In this document: positions 1 to 64,000 of the stretch, piece after piece
Numbering within the stretch: position 1 is the stretch's first letter
How the letters are laid out: each line of letters opens with the position of its first letter
NCBI GenBank assembly: GCA_965203805.1
Contig: OZ241917.1
Span: forward strand, 3,680,001-3,744,000
DNA from: Candidatus Latescibacterota bacterium
Lineage (GTDB): Bacteria; Latescibacterota; UBA2968; GCA-2709665
Length of the DNA: 64,000 nucleotides
Reading direction: 5' to 3'
Made by a program: the position numbers and the translations under genes
Notes under the pieces: model-generated
The model's database searches: none
The model's input: only the letters and a program-made list of their open reading frames with translations
What the model was told of the DNA's origin: nothing

Positions 1-317
1 GGAACCTCTGATCAACCAGAGGGAATGAGCAAGTTGTAACTTATGGGTCGTTTCGGAGGCTGTTTATGTTGAGAGGGTCGTCATCTTTCGGGTTTGCACG
101 GGTGATTCCGGCCCCGGATGCGCTCGGTGCCGGCCATTTTGGCCGCCAGCGTCCGAATTGGAGGCACGGGTGCCTATGTAGTAGCCAGTTCCTGACGTGC
201 CATATGGAAGTTAGCCAAGGCAAACAAGGTGAACAGATGCGCCGTATTCTTCGCCAGACCGCGATACCTGACCTTTCGGTAGCCCCACAGGTGTTTGATG
301 ATCCCAAAGGGATGTTC

Positions 318-353
318 CCTGTCTGCGTGCGTGAGACAGCACGCACAGGCAGG
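318..353. repeat. 36-bp hairpin insertion CCTGTCTG-CGTGC-GTGAGACA-GCACG-CA-CAGGCAGG
   Basis: Precise removal restores the transposase motif RARVEHPF. No target duplication. Confidence 0.88.
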
Positions 354-889
354 GACCCGTGCGCGCGTGCGATTGCTCTTCTTGTTGAACGAAACATCCG
401 CGCAGTTGAGCCGCTTGCCCCGGCGGGCCTTGCGAAGCACTCGCCATTCCACGTCGTTGGCTTCGGCCCGTTCTTTTCGCGTCTGATCCGCATAGGCCTT
501 GTCGCCGTAGATGGTCTTTTCTTTTCCGTGCAGACAGGCATCCATCGCCTGCGAATCATGCACCGAAGCGGGGGTGGTCACCACACTGTGCACCCGTCCC
601 TTCACATCCGCGCCCACGTGCGCCTTCATGCCGAAATGCCACGTGTTGCCCTTCTTCGTGCTGGCCATTTCAGGATCCCGTTTCCGATCCTTGTTCTTCG
701 TCGAAGAAGGCGCGTGAATGATCGTGGCATCCACGATCGTGCCTTCGTTCACGATCAATCCCCGCCTGGACAAGTAGCGCTTCGTTTGCCGAAACAACGC
801 TTCCGTCAACCCATGGTGCTCCAGAAAGTGACGGAATTTGCAGATCGTCGTCTCATCAGGTACGCCGTTGATGTTCACACCCGCAAAGC

Positions 890-908
890 CCTGCCTGCAG
901 CAGGCAGG
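890..908. repeat. 19-bp hairpin insertion CCTGCCTGC-A-GCAGGCAGG
   Basis: Precise removal restores the reading frame and the motif ESMRRFAGVN..VPDETT. Confidence 0.9.
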
Positions 909-1018
909 GACGCATCGACTCCACGTCGTAGAGACTGTCTTCCATTCCCGGATCGCTCAATCCATACCATTGTTGCATAAAGTAGATACGCAGCATCACC
1001 TCCGCACCGATCGGACGA

Positions 1019-1045
1019 CCTGCCTGCGCCGACTCGGCAGGCAGG
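1019..1045. repeat. 27-bp hairpin insertion CCTGCCTG-CG-CCGA-C-TCGG-CAGGCAGG
   Basis: Precise removal restores GNGRRPIG, matching the IS5-type GNGRRP motif. Confidence 0.88.
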
Positions 1046-1390
1046 CGACCGTTGCCAGGTTTCGGATACTTCCTCTCAATCGATTTAAGCAGTATCTCCC
1101 ACGGCAACACCGCATCCATCTCTTTCAGAAAACGTTCCCTGCGCGTCTGCTTCTTCTTCGTCCTGTACGCCAGATCCGAAAAACTCATTTGTTTCATCCC
1201 TGGGCCCCTCGTTCTATGTCGATCCATCAGAAATCACAACACGACGGCTCACGCTCCAATTCTACGACTTTCTGCATGGCGTGCCAATAGGTAACTTAAT
1301 CAGAGCTTCCTTAAGATATGGAAGATATTGAGGGTCACGCTTGTTTGTCTTGACATCATGCTTAGGGTGATAATTTCGCGTGGATTCGGG

Positions 1391-1419
1391 TTGACAACGT
1401 CACTTCCGGGCCGTACGAT
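1391..1419 (+). promoter_or_regulatory. Sigma70-type promoter upstream of the HNH gene
   Basis: TTGACA-17 bp-TACGAT. Confidence 0.6.
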
Positions 1420-1539
1420 AACAACGGGTGTTGCGTTTTGCGACATGCGCAACGCCATGAATCGCCTCGATGGATTGCCGTGACTGTTACAAACCGACAG
1501 GAGGTCCGAAAGTCTCCCGTCAATCCGCATTGATCCACT

Positions 1540-2646
1540 ATGACCCAGCGATTACCATATTCAAATCAACTGGATATCGCAACACTGAGTAGATTGTTCA
1601 AGCATACGACCAATTCGTACAAGTATCTATTTTTTATGTCGTTGCTGACGATGTTAAAGGATAGGCATTTCCTGGTCGAGGATGGCATTGAGCTCAGCGA
1701 AATTGAGATCGAGATGCTGGTTACAGCGTGGTATCCACATGTTTTTTTTAAGTTGTCATTTGGCACGCAGGACCAGATCGCTCAGGTACTGAATTCTATC
1801 GAGTACATCGGGGATGACAAAGATTACCTGTCATCAACGGGGCGCAGGAAATTGCGGAAACATCTCTCCCACAATAGTAAGTCGTCGGATTACAAATTAA
1901 CGCGTTTCGTCCCGTTTCGAATACTACGCCCGTTTTTCTCCACGGAAACGAGAGGAATACCAGATCAAAGGGTGAACCGAGAGGTCTCCAGCCTTGCCGC
2001 CGAACATTTCCATGTACGACGCCCTCTTTTTCGCTTCGACAATTGTGAGAGAAGGATCTTTATGCATACGGATTGGGTTGCCTATTTGAAAGAACATCAG
2101 ACGATTCTCGAGGGGTGGGGGCTATGGCATTGGTCAGAATATATGCAGCGAAGGAATCCAGGTATTCCCGCTGTAACGCGAAAGTTGTTTCCCCCGGATC
2201 GGAGAGCGCCACTCTATGCACAGCGTAGGTTCTGGGATGCTGCGATTGATGAAACGAACATACGATGCATCTACACAGGGAAGAAGCTGGTTCACGGTTA
2301 TGAATTGGATCACTTCCTGCCGTGGAGATTCGTAGCCCACGATCAGTTGTGGAATCTCATACCCGTCGATTCCCGGGCGAACAGTTCCAAGAGCGACCAG
2401 ATTCCGTCAGAGATTTACATCGACCGCCTGGCTGAAATCCAGAGTGACGCGCTATCTATTGCAAGGGACAGCATGAGCGATGCGAAATGGAAGAGGGAAG
2501 TTGAACCCTATTCCACGGACCTTTATATTAAGGATGTTGAAACTCTGGATCGCGAGAAACTTAAGTCTGCATATTGCAGAACGTTGAGGCCGCTGATGTC
2601 AATTGCGGAACAACAGGGGTTCCAAAGCGGGTGGACTTACAAATGA
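1540..2646 (+). CDS. HNH endonuclease domain protein
   Basis: C-terminal CIYTG..LDHFLPW..DQLWNL..ANSSKSD HNH motif; N-terminal TNSYKY; lower GC than flanking genes. Confidence 0.85.
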   Translation: MTQRLPYSNQLDIATLSRLFKHTTNSYKYLFFMSLLTMLKDRHFLVEDGIELSEIEIEMLVTAWYPHVFFKLSFGTQDQIAQVLNSIEYIGDDKDYLSSTGRRKLRKHLSHNSKSSDYKLTRFVPFRILRPFFSTETRGIPDQRVNREVSSLAAEHFHVRRPLFRFDNCERRIFMHTDWVAYLKEHQTILEGWGLWHWSEYMQRRNPGIPAVTRKLFPPDRRAPLYAQRRFWDAAIDETNIRCIYTGKKLVHGYELDHFLPWRFVAHDQLWNLIPVDSRANSSKSDQIPSEIYIDRLAEIQSDALSIARDSMSDAKWKREVEPYSTDLYIKDVETLDREKLKSAYCRTLRPLMSIAEQQGFQSGWTYK

Positions 2647-2816
2647 GTTTTTTCCATCGTATAGTGAGAGTTCTTGATCGCATCATACCCTCACAGGTTA
2701 ACCGCACGGCCAGGACTCCCAATGCCGAGACCATTGATGCACTTCAGCAAACACGCGCTGGATCGGGTCTCAAGGAGTACGCTGACCTGGACGCGCTCAA
2801 GGCGGACCATGGTTGA
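2643..2816 (+). CDS. 57-aa peptide resembling the C-terminal part of RelB/DinJ-type antitoxins
   Basis: ATGA overlap with the HNH stop; TPNAETIDALQQTRAGSGLKEYADLDAL motif. Confidence 0.5.
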   Translation: MSFFHRIVRVLDRIIPSQVNRTARTPNAETIDALQQTRAGSGLKEYADLDALKADHG

Positions 2817-2900
2817 GATTTGTGCCTCTTTTCGCGTCGAATCGCCTTGAATAGCGCTTAAAGCACGCCGCAACGTTTGATTAATTCTGGACTTGCAAGA

Positions 2901-2936
2901 GAAGACTCCCGGAGGCCGAATCGCCGGGGGTTCTTT
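2901..2936. terminator. Probable bidirectional intrinsic terminator
   Basis: ACTCCCGG/CCGGGGGT stem with TCTTT tail, between convergent genes. Confidence 0.5.
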
Positions 2937-2986
2937 GTGTCGCGCGGTTTTCGGGGTGACTGGCGTACCGATCTCCTGGCGCCAGG

Positions 2987-5900
2987 TCAAAACGACGTGC
3001 CGAGGTGGAGGTGGGGAACGGCCCCTTTGGGTTCGGTGAAGCCGTATGCCGCGCCGATGCGGAAGCGGAACGGCACACAGAGCATGCCGACTGCGTACAC
3101 GACCTCGCCACCGGCGGCCAGGAGCGGCTGCGGCCTGGCTGCCTGGAAGTCATTTCGGCCCCACGCGTTGCCGGCGTCTGCGAAGAGCGTGAGAAACACT
3201 CGGTCAAGGTGCAACAGGTCCGTCCGAAAGGCGCGGTTCGCCAGGGTAGCCGGCAGGCGGAGTTCGAGCGACGCCGTCCAGGCCCGCCGTCCCAAGCGGG
3301 GCGTCCCTTCGTATCCCCGAACAGGAAACACACGCCGGCCCGAGCCGCCGATGCTGAAATGTCCCCTGCCGCTGCCCGGGCCGCGCGCGATGCCCGCGCT
3401 TGCCCGGAGCGCCAGCACCGGCGCCGCGAATCCGCCGCCGGGCAGCTTCATGTATGCCCTGACGTCGCCGGTTGTGTCGTCCAGCGACCGGTCATCCGAT
3501 GACGCCCGGTCCATGTCGATGCGTCGCCTGGCCAGGACGGAGAATGACGCGCCCGCCGCCTGCCCGATCTGAAACGCGTGGGACCGGGCGGTCGAGGCGC
3601 GGAAGCGGACCGCGACTTCGCCCAGCGTGCTCGCGGGGCTGTCGAATTGAGTCAGGTCCTTCGGGTTCAGCGCGGAATCCATCCCCTCCCGGTCTTCCCT
3701 CACAACGCCGCCGGAGAGCGTGAGTGAAAGGTTGCTCCACGCCCTGGGGCGCGCCATGGTCATCGACAGTGCCGCATAGCGTGTCCGCTCGAGAACAAAC
3801 GTGGTGTCGACCGGTGCGTCGCCGTTTTCTTTCCTCACCCTGACGCGTTCCTCGTCCCAGTTCTGCGACACGGTCAGGCCAAGCGCGGGATTGCCGAGCC
3901 CGGCATACCGGTACGCCAGAAAACCCGCCGCTCTACCGCCCGAATATCCTCCAGTCGGGAGAAAAGCGTGCGCAGTCAGGGCATACGTGTGTCGTCCCAC
4001 GAGGTCCACCCCGGAGGTAAAGGCGCCAACGGACGCGCCGAGGACCTTCGTCCGTGGCGTTGTCCCGCTCCCGGCGCCCGAGAAGGAAACCGACCCGATG
4101 GGTATCCAAAAGCGCGGCAGCAGGGTCTGCAGCGGCGACCAGGCGCGTATTTGACCGCCGGCAGGGGCCGGGGAGTCACTTGCGACGGCCGCGACCTCAC
4201 GAGCGGTTCTGCCCGCGGCGGTGTCTGTCGAATCGAGAGTGTGTTCAGGCGCCGGAGGGGCGTGGTCCGGATCGAACGGAATGCGTTCGACCTCCCATCC
4301 GTCCACGTGGTACCCGGAGATAAAGAGCCACTTCCCCGACGGGTCCACGCTCGGCATGGCGGCGCCCGTACGGACGTTCGTGAGCATGACCGGCGCCGCG
4401 GCCTTCGCACCGTCGAAACGCGCCGCGAGGATGTTCAGAATGCCGGTCCGGTCGGACGCCCACACCAGCCACCGCCCGTCGGGGCTCCACGCGGGTGCGA
4501 AGTCCAGCGCGCGGTCCCGGGTGACCTGGCTGACGAGGCCGCCGCGTTCGTTGAGGACGACAATGTCTTGATTCCCGTCCGCCCAGCGGGTCGCGGCAAT
4601 TCGCCGGCCGTCGGGTGAAACCGCGGGCAATGCCCAGTAGACGCCGTCTTCCGGGTGAACCAGTGTGTCGATAGCGCCGGTATTGATATTGACGCGGACA
4701 ATGCCGTTCGTCCCCTCTCCCTCGGCAACGGCGACCGCCCAATTCCCCGGTCCGGCCGACGGTGCGCTCAGACGGGCGCCGGTCGTCAATCGGTGCGCCG
4801 CGCCGTCCGGCGTCACCCGGTAGAGGTCTCTGAATCGCCGGTACCGCCCGGAGAATTCCAGCTGATCGACGACAATTTCGCCGTTCGGCGCGAACGTGAA
4901 CCGGCGTGCGCGGATCCGCGCGATTGTCGATTCGCCGCCGCCGCTCGGGCTCGCCGAAACGAGCCTGGTATCGGATCGGCCATCGGAGCGGATGTAGATC
5001 AGGGCCGATCCATCCGGCGACACCTTCGGATGGTCCGCATAGCGGGCGCCATCGGTGAGTCGTTCAGGTTCGGTGATCGCGCCGAATTTCGCGAGCCGGG
5101 CGTCCAGCCCCGCCGCCGAGTCCCGCCACGCATCCGCCCACGCGGCCCATTCGTCCGACAGGCTGACGCCGAAGGCGCTTCTTCCTGCCGCGTTCAGCCG
5201 ATAGGGTATCCACTGGTTCTCCACGGCCTCGACAAAAGCCGCCATCCGGTCCCGCCCGTGCTTCCGCAGGAGGTGTTCGAAGAACATCGGTCCGTACGTG
5301 TACGCGCGATTTCCGCCAGGCCATTGCGGCGAGGAACCTCCCGCCTGGCCGATGGACTCGAAACGGCCTTCCAGCGCTGCCGTCCGCAGCACCATGTCGT
5401 TAAAGGTTCCCAGTACGCGGCCTCTGCCCGTGAGCGCGGACTCATACCACGTCCCGATGCCCTCGATGACCCACCGTGGCGATGTCAGGGCAGGAAAACC
5501 GAAAATCGGCGCGGGAATCCTGCCGAGCAGCCACCGAAGGTTGTACCGGCCGGGCCGGTCCAGGTGAAAAACGTGGGTCAGTTCGTGCACGATCAGAAGT
5601 TGCTGCCAGTCGTCGAAGTAACCGAGCTGGAAACTGTCGACAGGCGGACGTGCGAACAGGACGATGCGGTTTGAAGGGAACGGGGTCGCGTACCCGTTGG
5701 AGACGTCGGTGTGATCGGTGAGGACGATGTCGATCGGTCCCTCCGGCCCATGGACGAAATGTTCGGACAGCCGCGCGTAGGCCCACTCCGCCTGCCCGGC
5801 CGCCCGGCGGGCAAGCGCCTCGAGATGTCCGGGGAACGTAACGCGGAAGTGTTCCGTATCGAGAGTGCGCCAGGGTTCGTCCGGCGGGACAGGCTGCGCC

Positions 5901-6001
5901 GCAACCCGCGCGGCGCAACAGGCGATGCACGCCAGCAGGAGCGGCAGCACCCGCCGGGCAGGGGACGCCGGACTGCGCGATGTGAAGAGAGAGGATTTCA
6001 A
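2987..6001 (-). CDS. Exported outer-membrane protein: gluzincin-like domain + TolB/PD40 propeller + BamA/TamA-like beta-barrel
   Basis: Signal peptide; HELTH and WVIEGIG..YES motifs; repeated P-x-(V/W)SPDG; C-terminal LHLGTSF. Confidence 0.75.
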   Translation of the reverse strand: MKSSLFTSRSPASPARRVLPLLLACIACCAARVAAQPVPPDEPWRTLDTEHFRVTFPGHLEALARRAAGQAEWAYARLSEHFVHGPEGPIDIVLTDHTDVSNGYATPFPSNRIVLFARPPVDSFQLGYFDDWQQLLIVHELTHVFHLDRPGRYNLRWLLGRIPAPIFGFPALTSPRWVIEGIGTWYESALTGRGRVLGTFNDMVLRTAALEGRFESIGQAGGSSPQWPGGNRAYTYGPMFFEHLLRKHGRDRMAAFVEAVENQWIPYRLNAAGRSAFGVSLSDEWAAWADAWRDSAAGLDARLAKFGAITEPERLTDGARYADHPKVSPDGSALIYIRSDGRSDTRLVSASPSGGGESTIARIRARRFTFAPNGEIVVDQLEFSGRYRRFRDLYRVTPDGAAHRLTTGARLSAPSAGPGNWAVAVAEGEGTNGIVRVNINTGAIDTLVHPEDGVYWALPAVSPDGRRIAATRWADGNQDIVVLNERGGLVSQVTRDRALDFAPAWSPDGRWLVWASDRTGILNILAARFDGAKAAAPVMLTNVRTGAAMPSVDPSGKWLFISGYHVDGWEVERIPFDPDHAPPAPEHTLDSTDTAAGRTAREVAAVASDSPAPAGGQIRAWSPLQTLLPRFWIPIGSVSFSGAGSGTTPRTKVLGASVGAFTSGVDLVGRHTYALTAHAFLPTGGYSGGRAAGFLAYRYAGLGNPALGLTVSQNWDEERVRVRKENGDAPVDTTFVLERTRYAALSMTMARPRAWSNLSLTLSGGVVREDREGMDSALNPKDLTQFDSPASTLGEVAVRFRASTARSHAFQIGQAAGASFSVLARRRIDMDRASSDDRSLDDTTGDVRAYMKLPGGGFAAPVLALRASAGIARGPGSGRGHFSIGGSGRRVFPVRGYEGTPRLGRRAWTASLELRLPATLANRAFRTDLLHLDRVFLTLFADAGNAWGRNDFQAARPQPLLAAGGEVVYAVGMLCVPFRFRIGAAYGFTEPKGAVPHLHLGTSF

Positions 6002-6002
6002 A

Positions 6003-7277
6003 TCAGTTACCGATATCCTGGTTTTCTGCCGCCGACGCCTCCTCCTCCGGCCTGGCGTCGTGGAGAGCGCCGAAACGTCTCAATCCCGGCACGCCGGCCG
6101 CGGCGCCGAGGACAACGAGGACCGTCCCGATGCCGCCGCTGACCACCGAGATAACCGGACCGAACCAGTGGGCGACAAGGCCCGATTCCAGGCCGCCGAG
6201 TTCATTGGAAGCGCCAATGAAGACGTAGTTTACGGCCAGCACGCGGCCGCGCATCCGGTTGGTCGTGAGCAACTGGACGAGCGTGTGCCGGACGACCATG
6301 CTGACGTTGTCGAAGGCGCCGGTGAGGAACAGCATCGCCAGAGAGAGCCAGAACGATTGGGAAAAGCCGAAGACGATGGTTGCCGCGCCAAATCCGGCCA
6401 CGGCCAGCAGGAGGTTTCGGCCCGCGCGCCGCATGGGAGGCAGGTAGGCCAGGAGGATGGCCATGCAAAAGGCGCCGACACCGGGGGCGGCGCGAAGCCA
6501 GCCGAAGCCCTGGGGGCCGACGCGAAGGATATCCTCCGCATAGATCGGCAGCAGGTAGACCGCGCCGCCCAACAGCACGGCGAACATATCCAGCGCCATC
6601 AGGGAAAGGATCAGGCGGGTCCGCCAGACGTAGCGGATGCCCGCAAGCAGGGTTGTGAGCGAAGGGGCTTCCGCTCGTTCGGGCTCCGCGCGGAAGGCCA
6701 CCCGGGTCAGGAGCAGGACGAACACGAGGGTACTCGCCGCGCTGAGCGCGTACGCGGCGGGAACGCTGAACATCACGACAAAACCGCCCAGGGCCGGGCC
6801 GATCACCCAAGCCATCTGCATCAGGCTGGTGTTCCACGTAACGGCAATCGGAAAGATGTCTCTCGGTACGAGCAGGGGCACCAGGGCGGTCCTGGCGGGG
6901 CGGCCCAGACACGTCGCCGTCGCATCCAGCGCCAGCAACGCGTACATCAGGACGATCGGCCCCTTCCCGATGGAGAGCGCCAGGAGCGCCAGCGACGTCA
7001 GGGTCGTGCCCAGCATGCTGAAGATGACCACCCGGCGGCGGTCGAATCTGTCCGCCAGGTAGCCCGCGGGCAGGGCCAGGAGGATGGTGGGCAGGGCCTG
7101 CGCGAGCCCGACCAGGCCCAGGGAGAGCGCCTGGCCGGTGCGCTGGTAGATCTCCCATCCGATGGCGATGCTCTGGATCTGGTTCCCCACGATGGCGAAG
7201 AACCAGCCGAGAATGTAACGCCGGTAGTTGGCAATGCGGAAGGCCGCGTAGGGATCGTGCTTCCCGGATACAGAGAT
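6003..7277 (-). CDS. MFS transporter (DHA3/EntS-like)
   Basis: GYLADRFDRRR motif A and many TM segments. The frame stays open upstream of the track start (7190) through HDPYAAFRIANYRRY. Start is uncertain (ATC at 7277 after GGAG). Confidence 0.85.
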   Translation of the reverse strand: MSVSGKHDPYAAFRIANYRRYILGWFFAIVGNQIQSIAIGWEIYQRTGQALSLGLVGLAQALPTILLALPAGYLADRFDRRRVVIFSMLGTTLTSLALLALSIGKGPIVLMYALLALDATATCLGRPARTALVPLLVPRDIFPIAVTWNTSLMQMAWVIGPALGGFVVMFSVPAAYALSAASTLVFVLLLTRVAFRAEPERAEAPSLTTLLAGIRYVWRTRLILSLMALDMFAVLLGGAVYLLPIYAEDILRVGPQGFGWLRAAPGVGAFCMAILLAYLPPMRRAGRNLLLAVAGFGAATIVFGFSQSFWLSLAMLFLTGAFDNVSMVVRHTLVQLLTTNRMRGRVLAVNYVFIGASNELGGLESGLVAHWFGPVISVVSGGIGTVLVVLGAAAGVPGLRRFGALHDARPEEEASAAENQDIGN

Positions 7278-7280
7278 CGC

Positions 7281-8645
7281 CTATTTCTCCCGGCTCTTGA
7301 CAGCGTCGCGGATTTCGCGAATGCCGCCTTCCAGCCTGTCCAGGCGTTCGTTGGCGCTGTTCATCTCTTCCTGAATCTTCGCGACCATACCGGCCTGTTC
7401 TTCAAGTTCCTCTGCGTGTATGGCGTCTTCTTCCTTGACGAGAATACTCGTCAGTGTCGCCGTGAAGACGCCCACCAGGACCATTCCGGTAATCACCAGA
7501 AAAACGGTGAGAATTCTGCCGGTTGGCGTCTCGGGGTTGTGGATGTCGGCGTAACCGCCGGTGACAAGCGTTGTGAAGCTCCACCAGAGGCTTTCCCAGA
7601 ATCCGGAACCGGACTCCATGTGTTCCAGAAACATGAAGACGCATGCGCCGAAGACAAGCGACAGGAGGCCATAGAGCAGGGACCGTTTGAGAAGCCGGAC
7701 GTCCAGCGTGGTGCTGAGGTGGTCCATGCCCCGCCAGAAGAACAGTCCGATACGCATCAACCGCAGCGCCCGCAAAATCCGCACGGCCCGCAGGAGCCGG
7801 CCCAGACGTACGAAGCCGACGTCGCCCGAGGCGGCAATAACCTGCACCGGGGGAAGCGGAATGGACGTGATGAAGTCGATCCAGTTGTTCTTCCAGTACC
7901 ATGTCTTGGAAGCGGCAAGCTTGTGTTCGAAGACGAAGTTGGCCATGAAAATTGTGCAGCAAACCACGTCGATAATCCAGAAGATCCAAAGCGTGCCCAC
8001 AGAGAAGTGGGGGTGTACTTCCACAATCGGTTTCTTGTATTCTGCCCCGCCATCTACAATGTCCACCCCTGTCAGTTTTCCTCCGGTCACCTGCCCGGAA
8101 ACGAGTGCGCCGTTCCCGGCCGTATCCACGATGCGTATGTTCACCCGCTCGTATCCGGCGCCCGCCTTCGCGATCAGGATCTTGCTGATCTTGCCCTCTT
8201 TCACTTCCGCCGTTGCCGTCGCGCCGCCTCCGCTGGCGCCGATGCCGAGCAGGTCCACGACAAGAATCGAGATCAGGAATAGAATCAGAAAAAAGATCAC
8301 GATGTCCTTCACGTAAACGTTCCGGACGCTGCCCAATACGCTGGCTTGCCTGTCCATCAGATGTTTCTTCTGAAAGGCCTGTTCGATGACCCGGGCCTTT
8401 TCCTCCAGCCCCTGTCTTTCCTCGATCAACGTGGAAATCCGCGAATCCGCCGCGTCCAGGTCCAGTTCGTAGCGGCCGTGCTTCTTTTTCAGGGCCACCG
8501 CGTCCGCACTCCCGGCCATACGGTTGATCTTCTCTTCCTCCGAGGCCAACTCGCGGTCGATCTTCTCGATCTCCTCCGCGACCAGGTCTCTCATCCTCCT
8601 GATGCGGTCGAGGGAACACGATTCGATACGCTTCAGATTTGACAT
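7281..8645 (-). CDS. Voltage-gated-type ion channel (K+ channel fold)
   Basis: S4-like RLGRLLRAVRILRALRLMR; WIDFITSIP; pore SLWWSFTTLVTGGYADI.P.T..GR; N- and C-terminal coiled coils. Confidence 0.85.
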   Translation of the reverse strand: MSNLKRIESCSLDRIRRMRDLVAEEIEKIDRELASEEEKINRMAGSADAVALKKKHGRYELDLDAADSRISTLIEERQGLEEKARVIEQAFQKKHLMDRQASVLGSVRNVYVKDIVIFFLILFLISILVVDLLGIGASGGGATATAEVKEGKISKILIAKAGAGYERVNIRIVDTAGNGALVSGQVTGGKLTGVDIVDGGAEYKKPIVEVHPHFSVGTLWIFWIIDVVCCTIFMANFVFEHKLAASKTWYWKNNWIDFITSIPLPPVQVIAASGDVGFVRLGRLLRAVRILRALRLMRIGLFFWRGMDHLSTTLDVRLLKRSLLYGLLSLVFGACVFMFLEHMESGSGFWESLWWSFTTLVTGGYADIHNPETPTGRILTVFLVITGMVLVGVFTATLTSILVKEEDAIHAEELEEQAGMVAKIQEEMNSANERLDRLEGGIREIRDAVKSREK

Positions 8646-8692
8646 CGTTGTCCTTGCAAATTCAGGTTCAGGTTATGTCGGAAATGGATAAA

Positions 8693-8890
8693 TCAGGTGC
8701 CGGATGAACCTCTTCCTATGGATTCCTCGATGACTGCCAGGTGCTCATGCCAATCGGGCTCCCGCGCGGGCCCCTCCAACGCGTCGCATGCACGAAAGAA
8801 CGCCTTGAGATCCGCCTGTGACTCGAAGGGCCGGGACCGCTGCAAATCCTCGCTCCCCTGGCTGGCCGGAGTTTTCCGCGATATGCTCAT
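8693..8890 (-). CDS. Small protein resembling the C-terminal part of a putative antitoxin
   Basis: GAGGGG SD; DLKAFFRACDALEGPAREPDW.EHL.VIEES motif, recalled from antitoxin-like proteins and not verified. Confidence 0.4.
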   Translation of the reverse strand: MSISRKTPASQGSEDLQRSRPFESQADLKAFFRACDALEGPAREPDWHEHLAVIEESIGRGSSGT

Positions 8891-8934
8891 TATCTTCCCC
8901 CTCACTTCGCGTCCGGTAAACGATAGGGCCGTGC

Positions 8935-8998
8935 GTTATTGGCGATTGCGAAAACAAGAATGATTCTTATTAGCGAAATGGGTATGAATCGATAATAA
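8935..8998. repeat. 64-bp three-box repeat, copy A
   Basis: Gapless match to 13838-13901 and 28041-28104; TTATTAKCGA-like boxes. Confidence 0.8.
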
Positions 8999-9099
8999 CG
9001 TTGTAGGGTTCGCCGACTTTCGAATAGAGGCGATCATTGCCCAATGCAGTCTGGCGAAGTCGGCCGGCTGTGCGTTTCATTCGCTGCAGATTTCCGAGA

Positions 9100-12000
9100 T
9101 TACTCTGAATCCGAACTGCCGAAGCGGGTACGGATAAATTCCCTGGTACTTTCTGCCGGGAGTTTCACGGTTCCCGGGCCGCTGCGGACAAAAAAATCAC
9201 CGCCGTCTTCCTTTTCGAGACCCTTCCACGAGAGGAACACCGGTTCCGGGCTCCGCTGGCAACTCACCACGCAGACTTCCTTGCCGTCGACAATCTGCAC
9301 TTCCGGATCGATGCAGGTGCCGGCGCGATCGCCGAGACCGTTTCGCACAACCTGTGCAAGATGGAGCATAAACTTGTCTCGCGTGTCGAGCCGGTCGTGT
9401 TCTATGCCAACGGCCGTACCGTCGTCGGCAACGCCGATCAGAAGGTCTCCGCCCTCCGTGTTGAGGAAGGCAGCGATCGTCTTGATCGCCGCGTGGGTGA
9501 TGCGTTTGTCGTCTTTCCGGTCTTCTTTCAGGTTCCAGCGCAGCGTGGACTTGAACTCCAGGGTCTTCGACTCGCCCTGTTTGATGAGGTCCTCGGCGCT
9601 GCGGTGAGTGCGGACATATTGATCGAACAGAATGTTCTTGATGACTTCGCCAAACGCACGGTCATCGGTGATGCGCTTGTAGAGATCGAAGTTGGAATCT
9701 ACGATCTCCTGGATAACCTCCTCAACCTTGTGATCGAAGGTCAATCGGACATTCTCGCGGGTATTCACGCGCGCCGCTGCGCCAAGCGCCGCGTCGTCCG
9801 AGAGCCTGTCCATCATCTGGCCGAGCGTGGCGCGGTGCTCTGGGCCGACACCAGCCCCGAAGCGTTCGTTCAGTTCGGCGATGATTCGCGACAGGGTCTC
9901 CATTTCTTCTTCGTGTAACCCGTGTGTGTCCTTTGTGCCGACCGGGTCGAGATTCGTAGTCCCTCGCTGGAGATTGATTCGGCCTTTACGGGTTTCCTGA
10001 ATTCGGTACGACTCCATGTCGATGTTCTGCTGAACCTCAAGCGGCAGCACGGCCCGGTCCATTGGCAACAGGCGGCGCAGGTGTCTCGAAAAGACGTACA
10101 GCTTCTCCAGATCAACGTCGTTGAACGGTAGTATCTGCGCGAGAAACGCGTAGAGCCGCACGTAGTCAACGAGCTGGCCCCGGAAGTCTATCTTTTCGGG
10201 TTCATCCAGGGCCGAAAAACGGTCGACAATGGGCTTGAGCACGCCATGAAGCCGGTCCTGTTTGGCGTCGCTGTCGAAGAAGACTTTGGCGAATTCGTCC
10301 ACGTCGCCCTGATCGTATACCGGAAAGTCGGCCAGGCGCGTCTGGACCTCGTAGAGCCGGTTGGGATCGGTCGCCTCCGAGAGCAGGGTCGTTTCGAAAT
10401 AGGGCTCGAAGGACTCTTTAATGTCATCGGCATCATTGGCGAAATCAAGTACCATTGTGCCGTCTTTTCCCGGCTCTGTGCGGTTAATCCTGGAAAGCGT
10501 CTGCACCGCGTTCACGCCGCCCAGTTTCTTGTCGACGTACATGGTGTGCAGAAGCGGCTGGTCGAAACCGGTCTGAAATTTGTTCGCACAGATCAGGAAT
10601 CGATATTCCAGCGCCTTGAACGTCCTGGCGGTCTGCGCCTCGGAAACGCCGTTCATGCCCGGTTCGGTATAAGATTGGCCGCCGTCCTCGACAGTGCCGG
10701 AGAACGCAACCAACGCTTTAAACGGATAGCCCTGCTCGGTGAGATAATTCTCCACTGCGAGTTTGAACCGCACGGCGTGCAATCGGGAGCGGGTGACGAT
10801 CATCGCCTTCGCCTTGCCGTCGACCTGGCTTTGCACTTGGTCGGCGAAGTGGTCGACCATGATTCGGACCTTCTGTTCAATGGCATGGGGGTGCAGATCG
10901 ACAAATGATCTGAGCAGATACGTCGCCTTGTTCCTGTCGTAGCGAGGATCGTCTTCCACCGTCTTCAACAGCCGCCAATAGGACTTGTACGTTGTGTAGT
11001 TCTCCAGGACGTCGAGGATGAATCCCTCTTCGATCGCCTGGCGCATGCTGTATAGATGGAACGGTTCGAACGATCCGTCCGGACGGCGTGTGCCGAACAG
11101 CTCCAGCGTCTTGGATTTCGGGGTCGCGGTGAAGGCAAAGGTCGAAAGATTCGGGAGGCGCCCGCGCTTCTCCATTTCCTCAAGGATCGCGTTTTCAAGT
11201 TCCTCTTCCGGTGTTTCGGCACCTGATTCCTCGTCCTCTGCTTCCGTGAGAGAATCCGAAGCCAGTACCGCCTTCAGGCTCTTCGTACTCTCCCCGGACT
11301 GCGACGAATGCGCTTCGTCGACAATCAGGGCGAACCGCTTGCCGGGCAACTGACCGATTTCCTCAGCGATCACCGGGAATTTTTGCAACGTGGTGACGAT
11401 AATTGTCTTCCCGGATTCAAGCGCTTCTTTGAGCTGGCGCGAGGTCGTATCGATATTTTCCACAACCCCCAGGGTCTGCTCGAACTGACGCATTGCGCCC
11501 TGGAGCGCGCGGTCGAGCACGCGCCGGTCCGTGATCACCACAATCGAATCGAAAACGCGTTTGTCTTCGGCATCGTGCAACGTGGACAACTGGTGGGCGA
11601 GCCAGGCGATGGTAAACGTCTTGCCGCTTCCGGCCGAGTGCTGGATCAGATAGCGCTGTCCCGCACCTGTCCGTCGAGCATTGGAAATGAGCTGGCGCAC
11701 ACAATCGAGTTGCTGGTAGCGCGGAAAAACGAGCGTCTTCTTGCCCGTCTTACGACCGTTCTCGTCTTCCTCCTCGACTTCGTGGACGAACTGCCGCACC
11801 AGGTCCAGCACGCTGTCGCGCGACCAGGTCTCCTCCCAGAGGTACGACGTGGCATAGCCGGATTGCGTGGGCGGAACCGGCGGGTTCCCCGCACCGCGGT
11901 TGTTGCCCCGGTTAAAGGGAAGGAAGCGTGTCTTGACACCGGCAAGGCGGGTGGTGACGTAGACCAGTTCCGGATCGACCGCGAAGTGCGCCAGGCAGCG

Positions 12001-12633
12001 ACCATAGGCCAACAACGGCTCGCCGCGGGGGTCGCGGTCCGTCTTGTACTGGCGGATTGCGTCCTCGACGGACTGACCGCTGAGCAGGTTCTTGAGTTCG
12101 GCGGTGAATATGGGGATGCCGTTCAGAAACAGGACCAGATCCAGGCTCTTCTCGTTCTTCGTGCTGTAGCGTACCTGGCGGACAACCGTGAAAAAGTTGG
12201 CCATATACAGTTGGCGCGTCTCCTCGTTGAGCCCGCTGGCCGGCCGGAAGTAAGCCAGCCGAAACGTGCAGCCCATATCCTTAATACCGTTTCGAAACAC
12301 GTGGAGAACGCCACGGCGATCGATTTCAGACGCCAGGCGCCTGAGAAAACGATCCCTGACCTCAGCGCCGTAGTGATGGGACAGCTTCTTCCATTCCTTA
12401 GGCTGCGTCGCAACGATGAAATTGTGAACGTCTCTGGACAGAAGGCACAGGCTGCGGTCGTAGTCCTCGGGCGTTCCCTTGAAGTAACCGCCGGGTTCCA
12501 TTCCCTCGCCGCCGACAGGCAACCGGCCTTCACGGACCCCGGCTGGAAGACCTCCTGATCCATCCTTGCCCTGGCCGAGCAGTGCCGCCTCGATGGCGTC
12601 TTCGAAGGCTTTTTCAGAAACAACGGGACTCAT
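9100..12633 (-). CDS. hsdR: Type I restriction enzyme R subunit with C-terminal Schlafen/AlbA_2 domain
   Basis: DLVLFLNGIP..ELK nuclease motif; HSAGSGKT; DEAH; FTATP; KFQTGFDQP; VQTLSRINR; C-terminal GESKTLEFKS..AFLNTEGGDLLIGVADDG. ATG at 12633 overlaps the Fic stop. Confidence 0.95.
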   Translation of the reverse strand: MSPVVSEKAFEDAIEAALLGQGKDGSGGLPAGVREGRLPVGGEGMEPGGYFKGTPEDYDRSLCLLSRDVHNFIVATQPKEWKKLSHHYGAEVRDRFLRRLASEIDRRGVLHVFRNGIKDMGCTFRLAYFRPASGLNEETRQLYMANFFTVVRQVRYSTKNEKSLDLVLFLNGIPIFTAELKNLLSGQSVEDAIRQYKTDRDPRGEPLLAYGRCLAHFAVDPELVYVTTRLAGVKTRFLPFNRGNNRGAGNPPVPPTQSGYATSYLWEETWSRDSVLDLVRQFVHEVEEEDENGRKTGKKTLVFPRYQQLDCVRQLISNARRTGAGQRYLIQHSAGSGKTFTIAWLAHQLSTLHDAEDKRVFDSIVVITDRRVLDRALQGAMRQFEQTLGVVENIDTTSRQLKEALESGKTIIVTTLQKFPVIAEEIGQLPGKRFALIVDEAHSSQSGESTKSLKAVLASDSLTEAEDEESGAETPEEELENAILEEMEKRGRLPNLSTFAFTATPKSKTLELFGTRRPDGSFEPFHLYSMRQAIEEGFILDVLENYTTYKSYWRLLKTVEDDPRYDRNKATYLLRSFVDLHPHAIEQKVRIMVDHFADQVQSQVDGKAKAMIVTRSRLHAVRFKLAVENYLTEQGYPFKALVAFSGTVEDGGQSYTEPGMNGVSEAQTARTFKALEYRFLICANKFQTGFDQPLLHTMYVDKKLGGVNAVQTLSRINRTEPGKDGTMVLDFANDADDIKESFEPYFETTLLSEATDPNRLYEVQTRLADFPVYDQGDVDEFAKVFFDSDAKQDRLHGVLKPIVDRFSALDEPEKIDFRGQLVDYVRLYAFLAQILPFNDVDLEKLYVFSRHLRRLLPMDRAVLPLEVQQNIDMESYRIQETRKGRINLQRGTTNLDPVGTKDTHGLHEEEMETLSRIIAELNERFGAGVGPEHRATLGQMMDRLSDDAALGAAARVNTRENVRLTFDHKVEEVIQEIVDSNFDLYKRITDDRAFGEVIKNILFDQYVRTHRSAEDLIKQGESKTLEFKSTLRWNLKEDRKDDKRITHAAIKTIAAFLNTEGGDLLIGVADDGTAVGIEHDRLDTRDKFMLHLAQVVRNGLGDRAGTCIDPEVQIVDGKEVCVVSCQRSPEPVFLSWKGLEKEDGGDFFVRSGPGTVKLPAESTREFIRTRFGSSDSE

Positions 12634-13829
12634 AATGCGACTCGTGCAGGCGTTGTGGTTTTCGTTTCGTCCTCTTTTGCGACAGACGGCGCATCCAGGA
12701 CTTCCAGCACTGCGTCCGCACAATATACACGGTTTCGCTGTGCTTCGCCAACCGGCGTAACAATTCCTGCCGACTGTAACCTATCGACGGCGCGACGAGC
12801 CGTGGTATAGGCGACACCGAGCTTCGATGCAAGCGTGGGGACGTTCCAGAACGGGAAGTCAGCGAACAGTTCCAGGACTTTCTCAAGATTCGCCGATCTG
12901 GCCCCGGCGAACTGATCCGACCAGAGGTGGAACAATTCGTCGATACGTCGGATCCGACCAATGGCGTCTTCCGCCTGTTCGGCAACACCTTGCAGAAAGT
13001 ACACCAGCCACGCCTCCCACGCTCCGTCGCGGGTCACTCGTAGCAGGTGCTCATAATACTCCTTGCGCGTCGATTCAAAGTACGGGCTCAGGTATAGAAG
13101 TGGCGATGGTAAGACGCCACGCGAAACCAGCAGCAGTGGAATAAGCAGCCGTCCAATCCGTCCATTCCCGTCGAGAAACGGATGAATCGCCTCGAACTGT
13201 GAATGCATAAGGGCGGCGTGGACGAGAGGAGGCAGTGATTCGTCGTGAAGAAAGCTCTCCCACGCGCCGAGGCATCCCGTCAGTTCGTCGGGTGGTGGCG
13301 GCACGTACGTGGCATTATTCAGCACCGACCCGGGCGGGCCTATCCAGTTCTGGCTGCGGCGAAACTCACCAGGCGTTGCTCTTTCGCCACGCACACCGTG
13401 CATAAGACGCTCGTGCAGTTCGCGAACCAGCCGTAGCGAAAGCGGAAGCGTTTCCAGGCGATCAATACCGTAGTCCAACGCCACGATATAGTTCGCCACT
13501 TCCTCCAATTCTTCCGCGCTTCGCTCTACCCTCGCTCCGGCATCTGCAGCGAACAACTCGCCAAGGGAAACCTGCGTCCCCTCGATGCGGCTCGAAAGCA
13601 CGGCTTCCTTGAACAGGAACGACCGGATCAAGAGATACGGAACCGCCATGGGCCTGCCTTCTCCCGCAAGACGGCCCATGGCATTATCGGCACGCGAAAG
13701 CGCGAGTACCAATTCTCCGTCCCAGGAAATCTCGGGTGGAAGAGGGCCCGGGACAAATGCGCTGTACCCACTTGGACATCTGACCGTTCGACCGTGGGGT
13801 TGGCGTTGTCCGTTGTTTCCGGATGTCAC
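12630..13829 (-). CDS. Fic family protein with C-terminal HTH
   Basis: HPFLDGNGRIGR; EAVLSSRIEG; PGEFRRSQNWIG. Confidence 0.95.
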   Translation of the reverse strand: MTSGNNGQRQPHGRTVRCPSGYSAFVPGPLPPEISWDGELVLALSRADNAMGRLAGEGRPMAVPYLLIRSFLFKEAVLSSRIEGTQVSLGELFAADAGARVERSAEELEEVANYIVALDYGIDRLETLPLSLRLVRELHERLMHGVRGERATPGEFRRSQNWIGPPGSVLNNATYVPPPPDELTGCLGAWESFLHDESLPPLVHAALMHSQFEAIHPFLDGNGRIGRLLIPLLLVSRGVLPSPLLYLSPYFESTRKEYYEHLLRVTRDGAWEAWLVYFLQGVAEQAEDAIGRIRRIDELFHLWSDQFAGARSANLEKVLELFADFPFWNVPTLASKLGVAYTTARRAVDRLQSAGIVTPVGEAQRNRVYCADAVLEVLDAPSVAKEDETKTTTPARVAL

Positions 13830-13837
13830 AATGCTGC

Positions 13838-13911
13838 CTTCTTATCGATTGAGAAAATAACAACGAGACTTATTAGCGAAAACACCATAATTCGATAATA
13901 ATAATACGCAA
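13838..13911 (-). promoter_or_regulatory. Fic promoter/operator, 64-bp three-box repeat copy C
   Basis: TTGCGT-16-TATGGT overlapped by the inverted repeat TTATTATCGA-N12-TCGCTAATAA, plus a third box. Confidence 0.6.
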
Positions 13912-13962
13912 AATCGGTGAACGTGGAAATAACAGATATGCGAATTAATCCCAAATGAAGGA

Positions 13963-14454
13963 CTATAAATGTCGAAGCACGAATCGCGCCCGTTCCGTCC
14001 TTAGCATATCAAAGGGCGCCATACACTTGATACCAAGTCCAATACACGCGTCGGGAATCTTGACCTTGCGTGGGGAATTCGATGGAATTTCATGAGTAAC
14101 AACGACATGCTGGCCAGCAAAAGCCTGAGCAACCAGATAATAATCCGCTTTCTGAAAGAACGTGTTGACCGCGGATTGGTCATACGTTTGGCCCATGACC
14201 CATTCGCTCACGGTCGTAAGCGCAGCGAGGAGCGTTGAGTCCGGGCGGAGAAAGAAGCCATATCCTCTTTCCTCGGACCAATCGGCAAGTTCATCTTCAA
14301 TCGCAGACAATTCGTCACGGACCTTTTCGATGCTGTACACTTTATCGTTATTGTTCTGCATTATGAGCCATTCCCAAAAAGCCGGGCAGAAATCAAATCC
14401 GTAGTGGAGGTCTTTGGCTTGGATAAACACGTTGGTGTCGAGAAGATAGGCCAT
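13963..14454 (-). CDS. DUF4411 family PIN-like protein
   Basis: YLLDTNVFIQA, FCPAFWEWL, ADYYLVAQA, VVTHE, KIPDAC. Confidence 0.9.
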   Translation of the reverse strand: MAYLLDTNVFIQAKDLHYGFDFCPAFWEWLIMQNNNDKVYSIEKVRDELSAIEDELADWSEERGYGFFLRPDSTLLAALTTVSEWVMGQTYDQSAVNTFFQKADYYLVAQAFAGQHVVVTHEIPSNSPRKVKIPDACIGLGIKCMAPFDMLRTERARFVLRHL

Positions 14455-15600
14455 TTACAGACCCAACCCCAGGCTCTCGGCGACCTGTTTGAATGTGGAT
14501 AGCTTCCTGACTCCCAGCATCCGAAAGGACTCTGTGTAGGATGTTCGACCCTCAAGAGTGCTCACAACGAGAGCCCTTGCCAATCGCTTGCTGACCCGTG
14601 CCCCCACGTTCCGAATCGCGTGGCCTCCACTACCACCCCGGAGATCGTGAAGACGGTCCAACTCAGTTCTGTATGCCGACCAGAACGAATGCTCATCCAG
14701 TCCTCCGACGTCGTGGACTCTTCGCAGGACCACGAGGGTGCTCACCTTGAAACGACGGGCGAGGCGGTTAACTTCGACCCCTGACCCGGTACGGGAGCGT
14801 AACTCCTCTCGGATGGCGTCGGAAGGTACGAGCATCTCCGCCGCTACCTGATTGCACCAGCGTTCTGTAACGTGATCAGGCATCGATATCGTCTCGATGT
14901 TCGATATCCCGGACTTGCCGAGCCAGAGATGGGCGATCTCATGCGCCAGGGTGAACATCTGAGCGGCTTTTGTGTCCGCGCCGTTGATAAAGATGAGCGG
15001 CGCCAGGGGATCCGAAAGGGCAAATCCGCGAAATTCTTCGGGATCGAGAGGCCGATGCGTGTTGCTGCCCACAATACCATTGACCATCACTAGTATACCA
15101 AGCGAGTCGGCCTCGTCGATGAACAGGCGTAAAGCGTCTGTCCACGTGGGGGATTGACGTCGCTGGGCCAGATCGAACTTTAGCGTCTGCCGAATGCTCG
15201 CCGCAGCCGACACAGGTTCCGCCGTCTCATCCATGCTGCCTACGAACTCTAGAGCCGCCTCGCCAGCGCTGCGCGCTTCGTCCCTGTACCAATCCTGTCG
15301 TTGCTGACAGAGATATAGCGTGTCCAACAGATCCGCGGAAGGCCGGCTGACGCAAACACCACTCATTGTTCGGAAATCGATGACAGGTAGCTCTTCGACG
15401 GGTGGCTCAGCAAGAAACATGTACCCGATCGGGGTATACGTCGTTCTGGCGAAGGTCTCCAGTTGCTTCAATGTCGGCTGCACTTCGCCCTGTTCCCAAG
15501 AGTCCAACTTCGGGAATCGCTTTTGCAGGTCATGAACGCTGCGGCCGGACCGCTCTCGCGCCCAGCGCAGAAGTGCTGGTTGTACGTTTACTCGGTTCAT
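14455..15600 (-). CDS. XRE-HTH + ImmA/IrrE family metallopeptidase
   Basis: N-terminal LLRWARER..WEQGEVQPTLKQL HTH; EEFRGFAL; FTLAHEIAH; ERWCNQVAAE. Confidence 0.92.
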   Translation of the reverse strand: MNRVNVQPALLRWARERSGRSVHDLQKRFPKLDSWEQGEVQPTLKQLETFARTTYTPIGYMFLAEPPVEELPVIDFRTMSGVCVSRPSADLLDTLYLCQQRQDWYRDEARSAGEAALEFVGSMDETAEPVSAAASIRQTLKFDLAQRRQSPTWTDALRLFIDEADSLGILVMVNGIVGSNTHRPLDPEEFRGFALSDPLAPLIFINGADTKAAQMFTLAHEIAHLWLGKSGISNIETISMPDHVTERWCNQVAAEMLVPSDAIREELRSRTGSGVEVNRLARRFKVSTLVVLRRVHDVGGLDEHSFWSAYRTELDRLHDLRGGSGGHAIRNVGARVSKRLARALVVSTLEGRTSYTESFRMLGVRKLSTFKQVAESLGLGL

Positions 15601-15629
15601 TTGACTGCCTCGTGACAGATTTTTGCGGG

Positions 15630-16220
15630 TCAGGCTTCTTTGCTGAATGCACTATGCATTGAGCCATTCCACGATTGGGTCAAGTTCGTCAATCGTGACT
15701 CGCCGAATCTGAAAACCATTGTTAACATCAAAAAAAAAAGACCCGCGTACTCGGGAAGGTCCACCCAACTTGGTGGATCTTGACGGGGAGCTTGATGCCG
15801 TGTTTCATAGGTGAATTTTCCTTCTACGAATGTTAACAGAGCAATTCCCTGACTTTTGGCGAACTTAATCGCTCCCCTTTGAAATCCAGAGGTAGAAAAA
15901 ATCATCCCCTTGTGGGAAGCTGTGGATTGGATTTTCATTGCAAAAGCTAAGACATCATCGCGTTCGACCGGTCGACGGTGGCGCTTGCATTCGACGAGGA
16001 CCTTTATGATAGCCCCTCCGAACAAAGAGAACTCAACTACGACATCTATCTCGTAATCACCACCGTGACCTTCAACCTTCTGCCGATGGCGTAGACAGAA
16101 ACCGATTCCTTCTTGCTTCCGAGAATTCGACAGCCAGCGAAGCACTTCTCTTTCGTAATCCTCGGGAGTAATTTCCAGGGATTCTGCTGGATTCCAGGGA
16201 CTCTCGGGGTTTCGATTCAC
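15630..16220 (-). CDS. Mrr-type restriction endonuclease, probably frameshifted near the 3' end
   Basis: EIDVV..LVECKRH, FSTSGFQRGA; T10 tract at 15730-15739. Confidence 0.85.
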   Translation of the reverse strand: MNRNPESPWNPAESLEITPEDYEREVLRWLSNSRKQEGIGFCLRHRQKVEGHGGDYEIDVVVEFSLFGGAIIKVLVECKRHRRPVERDDVLAFAMKIQSTASHKGMIFSTSGFQRGAIKFAKSQGIALLTFVEGKFTYETRHQAPRQDPPSWVDLPEYAGLFFLMLTMVFRFGESRLTNLTQSWNGSMHSAFSKEA

Positions 16221-16262
16221 TTCACACCCAATTGTAGATAACGGTTTTGGTGCAGGATCGGT

Positions 16263-17552
16263 TCATACAAGACTGCACACGTCGATCTTGCCTGTAACAA
16301 CTGATGATATTAAAGCCGCGCGAAGTTCCTTGAGGCAGTCGATCGCCCCCTCGATTTTGGTCACCAGCGCGTCCAGGTTGGACGTCTTGCGATCGAGAAT
16401 GTCGGCGATGGCGCGCTGCTCACTAACGGGTGGGATGGCAGTATGTTCTGCGTGAACATCATTTCGGTCTACCGCAGGGACAGCAGACTTGATCGAATGC
16501 AAGTAAAACAAGGGCGCTAAATGTACCAACATATATTGTAGAAAACGAGGTTCGTTTCGATGCAGATCGATGCTATAGAGCGCCGTGTTGTGGGGCCAAT
16601 AGGACCGATTTATCAAGTAAAACTGACCGATGGTTCCACAGCGACCTGTAACGATACCGGGCGCACTCGCAACAGCCCTGGAGTGCATAGATGAAATGCC
16701 GGATGAAGTAACGACAGGGACTTCGCCTTCTTCGCGGTTGTCGGATGGCAAATCGTGCCCGCGTTGGAACTTAATCACGGTAATAAGCCGCTTTACCTCC
16801 CAATGCGCTGGAATCTCGCCCAACCACTCGACGCCTGAGTCTTTCATCGCGGCATTCGGATCAAGGCCCCGGGTGACGGCGTGGCTGATGAGCGCGGCGC
16901 GTTTTTCCTGAAGCAATTCGATCAACCGCTCCTTCTTCGCCACAAGCGCGTCGATCCTGGCCGTCTCACGGTCCAGAAAGGCGGCGATGGCGCGCTGTTC
17001 GGGGAGGGGTGGGAGTGGTAAAAATGCCTCTTTGAGAGAGTCAGAATAGATCACGTCGATCGTGGTTGCATTGCTCATGAATTCAAGCTGTGACAAGATC
17101 AAACCACTTTTTTCAATGAGGTATTCTATGTAGTGTCTATAAGCAATCCTTTTTTCGATTTGAATCCTCAGCAGACATGGATGCAAAACGCCTCGCGGTG
17201 CCCCGGTAGGCACGATCATACATCGTCCAATAGTGCCGCGTGTTGTGACAAGCAGGTCACCAGGGAATGTCTCGAACGCCTTAAGCTCGTCAAATTTGGC
17301 TGCCGAAATGTAGTTCCGCCCTCCGTCAATGTCGCGATCTAATACCGTCCGTTGGTTGAAGACCTTAATCTCATTGTCCATCATTTCGGAACTATGCAAC
17401 TGGCTGCCGAAAGGTCCGGTCTTTATAGCACCTTTTCGGCCAATCAACAGATGCTTTATCCTTTTTGTTGACCAGTGAGCCGGAATTCGTCCCAGCCACT
17501 CGATGCCTGAGTCCTTGTAAGCGGGGTAAGGGTGGAGGACGGTGGATGTCAT
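16263..17552 (-). CDS. hsdS: Type I R-M specificity subunit
   Basis: Duplicated KDSG(I/V)EWLG.IPAHW and PP..EQRAIA..LDR.T..D conserved regions; VTGKIDV terminus. Confidence 0.95.
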   Translation of the reverse strand: MTSTVLHPYPAYKDSGIEWLGRIPAHWSTKRIKHLLIGRKGAIKTGPFGSQLHSSEMMDNEIKVFNQRTVLDRDIDGGRNYISAAKFDELKAFETFPGDLLVTTRGTIGRCMIVPTGAPRGVLHPCLLRIQIEKRIAYRHYIEYLIEKSGLILSQLEFMSNATTIDVIYSDSLKEAFLPLPPLPEQRAIAAFLDRETARIDALVAKKERLIELLQEKRAALISHAVTRGLDPNAAMKDSGVEWLGEIPAHWEVKRLITVIKFQRGHDLPSDNREEGEVPVVTSSGISSMHSRAVASAPGIVTGRCGTIGQFYLINRSYWPHNTALYSIDLHRNEPRFLQYMLVHLAPLFYLHSIKSAVPAVDRNDVHAEHTAIPPVSEQRAIADILDRKTSNLDALVTKIEGAIDCLKELRAALISSVVTGKIDVCSLV

Positions 17553-17676
17553 GGCGATCCTATGCTATTCTCCAATGTGGCGCTGGGATTCTCAGGGTCA
17601 TCGCGCCGGGTTGTTGATGATGTCCTGACGAATGCGATTGGGTGCTGCGTCATGCCGTATGGACATTTCTACGTAA

Positions 17677-17700
17677 GGCAGGGTTGAAACCTGCCCCTAC
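17677..17700 (-). repeat. GTAG-type REP-like palindrome
   Basis: Minus strand GTAGGGGCAGGTTTCAACCCTGCC. Confidence 0.55.
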
Positions 17701-17736
17701 CGGTGCGGTGTCGAAAGGCGCGTGCGCAATGACCTC

Positions 17737-20700
17737 TCAATCCATCTCGTCTTGCAGAATCTTTCGAATTTGATCGACAGGCAGAAATTTAGCATCGCAC
17801 CAGCGAAGAAGATAGAGTCCCGGACCTTCGTCCAAGTTACGGAAGAGCGCAGCTGCTCTTTTAGGCCACTCATCGTTATTGGTATCGCCAATCAACGCCC
17901 CGAACACCAGGTCTGTGGCCTTTAGAGTCTTTGAATCAACAGGAACGCTAGTCACGACGATAGGTCGCGCCCGCGCCCAAAGGGTATTAATGAAACCTGT
18001 ACCGAGGGCGATATGCGACGGAAGATCCGCACCCGTGTGACCGATGTAAATACATAGAGTCTGGATATCGGATAGGTCGGGAGTCTCGTCGCGTTCAAAC
18101 GCGGACAGCAGGAGTTGCCTGTTGAGCGAAACAGGGCCGTGACGATGCGTAGCGAGGTATATAACCGCGTCAGAATGTGCATCTTTAGAAATCGTCCCGG
18201 CTTGTTCGGCGCTCATGAGTACCGCCTGCAACCAGACACCCTTGGTACCGAACGCCTCGCTGGCGCGTTGCCGCATCATCAAATCCTCGCAGAGCAGTAG
18301 TCGTTTTTTACCCGCCATGACTGCGGGAGCGAATGCATCCCTGGGTGGAAGCCCAATCAGTAATTCGCCCAGATCCGAAAAATGGTCGGGAAATTCGATC
18401 GGTTCCACCTCGCAGGCTTCTTCGATCGTCGCAATCCGCACCTTGAGTTCCATCAGTTTCTCAGCACGTTCCTCCGCCGTCTCTGTGTAACCGATGAATC
18501 TGCCATCTCGGTATCCCAGGTGCATCGATCTTCCGTCGCCACCGCCGGAAAAAATGGCAGTCATCGCCTCTATACGACCGAGTTCAGAAATCGGGATGGC
18601 GAGCGACCCCAAGCGTTCTTTCAGAACCGGAAAAATATCAAGACCTGCGGCGTGCCACGCCGTGAGCGCGTCCAATACTGCGCCAGAACCTGCATGATCC
18701 TCAATGAGTGCGAGTGCCCCCTTGCGGTCTTCCGCAGTCCCGCTAAAAACCCGCAATTGCATTCCTGCAGAGTAGAGATATTGCGCGAATGCGATTCCCC
18801 CGCTTGGCGTATCTCCTGCAGCGACGGCGACAGGTAATCCTTTTTCAAAATATAGGCTTGCTCTTACGCTTGCAGCTTGGCTTTGACGACGTACTTGCTT
18901 TAAGATCGGCTCGATATCGTCTTCGCGGGTAGTTATAGAGGCAAATCCCGGGGCGTCCGGAAACCTCTGGCCGAAACTTTGGGCAAGATGGTGGAAAGCT
19001 TGCAGCCAGCGGGGCCTAATTTCCGATACGGTCCATTTTTCGGCTACTCCAAGGGAGTTTACGTGTTCGAACACGTCTCCGGTCTTTAATCCCAGTGACT
19101 TGGCAAAAAAGGCATTTGTTGGTTCGATCTTCTCGCCCCATGGCCTGTCCGCCGTCTCGCCAACCAAACCCGTGGACTCTTTTCCATTGGTTTCAGCCAA
19201 ATGGACCCAGACGCCGGTAGCAACCCACCCGTCAAAAACGTGATCCTGCCGATCCCAGGTACAATTAAAAACGAGCCCGAGGTATTTCATGACTATATCG
19301 GGACTGTCTAGACCACCAGTCAGGGCTTCGTATCCCAAATTGAGTGCGCGTGAATACTCACTATACTCAGATAGGACATGGCTGAATTCCATGCGCTCGA
19401 GGGGTGAACCCGGCAGTGCGTCCACGCCTTCACGCTGCAGTAGTACAGCAACGGATTCTCTGTCACCGATCGCAATCAGTGATCGGATTAAGTATAGGAT
19501 ATTTTCAAGACAGCGTTCTTGCTCGAATGCGTCTGTAAAGGGGGTAACCGCGTCTCGGGGAACTCCTCGGTTGAAGTGGCAAACCCCTTCCAGCCGCCTA
19601 AAGTACGGGAGGCCACGAAGTTTGGGGGCAAGCCCCTCGAAAAACTGTGTGGCGCGTTGGCGTATTGGGATCTTATAGACGAACGCGTGAGCCAGCATTC
19701 TTAGTGGTTTGCTGTCGCGATCCAAAGGTACGTGGCCGAACAAAGTATCTGTTACGACGTCAAGTCTTCGGCGGTCCATGGCTTCTGTGGCGAAACGGAA
19801 CCGCGAAGTTAGACCATCGTCTCCGTCCTCGAGAGCTGATTCTGCTGCCTCGAATAGCGCGTCTGACAGATCCTCCCATTTATTGAGCCTTGCGAGTTGA
19901 GCAAGAATTGTCAATGCACGACTGTCTCCTTGCAATATTCCCTGCTCGGCTTCGACGATTGAACGTCGTCTTTCTTGAGGCACCAATTGTGTTCTAGCAA
20001 GTGTTCCGCAAGCACGAGCAATTCCGCGTTCGGATTCCGGAAAAACCTCCAGATGCTTGTCAACGATGCTTGAGACTCTACCCCAATCTCCCGTAAGGAT
20101 AGCGATGTTGAAACGCATCATCACGGTCTGTGCATTGATATCTAGCCCCGAAATCAACTCGAGCGCACGTTCGGACTCACCTTCCTGAGCAGATATGAAG
20201 GCAACATGCTCCTTGACGGTAACCTCGTTAGGGAAGCGCTCAAGCGCCTCGCTGGCAACTTTATTTGCCTCTTCATTCCTGGCCAGAAGGCGGTAAGCAA
20301 TTATAAGGTTTAGCGGAATGGGATATAGATCGCCGCGACGATACACGGTCCGATCACGAACTTCAGGCCACCTGGCTTCGTATATCTCGACAGCCTTGTC
20401 GATATCAACGCGCGCGGCATCATCGAGTATCTCGTCATTGGCAAGCCGATTTGGGTCAATCGCTCTAGATAGGAGCGCAGAGGCGTAGAGTTCTTGTAAT
20501 TCGACTCTTTCAGGGAAGGCATGATGGGCGGCAATTGCCGCTTCCCACCAGGCCCCGTGCTCTCCGCGTTCCATGAGCCAATGGACTCTCGCCACGGCAA
20601 CCTGAGGAGTGTTTCGCACTAGTTCGGGGACGTGCGTGATTGGATTGTCAATGTCCATTTCAGTTTTGAGGCTAAGGACGTAAAACGCCGCCAATTCGGC

Positions 20701-21642
20701 GTTGTTAGGGTTATTGAGAAGGCGGGGTTCAGCAAACGCCCGGATGCTGCGCCAGTCTTGCTTCAAATAGAATCCAAATGCCTTGTTGGAGATCGCCGTT
20801 GGATCTTCTGGTGAAATTCCCCAAGCGGCGATAAATCCGTTCGCGGCCTCTTCCTCATCTCCAAGTTCCAACTGGCACGCGGCGATATTCGACGCGATCC
20901 TGAATCGAATATGGTCTGTTGCCCTGTTGTCGAGCTTCGTTTGAAGCTCTGTTAGCAACTGCAGGGCACCTGTTGGATTTGTCGGCAGAAATGCCTTATA
21001 GGCATCAATAAGTTGGTCGTACTCATTGTCGATTCCAGTATGACGTAATTCTACTTGGATTGCATAAAGTGTGGAAATCTGGCGACTAATTTCTTCAAGT
21101 TGGGGTTTAATATCTGCGGACTGACTCGCGGATAGATCTCTTATAGCTTGGTCGATTTGATCACGTTTTGGTGTATGGAGCGGATCGAACGCATCAAGTG
21201 CTTCGGGATAACGGCTGATTTCGCGCTGCAGGCTGTCCCAACCATATATGCTGATGCTGAGTTCCTGATCTCGGTCTTTTTCTGAAACAAGAGAAAGTTC
21301 TAAGGCCAGACTTTGGAGCTTGGCGTCGTCACGATCGGTCGTGACAATGATATACTCCGAGAGAGGAGGCTTGAAGCCCAATGCCTTTTCGACCTCGTCT
21401 CGCACTTCCTTTTCAGTTAATGATTGTCCTTCGCCTTTCAGTTTGCACTGAATACCAACAATCCTGTTCGATTTGCCGCCCCTTCTGCCAACCAGGTCGA
21501 CGCCATATTGACGTTGGCCCCGTCGGCCGAAACATTGAACGTTGTCGTCATTCAAAATGCAACGCCACAAGACTTCGTTACAACGCTCGAAGGCCTGCTC
21601 GTCGATGGGCTTGGGAATCTGTGTCGCGCCGAATTCGGACAT
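17737..21642 (-). CDS. Large defence-type protein: N-terminal PD-(D/E)xK nuclease, TPR region, GreA/B-C-like domain and C-terminal PIN-like domain
   Basis: GRRGQRQYGVDL..IQCK; helical repeats; FFAKSLGLKTGD; AVLDALT..LLLCEDLMMR. Likely start MSEFGATQIPKP at 21642. Confidence 0.75.
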   Translation of the reverse strand: MSEFGATQIPKPIDEQAFERCNEVLWRCILNDDNVQCFGRRGQRQYGVDLVGRRGGKSNRIVGIQCKLKGEGQSLTEKEVRDEVEKALGFKPPLSEYIIVTTDRDDAKLQSLALELSLVSEKDRDQELSISIYGWDSLQREISRYPEALDAFDPLHTPKRDQIDQAIRDLSASQSADIKPQLEEISRQISTLYAIQVELRHTGIDNEYDQLIDAYKAFLPTNPTGALQLLTELQTKLDNRATDHIRFRIASNIAACQLELGDEEEAANGFIAAWGISPEDPTAISNKAFGFYLKQDWRSIRAFAEPRLLNNPNNAELAAFYVLSLKTEMDIDNPITHVPELVRNTPQVAVARVHWLMERGEHGAWWEAAIAAHHAFPERVELQELYASALLSRAIDPNRLANDEILDDAARVDIDKAVEIYEARWPEVRDRTVYRRGDLYPIPLNLIIAYRLLARNEEANKVASEALERFPNEVTVKEHVAFISAQEGESERALELISGLDINAQTVMMRFNIAILTGDWGRVSSIVDKHLEVFPESERGIARACGTLARTQLVPQERRRSIVEAEQGILQGDSRALTILAQLARLNKWEDLSDALFEAAESALEDGDDGLTSRFRFATEAMDRRRLDVVTDTLFGHVPLDRDSKPLRMLAHAFVYKIPIRQRATQFFEGLAPKLRGLPYFRRLEGVCHFNRGVPRDAVTPFTDAFEQERCLENILYLIRSLIAIGDRESVAVLLQREGVDALPGSPLERMEFSHVLSEYSEYSRALNLGYEALTGGLDSPDIVMKYLGLVFNCTWDRQDHVFDGWVATGVWVHLAETNGKESTGLVGETADRPWGEKIEPTNAFFAKSLGLKTGDVFEHVNSLGVAEKWTVSEIRPRWLQAFHHLAQSFGQRFPDAPGFASITTREDDIEPILKQVRRQSQAASVRASLYFEKGLPVAVAAGDTPSGGIAFAQYLYSAGMQLRVFSGTAEDRKGALALIEDHAGSGAVLDALTAWHAAGLDIFPVLKERLGSLAIPISELGRIEAMTAIFSGGGDGRSMHLGYRDGRFIGYTETAEERAEKLMELKVRIATIEEACEVEPIEFPDHFSDLGELLIGLPPRDAFAPAVMAGKKRLLLCEDLMMRQRASEAFGTKGVWLQAVLMSAEQAGTISKDAHSDAVIYLATHRHGPVSLNRQLLLSAFERDETPDLSDIQTLCIYIGHTGADLPSHIALGTGFINTLWARARPIVVTSVPVDSKTLKATDLVFGALIGDTNNDEWPKRAAALFRNLDEGPGLYLLRWCDAKFLPVDQIRKILQDEMD

Positions 21643-21710
21643 GAAAATCGCCCTTGAATATATCGTATTCTTGCTGCAGTTCGTCTGGTCGAGAGCTTGT
21701 GAGACGTCAA

Positions 21711-21740
21711 ATGTCGGCAATAAATCGTAACTGCCGACAA
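21711..21740. promoter_or_regulatory. Copy of the AbiE operator-like inverted repeat
   Basis: TGTCGGCA-N12-TGCCGACA; 25/30 identical to 23341-23370. Confidence 0.6.
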
Positions 21741-21797
21741 TTGCTGGCAGTATGTTTCCGCTATCAGCGGAGCGACCCTGTATTCCGCCATGCATCC

Positions 21798-22721
21798 CTA
21801 TTCGTATCTCCACGGTCCGCCCGCCTTCCAACTCCCATGGAAACCACTTCTGCGCGCCACGGCATCCCAAGGGTCTCTGAAAAAGGATATAAGACGGTCG
21901 CCCAAAGAACTGAAATCTGCGGGCGCACCCAAGAGCACGTTCCGTTCCACATAGGTACGCCACCGCCCGGCACGTTCTGAATCAGCATAAAAACGGGGAG
22001 TCAGAGCAACCGGAAGAGCGTCTGAAAACGCGGTACGGCGGCGGTCGAAGGTCGCACGCATAGATCTCCCGAGTTGATCGCCCCCAAAAGGGAAATGCTG
22101 CACCAGGGTATAAAGATCGTAAAAGTCCTTGTTTCGACTGTTTCTTTCGCCGAGCACGACCATCGCATGAAGCTTTTCCGCAACGACGGCCTCCCGAGGG
22201 TAGACTCGGATATCTGGACTGGGATTGTCGAGCAAGGTCTTGTATAGAGTGTCGGTCGGAGGTGGTTCGACGGCATTTCCAAAGCCAATATCGATCTGCA
22301 TATTTATGCGTGCGTTTTCCAATGTCGCGTTGAAACGTACACGGAGACTATCATACATGTCCTGATCGCGAATGGTTTCGGTTGCAATGTTGCTTGTATC
22401 GAAGACAACTCCGTCGTCGTCAACGGGAGTCTGACAGATTTCCTGGATTGCGGACTTAACGTCGCCAAACAACGAACTGCCGTAGCCCGTGAAATCCAGG
22501 TCGCGTGTCGGTCGGTAGACTGCTTCACCCCAATGGACAAGGAGCATGGCGCCCTTCAAGATATAGCGATTACGATGCGGTGACTCTCCAAGTCGATAGA
22601 GGAATCGCTCTGCCGCGTATCGCTCCAGTAGAAACTTAAAATCCTCACCAGTTTGACGGCTCCGGTTCAACAGCCTTGCACGTACCGATGCGCCGACGTT
22701 GCGGGGCCTTTCGCGTGTCAT
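21798..22721 (-). CDS. AbiEii nucleotidyltransferase toxin (type IV TA)
   Basis: ASVRARLLN; ILKGAMLL..RPTRDLDF; AEKLHAMV; NSRNKDFYD. Confidence 0.92.
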   Translation of the reverse strand: MTRERPRNVGASVRARLLNRSRQTGEDFKFLLERYAAERFLYRLGESPHRNRYILKGAMLLVHWGEAVYRPTRDLDFTGYGSSLFGDVKSAIQEICQTPVDDDGVVFDTSNIATETIRDQDMYDSLRVRFNATLENARINMQIDIGFGNAVEPPPTDTLYKTLLDNPSPDIRVYPREAVVAEKLHAMVVLGERNSRNKDFYDLYTLVQHFPFGGDQLGRSMRATFDRRRTAFSDALPVALTPRFYADSERAGRWRTYVERNVLLGAPADFSSLGDRLISFFRDPWDAVARRSGFHGSWKAGGPWRYE

Positions 22722-23350
22722 AGATGAAGCGCCTCCAGGTAGCTCCGCATAACCGTCTGCGCGCGGCAGACTTCCGCGGCTCGCACAATCTCATCCACGG
22801 TCGCTGAACGCGATCGCAGCGCATCGTGAAGCGCCTCAAGCGCTATATCGAGTCCGAGTTTGTTGCGATAGCGGAAACAATCGACAACCGTTCGGGCTGG
22901 CGAAGTGATGCGAAAGGGCACCCCAAGCGCAGACTGGAGGGTAACGCCGTAGGTTAGCATCGGGCCTGAAAATCGTACTATCCGTACCCGGGCGGGCGGG
23001 TGTGTGGGTTTGCGGGCTTTTCGGTCCAGAGCGATCCAGACCTCATGAGGAGACTGTGTACCGATATCATGGTAGCGAAGCGCCGTTAGCAGGCACATGA
23101 TGGCGTTCGGTATCGCAGCAGCTACCATTGCGATCGTCTCTGCCTCTGTCGTTTCCACCTCTGCGAGTCGATAGAGGCCGTTTCCCATATTGTCGACGAG
23201 TCCTTCAGCCACAAGACCCATGAGTCTTCGATGCGAGATCCCGAAACGCGCAAGGTCTTTAGGTCGAAAATAGGTACCCAGGCCAGCTTCTTGTAGTTGA
23301 GTGATGTCCATTGAGTCAACTGTTCTCGAATCGACAATGATTGTCGGCAC
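22718..23350 (-). CDS. AbiEi antitoxin / transcriptional regulator
   Basis: GLYRL; CLLTALRYH; SPARTVVDCFRYRNKLGLDIALEAL. ATGA coupling to abiEii. May start at ATG 23311. Confidence 0.92.
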   Translation of the reverse strand: MPTIIVDSRTVDSMDITQLQEAGLGTYFRPKDLARFGISHRRLMGLVAEGLVDNMGNGLYRLAEVETTEAETIAMVAAAIPNAIMCLLTALRYHDIGTQSPHEVWIALDRKARKPTHPPARVRIVRFSGPMLTYGVTLQSALGVPFRITSPARTVVDCFRYRNKLGLDIALEALHDALRSRSATVDEIVRAAEVCRAQTVMRSYLEALHL

Positions 23351-23387
23351 TTAATTGGAACTGCCGACAATCTATTCTATTGTCGGA
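23341..23387. promoter_or_regulatory. AbiEi operator-like inverted repeats
   Basis: TTGTCGGCA-N12-TGCCGACAA plus a further TTGTCGGA half site. Confidence 0.65.
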
Positions 23388-23425
23388 TTGTCCCTTCCAC
23401 CCTCAATGTAGAGCACCGCGCTCAC
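23372..23425 (-). pseudogene. 17-codon stub of a DUF4276-like partner of the AAA ATPase
   Basis: GTGA overlap with the ATPase stop; reads MSAVLYIEGGRDNPTIE*. Confidence 0.5.
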
Positions 23426-24639
23426 CAGCGATTCCCTCCCAACTGCCCTGAACTCCAGAGACTGCCAAGTGTATAATCCTTCAGCCATTTGGCAAGATCG
23501 TCTTTGTCGAGCCGACGCATCTGCGTCTGCCCATCTCGCTTCTCGCAGACCACGACACTTTCGGGGGAGTCAGTTAGCGCGTCGACGATCACGTCGGAAT
23601 GAGTTGTTACGATCAACTGACTGCGGCTGGACGCGGAGACCAGCAAATTGGCCACCGTGGGTAAAAGGTCCGGATGCAGGCCCAGTTCCGGTAGCTCAAT
23701 GACAACGAGAGGAGGCGGTTCGGGATGGTGCAGAATGGCCAGCAGGCACAAATAACGGAGCGTTCCGTCCGAAAGGCGCGTGGCGGGAATCGTTCGATTG
23801 CCGGCCTCTTCCAGGAATAACCCAACGGTTCCGCCGGCGACCGGACAGGTGATGTCGACGATGCCGTCAAAGAGTTTCCCCAAAGATTCGACAACTTGCC
23901 TTTTGTTCTCACCCTGGAAGTGCGACAGCACGAGCGCCAGATTCGCGCCGCCCTCGTCCAGAAAATCGGCGCGGTCATGGGCGCGCTGATTCCTTCGGCA
24001 CGCTGCCGAAGGACCAAGAAACCAGTCGCGGTAAAGGCGAATACGCCCGTATTGTTCCTTCAGATTCCACAGAACCGGATACTCGGCGCTTGCCAGGTGA
24101 ATGATCGAATGTTCAGGGTGATAGTGGCTTTGGAACCCTATACTTCGGATTCCTCTTACAATGGTTGGTGGTGGTCCCGACGGAGCGGCCGAATATTGAG
24201 ACGTCGACCTGTCAGCTAACGAATCGATATCCGGCTTTTCCTTTCTGGGCGGACGATAGTAGGAAAGTGGGGGAAGTGGACCGACGTACGCGCCTGACGG
24301 CTCGACCTGCTCGTCGATCACTTCGGGACGATCGTTATGGTCGCCAAGTGTCAGCGAGTGGCGAACCAGGCCGCCCGGTTGACATTCCACAGACGCTTCC
24401 AATGTGAATGAGTCCATCGTATTGGGCCCGCGCCACAACCATGACCGAACGCCGCCCGTGCGCGAGATTGGTTCCGTTATACTGCTCGGTGCGGCCTTGA
24501 GTAGCGCAATTGCCTCGAGAAAGTTTGACTTTCCTGAGCCATTTGGGCCGACAAGGACGTTCAGCGGTTCCAGGGGCAAGTCAACCCCATCGGGTCCGAA
24601 GGACAGGAGGCCTGCAATTTTCAATTTATGAATCATCAT
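23422..24639 (-). CDS. ABC-type AAA ATPase (AAA_21-like)
   Basis: GPNGSGKS; LSDGTLR signature; IELPELGLHP; TTHS; GQLGGNRW terminus. Confidence 0.9.
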   Translation of the reverse strand: MMIHKLKIAGLLSFGPDGVDLPLEPLNVLVGPNGSGKSNFLEAIALLKAAPSSITEPISRTGGVRSWLWRGPNTMDSFTLEASVECQPGGLVRHSLTLGDHNDRPEVIDEQVEPSGAYVGPLPPLSYYRPPRKEKPDIDSLADRSTSQYSAAPSGPPPTIVRGIRSIGFQSHYHPEHSIIHLASAEYPVLWNLKEQYGRIRLYRDWFLGPSAACRRNQRAHDRADFLDEGGANLALVLSHFQGENKRQVVESLGKLFDGIVDITCPVAGGTVGLFLEEAGNRTIPATRLSDGTLRYLCLLAILHHPEPPPLVVIELPELGLHPDLLPTVANLLVSASSRSQLIVTTHSDVIVDALTDSPESVVVCEKRDGQTQMRRLDKDDLAKWLKDYTLGSLWSSGQLGGNRW

Positions 24640-24812
24640 ATCGGCGACTCGTACATCAACGTCGGTCTTTCTATCCCACGGACACAACTTTCAAATTGAC
24701 GCGCTGGCTTGGGAAAGCTTGCCCCGAACGAATCAACGGAATCAGCAGGCTATTCAGTTTGAAAACCAGACCAACCTCGGGGTAGGGGGAATTTGGGTGC
24801 TTGTTCCCATCG

Positions 24813-24836
24813 CGCAAACTGACAGTTTGCGCTACG
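24813..24836 (-). repeat. GTAG-type REP-like palindrome
   Basis: CGCAAACTG-A-CAGTTTGCG-CTACG, identical to 29147-29170. Confidence 0.75.
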
Positions 24837-24977
24837 GCCGGTTGGCCCGGCAATAATTCCAACGCCAATTTTCCTTCCTAAGCAGTTTCAGATTTCCGGT
24901 ACCCTCTATCCGTTCCTCTATGAATCAGCCATACGAAACGGCAGAACTTAGTCGTAACTGCCGACAACCGATCTCAT

Positions 24978-25316
24978 TCAGCGGTTTGCTGCATTAGGCA
25001 CACGCCGACGGGGAGCGTTTGTTCGTGGGGAAATCACTTCCAAAACCTCAGCCTCGGACCGCGTGGCATGATACAGATCCCAGCGAAGCTGGAGATTCAG
25101 CCAAAACGCGGCCGACACATCGAAATATCTCCCCAGGCGCAGGGCTGTACTCGGCGTGATGCCCCGTCGACCATTTACAAGTTCGTTGACCCGTTGATAG
25201 GGAACATGAATGGCGGTAGCCAATTCGCGCTGTGTTAAATTCACCGGATTCAGGAATTCCTCCAGTAACATCTCACCCGGATGAGTCGGAACACGATGGG
25301 TTGGAATTCGTACCAT
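24978..25316 (-). CDS. higA: HigA family antitoxin (orphan)
   Basis: PTHPGEMLLEEFL..RRGITPSTALRL..FWLNLQLRWDL. Confidence 0.92.
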   Translation of the reverse strand: MVRIPTHRVPTHPGEMLLEEFLNPVNLTQRELATAIHVPYQRVNELVNGRRGITPSTALRLGRYFDVSAAFWLNLQLRWDLYHATRSEAEVLEVISPRTNAPRRRVPNAANR

Positions 25317-25422
25317 AGTCCGCACCTCTGGTTGATTCTCGATGGAAGCCGATAACCTACACGTCAGTGGCAATGACGACCTGGCCACGCAAACAGGTGT
25401 GACAATGAATACTTCTGGCGGC

Positions 25423-27576
25423 TCAGGCCACTGTGCCGGACATATCCTTCAACATCTCAAGTATGTCTTTTTCGATGGCCTGAATATCGGCCTCGATTTC
25501 GGCGAGTGGACGTGGTGGTTTGTACTGGTAGAAATAGCGGTTGAAGTTGATCTCGTACCCCACAAAGCCGACTCGTCCGTCGTTTTGATCGCGCTTTGAT
25601 AGGTCGATCCATGCGTCCGGCACGTGGGGCTTGACCTCGCGGTCAAAGAAGGCGCGGACGCTTTCGGGGACGCCGTCATCGTCCACTGGATCCTCCCCTT
25701 CCGCGAGCGGCACCCGTTCGGTGTCGCGCAACTCCGGGTCGGCTTCGGGCGCGCCGCCCCTCCCGTGACAGATCGCGGCGGTCTCGTCCCGCTCGCCCAG
25801 CGCGGCCAGAATCGCTTTCTTTACTGGCGCCGCGAGTTTCAGGCCGGCTTTCATCTCCGCATGCGCAAGTTCCTTGAGAAACACTTCCCGGTCCTTATAG
25901 AGGGTATCGGGCAGCGCTTCCAACATGGCCAATATAGCCTGTTGAAGGGCACGGCCCTCTGCCACCTCGCGTTCACCCGCGTCTCCTCGTTTCTTCGATT
26001 TCGACAGATTCTGAAATCCCTTTTGTTCACCAAGCCGGGTGATGCGTTCGGCATTCGCCTGGAAATTGAGGCGCAAAGGCCGCTCAACCGTAATTTTTCG
26101 GTACCCGAATTGTGTGGTCGGGAAGACGCGGCTGACGGTTTTTTCTTCCTCCTCGCCGTCTTCCGATACCATCCTGACTTCGCCATCCTGATAGTCGTGC
26201 AGAAGTTCCAGTACTTCGTCGGCTTTATCCGGCGGTATCTCACGCCGCTTGTCGCCCAGGCTACGGCGCATCGGCTGCCAAAAGGTCGTGGCATCGATCA
26301 ACTGTACCTTGCCTTTTCGTTCCGGTGCCTTGCGGTTGCTCAGTACCCATACGTACGTGGCAATTCCGGTGTTGTAAAAGAGTTGTTCGGGGAGCGCGAT
26401 CAACGACTCCAGAAGGTCGTTCTCAAGGACGAAGCGGCGAATCTCGCTCTCTCCGCTGCCCGCGTCGCCGGTAAACAGCGGCGAACCGTTCATAATGATC
26501 GCGATGCGTGCGCCCCCCTGGTCCGGCGCCCGAACGTGTGCGAGCATATGCAGCAGGAACAGGGTCTGGCCGTCGCTGATCCGCGGGAGTCCCGGTCCGA
26601 AGCGCCCGGCGGTTCCCCTTTCGTGCTCGGACTCGACCGAACTCTTGTCTCGCTTCCAGTCCTTTCCGTACGGAGGATTCGCGATCAGGTAGTCGAAATG
26701 GCGTGCGGCGTGGCGGTCGTTTGACAGCGTACTGCCGAACGCAATGTTGTCCGCGTCGCGGCCAGTCGGATCCTTCATGTACATGTCTGACTTTGAGACC
26801 GCCCAGGTCTCCGGATTCACTTCTTGGCCGAAGAGATGGATCTCCGCCTTGGGATTGATGGCGGGGCGAAGGATTTCGCCGTTGCTTCGCCTGCCGCTGG
26901 TGATGTGGTCTTTTGCAATCATCAACATACCGCCAGAGCCGCAGCAGGGGTCGTACACACTACGTACGACGCTGGGGTTGGCGATGCGATCATCGTCACC
27001 GGCCAACATGAGATCCACCATCAGATGGACGACGTCCCGCGGCGTGAAGTGCTCGCCTGGGTTCTCGTCCAGGGCTTCGTTGAAACGCCTGATCAGCTCT
27101 TCGAAAATCGTCCCCATCGTCGCGTTGTCGATCCCATCCGGGTGCAGGTCGACGTTTTTGAACCGCTCAAGCACCTGGAACAGCAGCCCCGCTTCGTCGA
27201 GCTTGCTGATCGTGTTGTCGATGTCGAAGCGTTCCAACACTTCCCGCATGTTGTCGCTGAAGCCGGCAATGTAATTCCTCAGGTTGGCGGCAAGTTGGGG
27301 CGCATCGGCAAGCAATGTATCGAAGTCATAGCGCGACGTGTTGTAGAACGCGAAGCCGGATGTCCTGCGGAGCTGCTCCTTCAAGTCTTCGAGCCCCATA
27401 TTCCTCAGCTCTGCCTGGCGTCTGAGCACCTGATGCTTGGTGGGAGCGAGCACGCAGTCCAGACGGCGCAACACGGTCAGCGGCAGAATGACGTCCTGGT
27501 ACTTCCCTCGCTTGAAGCTGTCGCGGATCAGATCCGCGACGCCCCAGATAAAGCTGACGATTTCACTGTGGTTCAT
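25423..27576 (-). CDS. hsdM: Type I R-M N6-adenine methyltransferase
   Basis: GEHFTPR; YDPCCGSGGML; NPPY; LFYNTGIATY; GYEINFNRYFY. Confidence 0.96.
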   Translation of the reverse strand: MNHSEIVSFIWGVADLIRDSFKRGKYQDVILPLTVLRRLDCVLAPTKHQVLRRQAELRNMGLEDLKEQLRRTSGFAFYNTSRYDFDTLLADAPQLAANLRNYIAGFSDNMREVLERFDIDNTISKLDEAGLLFQVLERFKNVDLHPDGIDNATMGTIFEELIRRFNEALDENPGEHFTPRDVVHLMVDLMLAGDDDRIANPSVVRSVYDPCCGSGGMLMIAKDHITSGRRSNGEILRPAINPKAEIHLFGQEVNPETWAVSKSDMYMKDPTGRDADNIAFGSTLSNDRHAARHFDYLIANPPYGKDWKRDKSSVESEHERGTAGRFGPGLPRISDGQTLFLLHMLAHVRAPDQGGARIAIIMNGSPLFTGDAGSGESEIRRFVLENDLLESLIALPEQLFYNTGIATYVWVLSNRKAPERKGKVQLIDATTFWQPMRRSLGDKRREIPPDKADEVLELLHDYQDGEVRMVSEDGEEEEKTVSRVFPTTQFGYRKITVERPLRLNFQANAERITRLGEQKGFQNLSKSKKRGDAGEREVAEGRALQQAILAMLEALPDTLYKDREVFLKELAHAEMKAGLKLAAPVKKAILAALGERDETAAICHGRGGAPEADPELRDTERVPLAEGEDPVDDDGVPESVRAFFDREVKPHVPDAWIDLSKRDQNDGRVGFVGYEINFNRYFYQYKPPRPLAEIEADIQAIEKDILEMLKDMSGTVA

Positions 27577-27646
27577 GCGTTCGCTCCACGATTTCGACCT
27601 GGCGAATAACGCCGCCTATACCCGTTTAATTCAATAAATGTAATTT

Positions 27647-27790
27647 ACATGGATGGACAGGATGAACAGGATGAAAACCAAAAAGCGCAACAAAAGCACG
27701 AGAAAACGAACATCAGAAACTACGAAACACGCGAAAAATACGAAAAATACGTGGCTGAAATCAATTGCCACAAGAGACGAAAAACCACAA
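27647..27790 (+). repeat. Cluster of 9-bp-period triplet repeats
   Basis: ACATGGATG GACAGGATG AACAGGATG; ACTACGAAA CACGCGAAA AATACGAAA; a degenerate GCCACAAGA unit. Confidence 0.65.
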
Positions 27791-27798
27791 TGTTGCAC

Positions 27799-27939
27799 GT
27801 TAGCCTGACACCCCGACATTTCGCCGGTCAACTAGATTTTGGACGAATCAAGGTTTTCGTTATTTTCTTCACTCATGTTATTGAAAATCAACCGATTATA
27901 CGACAAATGCACCAGTTTTGATGATTAGTTCAGGCTAAC
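27799..27939. mobile_element. Possible MITE
   Basis: Perfect 10-bp terminal inverted repeat GTTAGCCTGA/TCAGGCTAAC around an AT-rich 121-bp core. Confidence 0.45.
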
Positions 27940-27965
27940 AATATAACACAAAATGGCAATAAAGC

Positions 27966-27996
27966 GGTGGCGAGTGGATAGTGGCCAGTGGTCAGT
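27966..27996 (+). repeat. 7-bp-period tandem repeat
   Basis: GGTGGCG AGTGGAT AGTGGCC AGTGGTC AGT. Confidence 0.6.
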
Positions 27997-28040
27997 TAAA
28001 ACCGGTGCAAGCCCATCGACACATGGCGTCACGAACGCGT

Positions 28041-28104
28041 GTTATTAGCGACTGCGAAAACAAGGACGTTCCTTATTATCGGAACAGGTCCAAACCGCAA
28101 ATAA
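28041..28104. repeat. 64-bp three-box repeat, copy B
   Basis: Gapless match to 8935-8998, about 48/64 by manual count. Confidence 0.78.
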
Positions 28105-28239
28105 TATATCGCAAGACGACGAAAAAAGAACCGGCTTCAGTAATACACAAGCCAGTTCCGGGGACATGGTGTTTCGGCTGGTGACCGTCAATCGTGAGGG
28201 GTGGATGGCGATGGCGGCCAACACTGTCGTCTGCGGGAT

Positions 28240-28413
28240 TCATGCCCCACGCTCAGCCAGGAAGCGGGCCAGGGCGCCCGGACGACGCTCCACCGGCTGT
28301 AGCGTTTGTCCCGGCGCGCCCGATGGAACCAGGATCCCGCGACGGCGAAGCTCATCCAGCCGTTCGTCAATCGTCTGCTGCTTGTGATGTTGGTTCGCGC
28401 GGTTGCCAGACAC
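28240..28413 (-). CDS. 57-aa peptide resembling the C-terminal half of Phd/VapB-type antitoxins (not in ORF track)
   Basis: GGAG SD + GTG; MSGNRANQHHKQQTIDERLDELRRRGILVPSGAPGQTLQPVERRPGALARFLAERGA*. Confidence 0.55.
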   Translation of the reverse strand: MSGNRANQHHKQQTIDERLDELRRRGILVPSGAPGQTLQPVERRPGALARFLAERGA

Positions 28414-28433
28414 GGGGTCTCCTCTCAGACACT

Positions 28434-28862
28434 CTACGCCGGACGGAACGTCACGACCAATTCCCGGCCGAGCGACCGCAGGGCCTTGTGAATGCGGTTG
28501 GCAGCGGTGTGGTGCCTTGGGTCGAGCATGCGACGCACGACTTTCTCGTTGACGCCGAGACGCCGGGCACAGGCAAGGCGTGTCAGACCGCTGTCCCGGA
28601 ACGCAAGGACGAACGCGGCTTTTGCAGCCATGTCGGGCGGAACGGCAACGTACTGCTCACCCGTGCGTCGGCGACTGGGCTCCGGGATGGGCTCGTTATC
28701 GTCGATACGGCCGGCGACCGCTTCCTCGAGGGCGTCGCGTGCTTCCAGCAGGGCCGCTGACTCGTCGGCGCCTGAGGTGAGACACTCCGGAAAGTCCCTG
28801 AACGAGACGGTGATCTCACCGGAGCGGTCCGGATGAAACCGGGCGGGATAGCGAAACTGCAT
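28434..28862 (-). CDS. hicB: HicB family antitoxin (orphan)
   Basis: YPARF..ITVSFRDFPECLTSG..A.DAL..EPIPEPS; C-terminal HTH; GGACA-TTTG-TGTCC palindrome at 28896-28909 upstream. Confidence 0.88.
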   Translation of the reverse strand: MQFRYPARFHPDRSGEITVSFRDFPECLTSGADESAALLEARDALEEAVAGRIDDNEPIPEPSRRRTGEQYVAVPPDMAAKAAFVLAFRDSGLTRLACARRLGVNEKVVRRMLDPRHHTAANRIHKALRSLGRELVVTFRPA

Positions 28863-28981
28863 GAGGGTTTCCTGCCTTTCACAACCCAAAAAATAGGACA
28901 TTTGTGTCCGAATAGCAATGGAATCGCGACGGCATCCTTTGACGATCCGGCACGGTCGCGGAATACGACGCCGGGCGGTAC

Positions 28982-29019
28982 GACAAGACCCCGTCGGGAA
29001 TATCCAACGGGGTCTTGTC
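28982..29019 (-). terminator. Hairpin downstream of tRNA-Lys
   Basis: GACAAGACCCCGT/ACGGGGTCTTGTC 13-bp stem. Confidence 0.65.
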
Positions 29020-29056
29020 TTCGACCTCAGGCCGCTGGAAGGAGCGGCTGAAAAAA

Positions 29057-29132
29057 TGGTGCGCCCACAGGGAATCGAACCCCGAACCTTCTGATTAAGA
29101 GTCAGCTGCTCTGCCTATTGAGCTATGGGCGC
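29057..29132 (-). tRNA. tRNA-Lys (anticodon CTT)
   Basis: GCGCCCATAGCTCAATAGGCAGAGCAGCTGACTCTTAATCAGAAGGTTCGGGGTTCGATTCCCTGTGGGCGCACCA; cloverleaf with encoded CCA. Confidence 0.97.
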
Positions 29133-29146
29133 ATACACTTGCAGCA

Positions 29147-29170
29147 CGCAAACTGACAGTTTGCGCTACG
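29147..29170 (-). repeat. GTAG-type REP-like palindrome
   Basis: Identical to 24813-24836. Confidence 0.75.
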
Positions 29171-29198
29171 TTGAAGGACAACGCTATCAAACCGAAAA

Positions 29199-29669
29199 CT
29201 ACGTCCGAACGTAATCCCCGCTGCGGCCGCCGGTTTTTCTGAGGAGGCGGATGTTCCGGATCTCCATCTCCCTGTCCACGGCCTTGCACATATCGTAGAC
29301 GGTCAGCAACGCCGTGCTCACGGCCGTCAGCGCCTCCATCTCCACGCCGGTTTTGCCGGTTACGCGAACGGTGGCTTCCGCTTCGATTCGGTCCGGTCCT
29401 ACCTCGAAACTGACTTCGATGCCGGTGGGATCGACGGGATGGCAAAGCGGGATCAGCTCCCACGTCCGTTTCGCCGCCATGATCCCCGCAATCCGGGCGG
29501 TCTCAAGCACGTTTCCCTTGGGCAGCGCGCCTCCGGAAACCAGCCGCGCCGTTTCCGGCGCCAACACGATCTCGCCGCCCGCGACCGCCACGCGCTCGGT
29601 CACGTCCTTGTCAGTGACGTCCACCATCTTCACGGCGCCATCGTCGGCAATGTGGGTCAGATTCACCAT
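29199..29669 (-). CDS. moaC: Cyclic pyranopterin monophosphate synthase
   Basis: LTH..G..MVDV; LIPLCHP; TGVEMEAL; YDMCKA; KTGGRSG. Confidence 0.96.
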   Translation of the reverse strand: MVNLTHIADDGAVKMVDVTDKDVTERVAVAGGEIVLAPETARLVSGGALPKGNVLETARIAGIMAAKRTWELIPLCHPVDPTGIEVSFEVGPDRIEAEATVRVTGKTGVEMEALTAVSTALLTVYDMCKAVDREMEIRNIRLLRKTGGRSGDYVRT

Positions 29670-29741
29670 GTAAAATGTCCGGGAAATCTCGGAGTTCGAG
29701 TCGTTCAGGACAATTGCGGACGACAAAAAGGCCGTTTCGCG

Positions 29742-30968
29742 CTACCATTCTTCCAGCAGTACGATGTCCACCTCCGCGCCGGCCTCGAGCGTCTCCACCT
29801 CGGCTTCGACCACGAACAGGCTGTTCGCCCGCGAAAGGGAAAACAGGTCCGCCGACCCGTGGTGACCCACCCAGTCGCTCTCCCAACATCCGTTGACCTG
29901 CTCGGACCGCGCGGGGACGAACTGCTTGCGCCCCGGCGACTGCCGGAACGCCTGCGCCAGCCTTCCCCGTACCATCGGCCGGTGACACCCCGACATTTGC
30001 TGCATCTTCCGAACGGCCGGCCGGACCAGCAGTTCCAGGCCCACCACGGCCGAGACGGGATTGCCCGGCAACCCGAAGACGAGCTTATTGCCGCGAGCGC
30101 CAAAGGTGAGGGGTTTGCCAGGCTTCATCCGGATCCGATCGAACTGGATTTTCACCCCGCAATCCCGCATCGCGCCCTGCACCAGGTCGTATATACCCGC
30201 CGACACGCCACCGGAAAGCAGGACCACGTCACAATCGTCCAGGCCGCGTGAGATCACGTTCTTGAGGGCGGATTCGTCGTCTTCCACGATGCCCAGATAC
30301 CGCGTCTTCGCGCCGGAGCGCAACGCCTGCGCCATCATGGAATATCCGTTGCTGTTCCGGATCTGCCCGGCCGCCGGGCTGTTTCCGGGTTCCACGATCT
30401 CGCTGCCGGTCGCGACCACGCCGACGACAGGGCGGCGGTAGACGGGTACGCCGACCACTCCCACCGCCGCAAGGATCCCGATTTCCGGGGGGCGGATCCA
30501 CGTTCCGGCCTCGAGTACAACCTGATCGCGTCTCACGTCTTCCCCGAGGGGCGCGACATTCCGGCCCGGCTCCGTGGGCGCCAGTACCCGCACGCCCTCG
30601 CCGTCCCGCTCGGAAACCGTGTCTTCCACCATCACAACCGTGTCAGCGCCGTCCGGCATTGGCGCGCCCGTCATGACTCGGGCGGCGTGACCGGGCGAAA
30701 CCGTCTCCTGCGGCACGGACCCGGCCGGGATTTCTTCGATTACCGTGAGAATGGCGGGATCTTCACGGCGCGCGTCCGCGACGTCGCTGCCCACCACCGC
30801 GTATCCGTCCATGGTGGCCTTGTCGAACGGCGGCATGTCGATGTCCGATCGGACGTCCTGCGCCAGCGTACACCCGAGCGCGTCCATCAGCCCGACGTTT
30901 GCAACATCGATCGGAGACGTATGCTGCAGGACGATGCGGATCGCCTCGTCCATGCTGATCATATTCAT
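29742..30968 (-). CDS. moeA: Molybdopterin molybdotransferase
   Basis: PPFDKATMDGYA; MTGAPMP.GAD; SGGVSAG..D; MKPGKP; GLPGNP. Confidence 0.95.
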   Translation of the reverse strand: MNMISMDEAIRIVLQHTSPIDVANVGLMDALGCTLAQDVRSDIDMPPFDKATMDGYAVVGSDVADARREDPAILTVIEEIPAGSVPQETVSPGHAARVMTGAPMPDGADTVVMVEDTVSERDGEGVRVLAPTEPGRNVAPLGEDVRRDQVVLEAGTWIRPPEIGILAAVGVVGVPVYRRPVVGVVATGSEIVEPGNSPAAGQIRNSNGYSMMAQALRSGAKTRYLGIVEDDESALKNVISRGLDDCDVVLLSGGVSAGIYDLVQGAMRDCGVKIQFDRIRMKPGKPLTFGARGNKLVFGLPGNPVSAVVGLELLVRPAVRKMQQMSGCHRPMVRGRLAQAFRQSPGRKQFVPARSEQVNGCWESDWVGHHGSADLFSLSRANSLFVVEAEVETLEAGAEVDIVLLEEW

Positions 30969-31273
30969 CGGTGATCCCTCCAATTGCGCCTCACGTCAGG
31001 CTATAAATATATACAATGCCGGTTCAATTGTCACTTCCAAACGGAATCCTCCGATTTGCGCAGGATCTGCGGTGAGGCGGCATCCGGACGCTGCTAACCC
31101 ATTCGACGGTAACGTCATCCTCCAGGGTCCGTAATTTGACATTCCCGGATCGAATGCCTACATTAAATGCGTGCGCAAAGCGCTGACAGGCGGGGTCGCC
31201 TTGCGTCTTACCGGTTTTTCCCATTCGTGTTTCCGAGTCCCGATCCCATATTCGTCCCGGAGTTCGATATTTC

Positions 31274-32011
31274 ATGACTGATACTGACGCCAAAACTGCG
31301 ATCATCACGGGCGCGGGCACCGGCATCGGCCGCGCCATCGCCGTCGCTTTTTCCAGTGCGGGGATGAATTGCGTCCTGGCGGGACGCCGCGCCGAAGTCC
31401 TCGAAGAAGCCGCGGGAGCGGCGCGCAATCCACGGGCGGAGGCGCTTTGCGTTACGGCCGACGTCACCTGCCGGGACTCGGTAAGCGCCCTGGCCGACCG
31501 CACGATCGAGCGTTTCGGTCGGATCGACATCCTGGTAAACAACGCCGGCATCAACACGCTGAAGCGCGGTCTCAGAGATATATCCGACGAGGACTGGGAC
31601 CGCGTGGTCGACATCAATCTCACCGGCGCATTCAACGCGTTCCGGGCCGTCATGCCGCACATGGAGGACCAGGGAGACGGTCTGGTTATCAACATCTCTT
31701 CCATGGCCGGGAAACGGTCCGGGATGATCGCGGGTGTCGCGTATTGCGCATCCAAATTCGGAATGGCCGCGCTGAACCAGTCCATCAACGCCGAGTTCCG
31801 CGAAACCGGTATCCGTGCGTGCTGCATCTTTCCCGGAGAGGTCGACACGCCCATCCTGGACCTTCGCCCCAACCCCGTCTCGGACGAGAAACGGGCCGCC
31901 GCGCTCCCCCCGGAAGACATCGCCGCCGCCGCCCTGATGGTCGCCCGACTTCCCGGGCGGGCGATCGTTGAGGAAATCACGATCTTCCCGAGACGGGCGG
32001 TCGCAAAGTAG
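31274..32011 (+). CDS. SDR family oxidoreductase
   Basis: TGAGTGIG; NNAG; YCASK. Confidence 0.92.
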   Translation: MTDTDAKTAIITGAGTGIGRAIAVAFSSAGMNCVLAGRRAEVLEEAAGAARNPRAEALCVTADVTCRDSVSALADRTIERFGRIDILVNNAGINTLKRGLRDISDEDWDRVVDINLTGAFNAFRAVMPHMEDQGDGLVINISSMAGKRSGMIAGVAYCASKFGMAALNQSINAEFRETGIRACCIFPGEVDTPILDLRPNPVSDEKRAAALPPEDIAAAALMVARLPGRAIVEEITIFPRRAVAK

Positions 32012-32159
32012 GGCGTGATCCGGGTGGATTGAGCGCCGCGCCCGGACATTCCCGCCGCCGCGCCGGGACAATCTCCTTGTCGGAATCTCGAAATTTTGTT
32101 ACGTTTCTGTAACATACAATATTATAGGATGTTTATAACTGAAGAAGGGTAAGGTGCGA

Positions 32160-33701
32160 GTGAAGAGCGAAATCATTATCAATGTAGGGTCTCACGAGTC
32201 TCGAATCGCTGTTCTGGAAGATGGAAAGCTGGTTGAAATTCTCGTCGAATGCGCCGAAAACGAGCGCATGGTCGGCGACATCTACAAGGGAACCGTAACA
32301 TCGGTGCTCCCCGGCATGCAGGCTGCCTTTGTGGAAATCGGCCTGGAAAAAAGCGCTTTTCTTCATGCCTCCGATATGCCCGGTTCGCCCGGGTCCATGG
32401 TGGGGCTGGACGAAGAAACCCTCGAAGAAATCGACGCGCGAACCAACGTCAACGGAAGATCTGTCATTCCCATAGAAGGACTCATCCGGAAGGGCCAGGA
32501 GGTCCTGGTTCAGGTCAAGAAGGAACCCATTGGCACGAAGGGGCCCAGGGTAACCGCGGTACCCTCCCTGGCCGGGCGGTTCATGGTGCTGGTGCCCAAC
32601 GGGGAGAAGGTGGGGGTTTCCCGGAAGATCACCAACATGTCGGAAAAACGCAGACTGAAGGATCTCGGCCGCGACATTCGTCCCGACGGATTCGGGATCA
32701 TTGTGCGGACCGAAGCTTCCGGCAAGGGCGACCGGGAACTGATGCGAGACCTGAAGCAACTGATGAACGTCTGGACGCGCATCCAGAAACTGTTCCGAAT
32801 CGCCGATCCGGCCAGCATCCTGCACAAAGAAATGGGCATGACGTCGAGTCTCATACGCGACCTGTTTACCGATGACGTGGACCGCCTGGTGGTCGACGCA
32901 AAACAGGAATACAAGAAGATCCAGGCCTATCTCAAATCCACTTCGCCCCACCTGCGCGAACGGGTGGAATACCACAGAGACAGTACGCCTGTCTTCGACG
33001 CCTTCGGAATCGAACGTGAAATTGAGAAATGTTCCGAGCGTAAAGTCTGGTTGAAGGGCGGCGGCTACCTGGTTCTGGACCACACCGAGGCCCTGTTTGC
33101 CATCGACGTGAACAGCGGCCGGTTCGTGGGCCGGTCGAACCAGGAAGAAAACGTGCTGAAGATCAACCTCGAGGCCGCCCGGGAGATCGCGCGGCAGCTT
33201 CGCCTGCGCGATATTGGCGGTATCATCGTCATTGATTTCATCGACATGGCGGTGGCGCAGAACCGAAAACGGGTGGAGCAGGAATTCCGGCAGGCCGTCC
33301 GGCGGGACCGGTCCAGGCCCCGTTTATCGGAGATCAGCGAGTTCGGCCTTCTGGAAATGACCCGGCAAAGGGTGCGCCCGAGTCTCATGTTCACCTTCAG
33401 CGAATCCTGTCCCCACTGCCACGGCAGCGGGCGCGTGCCCAGCCGGGAGTCCACGCTGGCACGCATCGAGCGGTGGCTCAAGAGGTCCAGGGCCGCCTCG
33501 GTCGAACGCAGGCTGACCGTGCACGTCAACCCCACGGTGGGAGATTTCATCCTCGAAAACCGCCGCGAACGCCTGAAGAGGCTGCGCCGGTCCACCCGGG
33601 TCTGGCTGAACGTGGAGAATGACCCGGACCTGTCCGTCGAGGCGTACCGGATGGTTTCCCGGAAGCGGAACATGGACATTACGGACAAATTTAGAACTTG
33701 A
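32160..33701 (+). CDS. rng: Rne/Rng family ribonuclease (RNase G size)
   Basis: GDIYKG.V..VLPGMQAAFV; KEPIGTKG; IDVNSG; GGIIVIDFIDM; CPHC.G.G. Confidence 0.93.
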   Translation: MKSEIIINVGSHESRIAVLEDGKLVEILVECAENERMVGDIYKGTVTSVLPGMQAAFVEIGLEKSAFLHASDMPGSPGSMVGLDEETLEEIDARTNVNGRSVIPIEGLIRKGQEVLVQVKKEPIGTKGPRVTAVPSLAGRFMVLVPNGEKVGVSRKITNMSEKRRLKDLGRDIRPDGFGIIVRTEASGKGDRELMRDLKQLMNVWTRIQKLFRIADPASILHKEMGMTSSLIRDLFTDDVDRLVVDAKQEYKKIQAYLKSTSPHLRERVEYHRDSTPVFDAFGIEREIEKCSERKVWLKGGGYLVLDHTEALFAIDVNSGRFVGRSNQEENVLKINLEAAREIARQLRLRDIGGIIVIDFIDMAVAQNRKRVEQEFRQAVRRDRSRPRLSEISEFGLLEMTRQRVRPSLMFTFSESCPHCHGSGRVPSRESTLARIERWLKRSRAASVERRLTVHVNPTVGDFILENRRERLKRLRRSTRVWLNVENDPDLSVEAYRMVSRKRNMDITDKFRT

Positions 33702-33788
33702 CAAAACCTCCGGTCTTTGTTACCGTTTTCGGCCCGTTTCGCGATTGAAACGGGCGGATATGACAATTCGTATTCTGGAGGTCTTTCC

Positions 33789-34100
33789 ATGTATGCCGTT
33801 GTAGAAATCGCCGGTCAGCAGGTCAAGGTTCAGGAAGGAGACCGCATTCGCGTCTCCCGCCTCAAGGCCGAGGCCGGAGAATCACTCACCCTGGATCGGG
33901 TCCTGCTGGTGTCCAAAGACGGTGAAACCAGCATCGGCAGGCCGCAGGTCGATGGGGCCGCCGTGGAGGCCAGTGTCCTGGGGCACGGCAAGCACGACAA
34001 AGTCACGGTCTTCAAAATGAAACGCAGGAAAGGCTACCGGCGGAAGAACGGACATCGACAGCCTTATACGGAATTGCAGATCGACGGCATCTCAGCGTAA
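33789..34100 (+). CDS. rplU: 50S ribosomal protein L21
   Basis: [18 protein letters not shown]. Confidence 0.97.
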
Positions 34101-34168
34101 TCCCGTCCCTGATTCCAGCCCGGCATCGGGATCTGCGGAATTCGGCGGCAGGGGAGGAGGACAACGGT

Positions 34169-34432
34169 ATGGCCCATAAGAAAGGGGTCGGAAGTTCCAG
34201 GAACGGCCGCGACAGCCGGGGGCAGCGTCTGGGCGTCAAAGTTTTCGGCGGTCAGTTTGTCACGGCGGGCAGCATCATTGTCCGGCAGCGCGGCACGCGG
34301 ATCCATCCCGGAAGCATGGTCAGTCGCGCCAAAGACGACTCGCTTTTCGCGCTGGTCGACGGCATTGTGACATTCCAGAACCTGGACAAGCGCCGCAAGA
34401 AGGTCAGCGTTTTTCCCTCAGCAGCCCGTTGA
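34169..34432 (+). CDS. rpmA: 50S ribosomal protein L27
   Basis: [24 protein letters not shown]. Confidence 0.98.
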
Positions 34433-34581
34433 AAAAGTCCATCCGGGCTGCGGCCGGCCCTTGCGGTCGAAATACTGCGTTGCGCGCCCTCGCCGAATCG
34501 CTGGATGGGACTCGGTTGCGCGCCTTGTCTTCGACCACAATGGCTCGGCCTCGCCTGCAGAGCGACTTTATCAACGGACTG
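34422..34581. mobile_element. 160-bp MITE-like element
   Basis: 18-bp TIR CAGCCCGTTGAAAAAGTC versus revcomp CAGTCCGTTGATAAAGTC (16/18). Confidence 0.7.
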
Positions 34582-34600
34582 ATAGCGGAGTAGCCCAGCA

Positions 34601-35530
34601 TTGAAGATCGCAGTGGTTGGCGCCGGCAACGTGGGAGCGACCGCCGCTCAGCATATTGCGGAGCGGGAACTCGCCCGCGAACTGATCCTGCTGGACGTCG
34701 CCGAGGGCATTCCACAGGGTAAAGCCCTGGATCTTGCTGAGGCGTCGCCGGTTGACCGCTTCGATACCCGGGTTTCGGGTACGAGCGATTCCGGCAGCCT
34801 GTCCGGATCCGACATCGTCGTCATTACCGCCGGGCTTGCGCGCCAGCCCGGCATGAGCCGGGACGACCTGCTTGCCACGAACGCGGACATCGTGGGCTCG
34901 GTCTGCGAACGCGTTAAAGAAACAGCGCCCGACGCCATTGTTATCGTGGTGACGAATCCCCTCGACGCAATGGCTTACGTGGCACTGAAAGTTACGGAGT
35001 TTTCGCCCGCTCGTGTCGTTGGCATGGCGGGCATTCTTGATTCCGCGCGGTTTCGTTATTTCATCGCGGGAGAACTGAACGTATCCGTGGAAGACGTGAC
35101 CGCCTTCGTTCTGGGCGGCCACGGCGATTCCATGGTGCCTTTGCCCCGCTACTCTTCCGTGGCCGGCATTCCGCTGTCTGAATTGCTCGACGAAGCCGTC
35201 ATCGAACGCCTGGTCGAACGCACGCGGAACGGCGGCGCCGAGATTGTCGGACACCTCAAAACGGGCAGCGCCTTCTACGCGCCCGCTTCCGCCATTGCCG
35301 AAATGGTGGCGGCCATTGTGCGGGACAAAAAACGAATCCTTCCATGCGCCGCCTGGCTGACCGGCCAGTACGGCATCCACGACCTGTACATGGGCGTGCC
35401 GGTCAAGATGGGCGCATCCGGCGTGGAGGAAATCATCGAAATCGGCCTGACGCCGGACGAACAGCAGGCCTTTCACGCATCCGCCGAGGCCATTCGATCC
35501 AGCGTCCGGAAACTTAACTTTGATTCGTAA
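34601..35530 (+). CDS. mdh: Malate dehydrogenase (LDH-like)
   Basis: GAGNVG; [12 protein letters not shown]; NPLD; LDSAR; GGHGD; GSAFYAP. TTG start. Confidence 0.96.
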
Positions 35531-35640
35531 GTGTTCGTGAACGTTAATTCGAATATGTGTTAGTTAACAAAGGCGATTTGAAGGCGGATTTCCAGGATAC
35601 ACCAGGTCACTGGACGGGTACGGAAAAAATGTCCTTCCGG

Positions 35641-35734
35641 ACGACCTCAACACCCCGTTTTACACCGGTACCTTCTGTGCATTTTGTGCTTTCTGTGGCC
35701 AATTTGACTGTTGTCTTTTTCGAATTGGGGTTAA
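35641..35734 (-). repeat. Dispersed repeat, partial copy of the MITE at 59186-59295
   Basis: Reverse complement aligns over about 90 bp with 59184-59277. Confidence 0.8.
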
Positions 35735-35872
35735 GCTCTAAGTAGAGCAACCTTCGACGTACTGATCATCAGGATGCAATCACGGCCGGGTCCTCAGAAA
35801 GGAGCCGGTTTCTTTTTGCGCTCCCCAGGATCGGGCACCTGTTTTTCTCCGTCGCAAACCCGAGGCCGGAGA

Positions 35873-38572
35873 TCAGGACGCCTTCAGGAAATTCCTGAGA
35901 ACCGTGTGCAGAATGCCGCCGTTCCGGTAGTAGTCGATCTCCACGGGCGTATCGATGCGCACCGTTGCGGCAAATGTCGTCACAGTACCATCATCCGCCG
36001 TAGCCGTTACCGTCGCGTCCTGAAGCAGTCGCAGGTCGTCGCCGATTCCCTCGATATCGAACACCTCCCTGCCCGTGAGCCCCAGCGACGCCGCGCTTTC
36101 GCCGTCCTTGTACTGGAGCGGCAGGACGCCCATGCCCACCAGATTGCTCCGGTGAATCCGTTCGTAACTCTCGGCGATCACGGCCCGCACCCCCTGCAGC
36201 GCCGGCCCCTTGGCGGCCCAGTCCCGTGACGATCCCGCGCCGTACTCCTTACCGGACAGAACGACCAGCGGGGTCTCCTCCCGTGCATAGCGCATCGCCG
36301 CATCGTAAATCGCCATCTGCTCGCCGCCGGGCAGATGTACGGTGACGCCGCCTTCAGTGCCGGGCGCGAGCAGGTTGCGGATGCGGATATTCGCGAACGT
36401 GCCGCGCACCATCACTTCATGATTGCCCCGCCTGGACCCGTACGAGTTGAAATCCTTCGGCGCCACGCCGCTTTCGATCAGGTACCGACCGGCCGGGCTG
36501 TCTACCGCAATACTGCCCGCCGGTGAAATGTGGTCCGTGGTGACCGAATCACCCACCATCACAAGCACCCGGGCGCCATGAATCTCCCGGATGGGCGCCG
36601 GCTGCTCCGACAGGTCCCGGAAAAACGGCGGTTCCTGCACATAGGTGCTGTCCGCGTTCCAGGAATACAGCGCCGTTTCCTGCCCGGAAATGGCGTTCCA
36701 GGTCTCGTTGCCGTCGAATACATTGCTATACTGTGTTTCGAACATCTCGGGCTTCAGCGCCTGTGCGATGGTATCGGAGATTTCCTCCTGGGTGGGCCAG
36801 ATGTCCTTCAGGGTAACCGGATTTCCTTCGGCATCCTCACCCAGGGGCTCGCTCGCCAGGTCCACGTCAACCCTGCCCGCCAGGGCGTAGGCCACCACCA
36901 GGGGCGGAGAGGCGAGGTAGTTCGCCTTCACGTGCGGGTTCACCCTGCCCTCGAAATTCCGGTTGCCCGACAGGACCGATGCAGCCACCAGGTCGCCTTC
37001 GTGGATCGCCTCCACCACCGGCTCCGGCAGCGGACCGCTGTTGCCGATGCAGGTGGTGCAACCGTATCCCACCGTGTGGAATCCGAGGCGTTCCAGGTAA
37101 GGCGTCAACCCCGCCGCATTCAGATAATCCGTCACCACGCGGGATCCGGGCGCCAGGCTTGTCTTTACGTACGGGGGCACCGCGAGGCCCCGTTCCACGG
37201 CCTTTTTCGCCAGAAGCCCCGCGCCCACCATGACCGAGGGATTGCTCGTATTCGTGCAACTGGTGATCGCCGCGATCACCACCGCGCCGTGTCCGATCCT
37301 GGCCCTGCCGTTGGCCGCCACGGTCAATTGCCTGGCGCGAACCGAGTCATCCACCCCGAACCCGTTGTGACCGACGGGAGACGTCAACGCCTGCTCGAAG
37401 CCCTGCTTCATGGCGTCCAGCGGCACACGGTCCTGCGGCCGTTTCGGCCCGGCCAGACTCGGTTCCACCGAGCCCAGGTCCATCTCGAGCGTTTCCGTAA
37501 ACGCGGGTTCCGGCGATTCGTCCGTACGAAACAGACCCTGAGCCCGGGTATACCGCGCCACCAGGTCGACCGCCTCCGCCGACCTGGCGGTGCGCTCCAG
37601 GTATCGCAACGTCTCGTGGTCCACGGGAAAGAATCCCACGGTCGCGCCGTATTCGGGCGCCATATTCGCAATGGTTGCGCGGTCGGCCAGGCTGATGCCG
37701 GACAGCCCCGTGCCGTAGAACTCCACGAACTTGCCGACCACCCCTTTTGCGCGCAGCATCTGCGTTACCGTCAGCGCCAGGTCCGTGGCGGTCGCGCCGT
37801 CGGGCAGACTGCCGTACAGCTTGAAGCCCACGACCTCGGGCGTGGCCATATAGATCGGTTGCCCGAGCATAACCGCTTCGGCCTCGATCCCGCCAACCCC
37901 CCATCCCAGCACGCCCAGTCCGTTGATCATTGTGGTATGCGAGTCCGTTCCGACCAGGCTGTCCGGAAATGCAGCGCCCCGCTGGCGCACAACGCCCTTC
38001 GCCAGATATTCCAGGTTCACCTGATGGACGATTCCCGTGGCCGGCGGCACCACCTGAAACTTCTCAAACGCGTTGGCGCCCCACCTCAGGAACTCATAGC
38101 GTTCCCGGTTCCGTTCGAATTCGATCTCCGCGTTGATACGCAGCGCGTCGTGCCGCGCAAACCGGTCGACCTGGACCGAATGGTCGATGACCAGGTCGGC
38201 GGGTATCAGCGGCTCGATCCGCCGGGGGTCCTTTCCCATCCGCGCCAGGGCGGAACGCAGCGCGGCCAGGTCCACCAGGGATGGCACGCCGGTGAAGTCC
38301 TGCAATACCACGCGCGCAGGCATGAAGGGGATCTCCGCCCGGGTGGGCGCCGACGCATTCCATCCCGCCAGTTCCGCGGCATCGTCTTCGGTTACCAGAT
38401 ATCCGTCCAGGTTCCGAAGCGCGGCCTCCAGCAACACCTTGATGGTGAAGGGCAATCGCGAAACCGCGCCGACGCCGGCCGATTCCAGTCGGTCCAGCCG
38501 ATAGATCCATACCTCGCCAGCGGCAGTAGGCAACTTGTCGCGCAATCCGAAAGGATCCTTGTTGTTACTCAT
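35873..38572 (-). CDS. acnA: Aconitate hydratase A
   Basis: LQDFTGVP; DHSVQ; DSHTTM; TSCTNTSN; GCTTCIGN; SSRDWAAKG. Confidence 0.97.
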
Positions 38573-38702
38573 AACAGACACCCTCAAAAAGCGATCAGTC
38601 ATCAACTCAAATCAAGAGCTGCTTACACAATATATAATATCGTCTTAAGTTCGCAAGTGGGAATCGAACTTCGGTTTCGTCCAAGAGCCGACGCCTGGTT
38701 CC

Positions 38703-38743
38703 GCTCCCCCTTTCCCACCGGGAGAGGGGGTTGGGGGGAGAGG
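38703..38743. repeat. GC-rich intergenic hairpin repeat
   Basis: CCCCCTTTCCC-ACC-GGGAGAGGGGG followed by TTGGGGGGAGAGG. Confidence 0.5.
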
Positions 38744-38879
38744 TTTGCGGGGCTGGGGGCGGTTCGATTTTTATTCAAACTGACGGCTGAAAGCCGACCG
38801 CACAGGCTCCCCCTTTACATCGCAATCGAATTTATCTAATTTCAATACAATACAAAAGCGAATCGTTGTTATAGATTAT

Positions 38880-38894
38880 ATTCCTGATTGGAAT
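38880..38894. promoter_or_regulatory. LysR-type binding site
   Basis: ATTCC-N5-GGAAT (T-N11-A) upstream of the LysR gene. Confidence 0.55.
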
Positions 38895-38960
38895 GGATTT
38901 GAGCCGCGGGCGCAAGCGTCCGGCGGTCGCGAGGATTCCAAATCCGGAGGGCGATGTGTT

Positions 38961-39848
38961 ATGATCGAGAACATTGAAACCCTGTCCGCGCTTGCCGAGG
39001 CAGGCACCATGACCAAGGCCGGCACACGGCTGCGCATCACCCAGTCGGCCGTCAGCAAACGCATAGACGTCCTCGAAAATGCACTGGGTCGCAAACTCGT
39101 CGAACCCGTCGGCAGACGCGTCCGGCTCACGCCCGCGGGCATCCAGCTGCTTGAGAAGACGGCGCCGTTCATGGCCGCGTTGCGGGAGGCCGTTGCGGAC
39201 GAGTCCCCCGTTCAGGGCAGCCGCCTGGTGATCGGCATCTCGGAATCCATTCTTTCCGCCTGGGGTTCGCGCGTTCTGGCCGGCGTCGTTCAGGCCATTC
39301 CGCAGCTTGAACTCGTCATCAATGCCCATCGAAGCCCGGTTGCCATTGACAACGTCCGCTCCGGCGAATATATGCTCGCGCTGTGCGCGGACATGGGGGG
39401 GTACAGCGCCGACGTGAAGTCGGAGCCCCTTGTGGACGAGCCGATGGTCCTCGTGCCCTCGGGGCTGAAGCCGTTTCAGCTTCGCCGCGATACAACCCTT
39501 CCCGTCATCACCATCGAACCCCATGCCGCGACCTGGCGGCACCTGGAACGGCAGATCAGGGCGCACGCCGGGAACTGGAACATCCGAATCGAAGCCGAAC
39601 AGACCCTGCAATCTTTCGCGGGGATCGCCCAGTTGGCCCGGTGCGGGTTCGGGCACGGACTCGTGCCGCTGGGCATCGCAAGCGCATTGGGCATTCCGGA
39701 CACGAGCCTCATTCGATTCCCCGAACCCGGGCTCTCCCGGCCGATCGCTCTGATCGGACGCAGCACGACCTTCGCCCGTCCCATCGTCAGGACCTTTCAC
39801 CGTATGCTCAGAAAAACCATCCCTTCAAGTCTCTCCGAAACAGGCTGA
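38961..39848 (+). CDS. LysR family transcriptional regulator
   Basis: TMTKAGTRLRITQSAVSKRI..LE..LG..L..LTPAG; 295 aa. Confidence 0.93.
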   Translation: MIENIETLSALAEAGTMTKAGTRLRITQSAVSKRIDVLENALGRKLVEPVGRRVRLTPAGIQLLEKTAPFMAALREAVADESPVQGSRLVIGISESILSAWGSRVLAGVVQAIPQLELVINAHRSPVAIDNVRSGEYMLALCADMGGYSADVKSEPLVDEPMVLVPSGLKPFQLRRDTTLPVITIEPHAATWRHLERQIRAHAGNWNIRIEAEQTLQSFAGIAQLARCGFGHGLVPLGIASALGIPDTSLIRFPEPGLSRPIALIGRSTTFARPIVRTFHRMLRKTIPSSLSETG

Positions 39849-39906
39849 TTTCATTCCTGTTTCGGCTTGCCATTCGAGCGCCAAAACCGTATTTTCCGAC
39901 TCCCCA

Positions 39907-41481
39907 ATGTCCAGCCCGGAACGACGTTTTGCCGCCCTGGTCATCCTCGACGGCTGGGGCCTTTCTTCCAACGAGGACCATAACGCGGTCGCGCTTGCCG
40001 ATACACCGGCTATGGACCGGATCGGCGCGATGTACCCGTCCACCACCCTGCAGACCTGTGGACGCAGCGTCGGTCTGCCCGACGGATTGATCGGCAACTC
40101 CGAAGTGGGGCATCTCAACCTGGGCGCCGGACGTGTCGTGACGCAGGCCGTCACCCGGATCGACGACAGGGTGAGGGACGGGGACTTCTCGCGGAATGAG
40201 GCGTTGCTCGCGTCGATGGACCGGGTTGCCGGTACCGATCGACGCCTCCATCTGATCGGACTGGTGTCCGACGGGGGGGTGCATTCCTGGCCCAACCACT
40301 ACAACGGACTGCTCAAAATGGCCGCCGGCCGCCGGCTGAAGCCGGACCAGGTCTGCGTCCATGCGTGGCTCGACGGACGTGACACGCCGCCCAGGAGCGG
40401 TATCCGCCATCTGGCTGCCCTGGTCGAGATGTGCGAGTCCGCGGGCGTGGGCGGAATTGCCACGGTTTGCGGCCGCTACTTCGCCATGGACCGGGACCGG
40501 CGCTGGGACCGTGTTCGTTCGGCCTATGACGCCATGACACTCGGCCGCGGGGCGCCCGCAAGGGACCCGTTCGAGGCCCTCCAGGACGCGTACGATCGTA
40601 ACGAGACGGACGAGTTCGTCAAGCCGATCATAATCGAGGGCCCGGATGCGGGGCCGCCGGCCACCATCGGGAACGACGACTCCGTGCTTTGCTTCAATTT
40701 TCGGGGCGACCGGGGCCGGCAGATCACACGCGCGTTCGTGCTTCGGGATTTCGACGGGTTTGAGCGGGCAGTACACCCAGGGGTACACTATACGTGCCTC
40801 ACGCGTTACGAAGCCGGCCTGCCCGTGGACGGGGTCGCGTTTTCGCCCGGGGACCTGGCCCAGGAAATGCCGGACGTCTGCGGGAAGACGTTGAGCGAAG
40901 CCGGTCTCCGGCAGCTGCGCATTGCCGAAACCGAGAAATACGCGCACGTCACCTATTTCTTCAACGGCCAGCGGGAGGAACCCTTCGAGGGCGAAACGCG
41001 TATCATGGTCCCCTCGCCCAGGGACGTGCCCACGTACGACTTCAAGCCCGAAATGAGTGCGCGGACCGTCACACGGAAATTCGTAGACGCGATCCGCTCG
41101 CGGCGGTTCGACGCCGCCATCTGCAATTTCGCAAATCCCGACATGGTCGGTCATACCGGCGACCTGGCGGCGGCCGTCAAAGCCGTGACGACCGTAGACC
41201 GGTGTCTGGGGCAGATCCTCGCAGCCATCGCGGAAGCCGGCGGCGCCGCCATCGTTACCGCGGACCACGGCAACGCCGAACAGATGATTCACCACCGAAC
41301 CCGCGAGCCGCATACCGCCCATACAGCCAATCCCGCGCCATTCGTTCTTGTCGATCCCCGGTTCCGCGGAAGGCTCAGGGACGGCGGCCGGCTCTGCGAC
41401 GTCGCGCCCACCCTTCTGGGCGTTCTCGGGCTTCTCAAGCCGGAGGCCATGACGGGAGACGACCTCAGAGAGATGTCCTGA
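39907..41481 (+). CDS. gpmI: 2,3-BPG-independent phosphoglycerate mutase
   Basis: LDGWG; GNSEVGH; DGRDT; AETEKYAHVT; DMVGHTG; TADHGNAE. Confidence 0.97.
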   Translation: MSSPERRFAALVILDGWGLSSNEDHNAVALADTPAMDRIGAMYPSTTLQTCGRSVGLPDGLIGNSEVGHLNLGAGRVVTQAVTRIDDRVRDGDFSRNEALLASMDRVAGTDRRLHLIGLVSDGGVHSWPNHYNGLLKMAAGRRLKPDQVCVHAWLDGRDTPPRSGIRHLAALVEMCESAGVGGIATVCGRYFAMDRDRRWDRVRSAYDAMTLGRGAPARDPFEALQDAYDRNETDEFVKPIIIEGPDAGPPATIGNDDSVLCFNFRGDRGRQITRAFVLRDFDGFERAVHPGVHYTCLTRYEAGLPVDGVAFSPGDLAQEMPDVCGKTLSEAGLRQLRIAETEKYAHVTYFFNGQREEPFEGETRIMVPSPRDVPTYDFKPEMSARTVTRKFVDAIRSRRFDAAICNFANPDMVGHTGDLAAAVKAVTTVDRCLGQILAAIAEAGGAAIVTADHGNAEQMIHHRTREPHTAHTANPAPFVLVDPRFRGRLRDGGRLCDVAPTLLGVLGLLKPEAMTGDDLREMS

Positions 41482-41525
41482 AAACCGCTCGGCGCCCCGA
41501 CGCGGCCCACCCATGAGGAAACCCC

Positions 41526-42689
41526 ATGAAGATCCACGAATACCAGGCAAAGGAAATCCTCAAATCGTTTGACGTTCCCGTACCCGACGGCCGCCTTGCC
41601 ACCACGGCCGGCGAGGCCGGAAGCGCGGCGGCCGAAATCGGCGGCGCCGTCGTCGTCAAGGCCCAGATCCACGCCGGCGGCAGGGGCAAGGGAGGTGGGA
41701 TCAAAATCGCGCGGAGCCCGGACGAGGCCCGTGAAGTTGCCGGGGACATGCTCGGACGGAAACTGGTGACGCCCCAGACAGGCCCCGAAGGGCAGAACGT
41801 CAAGCAGGTGTGGATCGAAAGCGCCACCGATATCGCCCGGGAACTCTACCTGGGCGTGGTGTTGGACCGTGATCAATCCAGACTGGTCATCATGGCTTCC
41901 AGCGAGGGTGGCATGGACATCGAAGAAGTGGCCGCCGCCACGCCGGAAAAGATCCTCAGGGAGACCGTCGATCCGGCGGTCGGGCTTCAGCCATACCAGG
42001 CCCGCCGGCTCGCTTTCGGCCTCGGTCTGGAGGGGGGGGCGTTCAAGCAGGGCGTGCGGTTCATCGACCGCCTCTGCGCCGCCTACATCGGCACCGACTG
42101 TTCACTGGCCGAAATCAACCCCCTCGTCGTGACCGCCGATGACAACCTGGTGGCCCTGGACGCCAAGATGAACTTCGACGACAACGCGCTCTTCCGCCAC
42201 GGAGAGATTCGGAAACTCCGTGACACCGACGAGGAAGACCCTCTGGAAGTGGACGCCTCAGAATTCGATCTCAACTATATCAAGCTCGACGGCGAGGTCG
42301 GCTGCATGGTCAACGGCGCCGGTCTGGCCATGGCCACCATGGATATCGTCAAGCACGCGGGATCGTCCCCCGCCAATTTCCTGGACGTGGGCGGGGGCGC
42401 AAACGTGGAGCGGGTGGAGAACGCCTTCCGTATCCTGCTTTCGGACACCGGCGTCAAGGCCGTGCTCATCAATATTTTCGGCGGTATCGTTCGTTGCGAC
42501 CGGGTTGCCGAGGGGGTGGTTCAGGCGTTGGGGAGTTTCTCGGTCAACCTGCCCATCGTGGTGCGCCTGCAGGGGACCAACGCCGAAGAGGGCGCGCGAA
42601 TTCTGGAGAACTCGGACCTGAAATTCACGGTCGCCCGGGAGTTGAAAGAAGCGGCGGAAGCGGTTGTGACGGCGGTTCGGGGACGGTGA
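41526..42689 (+). CDS. sucC: Succinate-CoA ligase beta subunit
   Basis: MKIHEYQAK; GGRGKGGG; EINPL; NGAGLAM; NFLDVGGGA; NIFGGIVRCD. Confidence 0.97.
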   Translation: MKIHEYQAKEILKSFDVPVPDGRLATTAGEAGSAAAEIGGAVVVKAQIHAGGRGKGGGIKIARSPDEAREVAGDMLGRKLVTPQTGPEGQNVKQVWIESATDIARELYLGVVLDRDQSRLVIMASSEGGMDIEEVAAATPEKILRETVDPAVGLQPYQARRLAFGLGLEGGAFKQGVRFIDRLCAAYIGTDCSLAEINPLVVTADDNLVALDAKMNFDDNALFRHGEIRKLRDTDEEDPLEVDASEFDLNYIKLDGEVGCMVNGAGLAMATMDIVKHAGSSPANFLDVGGGANVERVENAFRILLSDTGVKAVLINIFGGIVRCDRVAEGVVQALGSFSVNLPIVVRLQGTNAEEGARILENSDLKFTVARELKEAAEAVVTAVRGR

Positions 42690-42738
42690 AGAGAAAAGCC
42701 AAATGGCTGCATTCTTTGCAGCCACCTCCCTTTGTGTA

Positions 42739-42865
42739 TGCCAAAATGGCATATTTATGCAAAAATAGCAGAATTCAGACGAGGCCGGTCCAGGCACTGG
42801 AATTGATATCTACTTGTTTTTAAGATATTTCGCTAGAATTCGCAGTCTGTGGTACTCATGTTGCT
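42739..42865 (+). promoter_or_regulatory. Putative sigma54 promoter with upstream activator sites
   Basis: TGGTAC-N5-TTGCT at 42850-42865; TGC-N7-GCA at 42739-42751 and 42758-42770. Confidence 0.55.
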
Positions 42866-42922
42866 TCAATTGGGTTGTTGGTCCTATCAAGAATCGGAAG
42901 CCTAAAGAACAGGAAGCCCCTT

Positions 42923-43216
42923 ATGCCCACGTATGACTACGTATGTGAAGCGTGCAGCCATGAGTTCGAGCACTTTCAGAGCATTACATCGTCTCCGTTG
43001 CGCAAATGTCCGGAATGCGGCGAGCGAAAACTGAAGCGGCTCATCGGCGCCGGGGCGGGACTCCTCTTCAAGGGCTCGGGTTTCTACATTACGGACTACC
43101 GGAGTGAAGGATATAAAGAGGCCGCGAAGAAAGACGCGCCCAAAGACAAGAAAAAGGAATCGAAAGGCAAGGGCGGCAGCGGCGCAAAGTCCAAGAGCAA
43201 GGAAAAAGCGGCATAA
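42923..43216 (+). CDS. FmdB family zinc-ribbon protein
   Basis: [27 protein letters not shown]. Confidence 0.92.
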
Positions 43217-43250
43217 ATCAAGCCGTAATCAACAGAAAGGAAGACAACCA

Positions 43251-45170
43251 ATGGGCAAAGTTATCGGAATCGACCTGGGGACGACCAACTCCTGCGTTGC
43301 CGTGATGGAGGGAGGCGATCCCGTCGTGATTCCCAATGCCGAAGGCGGGCGCACCACGCCGTCGGTCATCGCGTTCACCAAAGACGACGAGCGCCTCGTC
43401 GGTCAGGTGGCGAAACGGCAGGCCGTGACGAACCCGCAAAACACCGTCTATTCCATCAAACGCTTTATGGGCAGGCGCTACGAGGAAGTGCCCAACGAAA
43501 TCGAAGAAGTGCCCTACGAAGTCCAGAGGGAGAGCAACGGTCTTGCTACCGCAAAACTCGGCGACACGACGTACACACCTCCCGAGATCTCGGCCATGGT
43601 CCTTCAGAAAATGAAGCAGACGGCTGAAGAATACCTGGGCGAGACCGTTACGGACGCCGTGATCACGGTCCCGGCCTACTTTAACGACGCACAGCGCAAA
43701 GCCACCACGGACGCGGGGAAGATCGCCGGCCTGGAGGTGAAGCGAATCGTCAACGAACCCACGGCCGCTTCATTGGCCTACGGCCTGGACAAGAAAAGCG
43801 ACGAAATCATCGCGGTCTACGACCTGGGCGGCGGCACGTTCGACATTTCCATTCTGGAACTGGGCGACGGCGTATTCGAAGTCAAATCCACCAACGGGGA
43901 TACCCACCTGGGCGGGGACGACTTCGATCAGCGCATCATCGACTGGCTCGCGGACGAGTTCCAGCGGGAGAACAACATCGACCTGCGCAACGACCCAATG
44001 GCGCTGCAGCGGCTGAAGGAAGCGGCCGAAAAAGCCAAATGCGAACTTTCCAGTTCTCTTCAGACGGACGTCAACCTGCCGTTTGTCACGGCCGACGCGT
44101 CAGGCCCCAAGCATATGAACCTGACCCTGTCCCGGGCCAAATTCGAGCAACTCGTGGAAGACCTGGTCGAACGCACCAAGAGGCCGTGTGCCCAGGCGAT
44201 CAGGGACGCGGGCCTGTCGCCGTCTGAGATCAACGAGGTGATCCTGGTTGGCGGCAGCACACGCATTCCCAAAGTTCAGGAAGCGGTGAAGGAGCTCTTC
44301 GGCAAAGACCCGAACCGGGGCGTAAACCCCGACGAAGTGGTCGCGGTGGGCGCCGCGATCCAGGCCGGTGTGCTTTCGGGCGAGGTCAAAGACGTGGTGC
44401 TTCTGGACGTAACCCCGCTGTCCCTCGGCATTGAGACGCTGGGCGGCGTGATGACGAAGCTCATCGATCGCAACACCACCATTCCAACCAGGAAGTCCCA
44501 GGTATTCACAACGGCTGCCGACAGCCAGCCTTCGGTCGAGGTGCACGTGCTCCAGGGCGAAAGGGAAATGTCGGTTGACAACCGTACGATCGGCCGGTTC
44601 CACCTGGACGGCATTCCGCCCGCGCCCCGCGGCACCCCCCAGATCGAAGTCAGCTTCGACATCGACGCCAACGGGATCATGAACGTCTCCGCGAAAGACA
44701 TGGGCACAAACAAGGAACAGAGCATCCGGATTGAGGCCTCATCGGGCCTGTCCGACGCCGAAATCGACCGGATGGTCAGCGACGCCAAGGAAAACGCCGC
44801 CGATGACAAGAAGCGGCGCGAGGGCATCGAAGTTCGCAACCAGGCGGATCAGCAGGTTTACCAGACCGAAAAGCAACTCGGCGAAATGGGCGACAAAGTC
44901 AGCGACGACGCCAGGGCCAAGGTACAGGCCGCGGTGGACCGGGTGAAGGAAACGCTCAAGGGCGAGAACCCGGACGAAATCAAGGCGGCTACCGAAGCGC
45001 TCACCCAGCAGTGGCACCAGGTGGCGAGCGAACTCTATGCGCAGGCCTCGCAGGCGGGTCCGGAGGATGGGGCTCCGGGTGGTCCGGAGCAGCCCGCCGG
45101 TGAACAGAAGACAGACGACGGTGTCGTCGACGCGGAGTATGAAGTGGTGGATGACGACAAAAAGAAGTAA
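43251..45170 (+). CDS. dnaK: Chaperone DnaK
   Basis: [10 protein letters not shown]; TVPAYFND; DLGGGTFD; VNPDEVVA; DAEYE terminus. Confidence 0.99.
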
Positions 45171-45189
45171 TCCACATCAGGAGAAGAAC

Positions 45190-45227
45190 AGCGGAGGCGA
45201 TCCCCCGGGGATGGCCTCCGCTTTTTT
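45190..45227 (+). terminator. Intrinsic terminator of dnaK
   Basis: AGCGGAGGC/GCCTCCGCT stem followed by a T-run. Confidence 0.85.
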
Positions 45228-45311
45228 GTTTCAAATTCGGCGCGTTTTCCCGTCTCCCGTCTTCCGTCTCCCCCGGGGGTGAAGGGTTGTGGGGAGGATC
45301 CGCGATCGTCG

Positions 45312-45509
45312 TCAACTCTCGAGTTGCCGCGCGGAAAAGAGCGCCCACGCCCGTTCGCGCGCGGCGGTCTCATTCTTCGGTTCATTCAACTTGTACTCGA
45401 ACCGGAGCCGACGCTTTCCTTTCACGACCTCAAAGACATCGACGAGCCAGAAGTCGCCGTCATGTCTCGCATTCAGGATAAACTCGCGCTTCTTGTGGCG
45501 AAAAACCAT
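45312..45509 (-). CDS. Small hypothetical protein (65 aa)
   Basis: MVFRHKKREFILNARHDGDFWLVDVFEV..., protein-like composition, SD-like GGAG upstream. Confidence 0.5.
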   Translation of the reverse strand: MVFRHKKREFILNARHDGDFWLVDVFEVVKGKRRLRFEYKLNEPKNETAARERAWALFSARQLES

Positions 45510-45591
45510 AGCCGGCTCCGGCTTCGAGGATTCGCGTTCGGCGATATCTCTCAGGCACCGTGATCCTGCATCGGAAGGCCGCCGGGCCGGG

Positions 45592-46410
45592 CTACCAGTT
45601 GTCCATGCCAAGCAGCTTTCGCCCGAGCGGCGTCAACCGAGCCGTTTCGCCTTCCAGGTGTTCCTTTTCCTTCCGGTTCTTGCCCAGCCCAGTAAGCCGT
45701 TCACGCCATCCCTCAATGCGGCGCTGCCGGTGGGATTCGTCGACGTCCCTGGCCGGTGTCATTGTGATGTATTGCGCAATGCGCGGCCGTTCGGCCGAGT
45801 TCGGGCTGCTTCCATGGGGCAACAGGCTGTTCCAGATGACGAGGTCGCCCTCCCTGCCGGCGATCGGCTTCGCCTGATGCCCGAATTCCGCCTGCATCCG
45901 CGTCCTGGGGTCGTCCTCGTCCGACAGCGTATCGAGCCAGTCCGCAATACGACGGTGGAAGCCGGGGATGCACGTGAACGCGCCCTGGTTCGCCGCTGTA
46001 TCCGACAGATACAACACCCCCTGTACCATGAAGCGGGAAGGGTCGTCCAGTGAGATATCCCAATGCAGATAGGGTCCCTTGAACGCAAATCCGGGTCGTT
46101 CCGGCGGATTCAGACTCGTCCTGTCGAAACTCACCCAGAGCTTCTCGGTCCCCCAGATGTCAGCAAACGCCCGGTGGACCCTGGGGTGCTGCCGGTTGTT
46201 CCACAGCGCCTGGCTCTGGTACATTTCGACCATGATTCCTGGCCTGGGCGGGTCCGGGTACCACGTCTCCGCGTTTTCGGAGTCCATGCCCAGAAATCCC
46301 CACACGGCCTCCTCGGCCGCGCGGCAGTTTGCCTGCGGAACGGCCTCGGGCACCACAACGTATCCGTTCTCCTTCCAGAATGCCAACGCTTCGGCGTCCA
46401 GAACTGCCAT
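45592..46410 (-). CDS. Phytanoyl-CoA dioxygenase family protein
   Basis: FWKENGYVVV; LHWD; GDLVIWNSLLPHGS..R. GGAGG SD before ATG 46410. Confidence 0.9.
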   Translation of the reverse strand: MAVLDAEALAFWKENGYVVVPEAVPQANCRAAEEAVWGFLGMDSENAETWYPDPPRPGIMVEMYQSQALWNNRQHPRVHRAFADIWGTEKLWVSFDRTSLNPPERPGFAFKGPYLHWDISLDDPSRFMVQGVLYLSDTAANQGAFTCIPGFHRRIADWLDTLSDEDDPRTRMQAEFGHQAKPIAGREGDLVIWNSLLPHGSSPNSAERPRIAQYITMTPARDVDESHRQRRIEGWRERLTGLGKNRKEKEHLEGETARLTPLGRKLLGMDNW

Positions 46411-46761
46411 GTCAACCTCCCTTAACTTATCGGATCGAACGGAATGAAAAAACCCACTCGATTTCCAGGTGATAACGTGCGGTCCCGAATATGTTGCCGG
46501 AACGAAACCTGTCAAGTCATTTCGATCTGCCACCGGGACTCGGGAGGACAATGCGAGCGACGATCGGACCGGCGGACTCCGGAAACTCTTTTTTGTGTGG
46601 ATAATGTGCCGATCTTGTATATATTTCCTTGTTGGCCCGGGTCGGCCCGTCCAACGGGTCCCGATGCCTCCGATACGGATCGAAACACGGGTCCGAACCC
46701 CGTTTTCCGCAACGTCGCCAGAGGGTTTGCTGAAGCTGTATCTGTTCCTGGGACTCCGATC

Positions 46762-47199
46762 ATGACGGTCCGGAAAGTCAAATTCATCTCGGGTTTCGCG
46801 GTCATCGTCGCCAGCCTGATTCTTCTGGTTGTTACCAGTTCTCAGAAAATGGCGATGTATTACCTTACCGTTTCGGAACTGGATGCCCGTGAGACTGAAT
46901 TCGCGAATCAGCGCATCAAGCTCGCGGGCAAGGTCACGCCCGGCACCATCCGGAAGCGTCCGGGCCGCATTGTCGAGTTTCAGATCTGGGAACCCCTGGG
47001 CGGAGACGCCTTCTCCGCCAAACGATCGGTGGTATATGCGGGCATTGTGCCGGACACGTTCCGGGACGAAGCCGACGTGGTCCTGGAAGGCGAAGTTGGC
47101 GCGAACGGCCTCTTTCGCGCCCAAACTCTGTTGGCCAAGTGCCCCTCCAAATACGAGGGGCAATCTTACGACGAAATCAAGAAAGCCTATAGCAGGTAA
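46762..47199 (+). CDS. ccmE: Cytochrome c maturation protein CcmE (CxxxY type)
   Basis: N-terminal TM; YYLTVSE; Y.GIVPDTFRD; LLAKCPSKY. Confidence 0.92.
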   Translation: MTVRKVKFISGFAVIVASLILLVVTSSQKMAMYYLTVSELDARETEFANQRIKLAGKVTPGTIRKRPGRIVEFQIWEPLGGDAFSAKRSVVYAGIVPDTFRDEADVVLEGEVGANGLFRAQTLLAKCPSKYEGQSYDEIKKAYSR

Positions 47200-47304
47200 C
47201 ATCCATCCAGTGTTCTGACCCGCTGAAAGATCCTCGAATGACGACACATCTCACATACAGGAAACCGGTAAAGACCGGTCGTCCGATGAACCGCGGCTCC
47301 AGCA

Positions 47305-49287
47305 ATGGCTGAAATCGGCAATTTTCTCATCTGGTTCTCGGCGGTCGCCTCCCTCTACGCGGCGGTGTCCGGTGTTCTGGCCGGCCGGACCGGCAGGCTG
47401 AATCTCACGCTCAGCACGGAACGCGCGGTTGCCGCCACTTTCGTTATGGTTCTGGGAGCCTTCGGCCTGCTGGAGTACTTTTTCCTCGACGACCGATTCG
47501 ACCTCCACTACGTGGCCGGTCATTCCAGCCGCGACCTGCCGACGCCCTATAAGTTCACCGCCGTATGGTCTGGCATGGAGGGCTCGCTCCTGCTCTGGGC
47601 CCTCATTCTGGCAGGTTTCAATTTCTTCGCCACGCGCAATACGCGGAGGTTCCGCGGGCCGCTGGCCTCGTACGCGACCATTGTGATGTCGCTCACCCAG
47701 GTCTTTTTCCTCGTCCTGATCGGATATTGGGAGAATCCCTTCCGCGAACTCGGTTTCGAGGCCCCCGACGGGCAGGGCATGAATCCGCTGCTGGTCCATC
47801 CGGCCATGGCCATTCACCCGCCCATGCTGTATCTCGGCTACGTGGGATTCATCGTACCGTATGCGTTCGCAATGGCCGCGCTTCTGAGCCGGCAGGTGGA
47901 CGAAGCGTGGATCCGCACCACCCGCCGCTGGACCATCTGGCCATGGTTTTTCCTTGGCACGGGGCAGCTCCTGGGCGGCAACTGGGCCTACGTGGTCCTC
48001 GGATGGGGCGGGTACTGGGGTTGGGACCCGGTTGAGAACGCCGCGCTGCTTCCCTGGCTCACGGGCACCGCGTTCCTGCATTCGGTTATGATCCAGGAAA
48101 AGAAGGGGATGCTCAAAGTCTGGAACATGGCGCTCATCATCCTCACCTTTACGCTGTGCATCTATGGCACCTTTCTGACCCGCAGCGGCCTGGTTTCCTC
48201 CGTGCATGCGTTCGCACAGTCGCCGATCGGCAGCGTGTTCCTCTATTTCCTGGCGGTCATCGTGGTCTTTTCCGCCGGCCTCCTGTGGCGGCGGCGGCCA
48301 TTGCTCAAGAGCGGGAACGAATACGAATCTCCCGTCTCCCGGGAAGGGGGCTTCCTGCTCAACAATCTCCTGTTTCTTACGGCCACTTTTGCGGTGTTCT
48401 GGGGCGTCATGTTCCCGGTGCTCTCGGAAGCCGTCACCGGCACAAAGGTCACCGTGGGCCCGCCCTTTTTCAGCACCGTAATGACGCCCATAGGCCTGCT
48501 TCTGCTTCTTCTGACGGGCGTGGGTCCGCTGCTGGCCTGGCGCAAGACGTCGGCGCGCAGCCTGAAAAAGCACTTCACCGGACCGGGCATCTTCGGTCTC
48601 CTCTGCGGGGCTGCCGCATTCGCCGCCGGGGCGCGCGAACCGTACGCGTTGATCTCCTTTACGCTGTGCGGATTCGTGACAGGCGCCATCGCCAGCGAGT
48701 TTCACAGAGGCGCGAAGGCGCGGGGAAGCAGTTCAAACGAGCCGTATCTCAGGGCGCTCTGGTCTCTCACCGTGCGAAACCGCCGGCGTTACGGCGGTTA
48801 TATCGTCCACTTCGGCGTTGTGCTTCTCTTCTTGGGATTCACGGGCAATGCCTTCAACCGGGAAATCGAAGCCGGGCTGAAGCACGGCGAGTCCGCGACC
48901 ATCGGCAAATACCGCCTCGTCTACGAAGGCAGTTCCCAGAGCCGGAATCCGCTCACCATCGTGATCCAGACCCAGCTTGGCGTGTACCAGGGCGACCGGC
49001 GTCTGGGGACGATGTGGCCGGAGCAGCACGTCTACTACAAACGAAAGGACCAGCAGCGAACCACGGAAGTCGCCGTCCGTTCCAGCCTGCGGGAAGACCT
49101 GTACGTCTTATATGAGGGGCGGGATCCGGACGGCGCCGCCCTGTTCAGAATCTACGTCAATCCCCTCGTGATGTGGGTCTGGATCGGCGCGTGGGTCCTC
49201 ACCTTCGGGACGGTAATCGCCATCCTGCCCGACCGGCGTGAGCGCCTCAGGCGCGGACGAAAGGTAGGGCTTCCCGCCGCTTCCTGA
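47305..49287 (+). CDS. ccmF: Heme lyase CcmF
   Basis: EGSLLLW; IHPPMLYLGY; WGGYWGWDPVENA; SVHAFA; NPLVMWVW. Confidence 0.97.
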   Translation: MAEIGNFLIWFSAVASLYAAVSGVLAGRTGRLNLTLSTERAVAATFVMVLGAFGLLEYFFLDDRFDLHYVAGHSSRDLPTPYKFTAVWSGMEGSLLLWALILAGFNFFATRNTRRFRGPLASYATIVMSLTQVFFLVLIGYWENPFRELGFEAPDGQGMNPLLVHPAMAIHPPMLYLGYVGFIVPYAFAMAALLSRQVDEAWIRTTRRWTIWPWFFLGTGQLLGGNWAYVVLGWGGYWGWDPVENAALLPWLTGTAFLHSVMIQEKKGMLKVWNMALIILTFTLCIYGTFLTRSGLVSSVHAFAQSPIGSVFLYFLAVIVVFSAGLLWRRRPLLKSGNEYESPVSREGGFLLNNLLFLTATFAVFWGVMFPVLSEAVTGTKVTVGPPFFSTVMTPIGLLLLLLTGVGPLLAWRKTSARSLKKHFTGPGIFGLLCGAAAFAAGAREPYALISFTLCGFVTGAIASEFHRGAKARGSSSNEPYLRALWSLTVRNRRRYGGYIVHFGVVLLFLGFTGNAFNREIEAGLKHGESATIGKYRLVYEGSSQSRNPLTIVIQTQLGVYQGDRRLGTMWPEQHVYYKRKDQQRTTEVAVRSSLREDLYVLYEGRDPDGAALFRIYVNPLVMWVWIGAWVLTFGTVIAILPDRRERLRRGRKVGLPAAS

Positions 49288-49352
49288 AAGGGTACGGTCT
49301 GAACAACAATAGGCAATCAGCTGCGTATCGAAAGCGGGCGAAATCCGGCGGC

Positions 49353-49844
49353 GTGTGTCTCCGGCGCTCCTTTTTCCGCGCACGGACTATCTTTCCGGCA
49401 TTTCTGCTTCTCTCGCTCGCATTCTCCGTGTCCGCGGAAGTGACGCAGGAACGGGTGAGGGAGGTGGCAAAGGGCCTCGCCTGTCTCTGCGGCGACTGCC
49501 CTCGCCGTCCGCTGGACGAATGTTCCTGCGGCTGGGCGGATCGAAAGAGAGCACGAATTGCCGAAGCTCTGGAAGCCGGGCAGGACAAGGAGGCCATCGT
49601 TGCCGGCTTTGTGGCGGAATTCGGCCAGGAAGTTTTCGTCACGCCCCCGGCCGAGGGCTTCAATCTCTCCGCCTGGATCATGCCCATTGTGGCGCTGCTG
49701 CTCGGCGCTGTCGTGTTGGCGGCGGTGCTGCGCAACTGGTCGCGGCATCGCGCAGTTCCCGCGGAAGGAAGGACCCCGGAAACCGAGGCCGACGAAAAAT
49801 ACAGATCGAGGCTGGAGCATGAACTCCGGGAGCGGGAACTGTGA
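49353..49844 (+). CDS. ccmH: CcmH-like protein
   Basis: LACLCGDC..CSC; FG..V..P..GFN..AWIMP TM segment. Confidence 0.8.
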   Translation: MCLRRSFFRARTIFPAFLLLSLAFSVSAEVTQERVREVAKGLACLCGDCPRRPLDECSCGWADRKRARIAEALEAGQDKEAIVAGFVAEFGQEVFVTPPAEGFNLSAWIMPIVALLLGAVVLAAVLRNWSRHRAVPAEGRTPETEADEKYRSRLEHELREREL

Positions 49845-50269
49845 GCGTCGGGGTCTGCATCGTCATTGTCACGGCCGTCTTCATCTTTGTGTTCCGCCCG
49901 TTCATGACCACGCGTGGTCGGGTCGGACAGACGCATGCGGGATCCGGTCGCGGAAACCGGCTCGTTGAAGACAGAGAGGCCCTGTATGATGCCATCCGCG
50001 AGCTGGACTTCGACTATCGCATGGGAAAGGTGGAAGAAGACGACTATCGCGCGACCCGTTCACGCTATGAGAGCCGGGCGGTTGAACTGATAAAGGCTAT
50101 CGAGGAAACCGCCGCTCCCGCTCAGGGAATCGAGGATCGTATCGAACGGGAAATCGCCGCCCTCAGACAAAAGGACGCCATCACGTGCGCCGGGTGCGGA
50201 AGCACGACGCCCCCGGGCGCCCGCTTTTGTCCGCAATGCGGCAAAGCCCTCGCGGAATCTCGTCCATGA
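49841..50269 (+). CDS. CcmI-like membrane protein with C-terminal zinc ribbon
   Basis: TM segment; IRELDFDYRMGKVEEDDY; CAGCG..FCPQCG. Confidence 0.75.
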   Translation: MSVGVCIVIVTAVFIFVFRPFMTTRGRVGQTHAGSGRGNRLVEDREALYDAIRELDFDYRMGKVEEDDYRATRSRYESRAVELIKAIEETAAPAQGIEDRIEREIAALRQKDAITCAGCGSTTPPGARFCPQCGKALAESRP

Positions 50270-51360
50270 GCAGACGATTCTACTGTCTCGTCCTTCTGCT
50301 GGCCGGGTTTTCTGACGCATCCTCCGCCACAGGCCTGGTCGTTGGTCAGGTCACCAATGAGACGCTTTCCGCGCCCCAGCGGGAATGCGTGGTTTCGCTG
50401 ATCCGCCAGACCGCCGAACCCGAAATCGTCCTTCAGGACACCACCGATGAAAAGGGGCGATTCTCGTTCAGGGACGCAGGCGGCGATGACGCGCTGTGGT
50501 TTCTTTCGGCGGCCTATGCGGGCGTCAATTACGTCCAGCGGCTTGCGGACGGCCCCAACGAAATCGCTGTCTTCGAAACCACCGACTCGGACACGGCCGT
50601 CTCCGTTGTCTCCCACCACATCATCGTGGACGCGGCCGAAAAACGAGTCGAACAGATACTGATCGTACAGAATACCGGAAACCGCACGTTCAGGACCGGC
50701 GAGGGGCATGGGCACGGACTGGAGGTTCTCCTTCCGGAAGGCGTTACCGAAGTGAGGGAAGGGCCGCAGGGCCTTCACACGCACGGCGAGATTCTCGTGA
50801 ATCCGGATCCCGTTCGACCGGGTCACAGCCAGCTCCTGTTTGCATTTGACATGCCCGCTTCCGGGCGCCTGTCGCAAACGCTGAGCTATCCCACCGGTAC
50901 CGTGGACGTCTTCATCACGCCACCCGAAGCGGACGTCAAGACAGGCGCGCTTCAGGATAGAGGCGAGGCCGCGTTTGAACAGCACAGCTTTCGAAGGTTC
51001 TCCGGCGCCGGGTTTAACAGGGGCGACCGGATCGATCTGGAAGTCAACGCCTCGCCATGGTCTCTTTCGTCCATCATGGGGGATATCGAACTCATCTGGG
51101 TGTTTTCCGGCCTGGCGGTCGGCTTTGCGCTGCTTGCCGTCTTCCTTCGGCCGTCCGGGAAGCACGTTTCTCCCGAGTCAACGCAAACCGAAGGCCGGCC
51201 CGACGTCCTCGCGCGCAGAAATGCCCTTGTTCACCAGATCGCGGACATGGATAACCGATACGAGAAGGGCGTGCTTTCGAATGAAGAGTACCAGGCCCGG
51301 CGGGATGCCTTTAAAGCGGAGCTTGTGGAGATGACCCGCATTGTGGATGGGGAGGCGTAA
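50266..51360 (+). CDS. Exported membrane-anchored protein of the ccm operon
   Basis: Signal peptide; TTDEKGRFSF beta-sandwich; C-terminal TM and IADMDNRYEKG.LS.EEY CcmI-like tail. Confidence 0.7.
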   Translation: MSRRFYCLVLLLAGFSDASSATGLVVGQVTNETLSAPQRECVVSLIRQTAEPEIVLQDTTDEKGRFSFRDAGGDDALWFLSAAYAGVNYVQRLADGPNEIAVFETTDSDTAVSVVSHHIIVDAAEKRVEQILIVQNTGNRTFRTGEGHGHGLEVLLPEGVTEVREGPQGLHTHGEILVNPDPVRPGHSQLLFAFDMPASGRLSQTLSYPTGTVDVFITPPEADVKTGALQDRGEAAFEQHSFRRFSGAGFNRGDRIDLEVNASPWSLSSIMGDIELIWVFSGLAVGFALLAVFLRPSGKHVSPESTQTEGRPDVLARRNALVHQIADMDNRYEKGVLSNEEYQARRDAFKAELVEMTRIVDGEA

Positions 51361-51365
51361 GCGTT

Positions 51366-52106
51366 GTGGCCCCGCCCGCTCCGGCGATCGTTCTCAAAAC
51401 CGTGGAAAAACGGTACGGCCGCCTCGCCGCCCTGGACGGCGTCGACCTCAACCTTCCAGGCGGGGCCCTTGCGCTTCTGGGTCCGAACGGGGCCGGCAAA
51501 ACCACCCTCCTGCGGGTTATCGCCACCCTTTCCAGGCCTACGCGCGGGCGTATTTTCATCCGGGGCAGAGACGCCCGCAAGGAACCGGAACGCGTGCGGG
51601 CCGACATCGGCCTGATTTCCCACCAGACCTTTCTCTACGAGGATCTGACCGCTCGCGAAAACCTGAGCTTCTACGGCCGTCTGTACGGCCTGCGCGACCT
51701 CAAGGAACGGGTGAGAAGGGCGTTGGAGGACGTCGGCCTTTCCGGCAGGGAAGACGACCGCGTCCGCGGGTTCTCCAGGGGGATGAAACAGCGCCTCGCC
51801 ATTGCCCGGGCAACGCTCCACCATCCCGCGATTCTTCTTCTCGACGAGCCGTTTACAGGCCTGGATGCCGCCGCGTGCGCCATGTTGAGCGACCGGCTGC
51901 AACACCATCGCCGGGAGGGGCGAACGGCCATCCTGGTGACCCATGATCTGCAACGGGGTCTGTCGCTGGCGGACCGTTTCGCGATCCTGAACCGGGGGCG
52001 GTTCGTGGCGAAGGGAGAAACCCGGGGACTTTCCCCCGAGGCGATGGAACGTCGTTATGAAGGCGCCATAAACCAGCAACCTTCCGCAATCGGGACGTCA
52101 GGATAG
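51366..52106 (+). CDS. ccmA: Heme exporter ATP-binding protein
   Basis: GPNGAGKT; FSRGMKQR; LLLDEP; ccm context. Confidence 0.9.
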   Translation: MAPPAPAIVLKTVEKRYGRLAALDGVDLNLPGGALALLGPNGAGKTTLLRVIATLSRPTRGRIFIRGRDARKEPERVRADIGLISHQTFLYEDLTARENLSFYGRLYGLRDLKERVRRALEDVGLSGREDDRVRGFSRGMKQRLAIARATLHHPAILLLDEPFTGLDAAACAMLSDRLQHHRREGRTAILVTHDLQRGLSLADRFAILNRGRFVAKGETRGLSPEAMERRYEGAINQQPSAIGTSG

Positions 52107-52166
52107 GCGCGGACCGCCACCCCGCCCACGTCTGAAGTCCGGTCCAACGCGGGAACGGGGGTATCC

Positions 52167-52847
52167 CTGGCTTTCTTCTTCCGTCAGGTTTCCGCTGTAT
52201 TCTGGAAAGATTTCAAGACCGAGTTACGCACCAGAGAGCGACTCAGCGCCATGTGTTTTTTTGCGTTTCTGGTGCTTCTCGTCTTTAATTTCGTGTTCAC
52301 ACCCGATTCCGAAACCATCAGAAACGCGGCGCCGGGCATATTCTGGGTCGCCGTTACGTTTTCCGGATTCATGGTCCTGACACGTTCCTTCATTTCGGAA
52401 CGCGAAAACGACTGCCTGACGGGCCTCCTGCTTTCTCCCGCCGATCGGGGGGCGATCTACCTGGGCAAGATGCTGGCGAACCTCTGCGCCATGCTCCTGC
52501 TCGAGGCCCTGATTCTTCCGCTGATGGCTGTCTTTCTGAATATCGACGTCTGGCAGCACCTGCCGCGCCTGGTTCCAGGACTCCTGCTGGGAACCCTCGG
52601 ATTCGCCGCCGTGGGCACCCTCTTCGCCGCGATGTCGCTCAAGACCCGGCTCCAGGAGGCCCTGCTGCCAATGCTTACCCTTCCGGTTCTGGTCCCGGCC
52701 CTCCTGGCGGCCGTCGAATCTTTCCGGGGGGCGCTGGCGGGTGACTCTCTCTCCGAAATCTCCGCCTGGACCAACATCGGCGCCGCGTTCGCGCTGCTGT
52801 TCGTGGCGGCCTGCGTGCTTTTGTTCGACTATGTTGTCGAGGAGTGA
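52167..52847 (+). CDS. ccmB: Heme exporter protein B
   Basis: WKDFKTELRTRE; APGIFWVA; ERENDCL..LLLSP; IYLGK; LLPMLTLP. Probable CTG start. Confidence 0.9.
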   Translation: MAFFFRQVSAVFWKDFKTELRTRERLSAMCFFAFLVLLVFNFVFTPDSETIRNAAPGIFWVAVTFSGFMVLTRSFISERENDCLTGLLLSPADRGAIYLGKMLANLCAMLLLEALILPLMAVFLNIDVWQHLPRLVPGLLLGTLGFAAVGTLFAAMSLKTRLQEALLPMLTLPVLVPALLAAVESFRGALAGDSLSEISAWTNIGAAFALLFVAACVLLFDYVVEE

Positions 52848-52848
52848 T

Positions 52849-53547
52849 ATGGGGAAGCGACTGTACCTCTGGTCCCGTATCCTGGGCGCGCTGGCGCTGA
52901 TCGGTATGTTGATTGCGCCCTGGCTCGCCCTCGTGTACGCAAGTGTGGAGAGGCAGATGGGCCTCGCCCAGAAGATCTTCTACTTTCACGTGCCGTCTGC
53001 TTTCGCAATGTACGCCGCCTTCTTTCTCGTCTTCGTGTTCAGCATCCTGTACCTCGTTCAAAAGAAAAAAATGTGGGACATCTGGGCCGCGTGCGCAGCC
53101 GAAGTCGGTCTTCTCTTCTGCACGCTCGTGTTACTCACCGGCCCCATCTGGGCGAAGCCCGTCTGGGGCGCCTGGTGGGTGTGGGACGCACAGTTGACCC
53201 TTACCCTGGTCCTCTGGCTGATATTCGTCGCCTACATGATGTTGAAGAGTTACAGCGAGGATCCGCTTCAGAGCGCCAGATTCCGGGCGGTTCTGGGGAT
53301 TATCGGGTTTCTTGACGCGCCGCTCATTCATTACTCCACGCGGCTGTGGCGCACCCAGCATCCCGAGGTTGTCAGGGCGGAAACAATCGGCCTCCCGCCC
53401 GACATGCTGGTCGCGTTCGTCTTCTGCTGTGCCGTATTCATCGTGCTTGCCGCCGCCATTCTGACCAGACGCGTCTCGCTCGAATTTGCCAGGGACGAGC
53501 TCGAATCGCTCAGGGCCCGATTCCGCGTGTTGGAAACGCAGGCGTAG
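52849..53547 (+). CDS. ccmC: Heme exporter protein C
   Basis: IFYFHVPSA; TGPIWAKPVWGAWWVWD; WRTQHP. Confidence 0.95.
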   Translation: MGKRLYLWSRILGALALIGMLIAPWLALVYASVERQMGLAQKIFYFHVPSAFAMYAAFFLVFVFSILYLVQKKKMWDIWAACAAEVGLLFCTLVLLTGPIWAKPVWGAWWVWDAQLTLTLVLWLIFVAYMMLKSYSEDPLQSARFRAVLGIIGFLDAPLIHYSTRLWRTQHPEVVRAETIGLPPDMLVAFVFCCAVFIVLAAAILTRRVSLEFARDELESLRARFRVLETQA

Positions 53548-53589
53548 CGGACCCTGGGCTGACCTGCCGGGCTTTTTCGGAGGACTTCA

Positions 53590-53760
53590 ATGCAACACCT
53601 CGGTTACATGGCCGCCGCATACGCCATCATATGGGCGGCGATTCTTATCTATTTCCTGGGCCTCGGACGCCGCGAACGCGAGATATGGCGCGAAATCCAC
53701 GAGCTGCGCGAATCCGTCGGCAGACGGGACGCCGGGGTCGATTCGGGCGAACACCAATAG
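53590..53760 (+). CDS. ccmD: CcmD-like small membrane protein (not in ORF track)
   Basis: GGAGG SD; MQHLGYMAAAYAIIWAAILIYFLGLGRREREIWREIHELR... Confidence 0.8.
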   Translation: MQHLGYMAAAYAIIWAAILIYFLGLGRREREIWREIHELRESVGRRDAGVDSGEHQ

Positions 53761-53806
53761 GCGGCAGGTCGGTCCGAAGCCCTTCCGGCGCCGTCACAGG
53801 AACCCT

Positions 53807-54583
53807 ATGGCCGTAAAGAACGCCCGCAAGATCCTTGCGCTTATCAGGAACCGAAAGGCGCGGGAGCGCGAACGCCAGTTCGTTATCGAAGGCATCCGCC
53901 TGGTCGAAGAAGCGTTGCTGTCGAACGCACCGGTCGAGCAGCTCATCTTCGACAGGGACGCCCTCGAGGCCGACGTGCGCCTGCAGCAGTTTCACCGGGA
54001 GGCGGAAAGCCGAAATATTACCGTCCAGCAGACAGACCGCAGGGCGATCAGAAATATGGGCGAGCATCAGAATCCCGAGGGCGTGCTGGGCGTGGTTCGA
54101 TTTCAGGAGCGAAGCAGGGACCGGGTGCTGGACGCAAGCGGTCCTCTCCTTCTCTTCGACCGGCTGCGAGACCCCAACAACCTCGGTCTGGTCCTCCGCA
54201 CCGCCGAGGCGGCGGGCGTTGCCGCCGTCTTCCTTTCGCCCGGTTCCGTCGAACTCTACAATTCCAAGGTTGTGCGCGCCTCCCGGGGCTCCATTTTTCG
54301 CCTTCCCGTCTTTCGAAACGAAGACCTCCCCGCGCTGATCGGGGACCTGCGGCAGCGCGGCGTCCGCGTTATCTCCACCGAGCTTTGCGGTACGCCATTC
54401 TACGAGACCAGACAGAGCGGCCGTGTCGCCTTTCTGTTTGGCAACGAGACGTCCGGCGTCGACCCGGACCTCCAGGGCCGCGTTCACGAGACCGTCTCCA
54501 TACCCACGGCTGAGGGGGTGAATTCCCTCAACGTGGCCGTCGCCGCGGGCATTCTGCTGTTCAATCACCGCGAGCCCACCTGA
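53807..54583 (+). CDS. TrmH/SpoU family RNA methyltransferase
   Basis: FVIEGIRLVEE; DPNNLG.VLRTA; FGNE..G; SLNVAVAAGI. Confidence 0.93.
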   Translation: MAVKNARKILALIRNRKARERERQFVIEGIRLVEEALLSNAPVEQLIFDRDALEADVRLQQFHREAESRNITVQQTDRRAIRNMGEHQNPEGVLGVVRFQERSRDRVLDASGPLLLFDRLRDPNNLGLVLRTAEAAGVAAVFLSPGSVELYNSKVVRASRGSIFRLPVFRNEDLPALIGDLRQRGVRVISTELCGTPFYETRQSGRVAFLFGNETSGVDPDLQGRVHETVSIPTAEGVNSLNVAVAAGILLFNHREPT

Positions 54584-54588
54584 CACAA

Positions 54589-54621
54589 GAAGCGCCCGGC
54601 GGATGTTCCACCGGGCGCTTC
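54589..54621. terminator. Hairpin between convergent genes
   Basis: GAAGCGCCCGG/CCGGGCGCTTC. Confidence 0.6.
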
Positions 54622-54671
54622 ATCCGCTTCATCCATCCTCACCAGGAAGAAGGACGACCGGGGGCGACTCA

Positions 54672-56006
54672 CTAATAAACCGCGGCCGTCAGCGACCCCC
54701 GGTTTGACTCGTCACGGTACGCCTCATAGAGATGCGGCCGGCGCTGCAACCAGTTCACTTCCCGGAAGCACCCCCCGTTCCATGTCCGATACCCGTCCGC
54801 CAGGTCTACCGTCGCCAGAATGTGGGCGCTGTCTCCTTCGTTCCACGCCAGGATGTCGCCCTTTCTATCCACCACACAGCTGCCCTGCGTCGTATTCCGC
54901 GCAACCACCATACACACCTGGTTGTCCATCGCGCGAGTTCGCATGATGGCCTTCCAGCGGTCCTCGCTGAAGATCGGCGATCCGGTACTCCACCTGCTGG
55001 CGCGGTGATCGCCCATGATCGGCAGCAGGAGAAAGTCCGCCCCGCTCAGTCCCACCATCCGTGAGGATTCAGCAGCTGAGCTGTCCATGCAGATATTGCA
55101 TCCGATTCGTCCGATGACCGTGTCGAACATGGGAAAGCCGTCACCGGGCAGAATTCCGGATTCGCTTTCGCCGCCCACAGCCAGATGCACCTTCCGATAT
55201 CTGCCGTCCACCGCTCCGTCCGGACCCAACAACGCCGCCGTATTGTGAACCGCGTCGCCGTCTCGCTCGATCAGTCCCAGGAGAAGGTACAGGCCGTGAC
55301 GGCGGGCAAGGTCCGCAAACGGCGCCGTTTCCGGGCCTGGCAGCGGTACCGCCAGGTCGATAGGACTCCCCGAAATCCCCCACTGAAGGGCGATTTCGGG
55401 CAATACGATCAGGTCCGGCCCATCATCGCACGCGGCCTCGCACAGCGGCAAATAATATTCGATGTTTTCGGTAACGGTCGTGTAGGGTCCCTTCCGAGAC
55501 CCTGACTTGCCGGTTACGACCGCCACCTTCACCGCCGCGGGCATCTCCGGGGCCTCAACAATCTCTGCCTCCGGCAGATGCCACTCCGACTCACCAGCGG
55601 TTGCCCACCGGAACGTGCCGCGCAACGTCAAGAGGTCGACGCCTTCCGGCGCGGTCATTGTTCTGGAAAACCGGATCGTCCGCGGTCCGGCCGGCTCCGG
55701 CAGGAGGTAATCCCATCCCTTTATGTCTCCCGTACGTACCGTCGCGTCGTCCGGCGGCATCTCCCCCCAGTAGGATTTGCAGCGCAGCGTGTCCCGCGGG
55801 TGGTCAAGAGCCCTGTAGTCCACCTCCCACGTTGCCCGTAGCGTCTGACCCTGTTCAATCCCCGAGAATACCGCCTGCCATCCGCCAACGCATGTCCGTG
55901 TTCCATTGGCCGCCGCCGCGAAGGTCTTGCCGTCTCGCTCGGTCAAAGGCGCGGCGGAAGGATGCGGCGCCCAGGGTTCGATCCTCTCCAGTTTCAGGTC
56001 GGCCAT
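54672..56006 (-). CDS. Carbon-nitrogen hydrolase family protein with N-terminal extension
   Basis: LIVLPE; YRKVHL; NICMD (E-K-C triad). Confidence 0.9.
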   Translation of the reverse strand: MADLKLERIEPWAPHPSAAPLTERDGKTFAAAANGTRTCVGGWQAVFSGIEQGQTLRATWEVDYRALDHPRDTLRCKSYWGEMPPDDATVRTGDIKGWDYLLPEPAGPRTIRFSRTMTAPEGVDLLTLRGTFRWATAGESEWHLPEAEIVEAPEMPAAVKVAVVTGKSGSRKGPYTTVTENIEYYLPLCEAACDDGPDLIVLPEIALQWGISGSPIDLAVPLPGPETAPFADLARRHGLYLLLGLIERDGDAVHNTAALLGPDGAVDGRYRKVHLAVGGESESGILPGDGFPMFDTVIGRIGCNICMDSSAAESSRMVGLSGADFLLLPIMGDHRASRWSTGSPIFSEDRWKAIMRTRAMDNQVCMVVARNTTQGSCVVDRKGDILAWNEGDSAHILATVDLADGYRTWNGGCFREVNWLQRRPHLYEAYRDESNRGSLTAAVY

Positions 56007-56046
56007 TTCTACCTCCCGCGGGTAGGTGTTACAAGCGTCATCGGAT

Positions 56047-57153
56047 TCACTTCCGGCGTTCGCCGGCTTTCAATATTCCATCGACAAACGCATAGGCCTG
56101 TTCGCGGATATCCGGCGGAAACGCATGCTCCGCGTCGGGGTGTACAGCCAGCAGACGGCCGGAGGCGCCAAGCAGCGCGTATACGGGCGCTGCCGCCTTT
56201 ACGCAATCTCTAACACCCGACACCTCGAAATTACTGTCCCGTGTGGGCGCATTGATGAAGAAGGCCCGCGGCGCGAGGGCGGCGACCACCTCCGTGAAGT
56301 CGAACGGCATCCGATTCGGGTCCCTGGCGTAGCGCTCGGATATACGCGGCATATACCCCCGATGGCTCCACCCCGTCAGGTCGCCGTTGTAATATTTGAA
56401 GAACGAAGTGAACCCGCAACTGGACACCACGACCTGCAACCGGGGTTCGAACACGGACAGATACATGGAATTGTGTCCGCCGAGGGAATGGCCGATACAC
56501 CCGATCCGGCCGCGGTCCACCTCCGGCAGCGACTGAAGCAGGTCCACGGCCCGCATGTGGTTCCAGATCCCTTTCATTGTGGCGCTGGCATACCCATTCT
56601 GATATGCATCGAATTCGTAATCTCCGAAATTCACATAGTCCGGCGCCAGTGTCACGTAACCCCTGCGCGCAAGTTCCAGCGCATAGTGCAGATCGGGGAT
56701 GCCACCCACGCCCGCGGGTTCGCCCTTCCCGATCTTCGTTGTCTGGTGCAGGCACAACATTGCCGGCGCCTTGCCATTCAGGCCCTTCGGGACCAGCAGG
56801 TACGCGGGAACCCGGTCCTCCGGTTCCGACAGGTACGTGACTTTCTTCCGTATCACGTCGCCCAGGTCCTCCGCAGCCAAGACCTCGATCTGCAGTTCAG
56901 GCAGGCTGGAGCGGTCGGGAAGGGGTCCCATCACTTCCTCCATATTCGCCAGAATATGCGCCCGCCGCTTCGCCCAGTCCTCCGCGTTCGTTATCGCCCT
57001 CTCCTTGCCCTCCGCATCCAAATATACCAATAGGTTCATCTTATCCTCATAGAATGGCAGGCTCTGTTCGGCAGCGGGGACGCCCACCAGCATCGCGCTC
57101 CACAATACCAGCCCGACCGTCCATTGCGAAAACCTGGTCAGAAAAGACACCAT
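56047..57153 (-). CDS. Exported alpha/beta hydrolase (dienelactone hydrolase-like)
   Basis: Signal peptide; VPAYLLVP; GHSLGG; D..F..H.F. Confidence 0.88.
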   Translation of the reverse strand: MVSFLTRFSQWTVGLVLWSAMLVGVPAAEQSLPFYEDKMNLLVYLDAEGKERAITNAEDWAKRRAHILANMEEVMGPLPDRSSLPELQIEVLAAEDLGDVIRKKVTYLSEPEDRVPAYLLVPKGLNGKAPAMLCLHQTTKIGKGEPAGVGGIPDLHYALELARRGYVTLAPDYVNFGDYEFDAYQNGYASATMKGIWNHMRAVDLLQSLPEVDRGRIGCIGHSLGGHNSMYLSVFEPRLQVVVSSCGFTSFFKYYNGDLTGWSHRGYMPRISERYARDPNRMPFDFTEVVAALAPRAFFINAPTRDSNFEVSGVRDCVKAAAPVYALLGASGRLLAVHPDAEHAFPPDIREQAYAFVDGILKAGERRK

Positions 57154-57200
57154 TCAGAGTTCCTCGATGAAGAATCTTGACAGAAACACGATCGCGCGAC

Positions 57201-57980
57201 TCAACGCGCCGTCCACCCGCCGTCCACAAACAGCGATGTGCCCGTCACATAGGTCGACGCGTCGCTGGCGAGAAAGAGGGCGGCGCCGCGGATCTCACGC
57301 ATCTCGCCCCACCGGTTGAACGCCGTCTGGCTGAGCAGACTCTTCACCTTGTCGGGCGTCTTCAACAGCGGACGGTTGATCTCTGTCAGAAACGGCCCCG
57401 GGCACAGCGCGTTGCACCGCACGCCGAAGGGCGCCCATTCCAGTGCGAGCGCGCGGGTCATGCCGGCAACCCCGGCCTTGGACGAACAATATGCCGAGCG
57501 TTCTGCCAGTCCCACGGCGCTGAGCGTGGACCCCACGTTGATGACCGATCCGCTTTTCTGACGGGTCATGATCGGCCCCGCGGCCCTGCAGCAGAGCCAG
57601 GATCCGGTCAGATTGGTCTCGACAACCTGCTTGAATTCGTCAACCGGAAAACGTTCTAACGGATGCCGGATGTTGATCCCGGCGCAGTTCACCAGAACAT
57701 CCAGCCGTCCCAACCGATCCGTGACCGCCTGCATCAGTTGCATAACATCATCATCCGACGTCACGTCGACGGCAAGTCCCAGGCTTTCGCGTCCCGTCTG
57801 CGCCGCGATCTCCGCCGCAACCGATTTACAGTCCGGCCCGTTTCTCGAACAGACCACGGTCACGGCGCCCGCTTCGGCCAGCGCCAGCGCCATTTCCCTG
57901 CCCAGGCCCTTCGATCCACCGGTAATCAGGGCCACTCTTTCATCCAGCCGAAAAAGATCCAGCGTCTTTGGCTCTGCCAT
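57201..57980 (-). CDS. SDR family oxidoreductase (gluconate 5-dehydrogenase-like)
   Basis: TGGSKGLG; NCAG; YCSSK; VDGGW. Confidence 0.92.
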   Translation of the reverse strand: MAEPKTLDLFRLDERVALITGGSKGLGREMALALAEAGAVTVVCSRNGPDCKSVAAEIAAQTGRESLGLAVDVTSDDDVMQLMQAVTDRLGRLDVLVNCAGINIRHPLERFPVDEFKQVVETNLTGSWLCCRAAGPIMTRQKSGSVINVGSTLSAVGLAERSAYCSSKAGVAGMTRALALEWAPFGVRCNALCPGPFLTEINRPLLKTPDKVKSLLSQTAFNRWGEMREIRGAALFLASDASTYVTGTSLFVDGGWTAR

Positions 57981-58043
57981 ATCCGCCTCCGCAGTCTGCT
58001 GTCCAGTTCCTCGAGTCAATTGCTGTTCGAAGCGATTCAACGA

Positions 58044-59147
58044 TTACAATTCGGCGAGAACCGTCCGCAATATTCCGCCGAACAATCTCCGCTCCTCCGG
58101 CGTCCCCACCGTTACCCTGAAACACCTGTCCAGAGGCGCCGCCATCGGTTTTCGCACAAACGCACCGTGCCGTTGCAGCGTCTCCAGAATCGTATTCGCG
58201 CGTTCTGTCGTTCCCGCATCGAACGCCACGAAATTCGTGGCTGAGGGCAACGTGGGCAAGCCGAGGCCCGCCCCCAGCCGCGCATAGTCCTCTCGCCCTT
58301 CCTCGACCGAGTTCACAACGCCGGCCACGAATTCCGTATCCTGGAGCGAGGCCAGCGCCCCCGCCTGCGCGACGCGGTTCACGCCATAGTGGTGCCGCAC
58401 CTTTTCAAGCGCTTCGACAACGACCGTGTCCGCAATTGCGTATCCGATCCGCGCCCCGGCCATCCCGTGCGCCTTCGAGAACGTGCGCATACGAATGACG
58501 CGCGGCCGGATCGGCGCCATCGGCAGCGGCGGGTCCTGGATGGAGAACTCCGAATACGCCTCATCCAGAATCAGCAGACACCGCTCGGGAAGCGATTCTT
58601 CAAACGACCGGATGTTTGCCGCCGTATGCCATGTGCCCGCCGGGTTGTCCGGATTCGACAGGTACGCCAATCCGGCTCCCGTCTCGGCGGCCGCTCCGGC
58701 CAACCCCTCGAGGTCATTTCTGTCGTCCCGGTAGGGCACGAAGCGCAAGAGGCCGCCGAACCCCGACACGTGGTAGTTGAAGGTCGGGTAAGCTCCCAGA
58801 GATGTCACGACGGTCTCGCCGGGCTCCACGAAGACCCGTACGACAAGCCCCAGAAGGTCGTCGATTCCACTGCCAACGCTGACGTTTTCGAACGGAACGC
58901 CGTGGAATCCGGCAATTGCGGCGCGGATTTCGTGGTTTTCAGGATCGTTGTACCAACTCACCCGATCGACCGCCCGGAACATGGCCTCGCGCGCCATCGG
59001 GGAGATCCCGAAGGCGCTTTCGTTGGCCCCCACCCTCACCCTGAATGCCTTTCCGCGCCGGCGCTCCAGGGCTTCGGGCCCCACGAAGGGCACCGATGCC
59101 GGCAGGCCGCGAACAATTCGGGTAAATGGAAACCCGCTATCCATCAT
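58044..59147 (-). CDS. PLP-dependent aminotransferase class I/II (HisC-like)
   Basis: ANES; NPDNPAG; DEAY; RTFSKAHGMAGARIGY. Confidence 0.92.
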   Translation of the reverse strand: MMDSGFPFTRIVRGLPASVPFVGPEALERRRGKAFRVRVGANESAFGISPMAREAMFRAVDRVSWYNDPENHEIRAAIAGFHGVPFENVSVGSGIDDLLGLVVRVFVEPGETVVTSLGAYPTFNYHVSGFGGLLRFVPYRDDRNDLEGLAGAAAETGAGLAYLSNPDNPAGTWHTAANIRSFEESLPERCLLILDEAYSEFSIQDPPLPMAPIRPRVIRMRTFSKAHGMAGARIGYAIADTVVVEALEKVRHHYGVNRVAQAGALASLQDTEFVAGVVNSVEEGREDYARLGAGLGLPTLPSATNFVAFDAGTTERANTILETLQRHGAFVRKPMAAPLDRCFRVTVGTPEERRLFGGILRTVLAEL

Positions 59148-59185
59148 CCGGACTCCATGGACGCAGAGATATTCTGGCGGCCGTC

Positions 59186-59295
59186 AACCTCAATTCGCCG
59201 AAAGACGACAGTCAAATTGGCCACAAAAGGCACAAAAAACACAGAAGGGACCGGCGCCAAACGGGTATTGAGGTCGTTCACGACGAATCCAGGTT
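59186..59295 (+). mobile_element. 110-bp MITE-like element
   Basis: Imperfect TIR AACCTCAATTCGCCG versus revcomp AACCTGGATTCGTCG; second copy at 35641-35734; internal 9-bp triplet. Confidence 0.65.
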
Positions 59296-59788
59296 AAAAG
59301 CGGATGCGGAACCGGATGCGGAATTCAAGGCCTTCCTCACCGGATCCATGAGGCGCCCCCCAGTCGACCTGGTCCAGATGCGCATCCACATAGGCATCGC
59401 CCATGCTGAACAGGATAAGGCCAATCGTGGTATATAGAAAGATATTCCGTTCCGGGGATGCATCGGTCGACCTGCGCTGGTTCAATTGGCTTCGGCGAAC
59501 AAAAAAAGCCGCCGCGGAACTCACCTGCGCGGCAGCGATAATGCTTCCTTTTATGGGCCGGCGATTATAAAACTGCCCCCATCCGGGCAGCGCCAGCGAC
59601 CGCAACATCGCACCCCGCGCGGCCCGGGTTTCGCGGATACTGTCCACGGCCGACGAATCCGGACGCGCGGCGGAAGCCGGAACCGCACAGGCGAGAATCG
59701 CCATTCCAGCGACGAACGCCAGAATCCTGGCGCCGGAACCCCCCGGATCCGAAGCAGCGGTTCCTCGCTTGCAGGCCTTGCGCTTCAC
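59294..59788 (-). CDS. DUF5683-like membrane protein
   Basis: AMLRSLALPGWGQFYN; DAYVDAHL. Confidence 0.8.
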   Translation of the reverse strand: MKRKACKRGTAASDPGGSGARILAFVAGMAILACAVPASAARPDSSAVDSIRETRAARGAMLRSLALPGWGQFYNRRPIKGSIIAAAQVSSAAAFFVRRSQLNQRRSTDASPERNIFLYTTIGLILFSMGDAYVDAHLDQVDWGAPHGSGEEGLEFRIRFRIRF

Positions 59789-59791
59789 GAT

Positions 59792-60730
59792 TCATGCTCC
59801 CATCGCCAATCTTGCCGCGCCCAGAATCCCGGCGTCGTCTCCAAGCATACCCGCCACAATCTTCACCCTCTCCTTCACGCCGACCGTACCGCGTTCCTGA
59901 AACGTCTTTCTGACCGGCTCAAACAGCCATTCTCCCGCGCGCGCCAGCCCCCCGCACAACGCAACCACCTCCACGTTCGTCACACTGACAAGGCTCACGA
60001 GCCCAATGCCCAGCAACGTGCCCGTCTCCTCGAACATATTGCGCGCGAATCCGTCACCTGCCTCCGCCGCCTCGAATATCGCCCGCGTCGTCAGACCCTG
60101 GGCGACCAACGGGGTTTCCGGCGTTTCCGTGATCAGCCGCTCGCGGGTCCGCCTCACCATCGCGGTCGCGGAAACGTAGAGTTCCAGACAGCCATAATTT
60201 CCGCAGGGGCAGCGGGGTCCGTTCCAGTCGATGGTAATGTGGCCCACCTCGGCCGCATTGCCGTTGAATCCGTGCATCAATTCGCCGTTGCATACCCAGC
60301 CGCCGCCCACGCCCGTGCCCAGCGTCACACACAAAAAATGGGGCGCCTTGCTGCCGGCGCCCCGCCACTGCTCGCCAAAAGCCGCGAGATTCGCGTCGTT
60401 GTCCACCACCACCGGCATTTCGAGCGCCGCCTCCAGCCGGTCTTTCAGGCGCACGCCGTGCATGCACGGCATGTTCTCCGGAGAAATGATGATGCCGTTA
60501 AAGGGATCCAGCGGGCCGGGCGCCCCGACGCCCACGCCGCGCACTTCCGTTCCGCCCCCCTCCCGGAGCACCTGCCTGACGCACGTCGCGATTCCTCCAA
60601 TCACACGATCACTGCCCAGGTCGGGGCGGGTGGGACATCGGAACCGGGCGACGATCTCGCCCGCGTCCGTCACCAGACCCGCGCGGGTATTGGTTCCGCC
60701 CAGGTCGACGCCAACCGTCAGTGCGCTCAC
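59792..60730 (-). CDS. ROK family sugar kinase
   Basis: GVDLGGT; DNDAN; TLGTGVGGG; EVGH..CPCGNYGCLE. Confidence 0.94.
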   Translation of the reverse strand: MSALTVGVDLGGTNTRAGLVTDAGEIVARFRCPTRPDLGSDRVIGGIATCVRQVLREGGGTEVRGVGVGAPGPLDPFNGIIISPENMPCMHGVRLKDRLEAALEMPVVVDNDANLAAFGEQWRGAGSKAPHFLCVTLGTGVGGGWVCNGELMHGFNGNAAEVGHITIDWNGPRCPCGNYGCLELYVSATAMVRRTRERLITETPETPLVAQGLTTRAIFEAAEAGDGFARNMFEETGTLLGIGLVSLVSVTNVEVVALCGGLARAGEWLFEPVRKTFQERGTVGVKERVKIVAGMLGDDAGILGAARLAMGA

Positions 60731-61368
60731 CTCTCCGCCCGCGCCTGTTTCACGGCGTCCACGAACGCCCGGGCGGTCGCCGTCAACTTCGCCCAGTCCC
60801 TGTCCGCCACCGCCTGTTTATCCACCATCGCGCTTCCGGCCCCCACCGCGCACGCGCCGGCCTTGATGAATTCCGGGGTCGTTCGGGCGTCGACACCGCC
60901 GGTGGGCATCAACCGCACCTGCGGAAGCGGTCCTTTAACGTCTTTGAAATAGGAAGGGCCGCCGACGCCCGCGGGGAACACTTTCACCACGTCGGCCCCG
61001 GCCTGCCAGGCGGCAAGAATCTCCGTAGGCGTGAAGCCCGCCGGCATCACCACCTTTCCGTATCGCCTGGCCATTGTGATAACATCCAGGTTCAGCGTGG
61101 GCCCCACGACGTATTCCGCACCCGACAGAATGGCCGCGCGCGCCGTCTCCGGGTCCAGGACGGATCCGACACCCACAATCGTATCCACCATTTTCGCGGA
61201 GGCTTCCTCAATGACCTTGAGCGCACCCGGCACGGTCATGGTCACCTCGATGGCAATCACGCCGCCTTCCCGCAACGCTTTGGATACGTCCATCAGTTCC
61301 GCGGGCGAATCCGCCCTCAGCACCGCCACCACGCCACAGTCGATGATTCGATCCAGCACACCGGCCAT
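60727..61368 (-). CDS. eda: KDPG/KHG aldolase
   Basis: VVAVLR; IEVT; FTPTE; VKVFP; PTGGV. Confidence 0.95.
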   Translation of the reverse strand: MAGVLDRIIDCGVVAVLRADSPAELMDVSKALREGGVIAIEVTMTVPGALKVIEEASAKMVDTIVGVGSVLDPETARAAILSGAEYVVGPTLNLDVITMARRYGKVVMPAGFTPTEILAAWQAGADVVKVFPAGVGGPSYFKDVKGPLPQVRLMPTGGVDARTTPEFIKAGACAVGAGSAMVDKQAVADRDWAKLTATARAFVDAVKQARAER

Positions 61369-61417
61369 TCGATATTCTCCTCTGTCTGTGCGATCGCGAG
61401 CCGCTCGTCCGGCGACC

Positions 61418-62461
61418 TTACCGCCGGATTCTGGCTGCGGCGCCCTTCATGGCCGCCTCCGCTTCCGCCCGGGTCGCCCAGTTGACGTCCCCCGGGAAGG
61501 TATGGGCAAGGGCCGAATACGCGCCCGCGAAATCCACCGCGGACTGGGGGTCGGCCCCTTCGATCAGGCCGGCAATGAGACCCGCCGAGAAACTGTCTCC
61601 CCCACCCACCCGGTCGACCATTTCCAGGTCTTCGTAGATTCGAGACAGGTAGAACGCCTCACCGTCGAACAGGAGCGTACGCCAGTCGTTCAGCAGCCCG
61701 GTCTTTGCTACCCGCAGCGTTGTGCCCACGAAATCCACATTGGGATACCTTTCGACCGCCCGCCGCGCCACGTCCTTGTAGCTTTCGGGGTCCAGTTGAC
61801 TGTAGTCCTCTTTCGAACCCTCCGCCTTCAACCCAAGGACCTTTTCAAAGTCCTCTTCGTTGCCGATCAGGACCTTGACCAGCGGAACTATCCTGCTGCT
61901 GGTTTTCTGCGCTTTTTCCGAACTCCACAGCTTCGACCGGAAGTTCAGATCGTAACTCGTCGTTACTCCGGCCTCGCTGGCCGCCTTGAGGGCTTCAAGC
62001 GTTGTGTCTGCGGCGCCGTCGGAAAGCGCAGGCGTGATACCGCTGACGTGAAACCATTTCGCGCCGTCAAAAATGGACTTCCAGTCCACCATGCCTGGCT
62101 CGATGTTCGATATCGCGGAATTCGCCCGGTCGTACGTCACCGCGCTGGCCCGCGGCCCGACGCCCAGTTCGATGTGGTAAAACCCGTTCCGTTCGAAACC
62201 GACCCCGTCGAAATCCACCCATTGGATATTGGACATGTCCACGCCGTGCTCCCGCCCCCGGTTCCGGATGACCCAACCCGTCCAATTGTCCACCAGTCGG
62301 GATATCCACGCCGTATTCAGCCCCAGATGAGCGCAGGCTACAGCGACGTTGTATTCGCCACCGCCTATCTCGACGTCGAGATTGTTGGAATTCTCGAGCC
62401 GGCGGTATCCCGGAGACGACAAGCGGATCATCGCCTCACCGAAGGTTACGACATCGTACAT
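61418..62461 (-). CDS. kdgK: 2-keto-3-deoxygluconate kinase (PfkB family)
   Basis: FGEAMIRLS; GGGEYNVA; YDLNFRSKLW; DRVGGGDSF; adjacent to eda. Confidence 0.88.
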   Translation of the reverse strand: MYDVVTFGEAMIRLSSPGYRRLENSNNLDVEIGGGEYNVAVACAHLGLNTAWISRLVDNWTGWVIRNRGREHGVDMSNIQWVDFDGVGFERNGFYHIELGVGPRASAVTYDRANSAISNIEPGMVDWKSIFDGAKWFHVSGITPALSDGAADTTLEALKAASEAGVTTSYDLNFRSKLWSSEKAQKTSSRIVPLVKVLIGNEEDFEKVLGLKAEGSKEDYSQLDPESYKDVARRAVERYPNVDFVGTTLRVAKTGLLNDWRTLLFDGEAFYLSRIYEDLEMVDRVGGGDSFSAGLIAGLIEGADPQSAVDFAGAYSALAHTFPGDVNWATRAEAEAAMKGAAARIRR

Positions 62462-62525
62462 TCATCTCTCCTCAAGAAAAATCCGCGGCTCTGAGGCCAA
62501 CGTTCGGAACACAGAACCCGCGTAT

Positions 62526-63221
62526 TCATTCATCGCTTCCGCCCAGGAAGCCGGACAGGATCAACATCCGGAACAGATGGAGCACCGCCACCAGCGCCGA
62601 CGCCACGTAGGTCCAGGCCGCTGCGTTCAATACCCTCCGGGCCGCGGGAATCTCTTCCCGGGTCAGATATCCGCCTTCGCGCAGGATGGAAATCGCCCGG
62701 CTGCTGGCATTGAACTCCACCGGCAACGTAACGAGCCCGAACAGGACGGCGAAGGAAAAGAACACGATGCCGAGTTGAAGCATCAGACCGGATTGAAAAA
62801 AGAACCCGATGACAAACAGGGGCATGCCGACCCAGGAGCCGAAATTGGCCACGGGCACGATATTCGTCCGCAGGCTCAAGGGAAAGTACCCATGCGCGTG
62901 CTGAAAGGCGTGACCCGCCTCGTGGGCCGCCACGCCGATGGCCGCAAGCGAACGCGATCCGTAGGTGCTGTCCGACAGACGCAACGTATGGTCTCTCGGA
63001 TCGTAGTGGTCGGTCAGATTGCCGTCCACGCTTTCAACCTTCACCGAAACACGGCCCCGCCTCAGAATGTCCCGGGCAACCTGGTCCGCGGTCCACCCGC
63101 TTCGGGAACCGAATTCATCGTATTTGGCGAATGTTCGCTTGACCTTGAAATGCGCCCACAGCGCCAGGATGAACCCGGGGATCACCAGTATCAGCGTCGG
63201 GTCCCAGAAGAGAGGAAACAT
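62526..63221 (-). CDS. Membrane zinc metallopeptidase (YugP-like)
   Basis: LTDHYDP; AAHEAGHA; TLPVEFNAS; AAAWTYV. Confidence 0.92.
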   Translation of the reverse strand: MFPLFWDPTLILVIPGFILALWAHFKVKRTFAKYDEFGSRSGWTADQVARDILRRGRVSVKVESVDGNLTDHYDPRDHTLRLSDSTYGSRSLAAIGVAAHEAGHAFQHAHGYFPLSLRTNIVPVANFGSWVGMPLFVIGFFFQSGLMLQLGIVFFSFAVLFGLVTLPVEFNASSRAISILREGGYLTREEIPAARRVLNAAAWTYVASALVAVLHLFRMLILSGFLGGSDE

Positions 63222-63315
63222 AAACGCAACACCTCCTTAGTGTGCTGTCCAAAAGTACCTCACTATTCTTCCAACGATTCATCCCGTCTCGCTGCAGTAT
63301 GATCTCCTGACTTCG

Positions 63316-63462
63316 GTAAGACGTTAGACGTGAGACGGTAGAGGAGGACTTTTACCGCAGCGTTTCCGCATTTACCGTGCCTGTTTCTCTAACCTTTATC
63401 GTAACGACAACAAAAACCATAAGGCACCCATGTCATCTCCCGACTCACCTCTCCCGTCTCAC
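63316..63462. repeat. Inverted pair of 7-bp-period arrays
   Basis: GTAAGAC GTTAGAC GTGAGAC GGTAGAG (63316-63343) facing ATCTCCC GACTCAC CTCTCCC GTCTCAC (63435-63462). Confidence 0.65.
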
Positions 63463-63507
63463 CGCCTTTAGAGAATTGCTGCTTTCCCACGGCCGAATTC
63501 AGGCAAC

Positions 63508-64000
63508 TTATTTCCGGGACAGAACACTGAAGTCTCCGAGGAACTCGCCGGCTTCGATGCGGTACCCGCGTACCAGTTCCGCGCCGCTCATCCGCGCCTT
63601 GCCGGACGGTTGTACTTCCTGAAGCGCGACGGCTCCGTCTCCGGCGGCCACCACACATCCCGTCCTGCCGTCCGCCACGACCACCTCGCCGGGCATCCCC
63701 GCGCCGGCGGCGGCCGTCGTTCGGTGCACCTTCAGGGTTCCGCCTCTCCAGGTCGTAAACGCCCCTGGAAAGGGATTGGTTCCGCGAACCAGATTGCGGA
63801 CAGACACAGCGCCGCGCGCCCAGTCGATCCGTCCGTCCTCCTTCTCGAGCCGGGGCGCCCTGGTGACCCCGGTCTTCGGCTGCGGGGTCGGCGCCAATGC
63901 GTCTTTCTCCAGCCCGTCGACGACGTTCGCAATCGCATCCGCCCCCAATTCCCGCAGCCGATCCGAAAGCTCTCCGGCCGTCTCGTCGGGCCCGATTCCC
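63508..64000 (-). CDS. fmt: Methionyl-tRNA formyltransferase, 3' part (runs off the window)
   Basis: APRLEKEDGRIDW; VRGTNPFPGAFT; EVQPSGKARMS. Confidence 0.92.
   Translation of the reverse strand, partial: GIGPDETAGELSDRLRELGADAIANVVDGLEKDALAPTPQPKTGVTRAPRLEKEDGRIDWARGAVSVRNLVRGTNPFPGAFTTWRGGTLKVHRTTAAAGAGMPGEVVVADGRTGCVVAAGDGAVALQEVQPSGKARMSGAELVRGYRIEAGEFLGDFSVLSRK

What the first reader, a model, noticed from the sequence alone, without database searches (positions are those of the whole stretch)
318..1045. Three scarless constant-stem, variable-loop hairpin insertions in one IS5 transposase
Seen in sequence: three elements of 36, 19 and 27 bp (318-353, 890-908, 1019-1045) all start CCTGYCTG and end CAGGCAGG but have unrelated interiors. 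Deleting each exactly restores a conserved IS5 motif (RARVEHPF, SMRRFAG, GNGRRP). Deleting all three gives an intact 313-aa ORF, so no base was lost or duplicated. The two longer elements share one fold in opposite orientations: 8-bp outer stem, 2-nt bulge, inner stem, loop. The 19-mer frameshifts the gene and the 36-mer sits directly before the E of EHPF, the expected catalytic glutamate. I saw no such element in the other ~62 kb. Inference: a family of ultra-short insertion elements with no target duplication and an unknown mobiliser. They either target mobile DNA, acting as a transposon-silencing mechanism, or persist only where selection is relaxed.
Basis: partly seen in the sequence, partly recalled or inferred. 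Interest (0 to 1): 0.85.

Follow-up and report, generated by a model that had tools for sequence, protein, structure and literature searches.

The report
Tiny mobile hairpins inside a transposase
Three very short DNA hairpins that recently landed in a transposon gene belong to a family of tiny selfish palindromes found in many bacterial phyla and in viral contigs, and the enzyme that copies them is still unknown.

Summary
Window 318-353, 890-908 and 1019-1045 are exact insertions of 36, 19 and 27 nt in an IS5-family transposase. Related genomes and a coral-metagenome contig (99.3% identical) carry the same IS without them, base for base. They belong to a family of CCTGYCTG...CAGRCAGG hairpins: 231 minimal copies in this genome, 111 of them with ungapped empty sites elsewhere in it, and many nested in each other. 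The family occurs in relatives, in records labelled with about 20 phyla and in 30 viral contigs. There it mostly sits inside ORFs, and 87 of 94 copies have lengths divisible by three.

"Ultra-short, scarless, mobiliser unknown" is supported. "Transposon silencing" is not. About 88% of copies here lie in non-coding DNA, IS hits fit relaxed selection, and the hairpin-laden IS exists as five copies, each with its own target duplication.

I read them as REP/RPE-like non-autonomous elements moved in trans through a folded single strand. A RAYT-type enzyme is the best candidate and is unproven: its orthologue tracks hairpin abundance (6 of 6 genomes against 3 of 55), but no RAYT is conservedly flanked by these hairpins. 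One RNA contig gave no support for removal at RNA level. This is a new variant of a known kind.

The parts
1..1310 (-). IS5-family insertion sequence, 1228 bp without the inserts, with the transposase on the minus strand. It is one of five copies in the genome.
   Evidence: The five copies are 99.85-100% identical over 1316 nt, and the alignments end at these borders. Pfam finds DDE_Tnp_1 and DUF772.
1..15 (+). Left terminal inverted repeat, GGAACCTCTGATCAA.
   Evidence: Read. It is found at the ends of all five copies.
1296..1310 (-). Right terminal inverted repeat, which reads GGAAGCTCTGATTAA on the minus strand.
1311..1314 (.). Right copy of the 4-bp target duplication TTAA. The left copy lies just outside the window.
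   Evidence: Flanks of the five copies are TTGA, TCAA, TTAA, GTAC and ATGA(G), each duplicated on both sides.
318..353 (+). 36-nt hairpin insert (D-type, CCTGTCTG-CG-TGCGTG-loop-CACGCA-CAGGCAGG). It adds 12 codons between V and E of RARV|EHPF.
   Evidence: It is absent from G002, G013 and G003 and from contigs in runs X4, X8 and X18. An identical copy sits at the same site in G007.
890..908 (+). 19-nt hairpin insert (8-bp stem, 3-nt loop). It frameshifts the transposase between SMRR and FAG.
   Evidence: It is absent from G002, G013 and G007 and from the X8 contig. The same 19-mer occurs 9 times in this genome and is the commonest variant listed for a Dehalococcoidia-labelled genome.
1019..1045 (+). 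27-nt hairpin insert (B-type, CCTGCCTG-CG-CCGA-C-TCGG-CAGGCAGG). It adds 9 codons within GNGR|RP. The border may equally lie one base to the right.
   Evidence: It is absent from G002, G013 and G007 and from the X4 and X8 contigs.
856..1227 (-). N-terminal transposase fragment (123 aa, DUF772), cut off by the frameshift.
174..878 (-). C-terminal transposase fragment (234 aa, DDE domain). It reads through the 36-mer as PACACCLTHADR.

Best explanation
The three inserts are recent insertions of tiny (19-37 nt), non-autonomous, hairpin-shaped mobile DNA elements. The family is defined by the ends CCTGYCTG...CAGRCAGG, a 2-nt bulge, an inner stem that varies between subfamilies but stays complementary, and a free loop.

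Shown here:
- The elements enter DNA precisely, without duplicating or deleting target bases. The site is usually followed by C, and in this genome it is usually G^C.
- They enter each other, other repeats, IS elements, intergenic DNA and, where tolerated, coding sequence.
- Copies inside genes are mostly multiples of three in length and are read through as 7-12 extra residues.

In this IS the 19-mer breaks the frame, and the 36-mer splits the R-x3-E motif. The encoded transposase is therefore most likely dead.

Inferred, not shown:
- Movement goes through a folded single strand and is catalysed in trans by a hairpin-specific nuclease-ligase. The best candidate is an HUH Y1 (RAYT-type) transposase, at about 0.3 on its own. 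Another, unidentified enzyme is about as likely.
- IS elements are hit so often because insertions there cost the host nothing. They are not aimed at.
- The five filled IS copies arose in one of three ways: trans-mobilisation by a hairpin-free copy that is now lost, gene conversion among copies, or reversible excision.
For: Insertion status:
- Related IS copies in G002 and G013 are empty at all three sites, at the exact borders. G003 is empty at the 36-mer site.
- A 1286-nt contig in coral-metagenome DNA (X8) is this IS with 36, 19 and 27 nt missing and 9 substitutions in 1228 nt. A sponge DNA run (X4) has contigs lacking the 36-mer and the 27-mer.

Family and mobility:
- There are 231 minimal copies in the genome. 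Of these, 111 have ungapped paralogous empty sites, some with 90 of 90 identical flanks.
- Nested insertions are frequent.
- One site of another repeat holds a 33-mer in this genome but the 36-mer in G008 and G013.
- Filled and empty states of the 36-mer site occur in two separate pairs of close IS relatives. G007 and G003 are 97% identical. The window IS and the X8 contig are 99.3% identical. So at least two events happened at one site.

Structure:
- Stems co-vary between subfamilies and loops differ.
- One arm carries T opposite G, which pairs on one strand only.

Spread:
- Nine of 61 related genomes have 60 or more copies.
Ninety-four of them are in records labelled with about 20 other phyla.
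- Five such genomes hold 3-53 copies, against 0-1 for the reversed control pattern.
- Thirty viral contigs carry it.

Coding fit:
- Eighty-seven of 94 B-type copies outside the home phylum are 3n long, where 4 of the 10 admitted lengths are 3n. Forty-three of 44 copies in the viral loci are 3n.
- Copies lie inside the reading frames of DnaE, DnaG, TsaD, a PBP, HrpA and others.
- One copy aligns as an 11-residue insertion against a solved GGPP synthase.

RAYT:
- The genome has two Y1/RAYT domains (NF047646, 104 and 88 bits), each with a hairpin beside it.
- All 6 genomes that have this RAYT at 77% identity or more hold 66-292 hairpins. Only 3 of the 55 genomes without it hold 60 or more.
- RAYT-like ORFs occur in 4 of 117 hairpin loci, 812 kb in all.
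Against: Against a RAYT:
- The hairpin next to the RAYT is absent at the same place in G001, whose RAYT is 91% identical, so the flanking is not conserved.
- None of the 22 Y1 loci fetched from other genomes has such a hairpin within about 1.5 kb.
- Two complete genomes, G015 (248 copies) and G024 (133), lack the orthologue.
- A Dehalococcoidia-labelled genome has 52 copies and no Y1 match at all. This counts for less because its 19-mers ride inside a larger repeat.
- There is no GTAG or CGTC tag.
- None of the 30 viral loci has a RAYT.

Against single-strand transposition at the replication fork:
- Orientation shows no replichore bias, with 60 plus against 58 minus on one replichore and 33 against 21 on the other. 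The origin and terminus are poorly defined by skew.

Against counting all copies as separate events:
- Many copies multiplied as passengers of larger repeats. Examples are the 31-mers between 3.245 and 3.47 Mb and the IS copies.

Against 'dead transposase':
- All five IS copies are filled, each has its own target duplication, and no helper paralogue exists in the genome.

Other limits:
- The genomes compared are kin, so the 6 of 6 against 3 of 55 contrast rests on about two independent contrasts.
- All runs laid were contigs, which cannot show rare excised forms.
Confidence: 0.7

Rival explanations
1. The hairpins are moved by an enzyme that is not a Y1/RAYT transposase. It could be a serine or tyrosine recombinase that crosses over at the short G^C core, a phage- or island-borne nuclease-ligase, or a near-universal host enzyme that acts on hairpins. 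In this reading the RAYT association reflects shared ancestry only.
For: - No Y1 gene outside this genome is flanked by these hairpins: 0 of 22 loci.
- The flanking seen in this genome is a lineage-specific insertion.
- Hairpin-rich complete genomes G015 and G024 lack the orthologue, and G065 has no Y1 match.
- The family crosses about 20 labelled phyla and occurs in viral contigs with no RAYT nearby.
- In this genome the target preference is the symmetric dinucleotide G^C at 72% on each side, as expected for a two-base crossover core.
- There is no replichore bias.
Against: - No such enzyme was identified, and no candidate family was tested.
- Outside the home phylum the preference is one-sided: +1 is C in 72% of copies and -1 is mixed. 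That fits single-strand HUH chemistry better than a symmetric core.
- Two of the three inserts in this IS lie at C^G, not G^C.
- The RAYT orthologue contrast is strong as far as it goes (6 of 6 against 3 of 55).
Confidence: 0.3
2. One reading: the hairpins are a host mechanism, or a parasite's strategy, that targets mobile DNA and silences transposons.
For: - In this genome the intragenic copies lie in transposases of at least 5 IS families and in HmaB.
- This IS took three hits, one of them inside the catalytic motif.
- Another IS (DDE_Tnp_1_4, locus L155) carries four.
- Nine of 94 loci outside the home phylum are Hma defence genes.
Against: - Of 231 copies, 203 have non-coding flanks. Only 34 of 231 lie inside crudely called genes.
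- Counted as independent events, about a dozen in IS DNA against roughly a hundred in intergenic DNA is near what sequence length alone predicts. That is my rough estimate.
- In other phyla, 59 of 99 copies sit inside ORFs, and those ORFs include housekeeping genes.
- The filled IS exists in five copies, each with its own target duplication.
- Neither a guide-like match between hairpin interior and target nor an extended target motif exists.
Confidence: 0.06
3. The inserts are harmless because they are removed after transcription, or bypassed in translation, so the transposase stays active. That would explain five filled copies with target duplications.
For: - Five filled copies at 99.85-100% identity, each with its own duplication, and no helper paralogue.
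- The inserts are stable hairpins with constant ends.
- A metatranscriptome contig (X18) lacks the 36-mer.
Against: - DNA from the same sample (X8) lacks the 36-mer too, so the RNA contig copies a hairpin-free DNA allele.
- Most copies lie in non-coding DNA, where removal has no meaning.
- The 3n bias inside genes shows that the inserts are translated and selected for frame. If they were removed, that selection would be unnecessary.
- No Rfam family matches at a meaningful score. There was one chance-level hit, E = 5.9.
- No RNA data of the source strain were available.
Confidence: 0.04
4. The hairpins are not mobile on their own. They spread only as passengers of larger repeats, IS elements and horizontally transferred genes, and by gene conversion.
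For: - Many copies are passengers: the 31-mers inside a larger repeat between 3.245 and 3.47 Mb, the 19-mers of G065, the 36-mers of G013 and the 15 copies in the five IS.
Against: - Empty paralogous sites with 90 of 90 identical flanks exist.
- The same variant is found at unrelated loci, and different variants are found at one site.
- Elements are nested inside each other.
- The identical 36-mer sits in two IS lineages that differ within 10-25 nt on either side of it. A conversion tract would have to be under about 45 nt.
- Copies lie inside the reading frames of vertically inherited genes in distant phyla.
Confidence: 0.05

Closest known systems
REP elements, REPINs and their RAYT (TnpA_REP) transposases, including intragenic REPs. 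Sources: Di Nocera et al. 2013, PMC3733652, abstract and passages seen. Quentin et al. 2018, PMC6006769, section 13 and passages seen. Bertels and Rainey 2011, PMC3116915, passages seen.
   Same: - Both are 20-40-nt GC-rich imperfect palindromes in hundreds of copies, mostly extragenic in this genome.
- Stems carry G-T pairs and bulges.
- Some copies lie in frame inside genes, DnaE and repair genes among them.
- Some REP families sit inside other small palindromes.
- A RAYT gene is present in the genome.
   Different: - There is no GTAG or CGTC tag at either end.
- No RAYT is conservedly flanked by these hairpins.
- The unit that comes and goes is a single hairpin, not a doublet.
- The same 8-nt ends are shared by records labelled with about 20 phyla and by viral contigs. 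The paper describes some REP families as species-specific and others as shared by several species.
- Outside this phylum, 59 of 99 copies lie inside ORFs, and 87 of 94 B-type copies are 3n long.
Rickettsia palindromic elements (RPE; Ogata, Claverie and co-workers). Seen only as cited in PMC3733652; otherwise recalled.
   Same: Both are selfish palindromes inserted in frame in protein-coding genes and translated as extra residues in tolerated loops.
   Different: RPEs are about 100-150 bp and confined to Rickettsia (recalled). These elements are 19-37 nt and are spread across phyla.
Small dispersed repeats (SDR) of Nostoc and relatives (Elhai et al. 2008, Genome Res 18:1484). The paper is not held. 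Only its reference entry was seen; its content is recalled.
   Same: As recalled, SDRs are mobile-looking repeats of 21-27 nt with hairpin potential. They are found inserted in each other and in MITEs, with no known mobiliser.
   Different: The sequence family and taxa differ (cyanobacteria). I could not check their ends, target sites or length phasing.
IS200/IS605-type single-strand 'peel and paste' transposition and its non-autonomous derivatives. The abstract of PMC6006769 was seen in the listing; the rest is recalled.
   Same: Both show hairpin-defined ends, no target duplication, precise absence at empty sites, and a short sequence preference next to the element.
   Different: - Here one hairpin is the whole element.
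- The preference is a single base, not a tetra- or pentanucleotide.
- No lagging-strand orientation bias was seen.
- No cognate TnpA is linked.

Membership tests
REP / REPIN-RAYT system | Short (20-40 nt) GC-rich imperfect palindrome present in high copy number. | tested here: met
   There are 231 minimal copies of 19-54 nt, mostly 27-37 nt. They fold as hairpins.
REP / REPIN-RAYT system | Conserved GTAG (or CGTC) tetranucleotide at one end of the palindrome. | tested here: not met
   Flank and end logos of 165 unique copies here and of 123 copies from other phyla and viral contigs show only G at -1 and/or C at +1. The ends are CCTG and CAGG.
REP / REPIN-RAYT system | RAYT gene flanked by its cognate REPs (REPtron). 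| tested here: not met
   One hairpin lies 7 nt after the stop of this genome's RAYT, but the site is empty in G001. None of the 22 Y1 loci fetched from other genomes carries one.
REP / REPIN-RAYT system | Presence of the repeat family co-varies with presence of a RAYT. | tested here: inconclusive
   All 6 genomes with the orthologue hold 66-292 copies. Of the 55 without it, 3 are still rich (G007 139, G015 248, G024 133). G065 has 52 copies and no Y1 match. The genomes are kin, so there are few independent contrasts.
REP / REPIN-RAYT system | The replicating unit is an inverted REP doublet (REPIN). | tested here: not met
   Single hairpins are what is present or absent at 111 filled/empty pairs and at the three sites in this IS.
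IS200/IS605-type single-strand transposition (mechanism) | No target duplication, and flanks exactly contiguous at empty sites. | tested here: met
IS200/IS605-type single-strand transposition (mechanism) | Insertion next to a specific 4-5-nt target on one side. | tested here: inconclusive
   Only one base is preferred. In other phyla +1 is C in 72% of copies and -1 is mixed. In this genome the preference is G^C.
IS200/IS605-type single-strand transposition (mechanism) | Orientation bias with respect to the replication direction. | tested here: not met
   Counts are 60 plus against 58 minus on one replichore and 33 against 21 on the other. The skew-based origin and terminus are imprecise.
MITE | Terminal inverted repeats with a target-site duplication, a length of 70-300 bp, and a parent IS with the same ends. 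| tested here: not met
   There is no duplication and the length is 19-37 nt. Within the genome, no element of 0.1-8 kb has the subfamily arms at both ends.
Rickettsia palindromic elements | In-frame palindromic insertions in coding sequence, about 100-150 bp, restricted to Rickettsia. | tested here: not met
   Insertion in frame is met. Size and taxon are not.
Cyanobacterial SDR | Defining sequences and ends of SDR1-8. | not testable with these tools
   The paper is not held, and no cyanobacterial record was among the 117 loci listed.
IS5 family (the host element) | DDE_Tnp_1 transposase with an N-terminal DUF772, terminal inverted repeats, and a 4-bp target duplication. | tested here: met
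   Ends and duplications of the five copies are.
Known RNA families (Rfam 15) | A match to a curated covariance model. | tested here: not met
   Window 1-1400 gives only one chance-level hit (ftsZ-DE, 15.5 bits against a 72.2-bit gathering score, E = 5.9).

The most novel reading that the evidence does not exclude
One family of 19-37-nt hairpins with fixed 8-nt ends is a pan-bacterial DNA parasite. Its lengths are phased to codons. It travels between phyla in phages, IS elements and defence islands, Hma above all.

In this reading it is inserted and precisely removed by an enzyme that is not a flanking RAYT, perhaps a widespread host or phage function. Because removal is exact, it would act as a reversible switch on the genes it enters. 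That would explain how an IS carrying three 'lethal' inserts still reached five copies.
Probability: 0.2. Interest if true: 0.85.

Novelty: new variant of a known kind. Interest (0 to 1): 0.62.

Why it matters
Mobile DNA is usually thought to need at least two enzyme-binding ends and some tens of bases. Here a unit as small as a 19-nt stem-loop is present or absent base-exactly at defined sites.

The same ends recur in records labelled with about 20 phyla and in viral contigs. Their lengths are tuned to reading frames. The family therefore adds 7-12 residues to proteins, replication and cell-wall enzymes included, and it breaks or riddles IS and defence genes.

It offers a clean system for an open question about REP-like repeats: what copies them when no cognate RAYT is attached. 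The ingredients are defined substrates, natural filled and empty alleles at 99-100% identity, and two candidate enzymes in one genome.

For annotation, recognising these inserts prevents false pseudogene calls, false frameshifts and spurious low-complexity insertions.

Tried and rejected
- **Removal at RNA level.** One metatranscriptome contig (X18) lacks the 36-mer, but so does DNA of the same sample (X8). This gives no support. All four runs laid were contigs, so rare forms, strand and transcript ends could not be seen.
- **Guide-like homology between hairpin interior and target.** The mean longest common substring is 4.64, against 4.74 ± 0.07 for shuffled pairings of 137 copies. Rejected.
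- **Insertion at the centre of longer palindromic targets.** Flank complementarity is 70% at ±1 but 19-28% at ±2 to ±6, and it equals the shuffled-partner control. Rejected.
- **Replichore orientation bias.** None seen.
- **A large parent transposon with the same ends.** Four weak pairs were found, none with subfamily arms.
- **The palindromes around the RAYT (GGGCAGGGATGCCC) as a genome-wide REP family.** There are only 18 copies, and 16 of them fall in the 0.49-Mb bin that holds the RAYT.
- **Hma presence as a correlate of hairpin number among relatives.** Full-length HmaB also occurs in genomes with 0-8 hairpins.
- **Preference for convergent or divergent intergenic regions.** The split is 135/30/30 for tandem/convergent/divergent, against 61/18/21% of intergenic bases. 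The gene calls were crude. No bias.
- **Rfam.** No family matched.
- **Literature.** Searches found no description of this family in the held library. Supplements were not consulted and may hold REP consensus lists. Elhai et al. 2008 is not held. One search failed on a term that was too long.
- **This scan's own notes, looked up by sequence.** Nothing found.
- **Local RAYT profile.** Four of 117 genome loci matched and 0 of 30 viral loci. This is suggestive at most.
Full report
**What is in the window.**
Window 1-1310 is an IS5-family insertion sequence. Its inverted ends are GGAACCTCTGATCAA and GGAAGCTCTGATTAA, and its transposase lies on the minus strand. Pfam finds DUF772 in the fragment 856-1227(-) and DDE_Tnp_1 in 174-878(-).

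The strict pattern CCTGYCTG-N(3-30)-CAGRCAGG matches the window three times, at 318-353, 890-908 and 1019-1045. It matches no shuffle out of 100.

Removing exactly these 36, 19 and 27 nt in a script leaves a 323-aa ORF, or 313 aa from the second ATG. It is colinear over 322 aa, with 0 gaps and 90-91% identity, with uninterrupted frames in relatives G002 and G013.

The 19-mer shifts the frame. The 36-mer sits between V and E of R-ARV-E-HPFGII-K. I recall this as the R-x3-E-x6-K catalytic signature of IS4/IS5 transposases, and I did not test it further.

Folded as single-stranded DNA, the three inserts are hairpins of -8 to -11.3 kcal/mol.

**They are insertions, and recent ones.**
G003 is empty at the 36-mer site, the only one of the three sites its contig covers.
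- G007 has the identical 36-mer at the same site. It is empty at the other two sites and has a further, degenerate 27-nt hairpin at a fourth site.
- I laid public runs on window 1-1500. A coral-metagenome DNA run (X8) holds one 1286-nt contig that is this IS with the 36, 19 and 27 nt missing and 9 substitutions (99.3% identity).
- A sponge DNA run (X4) holds contigs without the 36-mer and without the 27-mer.
- The run that best holds the window (X1) has a contig covering 318-1046 with all three inserts and no difference.
- All these runs are contigs, so rare variants are invisible.
- G007 and G003 are 97% identical to each other and 87-89% identical to the window IS. The 36-mer site is therefore filled in one and empty in the other member of two separate close pairs. 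At least two events took place at one site: independent insertion of the same variant, or precise loss.

**The family in this genome.**
- The 5.87-Mb genome has 231 minimal, non-nested matches. The commonest lengths are 33 nt (78 copies), 31 (49), 30 (27), 27 (16), 36 (14), 19 (12) and 37 (10). By length class, 151 are 3n, 74 are 3n+1 and 6 are 3n+2.
- They fall into subfamilies that share the outer 8 nt but have different, internally complementary inner stems and variable loops.
- For 111 of the 231, joining the two flanks gives a sequence found ungapped elsewhere in the genome. Several match 90 of 90. So copies of other repeats and IS elements differ by the exact presence of a hairpin.
- Elements are often nested in one another at defined points.
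- By a codon-usage score, 203 of 231 have non-coding flanks on both sides, against 676 of 2000 random positions.
- With crude gene calls covering 72% of the genome, 34 of 231 lie inside genes.
- The intragenic cases that I could assign are transposases of at least five families and the defence methylase HmaB. The other ORF-spanned copies lie 36-80 codons from the start of the stop-to-stop frame, and 316 codons in for the DnaE-like ORF. In every case they lie before the first Pfam domain, so probably upstream of the true start.
- Many copies are passengers. The 31-mers sit in a larger repeat concentrated between 3.245 and 3.47 Mb. Fifteen copies sit in the five IS copies.

**The family elsewhere.**
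- Among 61 related genomes, 42 have at least one match and 9 have 60 or more. Sister species have 0-8.
Twenty-three are in records labelled Candidatus Latescibacterota, which carry variants identical to this genome's.
- The other 94 are in records labelled Verrucomicrobiota (13), Bacteroidota and Ignavibacteriales (13), deltaproteobacterial groups (11), Planctomycetota (9), Patescibacteria/CPR (7), Lentisphaerae (5), Kiritimatiellae (4), Methylomirabilota (4), Gammaproteobacteria (4) and a dozen more. Three cultured strains are among them.
- Five such genomes hold 53, 12, 3, 29 and 52 copies, against 0-1 for the reversed control pattern.
- Thirty viral contigs carry the pattern.
- Outside the home phylum, 87 of 94 B-type copies are 27, 30, 33 or 36 nt long, although the pattern admits ten lengths. 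In the viral loci, 43 of 44 copies are 3n.
- There, 59 of 99 copies lie inside ORFs of at least 150 aa, against 84% of random positions.
- The ORFs include DnaE, DnaG, TsaD, a PBP transpeptidase, HrpA, a polyprenyl synthase, type I R-M subunits and PglZ.
- In the polyprenyl synthase, the hairpin-coded residues align as an 11-residue insertion against a solved GGPP synthase.
- Nine of the 94 loci are genes of the Hma defence system (HmaA, HmaB, HmaC), at different positions in the proteins. I did not compute a background, but no genome devotes a tenth of its DNA to Hma.

**Clues to the mechanism.**
- Insertion is scarless.
- In this genome, the base before the element is G in 72% and the base after it is C in 72% of 165 unique copies, with both orientations pooled.
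- In 123 oriented B-type copies from other phyla and viral contigs, only the base after the element is constrained (C, 72%).
- Two of the three inserts in this IS lie at C^G.
- Complementarity of the flanks does not extend beyond that one pair.
- The hairpin interior shows no excess similarity to its target.
- Different variants occupy the same site in different genomes. Site choice therefore belongs to the target and the enzyme, not to the variant.
- One strand can pair T with G where the other has C opposite A. Stems co-vary across subfamilies. Both points argue for a folded single strand as the recognised form.
- I found no replichore bias in orientation. IS608-type elements are said to show such a bias (abstract of PMC6006769, seen). 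I found no large parent element and no Rfam family.

**The mobiliser.**
The genome has two Y1/RAYT domains. One is a 201-aa gene (NF047646, 104 bits). The other lies in frame inside HmaB (88 bits).

A 33-mer sits 7 nt after the stop of the first, and a 27-mer sits at the left edge of the second.

In favour of RAYT:
- Orthologues of the 201-aa RAYT at 77% identity or more occur in G001, G008, G011, G013 and G016. Those genomes, and this one, hold 66-292 hairpins.
- Of the 55 genomes without it, only G007 (139 copies; a draft), G015 (248) and G024 (133) are rich.

Against RAYT:
- The hairpin beside the RAYT is missing at the same spot in G001.
- None of the 22 Y1 loci fetched from other genomes has one.
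- G065 has 52 copies and no Y1 match, although its 19-mers ride in a larger repeat.
- The genomes are kin, so the contrast rests on about two independent gains.

RAYT is therefore a candidate, not a finding. I give it about 0.3, about the same to an unidentified enzyme, and the rest to doubt about the single-strand model itself.

**The paradox of the filled IS.**
The genome has five copies of this IS, 99.85-100% identical. All carry all three hairpins, and each has its own duplication (TTGA, TCAA, TTAA, GTAC, ATGA(G)). No other paralogue of the transposase exists in the genome at E ≤ 1e-5.

Three explanations remain open, and the data do not choose among them:
- The copies were mobilised by a hairpin-free copy that has since been lost. 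Such an allele exists in nature.
- The hairpins spread among existing copies by conversion.
- Excision is reversible.

The one relevant RNA contig does not favour removal at RNA level, and the 3n bias argues that inserts are translated.

**Comparison and novelty.**
The nearest known things are these:
- REP elements with their RAYTs, including REPs found in frame inside DnaE, uvr and rec genes and inside other small palindromes (PMC3733652, abstract and passages; PMC6006769, section 13).
- Rickettsia palindromic elements (as cited there).
- The cyanobacterial SDRs (recalled; paper not held).

This family works like them but fails the REP membership tests that I could run. It has no GTAG or CGTC tag, no RAYT conservedly flanked by it, and single hairpins rather than doublets as the unit.

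It differs in breadth, with the same ends in about 20 labelled phyla and in viral contigs. It also differs in its codon-phased lengths and its concentration in Hma genes.

My searches of the held library found no description of it. Supplements were closed.

Notes of this scan describe comparable tiny hairpins in CPR and other genomes. These are unchecked leads, not evidence, and I could not tell whether they are the same family.

I file it as a new variant of a known kind.

**Limits.**
- Gene calls were home-made.
- Copy counts mix independent events with passengers.
- The labels of metagenome-assembled genomes are the depositors'.
- No raw reads or RNA of the source strain were available.

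Noticed in passing
L002:508-3231 (the genome's HmaB); also L100:3473-7615: The defence methylase HmaB (PADLOC HmaB, 1020 bits) carries a RAYT/Y1 domain in frame, between HmaB profile positions about 200 and 210, flanked by a short inverted repeat (CTGGGAGCGCGG / CCGCGCTCCCAG). The same split form is seen in G008, G011 (twice) and G016 (which has two Y1 domains in one 1441-aa frame). A Lentisphaeria-labelled MAG also has a Y1 domain in frame in HmaB, though its HmaB match resumes later. It could be a fusion or an in-frame selfish insertion.
   Followed up: partly
L155:1-1434: A second IS (DDE_Tnp_1_4 transposase, 449 bits) carries four hairpins of 21, 21, 33 and 19 nt. Its other copies in the genome lack some of them at sites whose 90-nt joined flanks are 100% identical, which points to very recent gain or loss within this genome.
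   Followed up: partly
L144:9500-19500: Intergenic arrays of roughly 159-bp tandem units, built around the palindrome CCCCCTTCC-TCACA-GGAAGGGGG, lie between genes of 1296 and 1776 aa. About 40 copies of one 31-nt hairpin variant lie mostly within a roughly 225-kb region, and they flip orientation near genome position 3.337 Mb.
   Followed up: partly
L001:700-2500: The 201-aa RAYT gene sits in a local cluster of roughly 230-bp repeats that contain the palindrome GAGGGCAGGGATGCCCTC, sometimes preceded by GTAG. Sixteen of its 18 genomic copies lie in the same 0.49-Mb bin as the RAYT. It looks like a small private REP-like cluster, not a genome-wide family.
   Followed up: partly
genome-wide, outside the window (k-mer count): A 37-nt unit, GTTTCAATCCTTGTTCTGATGGAAGATTCTCTCTGAG, occurs about 65 times and looks like a CRISPR repeat. 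Other abundant short repeats (GGGGGAGAGGTCTGCG, GACATTCCTGTCTGCC, ACATGGATGGACAGGAT) are frequent landing sites of the hairpins.
   Followed up: no
L004:1380-2670: The related IS in G007 has, besides the identical 36-mer, a degenerate 27-nt hairpin (ends CCTGCC / CAGGCGG) at a fourth site that is empty in all the other copies aligned.
   Followed up: no
window:1540-13829: The IS lies next to an HNH-domain protein (1540-2646). It is a few kb from a type I restriction R subunit fused to a Schlafen/AlbA_2 domain (9100-12723, minus strand) and from a Fic protein (12630-13829, minus strand). This looks like a defence-island setting.
   Followed up: no
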